Shown piece after piece: positions 1 through 32,000 of a stretch of 32,000 nt of DNA (its first letter is position 1; every line of letters starts with the position of its first letter). The stretch covers positions 164,675 to 196,674 of the forward strand of contig JAFGBS010000019.1 in NCBI GenBank assembly GCA_016933055.1, given 5' to 3'. Below the pieces are notes generated by a model. It was not told the DNA's origin and ran no database searches. It saw nothing but the letters and a program-made list of their open reading frames with translations. Both the position numbers and the translations under genes were made by a program. The DNA comes from Promethearchaeota archaeon (GTDB lineage Archaea; Asgardarchaeota; Lokiarchaeia; Sigyniarchaeales; Promethearchaeaceae).

Positions 1-1
1 A

Positions 2-964
2 TTTTTAACTCGCTCTCTCCATTGTGAGACCCTGATGGTGATTGGCTTATCTATGATCATCATCAGCACAATTCATTTTTTTTTGAGTATAAATAAGGGA
101 TATTTACGATACAAACGTAATTTTGTTGTATATGTCATTTTGGGATTGATGACACTTTTTCTTACCCCTTATATTAGACAGATTTATTCTTTACCTTATG
201 TGGGGGTTGATCCGGGGGATGGATATTATGAAGTGAGTAATGTTGGCGAATTCTTTAAAAATTTGGGGCTATCTCCGATATTTGGCATTCCACAACCTTT
301 ATTCCCCTTTTTTGCAACTGCATGCATTGGAACTAGTTTCGCAATATATCTTACTAACACGGACAAATTACTTTATCCGATACGTATAATCCAAATTGGG
401 AAAATTGTTGCTGCAATAATGATATTGACCGGGACTTCAATTGTATTGACACGACTGGATGAAATTTATCTTATGTTTGAGCAGCAATTTGATGTGCATC
501 CTTTATGGTTCTGGTTGATGACCAATGGATTTCAGCTTATAATTATTGTTTGGTTTTTGGGAATGAATGAGTTCAATAGGAAAAAAACAGGTAAAAACTA
601 TCTAAAACACACACTTTTACTCCGTAGATGGGGCATATTATCCATGTCAATATTTCTCTGGCAAGCATATCCTGAACTTCTATTACGTTATTTGGGAACT
701 TGGATTACTCCCTACGATTTCATCACCCGACATTCCACTCCCGCAATACCCATGCTTATTTTAATGCTGACGACAACTGCTATTTGGGATGGAATTATTC
801 GGTTATGGGAAAAAATTCAATTCAAAGGATCTCTGGAGTGGATTATGCAAATTATAAAAAAGGGAAAACGCCAAGTGGATGTACAAGGAATATTATATGA
901 GGTAGAACCCATTCGATTTGTAGCACAACCACTCCCAGCGAAGAAGCTAACTGCAAAGATATAA
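2..964 (+). CDS. Multipass membrane protein, DUF1624/DUF418 (acyltransferase-like) clan; 5'-truncated by the window edge
   Basis: The frame is open from base 2 (FLTRSLHCETL) into the tracked ORF at 35. About 7 hydrophobic segments. The C-terminal 'WGILSMSIFLWQ ... FKGSLEWIM' resembles the DUF418-type 'SLxxYxxQ ... GPLEWL' pattern. Confidence 0.5.
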   Translation, partial: FLTRSLHCETLMVIGLSMIIISTIHFFLSINKGYLRYKRNFVVYVILGLMTLFLTPYIRQIYSLPYVGVDPGDGYYEVSNVGEFFKNLGLSPIFGIPQPLFPFFATACIGTSFAIYLTNTDKLLYPIRIIQIGKIVAAIMILTGTSIVLTRLDEIYLMFEQQFDVHPLWFWLMTNGFQLIIIVWFLGMNEFNRKKTGKNYLKHTLLLRRWGILSMSIFLWQAYPELLLRYLGTWITPYDFITRHSTPAIPMLILMLTTTAIWDGIIRLWEKIQFKGSLEWIMQIIKKGKRQVDVQGILYEVEPIRFVAQPLPAKKLTAKI

Positions 965-1148
965 TTCAAAAAACTCAGGAGTACTCGAAACATGTGGAAT
1001 TCAATGGTTCTTATGAATGGTTCATTTCCAATATCATTGTCGAAAAAACCAATTAAAAACCTCTGAAAAAAAACCAGATGCGAATGAAAAATTTATTATC
1101 TCATCCCAAGGGATTATTTATGGATAAATTCAATGGTGAAATAGGGTA

Positions 1149-2384
1149 ATGAAGATGAAAGGTATCTATTTTGATCTAAAAATGTGGAAAATTATTTTAA
1201 GTAAACTACGACTTGCACCCAAATTTCTTACCATCAATTATAAGGATAACTGGGCAATTCCAAAAATCACACATAATAGTCACGTACTAGTAAAAACTCT
1301 CAATGCGGGAATCTGCGGATCGGATATCCATCAAATAGATCTTGATATGTCGTATTATGCAAGTGTGTTATCCAGTCCCTTAAATCCTTCACCAATAGGG
1401 CATGAAGTTGTGGGTATAGTAGAGAAAACAAGCAAAAATTCTTCTTTAAAAAAAGGAGATAGAGTTGTGTTAAATCCAACTGCACATTGCGCATCTTATG
1501 GTTTTACTCCTTGTCCCAGTTGCCAAAAGGGGGACTGGCAGCATTGCTACACACTAGTGGGGACTGGAGATAATTCTGAACGAGAATCATCTTTTAAACC
1601 CTTTAAAGGGCAAATTTATGGAGGGTTCACTGAATATTTTCTTGCTTTTGAAAAGAATTTGTACAAAGTTCCCGAAAATGTCCCAAATTATGTAGCAGTA
1701 TTGACAGAACCCTTTACAGTTGCATTGCATGCAGTTATGCGCAATAAACCCTCAGATACGGATTCAATAATTATAATAGGAGCAGGAACCATTGGATTGA
1801 TGACCATTGTTGCTATTAGAACCTTAGGTATTAAGTCTAAAATTACCTCAATTGCTCGATACTCTCATCAAGCAGAACTTGCAAAACAACTAGGTGCGGA
1901 TACTGTATTGACAAGTTCAGGGGATAAAGAAAAATTGTACATAACTATTGCGGATATGCATAATTCATTACTAGTTACTCCCTTAATGCGTAAATCTTAT
2001 CTATATGGAACGAGGGGTCCAGATATAATATTTGATTCTGTTGGATCTCAGACTACAATAAACGATGCATTCCATTTGATTCGTTCGGGTGGAACCATAA
2101 TTGTAATGGGGATGGGGTATTCTATCACAAAAAATGTAGATTGGGCGATCCAAATATATAAGGAAGTTACACTAACAGGGACTTTCCTCCAAAGTATAGG
2201 TGAGGTCGATGGAAAAGTAGTAGACCCCTATGAATTAGCCCTTGATTTCATGGCGAATCATGGAACTCTGTTTGAACAATTTGTAACTCACCGCTACCCT
2301 ATAGATGAATATAAAAAAGCATTTGCAACGCTGGAGGATAAGGCACGTACTCAAGCAATTAAGGTGATTTTCGATTACACTTAG
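1149..2384 (+). CDS. Zinc-dependent alcohol/polyol dehydrogenase (MDR superfamily, threonine/sorbitol dehydrogenase-like)
   Basis: GICGSDIH and GHE catalytic-Zn motifs, four-Cys structural-Zn loop (HCASYGFTPCPSCQKGDWQHC), LTEP, Rossmann GAGTIG. Confidence 0.92.
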   Translation: MKMKGIYFDLKMWKIILSKLRLAPKFLTINYKDNWAIPKITHNSHVLVKTLNAGICGSDIHQIDLDMSYYASVLSSPLNPSPIGHEVVGIVEKTSKNSSLKKGDRVVLNPTAHCASYGFTPCPSCQKGDWQHCYTLVGTGDNSERESSFKPFKGQIYGGFTEYFLAFEKNLYKVPENVPNYVAVLTEPFTVALHAVMRNKPSDTDSIIIIGAGTIGLMTIVAIRTLGIKSKITSIARYSHQAELAKQLGADTVLTSSGDKEKLYITIADMHNSLLVTPLMRKSYLYGTRGPDIIFDSVGSQTTINDAFHLIRSGGTIIVMGMGYSITKNVDWAIQIYKEVTLTGTFLQSIGEVDGKVVDPYELALDFMANHGTLFEQFVTHRYPIDEYKKAFATLEDKARTQAIKVIFDYT

Positions 2385-2477
2385 ACAATTTCATAACTTT
2401 CTGAGTTATCGAGTAAAAGAATAAAGTAATAAATGCATGATTTGTTGTGTTACATATACTTCATAGGGTTGGGTATA

Positions 2478-4604
2478 GTGAAGCGAATTCGGATCAAGCT
2501 TATCCTTTTGGGAATGATTATTTTCACTCTTCTTGCTCTAGGTTTCACTTCTTCTTTTAATAAAACCCGAGCGCAAATAGAAATCGACTATGAGAAAATT
2601 CACCAAGATATCCTGATGGAAAGTAATCCGGGATATCTCGAGGATTGGTATATTCCGAAAATTGAAATGTTATTTATTGTTCCGGACGGTTACGAAAGTA
2701 CCGTAAAGCCATTATCTGATTGGAAAACTCTAAAAGGAGTACCCAGCATAATTATTAACCAATCTACTTATTTAGAATTTCCAGGTCGGGATGAAGCGGA
2801 AAGTTTACGGAATTGTATCAAATATTATTACGAGAATTACGAAATCCAATGGGTATTACTAGCGGGAGATACAAGTTTAATCCCTACACGTTATGTTTAT
2901 AATCCCGACACACGGATTTTACGGGAAGAAGGGACAAATGATTATGAACCCCTTGGTGCAAATGATATCTATAAACCTACGGATTATTATTATGCGGATT
3001 TAACAGGAACTTGGGATACTGATGGAGATAATATATTCGGAGAGAGTTTGTACGAAAATCGAGTAGAGGAAATTGAATGGACTCCTGAGGTCCATGTGGG
3101 TAGACTTCCAGGTAATTCTATCGAAGAAATTGAGCAGATGATAAACAAAACTTTGTTTTATGATACTGTACAAAATCCTGGTGAGTGGATGAATAGTATG
3201 TTAATTGGGGCTGCAATTCAGGATTGGCCAACTCCAAAGGATTTAGACGGAGAACAAGAGATTCGACTGGCGAATCAAATTATAGAAGAATCCGTAAAGG
3301 GAAATATTAATTATACTCTTTTGGCAGAATCCACTGACTACGGAACCAATTTATCCTCCACTACTTTCCGAAATGCATTCGAGCTCGGTCAATCCTTGGT
3401 CTTATTTGCTGGACATGGTTCTCCAAAGTCATTTAATGGAATCAATGGGGGAGTATCTACCACAATTTTCACAACAACTGCAGCTTTAAATCTTGAAAAT
3501 TATGAAATGCCGTCTTTTGTCTTTGCCGATGCGTGTTCTACCAATATGTTCGATCATATCAATGATTCAATGGGTGAAGTTCTAATTAAAAAAGAACGTG
3601 GAGGTGCGATCGGATATATCGGAAGTATGCGGTTGTCATTTTACTATACAAATGATTCCCAGAATACTTGTAACCTATGTGAACTCAATCGAGGAATGAC
3701 ACGATTGTTTTTTCATGAATTCTTCAATAATCAACATTATCAGCAAGGGAAAACCCTTAACGAAATGAGATTATCTTATTTAAATTCCGTATGGTTACAG
3801 AGCAATCCACGGTTCGGTAATTCTTACACTATCCATAATATTGAGTGGGAACGAAAAAACGTTTTGACATATAACTTGTTGGGAGATCCGGAATTAGATA
3901 TTTTCACACAAGCCCCTAGAATATTCAAAAATGAGACATTTATCCTAAACACCTCATACTTTGAGGGTAGTTACATCCAAAGAATAATTACCGATGATAC
4001 GAATAATCCTATTCCCTTCGCTAAAGTCGCATTGCAAGGCGAAAATTCCACTTATAAAACCTTTTTTACAGATGAAAATGGATTAGTACAAGTACAATTA
4101 CCCTATGGTGCGAGATTTTATAATTATACAATTACAGCCCATAACATGATCCCTCAATTTGGTACTTTTCATACCGTGGAAGATGATCACGCTCCATTAT
4201 TTTCAGATCCATATTCCTACTCTCCAGGAAAACCTACTGTAAACGATAAAATAATGTTCAATATCCCCGTGGTTGATTACGAATCTTATATAGCTTGTGG
4301 CGTATTAGTATTGTCAACGGATTTATTCCACACATATGATTTTTATGAATTTCCTTTTAATCGCGAACATCTAAGCGTAAAAGGCGAATTACCACGATTG
4401 CAACCGGGTGAGTATGCTTACATTTTATATGTGTATGATTTTGGGCAAAATTATACCTTCACCTATTGGAATAACAACATGATCTTTACTATCCCTGTTT
4501 CTGTTGCATTCATATTCGTTCTTCTGGCAAATATAGGGCTGTTGGGATTTATCGGGTATTTCATTTGCAAAAAATATAGAGAGAATTTACTTCCGTATGA
4601 TTGA
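2478..4604 (+). CDS. Membrane-anchored gingipain-like cysteine peptidase (family C25)
   Basis: Signal/anchor segment after GTG 2478 (the tracked ATG at 2433 is an alternative start). VLLAGD, VGRLP, catalytic His (FAGHG) and Cys (ADACS), LLGDP motif, Ig-like tail and a C-terminal TM helix followed by KKYR. Confidence 0.85.
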   Translation: MKRIRIKLILLGMIIFTLLALGFTSSFNKTRAQIEIDYEKIHQDILMESNPGYLEDWYIPKIEMLFIVPDGYESTVKPLSDWKTLKGVPSIIINQSTYLEFPGRDEAESLRNCIKYYYENYEIQWVLLAGDTSLIPTRYVYNPDTRILREEGTNDYEPLGANDIYKPTDYYYADLTGTWDTDGDNIFGESLYENRVEEIEWTPEVHVGRLPGNSIEEIEQMINKTLFYDTVQNPGEWMNSMLIGAAIQDWPTPKDLDGEQEIRLANQIIEESVKGNINYTLLAESTDYGTNLSSTTFRNAFELGQSLVLFAGHGSPKSFNGINGGVSTTIFTTTAALNLENYEMPSFVFADACSTNMFDHINDSMGEVLIKKERGGAIGYIGSMRLSFYYTNDSQNTCNLCELNRGMTRLFFHEFFNNQHYQQGKTLNEMRLSYLNSVWLQSNPRFGNSYTIHNIEWERKNVLTYNLLGDPELDIFTQAPRIFKNETFILNTSYFEGSYIQRIITDDTNNPIPFAKVALQGENSTYKTFFTDENGLVQVQLPYGARFYNYTITAHNMIPQFGTFHTVEDDHAPLFSDPYSYSPGKPTVNDKIMFNIPVVDYESYIACGVLVLSTDLFHTYDFYEFPFNREHLSVKGELPRLQPGEYAYILYVYDFGQNYTFTYWNNNMIFTIPVSVAFIFVLLANIGLLGFIGYFICKKYRENLLPYD

Positions 4605-4827
4605 AAGGAAAAGAAGAAAGAAAGGCTACATTTTGAAGTTTCCCACTATTTAGTAATAGCAGTACTTACATCAACCCCCTTGAGCTTAATTACTCTGTTC
4701 GGAATGGGAAGAGATGTTTCCTCAAGGAGTATGAACGTAGCCAATTTTGTTGTATATTACCCTCGATATAAATTTTTTCATCTTCACTGTAATGAGTGTT
4801 TAAAAATGAATAAGATAAGGATCTAGT

Positions 4828-6066
4828 ATGAAGAAAATAGTCGTTCTCGGTGGTTGTGGTGCGGTTGGTCGTCACACCGTTCGAACATTAGCTAAATCTA
4901 AGGATGTAGATAAGGTGGTCATTGCTGATATTAATCTGGATCTAGCAGAGCAGATGGCTCAGCAGTTAGGTGAGAAAGTTACCGCAGTGAATGTGGACGT
5001 AAACAACACCGAAGACATTCGAAATGCAATAAAAGGTGCTAAGGTAGTCGTAAATACAGTCGGACCTTATTACATGTTTGAGAAAAAAATCCTCGAGGCC
5101 GTGATTGAAGAGGGTATTGACTACGTGGATGTATGTGATGATACTGGTGCGACATATGATGCGTTAAATCTTGATGAGAGAGCTAAAGAAAAGGGAGTAA
5201 CAGCCCTAATCGGCATGGGTTCCAGTCCCGGAGTTACCAATATTTTAGCAGCGTTTGCAGCTACCACAAAAAATATTCTGGCAGAATGTGAATCTATTGA
5301 TCTATATCATATACATGGAGGGGAGCCGGTCGAAGGTGTTGGGGTAATTGGACATAGATTTTATTGCATGCAACAAGATGTTCCTTTATTTCTTGATGGA
5401 GAAATGTTAAACCTGAGCCAGAAAGAAAGTGAGGACTACATTGAGGAAGTAGATTTCATCAACCTGGAAGGAAAACATACAGTCTATCCGTATCCTCATC
5501 CAGAACCGATAACTTTGCCAAAATGGATTCCTGGAGTTAAGAGAGTTACGAACAAAGGAACTGTACTTCCTGAAGAATATTACGATCTCACCCGAACTTT
5601 ATATAAATGTGGGATGGCTTCAAAGGAACCCATAATGGTTAATGGTACCCCTGTGATTCCCCATGATTTTGCAACTCAATTTTTGATTAAACGAAGAAAT
5701 GAAATTTTGAGGGAAACCAACTTTGGAGAGCAGCGTGGATGTGTGAAAATTGTGGTAATCGGCAAGAATGAACTCGGATTAGATAGGAAATATATTTTTT
5801 CCTTGGTATCTGAAGGTGCCGGAAAAGGACAAGCAATGGGAGAGGGTACGGGAATACCATGTGCATTGGGTGCATTATTATTATTACGAGGAAAAATCAA
5901 GAATGGTCCGGGTGTATTGCCTCCAGAGGCAAGCGTAAATGCGATGGAATTTCTCTCATTAATGCGAGAAATCATGCAAATAGACGGAAAAGATAAAACT
6001 AAAAAATCTCCATTAATCATACAAAAAGTGGATGAAATGGGAAGGATTGAAACCATCGATATTTAA
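4828..6066 (+). CDS. Saccharopine dehydrogenase family NAD(P)-dependent oxidoreductase
   Basis: N-terminal Rossmann VLGGCGAVG, VVNTVGPY, DYVDVCDD, GMGSSPGVTN, HPEPITLP and C-terminal GVLPPE motifs typical of the family. Substrate not determinable. Confidence 0.88.
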   Translation: MKKIVVLGGCGAVGRHTVRTLAKSKDVDKVVIADINLDLAEQMAQQLGEKVTAVNVDVNNTEDIRNAIKGAKVVVNTVGPYYMFEKKILEAVIEEGIDYVDVCDDTGATYDALNLDERAKEKGVTALIGMGSSPGVTNILAAFAATTKNILAECESIDLYHIHGGEPVEGVGVIGHRFYCMQQDVPLFLDGEMLNLSQKESEDYIEEVDFINLEGKHTVYPYPHPEPITLPKWIPGVKRVTNKGTVLPEEYYDLTRTLYKCGMASKEPIMVNGTPVIPHDFATQFLIKRRNEILRETNFGEQRGCVKIVVIGKNELGLDRKYIFSLVSEGAGKGQAMGEGTGIPCALGALLLLRGKIKNGPGVLPPEASVNAMEFLSLMREIMQIDGKDKTKKSPLIIQKVDEMGRIETIDI

Positions 6067-6086
6067 TATTCGATGAAACTTCACTT

Positions 6087-6365
6087 TTATCCCGTCAATT
6101 TTTCTATTTTTGAGTGTAATGATTGAAAGCGAGTGAGGAATTGATCGAATAGTCTCTTTTGGCTGACAAATCGCTCTCGATTTGTTTCGATCCATATCTG
6201 AAGTTCAGTGTGAGTATCGGATAAAATAAGCCTAGTATCAGTGGCAATACTTGTAACTGATGGCGGTTCCAGAATCTTTACGATATGCAGAATACTTTTT
6301 TGCATGAAGATTTTTAAATCATCTTCACCGGATTTTTTAATCTCCCGATGCAGTTTTTCAAGCAT
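6087..6365 (-). CDS. Small helical hypothetical protein (about 92 aa), probably translationally coupled to the upstream gene
   Basis: ATG at 6365 overlaps the TGA of the upstream gene (ATGCTTGA, 8-nt overlap). The ORF fills the space up to the convergent gene. Confidence 0.55.
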   Translation of the reverse strand: MLEKLHREIKKSGEDDLKIFMQKSILHIVKILEPPSVTSIATDTRLILSDTHTELQIWIETNRERFVSQKRLFDQFLTRFQSLHSKIEKLTG

Positions 6366-7137
6366 CCAATTCCTCTTCCACAATCGGTTTGAAATGTTTT
6401 GCAACCGATATTAATTCGATATCGGGGATAATCCTATCTTCAGCCAGTTCTTTCACGGGGTTCGTTTTTATTTTTGTGATTTCCGCAACATCTGATGGTC
6501 TTAATATTTCTCCTTTGAACAATTGTTTGATTTCTTTTACATAATCTCGCATAAGATTGCCGGTATTTGGAGGAATATACTCAATCTTTTTTGGGGGATT
6601 TCGGGAGGGAGAAAGGGGGGGAGGTGTTGTTAATGGTTGCCCAGAAATCGGTATATATTGGACTTGTGGTTTAGAATTAATTAGAGCCAATTTTAGCATT
6701 TCTTTCAAGTAATTCTGGGTTTCTTCCATTTCCTTTTTGATTACTAGTAATTCTGAACGTAAATTTTGGAGATCTACATGATCTTGAAGCAGAGATTGAA
6801 TAACCATGTTAAATGTGAATCGTCCGTGACTTTTTTGACTCATGGTGCTTTTCATACGTTTAATGGTTTTATAGACTTGACCATCAATCGAAACTGATTT
6901 ACGAGTTAGGGAATCTTTTGTCAACTCTTGAACGGGAATGTCCTTAAATATCGATCGAAACTTTGTTATTGTCCTCATACTGGAATTCTCTATTGTCTGC
7001 TTATTAATGGGTGGATGGGGTTTGGATCTCTTTGATTTGCTCGCTCTTTTATGTTCAATAGGGTTCCCATCTTGTTCATGTTTCTTTTTTGGTGTCTTTT
7101 CACCGGATTGCTCTAAGATCATCATCTGATCTACCAT
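6358..7137 (-). CDS. Hypothetical protein: basic disordered N-terminus, RHH-like segment, coiled coil, Pro-rich linker, C-terminal amphipathic helix
   Basis: 259-aa ORF. Residues 79-118 (RKSVSIDGQVYKTIKRMK...FTFNMVIQSLL) follow the archaeal RHH/antitoxin-like pattern TIxIxxxVYxxLxxxK...SFxxVIxxLL. Heptads at 119-155, PPPLSPSRNPP at 172-182. Confidence 0.7.
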   Translation of the reverse strand: MVDQMMILEQSGEKTPKKKHEQDGNPIEHKRASKSKRSKPHPPINKQTIENSSMRTITKFRSIFKDIPVQELTKDSLTRKSVSIDGQVYKTIKRMKSTMSQKSHGRFTFNMVIQSLLQDHVDLQNLRSELLVIKKEMEETQNYLKEMLKLALINSKPQVQYIPISGQPLTTPPPLSPSRNPPKKIEYIPPNTGNLMRDYVKEIKQLFKGEILRPSDVAEITKIKTNPVKELAEDRIIPDIELISVAKHFKPIVEEELDA

Positions 7138-7375
7138 TGATAATCTAGCTTAATCTGAGAAAAACTATATAAAATACCCTACTTGGAAAGCGAAAACGCG
7201 AAAATACCGATTGGAGAGAGAAATGAATTCTTTTCAACAATCGTTTGGGATTTAACATGTGGGACAATTTTTAAAAAAATATTTTACAGGGGTGTACCTT
7301 CATAATTGATCCAGTAGATATGTCAAATTCTTTGTTAATGAAAATCCTGGTAAATTTTATTAGATTGACATATAT

Positions 7376-7389
7376 TTTCTCATGAGAAA
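7376..7389. promoter_or_regulatory. Perfect 14-bp palindrome TTTCTCATGAGAAA in a divergent promoter region; candidate operator
   Basis: Read directly from the sequence. An 8-bp-arm inverted repeat (TATCGTAA 7392-7399 / TTACGATA 7413-7420) follows immediately. Confidence 0.3.
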
Positions 7390-7643
7390 GTTATCGTAAA
7401 TTAAATTATAAATTACGATATAAAGCATTTTCAATTATCGGTGTTCAATCAAGACTTAAACGAACTATTGTTCTCTATCCCATAAAACTCTACATTATTC
7501 TATTCCACATCGTGAATCATGTCTTTCTAATACTTTAAAAACCAGATATTCTAACGAAGGATTTAAATTAATATATCGAGAACTACATACTAGCCTTTAT
7601 TCAAGGCAAAAATCCATTAATTAATTTCGGTGGGTTTGATATT

Positions 7644-9113
7644 ATGAAAAAGAATACTCGCCTTACTATATTATCGATTTTTCTAACATTGATGATAGGA
7701 ATCGTGCCTTTTGTTTTTTTGATTAAACCAGCAGGGGCAAATAATGATAGACTTTATTCTCCTGATGGAAAAGGATACATTGAAGAAATTCCCGAATACC
7801 CGGGGAAATACAGAATGCATTTAGAGGGAACTCCATATCAAATGGGAGAACAACAAGGTTATCTCGGAGCCCGTAGTGTCAGTCGTCTTGCATCAGAGGA
7901 TTGGTTTAAAAATATCGTGACCGGTTTATTAGATGCCCCCGACTTTATTTTAGACATAATTTTAGGAGATATTTTGGATTACAATCGTCTGGTAAATGTT
8001 GTGGGTAGTGTTGTGGATTATTCTATACTGCAAGCTGTGAAGTATGTTTCGGGAGATAGTATTGATACTATGTTGGACAAACTTCTTGTATTATGTCGCG
8101 CTCTGGTTGCACATAACATGATATATGTTCCAGAAGAGTTTCTAACAGAATGCCAAGGTGTCGCAGATGGTGCTAATACCGCTGGATACGATGATGTGAC
8201 ATATGAGGATGTTCTATTATTAAATATGGGAATGGATGCTCTTTTGGCACTAGCCTATCCCGTTGTAGAACCTTGGCTGTTTTGGATGGACTTATTCTCC
8301 TTCCTATCCTGTAGTGGTTATGTTGTAAAAGGATATGGTACAGTTGGCGGTCATACAATTATGGGACGACACTGGCAGTTCTCCAGTTACGTTCTATTTG
8401 AAGAACTGATGATGATCGAATACAACCCAATAAGTGGAAATAGGTTCATTTCAACATCTGCTCCAGGATTCGTAGGATTGACAAGTGCAATGAATGATCA
8501 AGGAATAGGAATCGGTCAAGACATGGTACCTGCCCAAGACTGCGATCCAGCCAATTACGGGATGGGGACACTATTCACAGCTCGTTATGTTGCACAACAT
8601 TGTGATCAATATTCGGAAGCAATTAATTTCATTACATCTTCTGTTCATGGATGTTCATGGATTTATGGAATTGGAGATGGACGAAATGGAGAAACTGGTG
8701 GATGTGCCTTAGAGATATCAGATAATTATTATCGAGTTCGGGATATGAGATATACTCGACCGTGGTGGGCTATCTTCTCATATGATACAATCGAAAAGAA
8801 AAATGATTTAGTGACGTGGACGAATCATTACATTTACGTACGGATGAATGACCTAGCTGACTCGACTGCTATTGATGATTCGAAGAACAGATATAGTTGG
8901 CTAACGAATCTGGCATTAAATATGTATGGAACTATAGATCTACATAGTGGAGCAACATTAATTGACTATCTGCATCCTCCTAATTATAACTATTATACGG
9001 GCGGACCCGATATGCCGGTAGGCGCTTGCCTTACCGCTTGGGATCTCACCACATTGCAAGCTAAGGCATTATTTGGTCTGTACAGTGATCAGTGGGTTAT
9101 TGTGACTTTTTAA
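7644..9113 (+). CDS. Secreted/anchored C45-family Ntn-hydrolase (acyl-CoA:6-APA acyltransferase / acid-ceramidase-like)
   Basis: Signal peptide, HLEGTPYQMGEQQG N-terminal motif, EECQGVADG-like segment, autocleavage nucleophile Cys223 in SCSG (codon 8310), GRHWQF, GMN-like AMNDQGI, TNHY. Confidence 0.85.
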   Translation: MKKNTRLTILSIFLTLMIGIVPFVFLIKPAGANNDRLYSPDGKGYIEEIPEYPGKYRMHLEGTPYQMGEQQGYLGARSVSRLASEDWFKNIVTGLLDAPDFILDIILGDILDYNRLVNVVGSVVDYSILQAVKYVSGDSIDTMLDKLLVLCRALVAHNMIYVPEEFLTECQGVADGANTAGYDDVTYEDVLLLNMGMDALLALAYPVVEPWLFWMDLFSFLSCSGYVVKGYGTVGGHTIMGRHWQFSSYVLFEELMMIEYNPISGNRFISTSAPGFVGLTSAMNDQGIGIGQDMVPAQDCDPANYGMGTLFTARYVAQHCDQYSEAINFITSSVHGCSWIYGIGDGRNGETGGCALEISDNYYRVRDMRYTRPWWAIFSYDTIEKKNDLVTWTNHYIYVRMNDLADSTAIDDSKNRYSWLTNLALNMYGTIDLHSGATLIDYLHPPNYNYYTGGPDMPVGACLTAWDLTTLQAKALFGLYSDQWVIVTF

Positions 9114-9148
9114 GTAAAGCGCCGATAGAATAAAATAATTCAAAATTC

Positions 9149-9158
9149 TTTTTTTTTT
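9149..9158 (+). terminator. Oligo-T (T10) archaeal-type terminator after the C45 gene
   Basis: Run of ten T about 35 nt downstream of the stop at 9113. Confidence 0.5.
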
Positions 9159-9216
9159 CAATCTTAAATCGTAAAATTAAAAATAGACCGCTTTTTAGAA
9201 ATCTTGGTGACATAAA

Positions 9217-9432
9217 ATTCCAGGTTCGCATGGTTCACTTACAAAAGCAGGAAAAGTTCGGGGACAAACCCCTCAAGTACCTAAAACAGGCGTCAATTCT
9301 AAGAAGAAGAACATCCCACGGGTACGAAATCGAAACAATTACATAAAACGCATAGTAAAGCATAAGTATGCTGGTCAAGCTACCAGTATGGGTGCTCAAA
9401 AGCATAATCGGAAGGTATCCGTAAGTAGATAA
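9217..9432 (+). CDS. rps30e: Ribosomal protein eS30 (S30e), apparent ATT start; missed by the ORF track
   Basis: Manual translation gives (M)[70 protein letters not shown], containing the eS30 signature HGSLxxAGKVRxQTP. SD-like GGTGA at 9206-9210. In-frame stops at 9196 and 9208 limit the start to ATT 9217. Confidence 0.95.
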
Positions 9433-9521
9433 TCCTTTTCTCATTTTTCCTGTAATTTCTAATTTATGATTGCGTTTTAGAAAAACCTATTTAAGTTCTT
9501 AACATATTTCTTTATTAGATT

Positions 9522-12182
9522 ATGAGCGATAGCATGCAATTGCAAATTGATACATCGAATATTATACGCCAAATAGCCTCTAAACTGCAACTGCGCCCTA
9601 CTTATATATCCAATGCCATTAGCCTAATGGCAGAAGGGGGTACCGTCCCATTCATTGCACGATACCGCAAGGAACAAACGGGTGCTATGACTGAAAATGA
9701 ACTTCGTGAAATCAAAGACTCTTATGAGGATTCTTATAAGCGAGAGGAACTACGAATCCAAGTTCTAAAATCCATTCATCTGCAGGACAAGCTCACTCCA
9801 GAACTCAAGCAGAAAATCCTTACCGCAAAAACTCTTACAGAAATAGAGGATTTATACCTCCCGTACAAACCTAAGAGAAAAACATTAGCCACGAAAGCTT
9901 TAGAGAAGGGGTTAGGTCCTCTAGCTGAAATTATACGAGAAGAGCGACTTGATGGGGACCGGGAGGAAATCTTAAATCGTTTTGTGAATGAGAAAAAAGG
10001 AGTGAAAGACACCAAGGAAGCCTTGAAAGGTGCTATCGATATTATTGCAGAAGATATTGGAAACCATGCAGATTTTCGTAAATACGTTAGGGAAGTGTGC
10101 TTTGAACGCTCCACCATAATTTCTAAAGTCGTTAAAAAATATGAACATCTTTTAAAGGAGAAACAAGAAAAAGAAGAAGATGCTGATGCAGCGGTTCTTC
10201 AAGAAATGATCCAGAAACGAGATGAATTAGAACGGCAAGGTGAAAAGGGTGAAGGGGAACAAACCAATTCCGTGCAAGAAACAGCTTCAAAAACTGAAGA
10301 AGAGGTAGATTTAAGCTCGCACGATTCCATTAAAGCATTAATTAGAAAACAAATGGAAGAGCAGAGGAAAAAAGAAGAGGAGCGGCAGAAAAAATTACAA
10401 GAAGATCTTCTCCGAAAACAGAAAAAAGAACTTAAAGCTGCAGGGCTTATCGATGATATTGAAGGGGGCACATTGGGAAAGAAGGAAGCCGATCCCTTAG
10501 TATTTGAGATGTATTTTGATTTTTCACAGAGCAGCAAGGAAATTCCCCCCCATAGAATATTAGCAATGAATCGTGGAGAAGAGGAAAAAGTTCTTACTAT
10601 TTCGTTGGAGCATCCCGATGAAGAACTGATCAATTATATGTTGAAAGAGACGATTAAGGAGGATATCTCCTTATTTAAAGAGGAGTATGTTAAAGCTGTA
10701 GACTATGGATTTAAAAGGTACATTATCCGTGCAATTGACAGAGAAATACGCTCAGATTTAACCCAAAAAGCTGAAGTGCATGCTATCTCCGTGTTTGCGA
10801 AAAATCTGGAATCTCTTCTTATGCAACCTCCGATTAAAGGGAAAAAGATCATCGGAATCGATCCTGGGTATAGAACGGGATGCAAAGTAGCGATAATTAA
10901 TGAATTTGGCAATTTCTTGGAAGACACTGTCATTTATCCGACTCCTCCAAAAAGTGCCATCGCCCAATCCAAACAAATCATTGCGGAGTTGGTAAATAAA
11001 CATAAAGCTTATACAATAGCAATTGGAAATGGGACAGCTTCCCGAGAAACCGAGGATTTCATCGCTGCTTTAGTGAATATTGAAAAACGTCTGGAATACG
11101 CGATTGTTTCTGAGGCAGGAGCATCAGTTTATTCTGCATCTGAGTTGGCATATGAAGAATTTCCCAAACTAGATGCAACTGTACGTGGTGCAATTTCAAT
11201 TGCCCGTCGTTTACAAGATCCTTTAAGTGAATTAATCAAAATTGATCCAAAAAGCATTGGAGTTGGTCTCTATCAACATGATGTGAATCAGGCAACACTA
11301 AAAAAGCAGTTAGACGCTGTAATTGAGGATTGTGTAAATAAAGTGGGAGTTCTAGTGAACAATGCTTCTTATAAATTACTTGAATACGTTTCAGGTTTAG
11401 GTACAAGACTAGCACGGCAAATTTTCGAACATCGCAATGATAAAGGTCCTTTTAGAAACCGTGAAGAACTTAAAAAAGTAACGGGATTGGGAGATAAAGC
11501 CTTTGAACAGTGTGCTGGCTTTCTCAAAGTCTTAGATGGAACTAATCCCTTGGACGGTACTAACATTCATCCCGAATCTTATTGGGTTGTGGAAAAAATT
11601 CTCGAATTTATTGGAGAGGATTTCAAAATACTTAATGATCCCTCTCGTAAGAAAGAGCTTGCTGAAAAAATCAAACAGCTTCGCCCTAAAGAATTGATGC
11701 AGTACTTGAGACAAGATATCGGTCTTCCAACACTGAAAGATATCGTAATGGGATTAATTCGACCTGACAGAGATCCCCGTGATGATCTCCCTCAACCTAT
11801 TTTGCGTAAAGACATTAAAAAATTAGAGGATTTAAAAGAGGGTGAAATTTTGAAAGGAACCGTACGAAATGTAGTTGATTTTGGTGCGTTTATCGATATC
11901 GGAGTAAAATATGACGGCTTGGTACATATTTCCCAAATGACTCATAAAGATGGTGATAGTCGATACATTTCCAATCCTTTGGAAGTGTTGAACGTAGGAG
12001 ACATAATCGATGTGAAAGTTATCAAAATTAATTTGAAGACCAATCGTATCCAACTGTCCATGAAATTGGACGATACCCTTGAGGGCCGATCAGTGAAATC
12101 CAAAACTTTTGCGCAAGATCAACTTCGTGGAGAAGCCGCCTTTGGTGGCGTGGTGGTACGTAAATCAAAACAGAAGAAATAA
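9522..12182 (+). CDS. tex: Tex family RNA-binding transcriptional accessory protein (Tex-N, YqgF-like, HhH, S1) with a roughly 115-aa charged insertion
   Basis: GGTVPFIARYRKEQTG, EDLYLPYKPKR, IGIDPGYRTGCK, VSEAGASVYSAS, SIGVGLYQHDV and the S1 domain GTVRNVVDFGAFIDIGV are canonical Tex motifs. Confidence 0.96.
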   Translation: MSDSMQLQIDTSNIIRQIASKLQLRPTYISNAISLMAEGGTVPFIARYRKEQTGAMTENELREIKDSYEDSYKREELRIQVLKSIHLQDKLTPELKQKILTAKTLTEIEDLYLPYKPKRKTLATKALEKGLGPLAEIIREERLDGDREEILNRFVNEKKGVKDTKEALKGAIDIIAEDIGNHADFRKYVREVCFERSTIISKVVKKYEHLLKEKQEKEEDADAAVLQEMIQKRDELERQGEKGEGEQTNSVQETASKTEEEVDLSSHDSIKALIRKQMEEQRKKEEERQKKLQEDLLRKQKKELKAAGLIDDIEGGTLGKKEADPLVFEMYFDFSQSSKEIPPHRILAMNRGEEEKVLTISLEHPDEELINYMLKETIKEDISLFKEEYVKAVDYGFKRYIIRAIDREIRSDLTQKAEVHAISVFAKNLESLLMQPPIKGKKIIGIDPGYRTGCKVAIINEFGNFLEDTVIYPTPPKSAIAQSKQIIAELVNKHKAYTIAIGNGTASRETEDFIAALVNIEKRLEYAIVSEAGASVYSASELAYEEFPKLDATVRGAISIARRLQDPLSELIKIDPKSIGVGLYQHDVNQATLKKQLDAVIEDCVNKVGVLVNNASYKLLEYVSGLGTRLARQIFEHRNDKGPFRNREELKKVTGLGDKAFEQCAGFLKVLDGTNPLDGTNIHPESYWVVEKILEFIGEDFKILNDPSRKKELAEKIKQLRPKELMQYLRQDIGLPTLKDIVMGLIRPDRDPRDDLPQPILRKDIKKLEDLKEGEILKGTVRNVVDFGAFIDIGVKYDGLVHISQMTHKDGDSRYISNPLEVLNVGDIIDVKVIKINLKTNRIQLSMKLDDTLEGRSVKSKTFAQDQLRGEAAFGGVVVRKSKQKK

Positions 12183-12194
12183 TACTAGAAAGGA

Positions 12195-14039
12195 TTAGTA
12201 TACTCCCCGTATTTGCAAAACGTTTCGTATTTGGCGTAACCGGTCTGAATAGAAATTCATGCTCTCCCGATCACCTATTTTTTTATAGGCATCGCTTAAT
12301 AACTCATAAATCTTTACTTTTATGAATAAGTCCTCAATTTTATCTTCGTCAATCAATTTATCAGCCACTTCCAGATAATCCCGTGACTTATATCCGCTAT
12401 TCCTGTCATAAAGATATAATTTTCCTAATTCTAAATGGCATAGTCCCAATCTTTTTTTGCTTGCCCCCTTAGTTTGACTGCCTTTCTTTAAGTATTGAAT
12501 TGCACTGGATAACGCATTGCGTTTCATTGAATAATTCGCTTTTTCGAGATAATAATTGACGATTACATTGGGAAAACGCGAACCTTCTCGTTCGATCTCT
12601 TTAAAGAGGAGATTTGCGTCCTTAAATTGATCTTGTTCTACTAGGATCCGTATGATTTTCAACTTGATATACAAGATCGCTGCTTTGTATTTGATTGAAT
12701 CCTTATTACTCAGAAAATTAACGATTATTTCGAAATGAGTTTTGGCTTGCGCATATTGTTTCATTTTCAGATAGATGTTTCCAAGTCTCTCGTGGACTTG
12801 AATTATATTCTCCATTGAAATCTGCCCTGATCGACATTGTTCTAAAGCATTTGTCAGATATCCAATTGCATCCTGCAATTTGTTTAAATCCCTAGCTATA
12901 TCTGCAAGAAGAAAAAGTACCTTTACTACACCATCTTTTTGGTTGTACCTGTTCAGTATAACCAATATTCTCCCAAGATTTTGAATAGCTTCTTGGAGTT
13001 CTCCCTTCTTAATAGATTGCATAGCATCTTCATAAAATGTTCCTACGGTGAGTTCCTCAAAACTATTTGGAGGATTCTTTAACAGTAGAGTAAGGTGCTC
13101 ATCAGGTAAATATAGTTGAAATTTGTTCAATTTTTCATGAGAAAGTGCGGGAAGTGGGATTGATGACTCTCCAAAGTCTCCTTCGAGAAGAAATTTACTT
13201 AAATTTATGTCATAATATTCTTGGGAATTAATAAAATCTGAATCCAAAACCGAAATTAGAGGGTTCAACGTCATCCTGGAAAATCGGATCCAGCTTAAAA
13301 GTAAGTCTTGCACAGGAAATGTGTCTTGAAAAATAGAGTCTAACAATAATAAGGAATAAGTCTCAAAAAAACATCGAGATTGAATGTGATATTTAACAAA
13401 ATCGCGAACATACGTGATAAAGCCTTTTTCAACGATCAGAAATTCATTCTCTTCCTCATTTGTGTAGAATAGGCAAGATTCTCGCCGAGAAGGAGGAATT
13501 CCATCACTCAATGATACTGGTTTTTTCCATGTAGGGTATAAACCCACTATGTCTAAGGATTGGGTCAATTTTTCGTGATATTGATGTTCGATGTTCTGGA
13601 ACATGGAATATTTATTCATCAAGGAAATTCGTGTCTTACTTAACCATTGTCGTTCGGTTTCATTCGGATAACTCTCCGGCATAAAAGTAGTTAGCAGTTG
13701 TAGAAAATCTTGCTGTTTAAGATGGATGGGAATGGAATGTTCCAAGGAAAGATTTTTGGAAATATGTACTAAGTTTTGTGCCAAAAAGTTAATATCTTCA
13801 ATTACTTTGTTGTTAATAAGTCGTGGGTGAAAGAAAAAAGCATTTTTAAACAAACAGATCTCAAATGGTATGTTTAATTTAACACCCATTTCAATCGGAT
13901 ATTTTACTTGCAAAGCGACAATCTGATCTTGTTCAATGGAGTATCGATATAATTGTGAGGGAGTAATTGTGTTCTTGAATCCAATATTTTCTAACAATTC
14001 CGATACTATATTTTTCTCTTGATGGGATAAGGGACGCAT
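12195..14039 (-). CDS. TPR-repeat protein with an unrecognised N-terminal domain of about 330 aa
   Basis: The C-terminal half has about 6 long TPR-like units (e.g. VHERLGNIYLKMKQYAQAKTHFE, CHLELGKLYLY, KIYELLSDAYKKIG). 28-nt gap to the upstream coiled-coil gene suggests an operon. Confidence 0.75.
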   Translation of the reverse strand: MRPLSHQEKNIVSELLENIGFKNTITPSQLYRYSIEQDQIVALQVKYPIEMGVKLNIPFEICLFKNAFFFHPRLINNKVIEDINFLAQNLVHISKNLSLEHSIPIHLKQQDFLQLLTTFMPESYPNETERQWLSKTRISLMNKYSMFQNIEHQYHEKLTQSLDIVGLYPTWKKPVSLSDGIPPSRRESCLFYTNEEENEFLIVEKGFITYVRDFVKYHIQSRCFFETYSLLLLDSIFQDTFPVQDLLLSWIRFSRMTLNPLISVLDSDFINSQEYYDINLSKFLLEGDFGESSIPLPALSHEKLNKFQLYLPDEHLTLLLKNPPNSFEELTVGTFYEDAMQSIKKGELQEAIQNLGRILVILNRYNQKDGVVKVLFLLADIARDLNKLQDAIGYLTNALEQCRSGQISMENIIQVHERLGNIYLKMKQYAQAKTHFEIIVNFLSNKDSIKYKAAILYIKLKIIRILVEQDQFKDANLLFKEIEREGSRFPNVIVNYYLEKANYSMKRNALSSAIQYLKKGSQTKGASKKRLGLCHLELGKLYLYDRNSGYKSRDYLEVADKLIDEDKIEDLFIKVKIYELLSDAYKKIGDRESMNFYSDRLRQIRNVLQIRGVY

Positions 14040-14067
14040 AAAAATTCTTCCTTGTTACGATACTTCG

Positions 14068-15444
14068 TTAAGTGTCAAGATGCAAAAGCCCCGAAACCGT
14101 CATAATCACACCTATGACAATGCACATAATTTCAATGAATTTACTGGGACTTCCCAGAAAATTATCCACGCTTAAACCGATGATTCCTAAAAATAGTAAG
14201 GTAAATCCAAAAACAATTACCACTCCCCCAAATATTTTAGCGACCTTGCGGACAAAATTTAATGTCATTTTTTGCTCAATATTCGCTTCTGCCTCTCGGA
14301 TGGTTTTTTCTACGGTTGTTAGGTTTTTTTTCAATATCGATAGGGATTGATCAGTTTTTTTTAATTTTTCTTCTGCAATTTGTCTTCTGCTTTCGGATTT
14401 GTCAAAATCTTCTTCCGATTCCTCAATTTTCTGTATTAGGAGGTTAAACTTTTTCTCTACTTGTGATAATTCTTCATTTTTCTGGTGAAGGTCTTGTTCT
14501 AGTTCATTTAATCGTTTTTTATGTTGCTCGATAAGATTATCGGTTCCTACCAACCGTTCTTGTAATTTTTGAAGTTCAGTTTTTCGTTCACGTATTTTAT
14601 CTTCTAATTCTTGAATTCTTTGCTCTTTATTTTCGAAAATTTCTTCCATTCCTTTCGTTTTTTGTTCTAAGACTTTTTTATCCTCTTCTAGTTCATCAAT
14701 TTCTTCCCGAATCGCACCTATACTTTCTGATAATTCATTATGCCTTTTTTCTTGTTCAGTAATTTTGAAATCCAATTCTTCTTTTTGTTTCTCTCGGTAT
14801 TCTAGTATTTCTATAGAAGCCTTTACTTTCGTATCATATAATTCATAATCGGATTTTGACTCTTCCATCTTTTTGATTAATTTTTCCAATTCGTCCGTTA
14901 ATCTGAGCTCTTCGTTTTTCTTTTCAGAAACTAGTTTCATCAAATCCTCGTGGTTTTTCTGTAAATTTTGATCTTCCTCAGTAACTTTCTCCAAGTCAGT
15001 GGTCTTTTGCTGTAATTCATTATTAGTAGTAACTAATCTCTTTTCTAAGAGGTCATAATTAGATTTTAATGACTCTAATGCTTCATCGGTTGTTTTTCGC
15101 TTCTCAGTTAAATGATTAACTTCCTCATCAAGAGATTTCAAATTCAACTCTTTTTGCTGCAGCAAATTTTCCAATCCGATGATTTTATCATCTAATTCCT
15201 CTAGTCGTTTTTCTTTCTCGGTAATCTCATTTTTGAGTTTATTTACTTGTTTACGTAAGCTAGCTCGAGATTCGATCAATTCTTGAGTAAGTTCCGAATC
15301 CACTGAATTAGTAGAATCGTTGTTTTCAAAGTCATCTTCGATTTCTCTAATTCCTGCATCGACAGTATCTCTGTCTTGTTTCATTTCCTCAAGATTTTTT
15401 TTAACATCCTGTAAATTCTTACCCTTCTCGTCTTGATTCGACAT
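14068..15444 (-). CDS. Long coiled-coil protein with a C-terminal two-TM hairpin anchor
   Basis: About 390 residues of E/K/L/Q-rich heptads, then IFGGVVIVFGFTLLFLGIIGLSV and FIEIMCIVIGVIMTVSGLL. No nucleotide-binding motifs. Confidence 0.8.
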   Translation of the reverse strand: MSNQDEKGKNLQDVKKNLEEMKQDRDTVDAGIREIEDDFENNDSTNSVDSELTQELIESRASLRKQVNKLKNEITEKEKRLEELDDKIIGLENLLQQKELNLKSLDEEVNHLTEKRKTTDEALESLKSNYDLLEKRLVTTNNELQQKTTDLEKVTEEDQNLQKNHEDLMKLVSEKKNEELRLTDELEKLIKKMEESKSDYELYDTKVKASIEILEYREKQKEELDFKITEQEKRHNELSESIGAIREEIDELEEDKKVLEQKTKGMEEIFENKEQRIQELEDKIRERKTELQKLQERLVGTDNLIEQHKKRLNELEQDLHQKNEELSQVEKKFNLLIQKIEESEEDFDKSESRRQIAEEKLKKTDQSLSILKKNLTTVEKTIREAEANIEQKMTLNFVRKVAKIFGGVVIVFGFTLLFLGIIGLSVDNFLGSPSKFIEIMCIVIGVIMTVSGLLHLDT

Positions 15445-15649
15445 ATTTATCCTACTGAAGATTAATTAGATGACAGCAAAGAAAATCAATGGTATTTGTA
15501 CGTTCTGTTTTCTTTAATATGTTTTTCAGAATTTTATAAATTGACTTTTTTTTTGATGTGTTTTCGATAAAAATTGGTGAATTAGAAATCAAGAAATGAT
15601 AATGGTTGGCATACAAAAAAATAATTACGAATTTCACTATTTCTATCAT

Positions 15650-16528
15650 ATGGATATTAGCGATTTTAATCGTAAACTTGCTAATTTTATTGCAGACGCC
15701 CGTTCTTTGGAAAAGACCGACCAAAAAAGAGCTAATGCTATGTGGTTGAAGATCTGTGAGTTTGCAATTGAATTTTCCAAGCAAAAAAATATAGATCGTG
15801 CTCTAAGATTAAAAATTTGGTCTCAAGTTGATCAAATATTGAAAAAAGTAAAAGGAGAAGAAACTTCATCTGAGGAATCTGTACCTGAAACTTTAACCGA
15901 ACAATCCCCCGTTCCTTTTGAAGTAGACTTCGGATTTGATTTACCCTCCGTTCCTAAAGAAGGAGATAGTGAACTTTCCCAAGAGGAAGAGAACGTTCCA
16001 TTTCATACTCCGACAACTTCCAAGGATATTGGGACAAGCTCCGAAGATGCCGAAGATAAATTACTTTATCAAGATGCAATCTCATCCAAATCCGAAGAAC
16101 GGGAATCACAAGTGCAAGTAAATAATTTTCTTGAACGTATAAAAAAGATGGAAGATGAATTAAGAAAAATGCCGGAAATCTTCAAAGAAATTCAACCACC
16201 TGATTATACTCCCGATAAATCTATTATCCCTCCCTCTTCCCCCCCTCCTCAAGTTTCAAGAGAACATTTTATTGAGTCCCCTACGTCTATTGAAAAGAAT
16301 ACCTCTATTTCGATTGAACCCGTGGAACGTCCCGATACCATTGACCCATATAAGGGAACCAAGGATACAATCGAAATCAAGGATCCATTTGGTCCTGATG
16401 CACAAGACTTGCCAGAAGAAAAAGAAGATGAATCCGATTCAAAAGGAGAAGGATTATTTTGTTACGCATGTGGTGCCTCCATTAGGGCAAAAGATAAAAA
16501 ATGTCCAAAATGTGGAGCAGAATTATAA
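15650..16528 (+). CDS. MIT-like N-terminal three-helix domain, acidic/Pro-rich linker, C-terminal C4 zinc ribbon
   Basis: Probable start ATG 15650 (MDISDFNRK; the track starts at 15596). Three amphipathic helices, disordered linker, terminal CYACG...CPKCG. Confidence 0.7.
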   Translation: MDISDFNRKLANFIADARSLEKTDQKRANAMWLKICEFAIEFSKQKNIDRALRLKIWSQVDQILKKVKGEETSSEESVPETLTEQSPVPFEVDFGFDLPSVPKEGDSELSQEEENVPFHTPTTSKDIGTSSEDAEDKLLYQDAISSKSEERESQVQVNNFLERIKKMEDELRKMPEIFKEIQPPDYTPDKSIIPPSSPPPQVSREHFIESPTSIEKNTSISIEPVERPDTIDPYKGTKDTIEIKDPFGPDAQDLPEEKEDESDSKGEGLFCYACGASIRAKDKKCPKCGAEL

Positions 16529-16533
16529 TCATT

Positions 16534-17076
16534 CTACTCCTTACTAAAGATTAAAACTTCTGTTGGTCCCACTATTTCATTTTTATAGCCCCAATATTTT
16601 ACAATTCGCTCTTTTCGTAGAATCTCAAAGTGAAGGGAGGATTGAACGGAAATAGGACTTAATCCTAAATCAAATAAATAAATGGAGTTGACATCATATT
16701 CTAATTTTTCCTTACTCATTGCCGATTCATAGGTATTTAAACCTGATTTAAGAGGTCCTTGAAATTCTAATACCCAATAGAAAAACGGTAAATATTCCGA
16801 CTTGAAATCTATCTCCGTATGGATAACTTGGGGTATAGTGATTTTTCCGTTAATTGAATTGGGCAAATCATTCATGAACGACTGCATATTAGAGGTAATA
16901 GCTTCTAATTCACTGAGATAAAATTCATCATTTTCTTTTATCTGAGAATAGTATCTGTGAGTGTCTTCCACATAGTCATATGTTAAGTACTGAAGGAAAT
17001 TTCCCCTGGCAGTTATGGTGATTATTGATGATGCAAAAATAGGGGTTAAATCAAAATCAGTTATCCCATTACTCAC
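16534..17076 (-). CDS. Conserved-looking archaeal hypothetical protein (180 aa)
   Basis: GTG start overlaps the TGA of the deacetylase gene (GTGA). Composition is protein-like, and the pattern (YDY...NMQ.F.....ING...P...GLN.YE...E..EYD) recalls uncharacterised archaeal proteins from memory only. Confidence 0.65.
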   Translation of the reverse strand: MSNGITDFDLTPIFASSIITITARGNFLQYLTYDYVEDTHRYYSQIKENDEFYLSELEAITSNMQSFMNDLPNSINGKITIPQVIHTEIDFKSEYLPFFYWVLEFQGPLKSGLNTYESAMSKEKLEYDVNSIYLFDLGLSPISVQSSLHFEILRKERIVKYWGYKNEIVGPTEVLIFSKE

Positions 17077-17882
17077 TCGATCTCTCCCTCAGGTTCTAAT
17101 TTTAGTTGTAATTGACCGGGGGTAGGTATAAAATGCCCTTCCTTATACCCAATGGGACGATCTTTAAACAATCTAAAGACAAATTTTGCAAATCCTTGAG
17201 GATAATGGTTACTGTAATTAAATGTAACTTTTCGGAAGCCCTCGGATTTTCTTCCTCCTGCAACTGTTATCAATCTAAAAGGATACAAAAATCGTTGAAT
17301 ATTGCCATAAATCTTCACAGTTCGCTCCGTCCATTGACTTCTGTGAGCAATACGTGCACAAAACACGGTTTTGGGATTTAAAATCGGAATAAAAAAATTT
17401 GGCATTAAGGACTGGAAAAATAGCATTAATTTCGGACGCTTTTTCGGGTCCATCCATTTCAATGCATAATAATAGTTTCTCCCCGTAGCTAAATGATCTA
17501 CATGGGCATCATGGTGAACAAATGGATCCGGACCGAGAATGACATCGGGATTAATTTTCTGGATAAACATTTGTAGTCTCTCGACAGATTTTATCGTGAA
17601 TGGAGCAAATCCGTCAATATAATTTGCCCAATGCAATTGTAGGAGAGCATTACCATTGTTATCGACACCATAACATCTAGAAGCGCGTATCATCTCTGCT
17701 TTGCGAATTGCCTTAATACGTTTTCCTTTGAAGTCGTTTCTCGTAGTACCATATTCATCTGTAGTCATTAATAATTCATGAACATTCCATCCCGCATTGA
17801 CCGATTGTGCGCAGAATTCTCCGCACATAATATCTCCGTCATCGGGATGTGGACATATGATTAATGCTGTCGGTTTTTTCAT
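17073..17882 (-). CDS. PIG-L/LmbE family metal-dependent N-acetylglucosamine deacetylase
   Basis: CPHPDDGD (HPDD), MTTDEYG, IRKAEMIRA, DAHVDH second metal motif, AHRSQ. Confidence 0.9.
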   Translation of the reverse strand: MKKPTALIICPHPDDGDIMCGEFCAQSVNAGWNVHELLMTTDEYGTTRNDFKGKRIKAIRKAEMIRASRCYGVDNNGNALLQLHWANYIDGFAPFTIKSVERLQMFIQKINPDVILGPDPFVHHDAHVDHLATGRNYYYALKWMDPKKRPKLMLFFQSLMPNFFIPILNPKTVFCARIAHRSQWTERTVKIYGNIQRFLYPFRLITVAGGRKSEGFRKVTFNYSNHYPQGFAKFVFRLFKDRPIGYKEGHFIPTPGQLQLKLEPEGEIE

Positions 17883-18000
17883 TTCAATTCTCCTTGGTTG
17901 TTATTTTTGTGCAAGTTCTTGATATATGTTTCTTTCATTTGATTGCAGAGCTAAACTTTTATCAATAGTCTCGATGTATCAAAACCAAGGATTGGGTGTT

Positions 18001-18849
18001 ATGACTTCAGAAATCATTTTGGTAGGAAACGAACTCCTCATCGGAAAAATACGAGATATTAATGGTTATTGGATGATTCAACGATTGTTAGAATACGGCC
18101 ATGATGTTTCTCGTATGATCTTAATCCCTGACGAAATTACCGTCATTGCAAAGACTATTCTGGAATCCCTCTTTCGAGAACCTATGTTTCTATTTATTTC
18201 AGGTGGTTTAGGTCCCACCCACGATGATTTAACCTTTGAGGGAATCGCAAGAGCGCTAAATTTACCCTTAGTGCTGAATTCGGAAGCGTTAGGATTTATT
18301 AAAGAACGGTATTCCAAATTAGGAAAAGAAGGGATCACCTCCACCGAACTTTATGAATCTCGCAAAAAGATGGCTTTATTACCAGAGGGTGCAATACCCT
18401 TACGAAATCTTAATGGAACTGCCCCCAGTATTATGATCGAAGCACAAAATACGAATAAGACAAAGATCTTTGCAATGCCCGGAGTGCCATCCGAATTTCA
18501 ATCGGCATTTAATCATTATGTAGTACCCCTATTACAGCATTCAGATAGTCATTATCTCCAAGCGGGATTCATCTTCGAAAATGTGGGAGAATCTCAAATT
18601 GCGGCAGAGATAGACACGCTACAAGAGGAACATCCGGAAATTTGGATCAAGACCCATCCAAGGATCGTAGTATCTCTCCATGAACCCATACATAAGCCAA
18701 TTTGCGTAGAATTGCATCTAACTTCCTTTATTAACTCCCCAAGTCTTGAGGATATCGATAAGAGAAAAAGGAGTATACTTGAACTACGAAATAAGATAAA
18801 AAAAATAGTGGAAAATAAGGGTGGGCTAGTCCGCAATGAGTACGACTAA
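18001..18849 (+). CDS. CinA N-terminal/MoeA-like (COG1058) nucleotide pyrophosphatase-like protein, without the NMN-deamidase domain
   Basis: Likely ATG 18001. SEIILVGNELLIG, DINGYWM, SGGLGPTHDDLT, RKKMALLP, GTAP, MPGVPSE, GESQIA. Confidence 0.9.
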   Translation: MTSEIILVGNELLIGKIRDINGYWMIQRLLEYGHDVSRMILIPDEITVIAKTILESLFREPMFLFISGGLGPTHDDLTFEGIARALNLPLVLNSEALGFIKERYSKLGKEGITSTELYESRKKMALLPEGAIPLRNLNGTAPSIMIEAQNTNKTKIFAMPGVPSEFQSAFNHYVVPLLQHSDSHYLQAGFIFENVGESQIAAEIDTLQEEHPEIWIKTHPRIVVSLHEPIHKPICVELHLTSFINSPSLEDIDKRKRSILELRNKIKKIVENKGGLVRNEYD

Positions 18850-18852
18850 TTT

Positions 18853-20202
18853 TTAACTACATAATCCCATTACATCAATATTTCCAGTGGATACACTCAA
18901 ACTAAATTCATAATTACTAGTGCGTGGATAGGTGGTAGTTTGAAATACACTACCAAGAATTTCGAATCCCCCGCGATTTGAATAGCTATAATCTCCTATA
19001 CCTACTGAGGAAATAAATTGAGCCCCAATACTTAAATCAATATCCATATCAATGATGATATCCCCTGTGCTTGCTTCAATATTTGCAGTGATATTTGCCC
19101 CCATCGGATTAGACTGCTTTATTCCCAATGTGAATGACCCGGTTGAGATATCTCCTATCCACAAGGATTCTGCGGTATTATATTCCGGTTCGTCCACATA
19201 CACAACAATATCGCCAGTTGATGCATATAGTTCAATTTTGTCACTGAATTCGGGTTTAATAAAAGTAAATGTAATAGTTCCAGTAGAAGTTTCCGCATAT
19301 AGATCATCTTTAAACCGAACCAGTTCACCAGTTATATCTATATCCCCGGTGGATGCAGTAACGGTAAATGTCTTCTGAAATTCTATATCATCTCCATAGA
19401 TAGTGATTGAACCCGTACTTACAGCAGCCGAGAAGCTTTCTTGGAATTTAGTCCCGTTTCCGATAGTTAATGTTATATCTCCTGTTGAATCAGTCACAGC
19501 AAATGTACTAACATTTGTATTATCTAACATAGTAAAATCGACATCCCCAGTTGAGACATCTCCATCAATCGAATACACTATATCGGACCGTAGGATTACA
19601 CTAATGACAGAACGGTCAGTAAATACCCAATTGGTCCACCATTTGAATTGAGATTTGAAAAACACCGTTGCAGAAGTATTCTCCCAAGTCACTTCATAGA
19701 TATCTTCGAATGATTTTCCATCCAAGAACCCTCCTGAAGCATGATAATGATATATGATCTCAATTAGATGGGACGTTGGACTTGAATTATATCCAATATC
19801 CACATCAGCAACATCTACATCGAATTGAAATGCTTCAACTGCTGAGGGTGTAGGGTTATCATAATAATAATAGTTGTATCCCTCAATGCTACCCCAGTTG
19901 ACCGCCATAACTATACCGAATATTCCTCCACCAGCTAATAGTAACATTCCAATTATCAATCCGATCGTCAATCCGCGCCGCTTTCTGTGAGAATGATGAT
20001 GGGGTTGTTTGGATCGTGATGGTCTGGAAGGGTGTGAGGATTGTTTTGGAATTGGTGACTTTGGTGCATGTACTGTTTTTTCCGTTTCTTTTACATATGG
20101 AGTGGGTGTACTTCCAATAATCGTCGCTCCACATTCAGGGCAAAATCGAGCATTAGTTTCTAATTCTTTTCCACATACAGGACAGAACATTTTAATTTTC
20201 AC
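18853..20202 (-). CDS. Zinc-ribbon + single-TM + DUF4097-like beta-strand-repeat surface protein
   Basis: FCPVCG...FCPECG, Pro/His/Arg-rich linker, TM helix (GLTIGLIIGMLLLAGGGIFGIVMAV), nine xSTG(D/S/T/N)(I/V/F) repeats. Confidence 0.8.
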   Translation of the reverse strand: MKIKMFCPVCGKELETNARFCPECGATIIGSTPTPYVKETEKTVHAPKSPIPKQSSHPSRPSRSKQPHHHSHRKRRGLTIGLIIGMLLLAGGGIFGIVMAVNWGSIEGYNYYYYDNPTPSAVEAFQFDVDVADVDIGYNSSPTSHLIEIIYHYHASGGFLDGKSFEDIYEVTWENTSATVFFKSQFKWWTNWVFTDRSVISVILRSDIVYSIDGDVSTGDVDFTMLDNTNVSTFAVTDSTGDITLTIGNGTKFQESFSAAVSTGSITIYGDDIEFQKTFTVTASTGDIDITGELVRFKDDLYAETSTGTITFTFIKPEFSDKIELYASTGDIVVYVDEPEYNTAESLWIGDISTGSFTLGIKQSNPMGANITANIEASTGDIIIDMDIDLSIGAQFISSVGIGDYSYSNRGGFEILGSVFQTTTYPRTSNYEFSLSVSTGNIDVMGLCS

Positions 20203-20429
20203 TTTTTTATACAGTTTTGATGATTTGAAGAGTTATAGATTATTTAATATCTATTTGGTGACCAGATTTTAGCCATAGATCCACTGTCAATTATTAGTAG
20301 GTTTTCTCTCCCATTTTTCGTTCCATTTAGTGTTCCTTTAAATCAACAACTTTTTTAGCTGTTATTCTGATAGTCACCTAATTTCTTAATTATATATAAG
20401 GAAAATTTCATTTAAGGAGTTATAAGACC

Positions 20430-23387
20430 TTGGCAAAAAAAACTCATATTGTATATGAAGCCCAACCTGATGAGCCTTATTTTCTCGAATCTAGTGAGAC
20501 AGTTCTTGAGAAAATTAACTCTAATAAAGAGGAAGGACTATCTGGCGAGGAAGCAGAGAAACGACTGGAGAGATTCGGTCCCAACGAACTTGCGGCGGGA
20601 AAAAGAACTCCTGCTTGGAAAAGATTTCTCCTCCAATTCAACGATTTTTTAATATATATCCTTATTGCTGGTTCCCTTATCAGTATCGCGCTGGAAATTT
20701 GGGATGTAGCAAGAGATGTGAAAGATTCTATCGACCCCACCGATGCAATCGTTATATTCGCTATTATCATTGCGAATGCAATCATTGGGTTTATTCAGGA
20801 GGGTAAAGCTGATGAAGCTATTGAAAAATTACGTGAAGCTGCAGCGCCACAAGCACAGGTAATTAGGGATGGAATGGAGAAACAAATTTACGCAAGAGAG
20901 TTAGTTCCGGGTGATATTGTGATTATTCACGAAGGATCTCAAATCCCTGCGGATGGCCGTCTCATTGAAGCTGTGAACTTGAAAATTGATGAAGCATCTT
21001 TAACCGGGGAATCTGTTCCCGTAAACAAAAAGGATGGGAGATTGGAAGACGGTGAAACCCCATTAGCAGAACGAAAGAATATGATGTATTTGGGTACAAT
21101 CGCTACCTATGGTCGTGGAAAGGCGGTGATTACTCGAACGGGTATGAATACAGAATTTGGAAAAATTGCGAAATTGATCCAAGATGTTGAAGAAAAACAG
21201 ACTCCATTGCAAGAAAAGCTTGATCAGTTTGGAAAGACGTTAGGCTACGTCATTTTGGGTATATGTGGGGTCGTTATGGTCACAGAGATTGCAAGATTAG
21301 GAGCTTGGGGAGATATTGATGCCTGGGCAGAACAATTAATTGTTGCAGTATCCCTAGCAATTGCAGCAATTCCAGAAGGGCTACCCGCAGTAGTTACTAC
21401 GTGTTTGGCCATTGGTGTTACTCGGATGACGAAAAAGAATGCAATCATTAAGAAATTACCTTCCGTTGAGACACTGGGTTGCACCGATATAATCTGTTCA
21501 GATAAGACCGGTACACTTACTAAAAACGAAATGACCGTGAAGAAAGTATACGTTGATCATCAAATCTATGAGGTAAGTGGAACGGGGTATATTCCTGAGG
21601 GTACATTTACCGATTCCCAAGGTAACGAGGTACAACCCACCACCCTTCCAGATTTTGATTTAATTCTCAAAATTGGTTTGCTGTGCAATAATTCTCGATT
21701 GGCGACGGATGAGAAAAAGGGGTGGATTATATTTGGAGACCCAACCGAGGGTTGCTTGATAGTATCTGCAGAGAAGGCTGGGATTAAGGCAAAACAAGCA
21801 AACACAGAATATCCCCGAGTGTATGAATTACCATTTGATTCTACGAGGAAGAAAATGTCAGTAATCTGTAACGTAAATGGACAATACTATTCGTATATAA
21901 AAGGTGCAGCTGAAATTATCCTAGAGGATACCGTAAAAATTGTCGTAGATGGTGTAGAACGCGAAATTACTCAAGAAGATAAAGACAAAATCATGGAAGC
22001 CTATAATAAAATGGCTTCAGATGCTTTACGTGGATTAGGTTTTGCCTACAAAAAACTCAGTGAATTCGAAGATGGTCGTGAATATACCGTTGAGGAATTA
22101 GAATCCGATGTGGTATTTGTTGGATTGCAAACCATGATTGATCCTCCCCGTGAAGAAACTAAACCATCCATTGAATTATGCAGACAATCTGGTATTGCCG
22201 TAAAGATGATTACTGGTGATAATCTTATAACGGCAAAAGCTATTGCTGCAGAATTAGGGATCACAACTGCAGATGGGGCTGCTTACGAGGGAAAATTGAT
22301 TGGGGACCTCACATACGAAGAAATTGAAGCCTGCAATGTATTTGCGAGAGTATCACCCGAACACAAACAAGTAATCGTAGAAAAACTTCAAGGCAAAAAT
22401 CATATTGTAGCCATGACGGGAGATGGAGTAAATGATGCACCCGCATTAAAAATGGCTGACGTAGGAGTTGCCATGGGCATTACTGGGACCGATGTATCTA
22501 AAGAAGCTTCTGATATGGTTCTTGCAGATGATAAGTTTAATACAATCGTTACAGCAGTTGAAGAGGGAAGAGGTATTTATGATAATATTAAAAAATTCAT
22601 CATGTATTTGCTTTCTTCGAACATTGCTGAAGTGTTGATCATTTTCTTTGCAATAATCATCAATATGGAAGTACCCCTTATTGCTACGCAAATTTTATGG
22701 ATTAACCTAGTAACCGATGGATTGCCCGGTGTTGCATTGAGTGTGGATCCATACGATCCGAGTTTGATGGCACGACCTCCAAGAGATCCCTCCGAATCTA
22801 TCATCACGCGAAGATTTGCTTCAACAATGGTCATACGTGGTGTTGTAATAACCATTTTCATCTTGTTTCTGTACTGGATGTATGGAGGAGCAGTTCAAGG
22901 ATGGCTCGATAAATTTCCAGGGTGGTTGATTGAAAAGGAACTCCCAACGAGCAGTTACTTGGTACCTAATTGGTTTGAGCAATGGTATGCAGAATGGGCT
23001 ATTGATAATCCCGGCTTAGTATCTGAAATTTCTAAACTAGATTGGTATAATGTATGGGATGCTCGTTCTACCTTATTCAATTGCTTGGTCATAGGAGAAT
23101 TAATTAACGCATACAATTCGCGAAGTGAGTACGGATCCTTATTCAATATCAGATTCTTCAGCAATATGGCATTGTTCTGGTCAGTAATCATATCCCTAGC
23201 GTTAACGGTGTTGATTTTTTACGTACCATTTGCATCTACAATTTTCCGATTGATTCCTCTAAGTTGGGATGAATGGCTTATAACCTTCGCATTTGCCACT
23301 CCGGTATTCTTTACAGTGGAAATATTGAAAATATTTTACCGGAAACAGATGGGAATTGATTTCCACCTGAATGTCATTCAACAATAA
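20430..23387 (+). CDS. P-type IIA (SERCA-like) Ca2+-transporting ATPase
   Basis: TTG start downstream of AGGAG. TGES, IPEGLP, DKTGT, KGAAE, MITGD, GDGVNDAPAL, M5 SSNIAE, M6 INLVTDG, M8 GELIN. Confidence 0.95.
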   Translation: MAKKTHIVYEAQPDEPYFLESSETVLEKINSNKEEGLSGEEAEKRLERFGPNELAAGKRTPAWKRFLLQFNDFLIYILIAGSLISIALEIWDVARDVKDSIDPTDAIVIFAIIIANAIIGFIQEGKADEAIEKLREAAAPQAQVIRDGMEKQIYARELVPGDIVIIHEGSQIPADGRLIEAVNLKIDEASLTGESVPVNKKDGRLEDGETPLAERKNMMYLGTIATYGRGKAVITRTGMNTEFGKIAKLIQDVEEKQTPLQEKLDQFGKTLGYVILGICGVVMVTEIARLGAWGDIDAWAEQLIVAVSLAIAAIPEGLPAVVTTCLAIGVTRMTKKNAIIKKLPSVETLGCTDIICSDKTGTLTKNEMTVKKVYVDHQIYEVSGTGYIPEGTFTDSQGNEVQPTTLPDFDLILKIGLLCNNSRLATDEKKGWIIFGDPTEGCLIVSAEKAGIKAKQANTEYPRVYELPFDSTRKKMSVICNVNGQYYSYIKGAAEIILEDTVKIVVDGVEREITQEDKDKIMEAYNKMASDALRGLGFAYKKLSEFEDGREYTVEELESDVVFVGLQTMIDPPREETKPSIELCRQSGIAVKMITGDNLITAKAIAAELGITTADGAAYEGKLIGDLTYEEIEACNVFARVSPEHKQVIVEKLQGKNHIVAMTGDGVNDAPALKMADVGVAMGITGTDVSKEASDMVLADDKFNTIVTAVEEGRGIYDNIKKFIMYLLSSNIAEVLIIFFAIIINMEVPLIATQILWINLVTDGLPGVALSVDPYDPSLMARPPRDPSESIITRRFASTMVIRGVVITIFILFLYWMYGGAVQGWLDKFPGWLIEKELPTSSYLVPNWFEQWYAEWAIDNPGLVSEISKLDWYNVWDARSTLFNCLVIGELINAYNSRSEYGSLFNIRFFSNMALFWSVIISLALTVLIFYVPFASTIFRLIPLSWDEWLITFAFATPVFFTVEILKIFYRKQMGIDFHLNVIQQ

Positions 23388-23390
23388 CCT

Positions 23391-23421
23391 CTCTTATTTT
23401 TCTTTAATTTTTTCTATTTTA
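23391..23421 (+). terminator. U-rich terminator-like tract after the ATPase gene
   Basis: Pyrimidine/T-rich run (ctcttatttttctttaattttttctatttt) directly after the stop codon. Confidence 0.4.
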
Positions 23422-23513
23422 TTGCTAGAATTCTTGTCGAAACTTTGATATACAATACAATAAACTTTTTTGTACGAGTGAGCTGAAAATATATCACCTC
23501 GGAATGAATTAAG

Positions 23514-24212
23514 ATGAAACAATCGGAAATCATTCAGCAAGCAGTTGCACAAAACCGAACTGCACTAACGGAATATGAAGCCAAAGAATTTCTAGGAAAT
23601 TTAGGATTACCCGTTACCGAACAAATGTTGGTAGAAACAAAGGAAGCCGCTGTTAGTGCTGCGAAAAAAATTGGGTATCCCATAGTAATGAAATTGATGG
23701 CGGAAGATATTGTGCATAAGACAGATGTGGGAGCAGTTAAATTGGATATTAAAAATGAATCCGAAATAAAATCCACATTCAACGAACTAATGAAAATTCC
23801 TTCGCAGACAAAGAAACACGTATCCATCCAAGAAATGGCTCCAAAACCAATTACTGAATTAATAGTTGGTACTTTACAGGATCCTCAATTCGGACCCGCT
23901 ATCATGTTTGGAATTGGGGGCATTTTGGTTGAGATTATGAAAGATGTGAGTTTTCGTATCTGTCCCATCACCGAATTTGATGCAGATGAGATGATTCACG
24001 AGATTAAGGCATTCAAAATATTGGATGGGTTTAGAGGCAGTCCCAAGGCCGATCTGAAAGCTCTAATTTCCTTATTGAAAACCATTTCTGAAATCTCTAT
24101 GGATTATTTAGAAATTGATCAGATGGACCTTAATCCCGTATTCATATATGAAAAAGGCATTAAAATTGTGGATGCACGCATCATACTGAAAACTTCCGAA
24201 ACAAAAGAATAG
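23514..24212 (+). CDS. acdB: ADP-forming acetate/acyl-CoA synthetase beta subunit (stand-alone ATP-grasp)
   Basis: LTEYEAK, GYPIVMK, IVHKTDVGAV, DPQFGPAIMFGIGGILVE, DVSFR, MDLNPV, IVDARII. Confidence 0.92.
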   Translation: MKQSEIIQQAVAQNRTALTEYEAKEFLGNLGLPVTEQMLVETKEAAVSAAKKIGYPIVMKLMAEDIVHKTDVGAVKLDIKNESEIKSTFNELMKIPSQTKKHVSIQEMAPKPITELIVGTLQDPQFGPAIMFGIGGILVEIMKDVSFRICPITEFDADEMIHEIKAFKILDGFRGSPKADLKALISLLKTISEISMDYLEIDQMDLNPVFIYEKGIKIVDARIILKTSETKE

Positions 24213-24382
24213 TCGTTTTTCTTTTTACTTTTAAATTTCACGCTGGATTTGATTAGCTCGATATAATTTCATACCAAATCTGTCTATTTTGTTTTTAGCA
24301 TAAACCTCTTAGGATAACACATACAAACAATAATCATCAAGTATAGATATAAGATACAGTCCATTCTTGGAGGATTCAACTA

Positions 24383-27300
24383 ATGCGTAAGAAGCACTTA
24401 AAAGTCATGATTATTCTCTTAATTTTTACGATCAATCTTGTCGGTATCGCCTCTCAAATAGGAATACAACCAACATTTTATTCCAATCCCCGAACAATTG
24501 TTAATCCCCTAGCTCAAGATTATGAAACAAACTCATCGGGAAGTGTAGATGTTGTAATCACCACTATTGAACAAGGTTATAAGAACGAAAGTATCGTGTT
24601 AATTGACCAAGACAACACATCGTTTACAGCACCTGCTCCGAATGCGACTGGGTATGAGACATCTTATGCCAAAATTTCGGTTAAAGATATTGCTGTATCC
24701 AATTACACTTATATTATTGAAGATGATGAACGCACTGACGCAAATTTAATCGATGAAAACAAACCAAGAGTAACATCATTTACCGTTCCAACCAGTTGTT
24801 ATCTCACGAACGCGAGCTTTGATGTTAGATATCAAGGGTCACCTGATGATTTACAAGTAAGAATTTATAATTCAAGTTGGAGTAGTATTGAGACAACAAA
24901 TAAGCCGGCAGGGTTATATGATTTTACATATTTAGGAAATATCACAGTAGATAGTGCTGGATGGAAACATTTGACTGATTTGGAGTTTTATCTCAATAAT
25001 TCTAACACAGATAATAATACTTGGTATATAGGATTATTTGATTTTAACACTGGATCTTTCGATGGATATTGGTATTATAATGAAGATGAATCAAGTGGGG
25101 ATGGTGAAGATGAAACATTATCGTATGAATGGACGGTTCTTGGTTGGAAATTAGTCACGGATAATGAAAAAACTATTGATTTTAGATCCATAGTCGGTTT
25201 ATCCTTAAAAAATCCAACTCCAGCACCCACTCTAATTAATCTGCAGATAAACGGAACTTCTGTTAGTAATAATACTTTAATACCTGATAATAATAGCGGT
25301 ATTTGGGAAAATTACAACAGTTACCATGGTCATGATAATGAACTCAATTTTTCTATTACTGCTGATTGGTTTTCTTATTCCCTAAGTGTTAATCAGACAT
25401 TAGTGAATTATACAAGCTCGTTTAATGCAATCACAACATATACTGCCGAGAGTGGTGTAAATGTATTTTGGAACGCGACTTCAGAAATTAACAAGTTTGA
25501 TCATAGACTTGAAAACAATACCGTTAATTTCACCATACCTCTAAGTTGGAACACCCCCCTTTCAAGTTTAGAAAGAGATTCAAGTTCAATTCCATCCTAT
25601 TCTACCTATACAAATAGTACAGCTAAAATTATTACAGTTCGCGGAATCAATGCTATTGATGGCAATTGGACCCTTCTTACAATATCTTCAAATCTTTTGT
25701 CTAATATTAAAATTGGAGTTAATGGAATAGAGTCAAGTTATGCTTATGTCAATGAAACTCTTCAATTCAATGCAACATTTTCAAAAGCCGTGACTGGAAC
25801 GGTAAACCTAAGTATATATCATCCTACATTGGATGATGAAATGATATTCACAAATGAGCTTCCGATCACTGATTCCGATTTTATTGATCTCTCGACCTTT
25901 GATATTGATGTCGAAAATTTAGCAACAATTTCTGATTATGGGATATATCGGGTGCAAGTGAGATGGGACAATCATACCGATGTTGGAATAATTGATTCTA
26001 CTGTAGTTATCGCTGCAAACACATCAGTGATTGTATTAACTCCCCCTGGTCACGAGACCCTTACTATAGATAGTCCTTATAACATAAGTTTCCAGTATTT
26101 AGATGAATTTAAATTAGTCAATGTTACAGGAGCCACAATCGGCTATAAAAATGCAACTGGTCAATGGAATTCTGAGGTTCAATTAAATCTGGATGAAAGC
26201 TATAATATAACTATTAACCCTGCAGATTATTCTTCCGGAACTCATCTTATACCAATCACTCTAAATAAGACTCATTATATGAACCACACATTCACGTATG
26301 AGTTTAACATCGTAGAAGCAAGTCAAATCTATAAAAACCTTGGAGATAGCATTCTTATAGTCGAGAGAGGAAACAATGCTACGTTTCGTTTGAACTACAA
26401 CAGAACTAGTGATGAATTTCCTATCGAAGATGCGAACATTAGAGCAGTTTCAATTAATCCTACTCTTGAATGGAGCTTTATGGATCTTAGTGGTGGGGAC
26501 TACATTATTGAGATTAATACATCTGCAGTAGATGCAGATCTAAGCCCTTTCAATTGTATTTTTAATATAACACTTATAAATGCGACAGTAGGGTATCAAA
26601 CTCAATTATTTGATTTCGACTTAATAGTCACTGTTGCTCAAACAAGTTTGAGTTTAACCAGTCAGACTGATATAATTGCCAGGAATTCTGGTAAGAATGC
26701 TACTATTAATTTTCACGTGGAAGATACAACCAATTCGATGGATTTAGAAGGAATCCCTGACTCCTATTTCTATGTCTATAATGATAGTACATCTTTATTA
26801 TGGGATGTTGGCACATTTAACTGGGAAGTCTGGGAAATTGGATCGGGAGAATATGGAGTAAATATCAGCTTGTTTGGTCTCGATTACGGAATGCAAACCG
26901 TGAGATTGAATGTTTCCTATTCTCCAAATTATAATTTTAGTGTGTTAATAACTTCATTTTACCTTCGCGGAAATTATACAGAAATCGACATTAAAGAATT
27001 TAATAACAATGCTGGAATTGTCATCCCGAAAGTAGAACAGACTTATCAGATTTATTTAGACACCTCTGAAGTAGGATTGATTTTGAATTTGAACGATTTA
27101 GAAAATGAAAATCAATTTATTTCAGATAGCGGTGGAATCTTTCAATACTGGGCTTGGTTTAATGATACCCAACCATTAACTACTAATTTCATTTATGATA
27201 GAAATAATGATGAAAATGTGGGTTCTATTACACTGCCTTCAGGATTAAACGTGGGATCTGGAAATATCACCCTAACAATTGGCAAGAAAAATTATGAAAA

Positions 27301-32000: not shown

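Follow-up and report, generated by a model that had tools for sequence, protein, structure and literature searches.

Probable initiation of ribosomal protein eS30 at an SD-anchored AUU codon in a Lokiarchaeial genome, one case of a near-cognate start habit that appears lineage-wide

Analysis of a 32,000-nucleotide stretch of a Promethearchaeota archaeon genome (assembly GCA_016933055.1, contig JAFGBS010000019.1, positions 164,675 to 196,674; hereafter the window) indicated that translation of its gene for ribosomal protein eS30 almost certainly starts at an AUU codon. The gene probably reflects near-cognate initiation compensated by the Shine-Dalgarno (SD) sequence and tolerated throughout the lineage, rather than a circuit dedicated to eS30.

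The eS30 gene of the window and its ATT codon

The eS30 (rps30e) coding sequence lies on the forward strand at 9217-9432 and encodes 71 amino acids; its frame is open from the ATT codon (9217-9219) to the TAA stop (9430-9432). Reading of the sequence confirmed the frame given in the preliminary description: TAG (9196-9198) and TGA (9208-9210) precede the ATT in frame, no ATG, GTG or TTG is found in frame before it, and the first canonical in-frame start is Met58 (9388-9390). Initiation at Met58 would produce a 14-aa fragment devoid of any S30 domain, beyond the match to the Pfam S30 family (PF04758) on residues 5-57 (48.9 bits with a cut-off of 27, E 7.5e-13). The product is also matched by S30e chains from the PDB (S. 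solfataricus-type 9fhl_e, E 7e-12) and displays the archaeal M-P N-terminus and an intact HGSLTKAGK core. The sequence GGTGA (9206-9210), read earlier as an SD at normal spacing, is separated from the ATT by a 6-nt spacer, within the 4-8 nt at which SD spacing peaks in the host genome, and forms a duplex of -7.2 kcal/mol with the anti-SD. The in-frame TGA is part of this SD and excludes an upstream start. Readthrough of the TGA was considered and rejected; it gives no start, the next stop upstream being TAG 9196 with no ATG, GTG or TTG in between.

The ATT aligns with the ATG of orthologs, immediately before an invariant Pro2, and occupies the expected Met position, as had been proposed. In the 30S structure of S. 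solfataricus (PMC11698992), Pro2 is the residue expected first in eS30 and makes contact with h44, so the start should lie at the ATT codon. The NCBI protein record (P0001) begins with Met at the same codon. The preliminary description had suggested that annotators would systematically miss such genes; this did not hold for the eS30 gene of the window, since NCBI/nr contains the 71-aa MPGSHG protein called from ATT, but some calls in relatives are wrong. False N-terminal extensions were found in IMG/ENA/Logan calls of eS30 from relatives (P0003, P0004, P0038, P0039), and one IMG call (P0121) lacks the first 7 residues. An exact look-up of eS30 with Ile as residue 1 returned no match.

The gene stands alone between a gene for an AAT-family hydrolase and the gene for Tex. 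No structure was found in the eS30 leader (z +0.98). The neighbouring tex gene (Spt6-like, 9522-12182 on the forward strand) encodes a product in which Tex_N is separated from the central region by a long charged insertion of ~100 aa, and the order eS30-Tex is retained in a close relative (locus L373).

Start codon and SD strength of eS30 across Lokiarchaeia

The codon before the invariant Pro was tabulated in 145 distinct Lokiarchaeia loci from genomes and metagenomes. ATG was found at 110 of them, ATT at 24, ATA at 4, ATC at 3, GTG at 2, TTG at 1 and ACG at 1. All 145 loci thus carry ATG or a codon with one mismatch to it; an ordinary internal codon would vary otherwise, which argues that this position is the start. 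ATH codons (ATT, ATA or ATC) account for 31 loci (21%) and ATG for 76%. No in-frame canonical codon exists upstream of the ATH in 28 of the 31, and 3 have one. L. ossiferum is an ambiguous case, with a TTG in frame three codons upstream of the ATT. The first-codon comparison suggested earlier for Asgard archaea gave a divided answer: ATH recurs within Lokiarchaeia, but eS30 starts with ATG in Promethearchaeota AMARA_1, the closest GTDB relative of the host and a member of the same genus, and the codon is ATG, GTG or TTG in all 35 non-Loki Asgard loci. MK-D1, a cultured member of the same family (Promethearchaeaceae) as L. ossiferum and the host, also has ATG. Two eS30 matches were observed in a few MAGs (G030, G273, G018), and two aIF1 matches in G030, suggesting contamination or duplication.

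The start codon was found to covary with the SD. An SD duplex of -6 kcal/mol or stronger was present at 30/31 ATH loci vs 42/110 ATG loci, and the median duplex was -9.2 kcal/mol for ATH and -5.0 kcal/mol for ATG, in both cases counting related loci that are not independent. The eS30 gene tree required 13 changes of start state, at least 6 of them forced by well-supported branches. In non-overlapping sister contrasts, the near-cognate side had the stronger SD in 10/10, a count taken from a gene tree of 200 nt that includes weak branches. An independent-pairs test restricted to supported branches, underpowered with 6 pairs only, was not significant (median p of 0.25 at -6 kcal/mol and 0.06 at -7 kcal/mol). 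These comparisons suggest that start codon and SD strength probably trade off, and that the eS30 state may drift in both directions.

Two alternatives to initiation at the ATT were weighed against these data. The ATT could be an assembly error, or the gene could be dead in a lineage lacking eS30; the window comes from a single MAG and one G-to-T base change would suffice. We regard this as extremely improbable. In a second study (a 2017 hot spring metagenome), a 225-nt contig spans 9092-9316, including the eS30 start, with 0 differences, which refutes an assembly error; the 23-kb contig assembled from what is probably the source run is likewise identical, although not independent. Two RNA runs of the same study gave no matching sequence and were counted neither for nor against. 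Thirty-one loci carry ATH, a closed genome among them. Only one eS30 copy was found when a second intact one was sought in the 3.76-Mb assembly (91% complete), and the gene differs from its closest ATG-started copy by 33 synonymous and 5 non-synonymous codons, pointing to purifying selection on the ATT-started gene. The other alternative involves the out-of-frame three-codon micro-ORF at 9204-9215, which is present as previously described. Ribosomes starting at its TTG or GTG (9204/9207) could slip by +1 at its TAA into the eS30 frame, or re-initiate after it, and a shift at that stop would indeed lead into the correct frame. This route would add residues ahead of Pro2, and its TTG and GTG sit inside the SD without an SD of their own. 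A micro-ORF upstream of eS30 occurs at 8/18 ATH loci, being missing from 10, and at 6/66 ATG loci, in varying frames. Since neither position nor frame is conserved, a role as a uORF or in translational coupling was rejected. The micro-ORF is present because GTG and TTG lie inside the SD, and we judge it to be a by-product of the SD sequence; the chance that eS30 is translated through it is minimal. Near-cognate initiation at the ATT, as first proposed, is strongly supported by its position, its recurrence, the SD compensation and the signature of purifying selection.

Near-cognate starts in other genes and the initiation machinery

Among about 45 ribosomal proteins inspected in the host genome, only eS30 and uS12 were ATT-started. 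The uS12 gene (contig C22, 43178-43621, forward strand) has its ATT behind AGGTG, as it does in AMARA_1. Elsewhere in Lokiarchaeia, uS12 starts unambiguously with ATH at 5/31 loci, and 6 more have their sole GTG inside the SD. Copies from other genera use ATC, ATA or ATT, always with a GGTG SD that is mostly absent from ATG copies (L193-L222). Analysis of the S10-spc clusters of 40 Lokiarchaeia (L333-L372) revealed genes with no canonical start in some genomes: uS14 (10/40), uS8 (4/41, one with ACG), uL15 (3/37), and also uL22, uL14, uL6 and eS4. Each was preceded by an AGGTG/GGAGT-type SD. No genuine near-cognate case was found for 11/17 genes of the cluster in about 32-41 genomes. The affected genes differ by genus: g15 often combines an ATT on eS30 with an ATG on uS12, whereas in g9 uS12 and uS14 are affected instead. 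uS8 seems split or stop-interrupted in six genomes (G028, G039, G048, G050, G054 and G058), perhaps through frameshifts, insertions or assembly faults.

Near-cognate starts were not confined to ribosomal proteins. Over the whole genome, 18 ATH codons that precede the first canonical codon lie behind a GGTG-type SD, where 6.1 were expected (p 3e-4); for CTG the count was 4 against an expected 0.3. Inspection by eye of 541 ortholog pairs between the host and AMARA_1 gave about 6 near-cognate starts in the host and 11 in AMARA_1; from these sequences, about 1-2% of conserved genes in the two genomes would have such starts. A one-sided ortholog test on these same-genus genomes, which misses shared ATH starts, detected 0/123 and 1/124 ATG-to-ATH swaps. 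Candidates behind GGTG-type SDs, named from their N-termini, include an aldehyde ferredoxin oxidoreductase (ATT), a NifB/NifX-like gene (ATA), an NAD epimerase (ATA in the host, ATC in AMARA_1), a P5C dehydrogenase-like gene (CTG), a Zn-ribbon protein (CTG in the host and AMARA_1), a TrmB-like gene (ACG) and small GTPases; they lie on host contigs C15, C17, C28, C36, C2, C5 and C6. In L. ossiferum B35, Rpo1N (L454) has no canonical start before its conserved N-terminus, and AGGTGT is followed by ATC at SD distance. Pro (CCN) or ACN is often the codon next to AUH in eS30, uS12, uS14, uL22 and aIF1. This is possibly a context effect or else a detection bias; uS3 and uL22 also begin with M-P and are nearly always ATG-started. 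AUH starts therefore look like a lineage-wide habit of Lokiarchaeia, with eS30 as one case among several genes.

The initiator tRNA and the anti-SD of the host were found to be canonical. The 3' end of its 16S rRNA is intact (GGAUCACCUCCU), and the initiator tRNA has A1:U72, three G-C pairs and a CAU anticodon, so that an altered initiator tRNA or anti-SD was rejected as the cause. The intron-containing tRNA-Ile(UAU) (contig C17, c122375-122500) has elongator features. A search for the TiaS_FLD family in 41 Lokiarchaeia genomes found no member, with 4 control archaea positive; Lokiarchaeia may decode AUA in a eukaryote-like manner without agmatidine.

Loss of aIF1 was also rejected as an explanation. 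The factor was found in 50/61 genomes, and the host has a separate gene for it. This aIF1/SUI1 gene (contig C6, 28144-28455, forward strand) has itself no canonical start before the Cys knuckle, and an ATA lies behind GAGATGA. The aIF1 start is ATH at 26/31 Lokiarchaeia loci, including the host, and many follow a conserved AGGTTGTGA; in other Asgards it is ATA, CTG, GTG, TTG or ATG. In S. solfataricus, aIF1 disfavours AUU relative to AUG (PMC4705826), and in P. abyssi it favours mRNA binding led by the SD (PMC6237735). The aIF1 gene is the best candidate in the host for an autoregulation resembling that of infC.

Proposed mechanism, competing explanations and known systems

We propose that GGUGA pairs with the anti-SD of 16S rRNA, which would pre-position the 30S subunit with AUU in the P site. 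The duplex would hold AUU there long enough for the ordinary Met-tRNAi (CAU) to be accepted with two pairs of three and a mismatch. Met would be inserted and then removed, and mature eS30 would begin at Pro2, like other archaeal eS30. A strong SD of the GGTG(A)/GAGNTGA type could allow a gene to tolerate a change from ATG to ATT, ATA or ATC, and also to CTG or ACG. The output of eS30 would probably be near that of a weak-SD ATG copy. The level of AUU initiation is probably set by aIF1, itself apparently AUA-started in the host; if an AUH start makes aIF1 self-limiting, stringency would come to rest at the point at which AUH starts with a strong SD function, and further genes might then drift into the AUH state. 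In this scheme eS30 would be a passenger, and a passive sensitivity to aIF1 is plausible. Two observations do not sit easily with the scheme: aIF1 blocks AUU complexes in vitro, yet eS30 is stoichiometric and needed in quantity, and pure drift does not obviously predict that eS30, uS12 and uS14 are AUH-started far more often than most ribosomal proteins.

This excess, poorly explained by drift, leaves an opening for a regulatory reading in which aIF1 autoregulates via its AUH start and AUH is selected on the decoding-site proteins eS30, uS12 and uS14 so that their synthesis follows stringency. The prevalence of ATH on aIF1 in Lokiarchaeia, the ATA, CTG, GTG or TTG starts of aIF1 in many other Asgards and the restriction of ATT to eS30 and uS12 among the host ribosomal proteins are compatible with it, as is the location of the eS30 N-tail at h44 beside the A site (PMC11698992); infC and eIF1 provide precedents. 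We nevertheless consider it unlikely. If an eS30 circuit were under selection, its start should be conserved, and this is not seen: the ATH state of eS30 is a minority that flips within genera, g15 and g9 show opposite combinations of eS30 and uS12 starts, the same starts occur on metabolic and membrane genes, and in cultured MK-D1 eS30 and uS12 start with ATG, and aIF1 with TTG. The S. solfataricus 30S structure paper (PMC11698992) describes no start-codon-rejecting role for eS30, which also has no established role in P-site codon selection. The earlier suggestion that eS30 synthesis is coupled to start-codon stringency is thus unsupported as a conserved device, given the ATG in most loci including the sister, the 6-13 switches, the AUH starts of other ribosomal proteins in other genera and the uniformly canonical non-Loki loci. 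A broader form appears equally doubtful, namely a 'stringency regulon' of Lokiarchaeia set by aIF1, in which a self-limiting aIF1 would be accompanied by a shifting, co-varying set of strong-SD AUH genes that repeatedly includes eS30 and uS12. Such a regulon, if it existed, would parallel IF3/eIF1 control in archaea and would in addition adjust the supply of small-subunit proteins. A rare ATT start acts as a damper in E. coli pcnB. By analogy with pcnB and ebpA, the ATT of eS30 could be a selected constitutive damper fixing a lower output from an over-strong SD or promoter. The inverse covariation of start codon and SD strength fits this reading, and eS30, standing alone between its neighbours, would need its own tuning; against it, compensated drift would leave the same pattern in the sequence. 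We rate a damper as very unlikely, and retain SD-compensated, lineage-wide tolerated initiation at AUU as the preferred explanation.

If a fifth of Lokiarchaeia start an essential, stoichiometric ribosomal protein at AUU, near-cognate codons anchored by an SD would be accepted efficiently by their initiation machinery. This bears on the origin of strict AUG selection toward eukaryotes, where the SD was lost. The eS30 genes of sister species provide natural AUG/AUH allele pairs for comparing the contributions of SD and aIF1. In these genomes, ab initio gene callers would assign wrong N-termini to some 1-2% of conserved genes.

ATT starts in bacteria offer several comparisons. ebpA and pcnB are single exceptions in their genomes, whereas in Lokiarchaeia ~1-2% of conserved genes would be concerned, including several ribosomal proteins, alongside initiation factors of eukaryote type. 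Enterococcus faecalis ebpA (PMC4447247) and pcnB resemble eS30 in having an ATT start with an RBS and in being mis-called by gene finders. Like the host eS30, infC (E. coli IF3) combines an AUU on an essential translation gene with an SD and the initiator tRNA (PMC4705826). The AUU of infC is conserved and its product is a stringency factor, whereas the AUU of eS30 is labile and eS30 is no known start-codon monitor. Autoregulation of the infC type goes with a clade-wide non-AUG start, whereas eS30 is mostly ATG-started and has switched repeatedly, and with a product that rejects non-AUG starts, a role that belongs to aIF1 (PMC4705826), encoded by a separate gene. The true infC analogue in the host genome would therefore be aIF1, with its ATA start, rather than eS30.

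Within archaea, Lokiarchaeial eS30 shares its family, Pro2 and core with the S. solfataricus-type eS30 of TACK/Asgard archaea (PF04758, PMC11698992), and differs from it by a length of ~70 aa, a basic insertion, a longer tail and the AUU start. Ribosome profiling of Haloferax volcanii revealed pausing at near-cognate starts, ~30% of putative alternative sites (PMC7261190). Those sites are alternative ones that the authors set aside as possible false positives, whereas the AUU of eS30 would be the sole start. Reviews name AUG, GUG and UUG alone as archaeal start codons, and searches of open-access papers for a survey of such AUH starts among Asgard archaea found none, but one incidental case, atubA of Kariarchaeaceae (PMC13394414). 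As in eS30, an ATT at RBS distance is needed by the conserved N-terminus of atubA, according to sequence and structure inference; it concerns one Heimdallarchaeia gene, was called rare and was mentioned in the methods only, with no lineage survey or SD covariation (PMC13394414). The present analysis contributes the series of 145 eS30 loci, with its repeated switching of the start codon and its covariation with SD strength.
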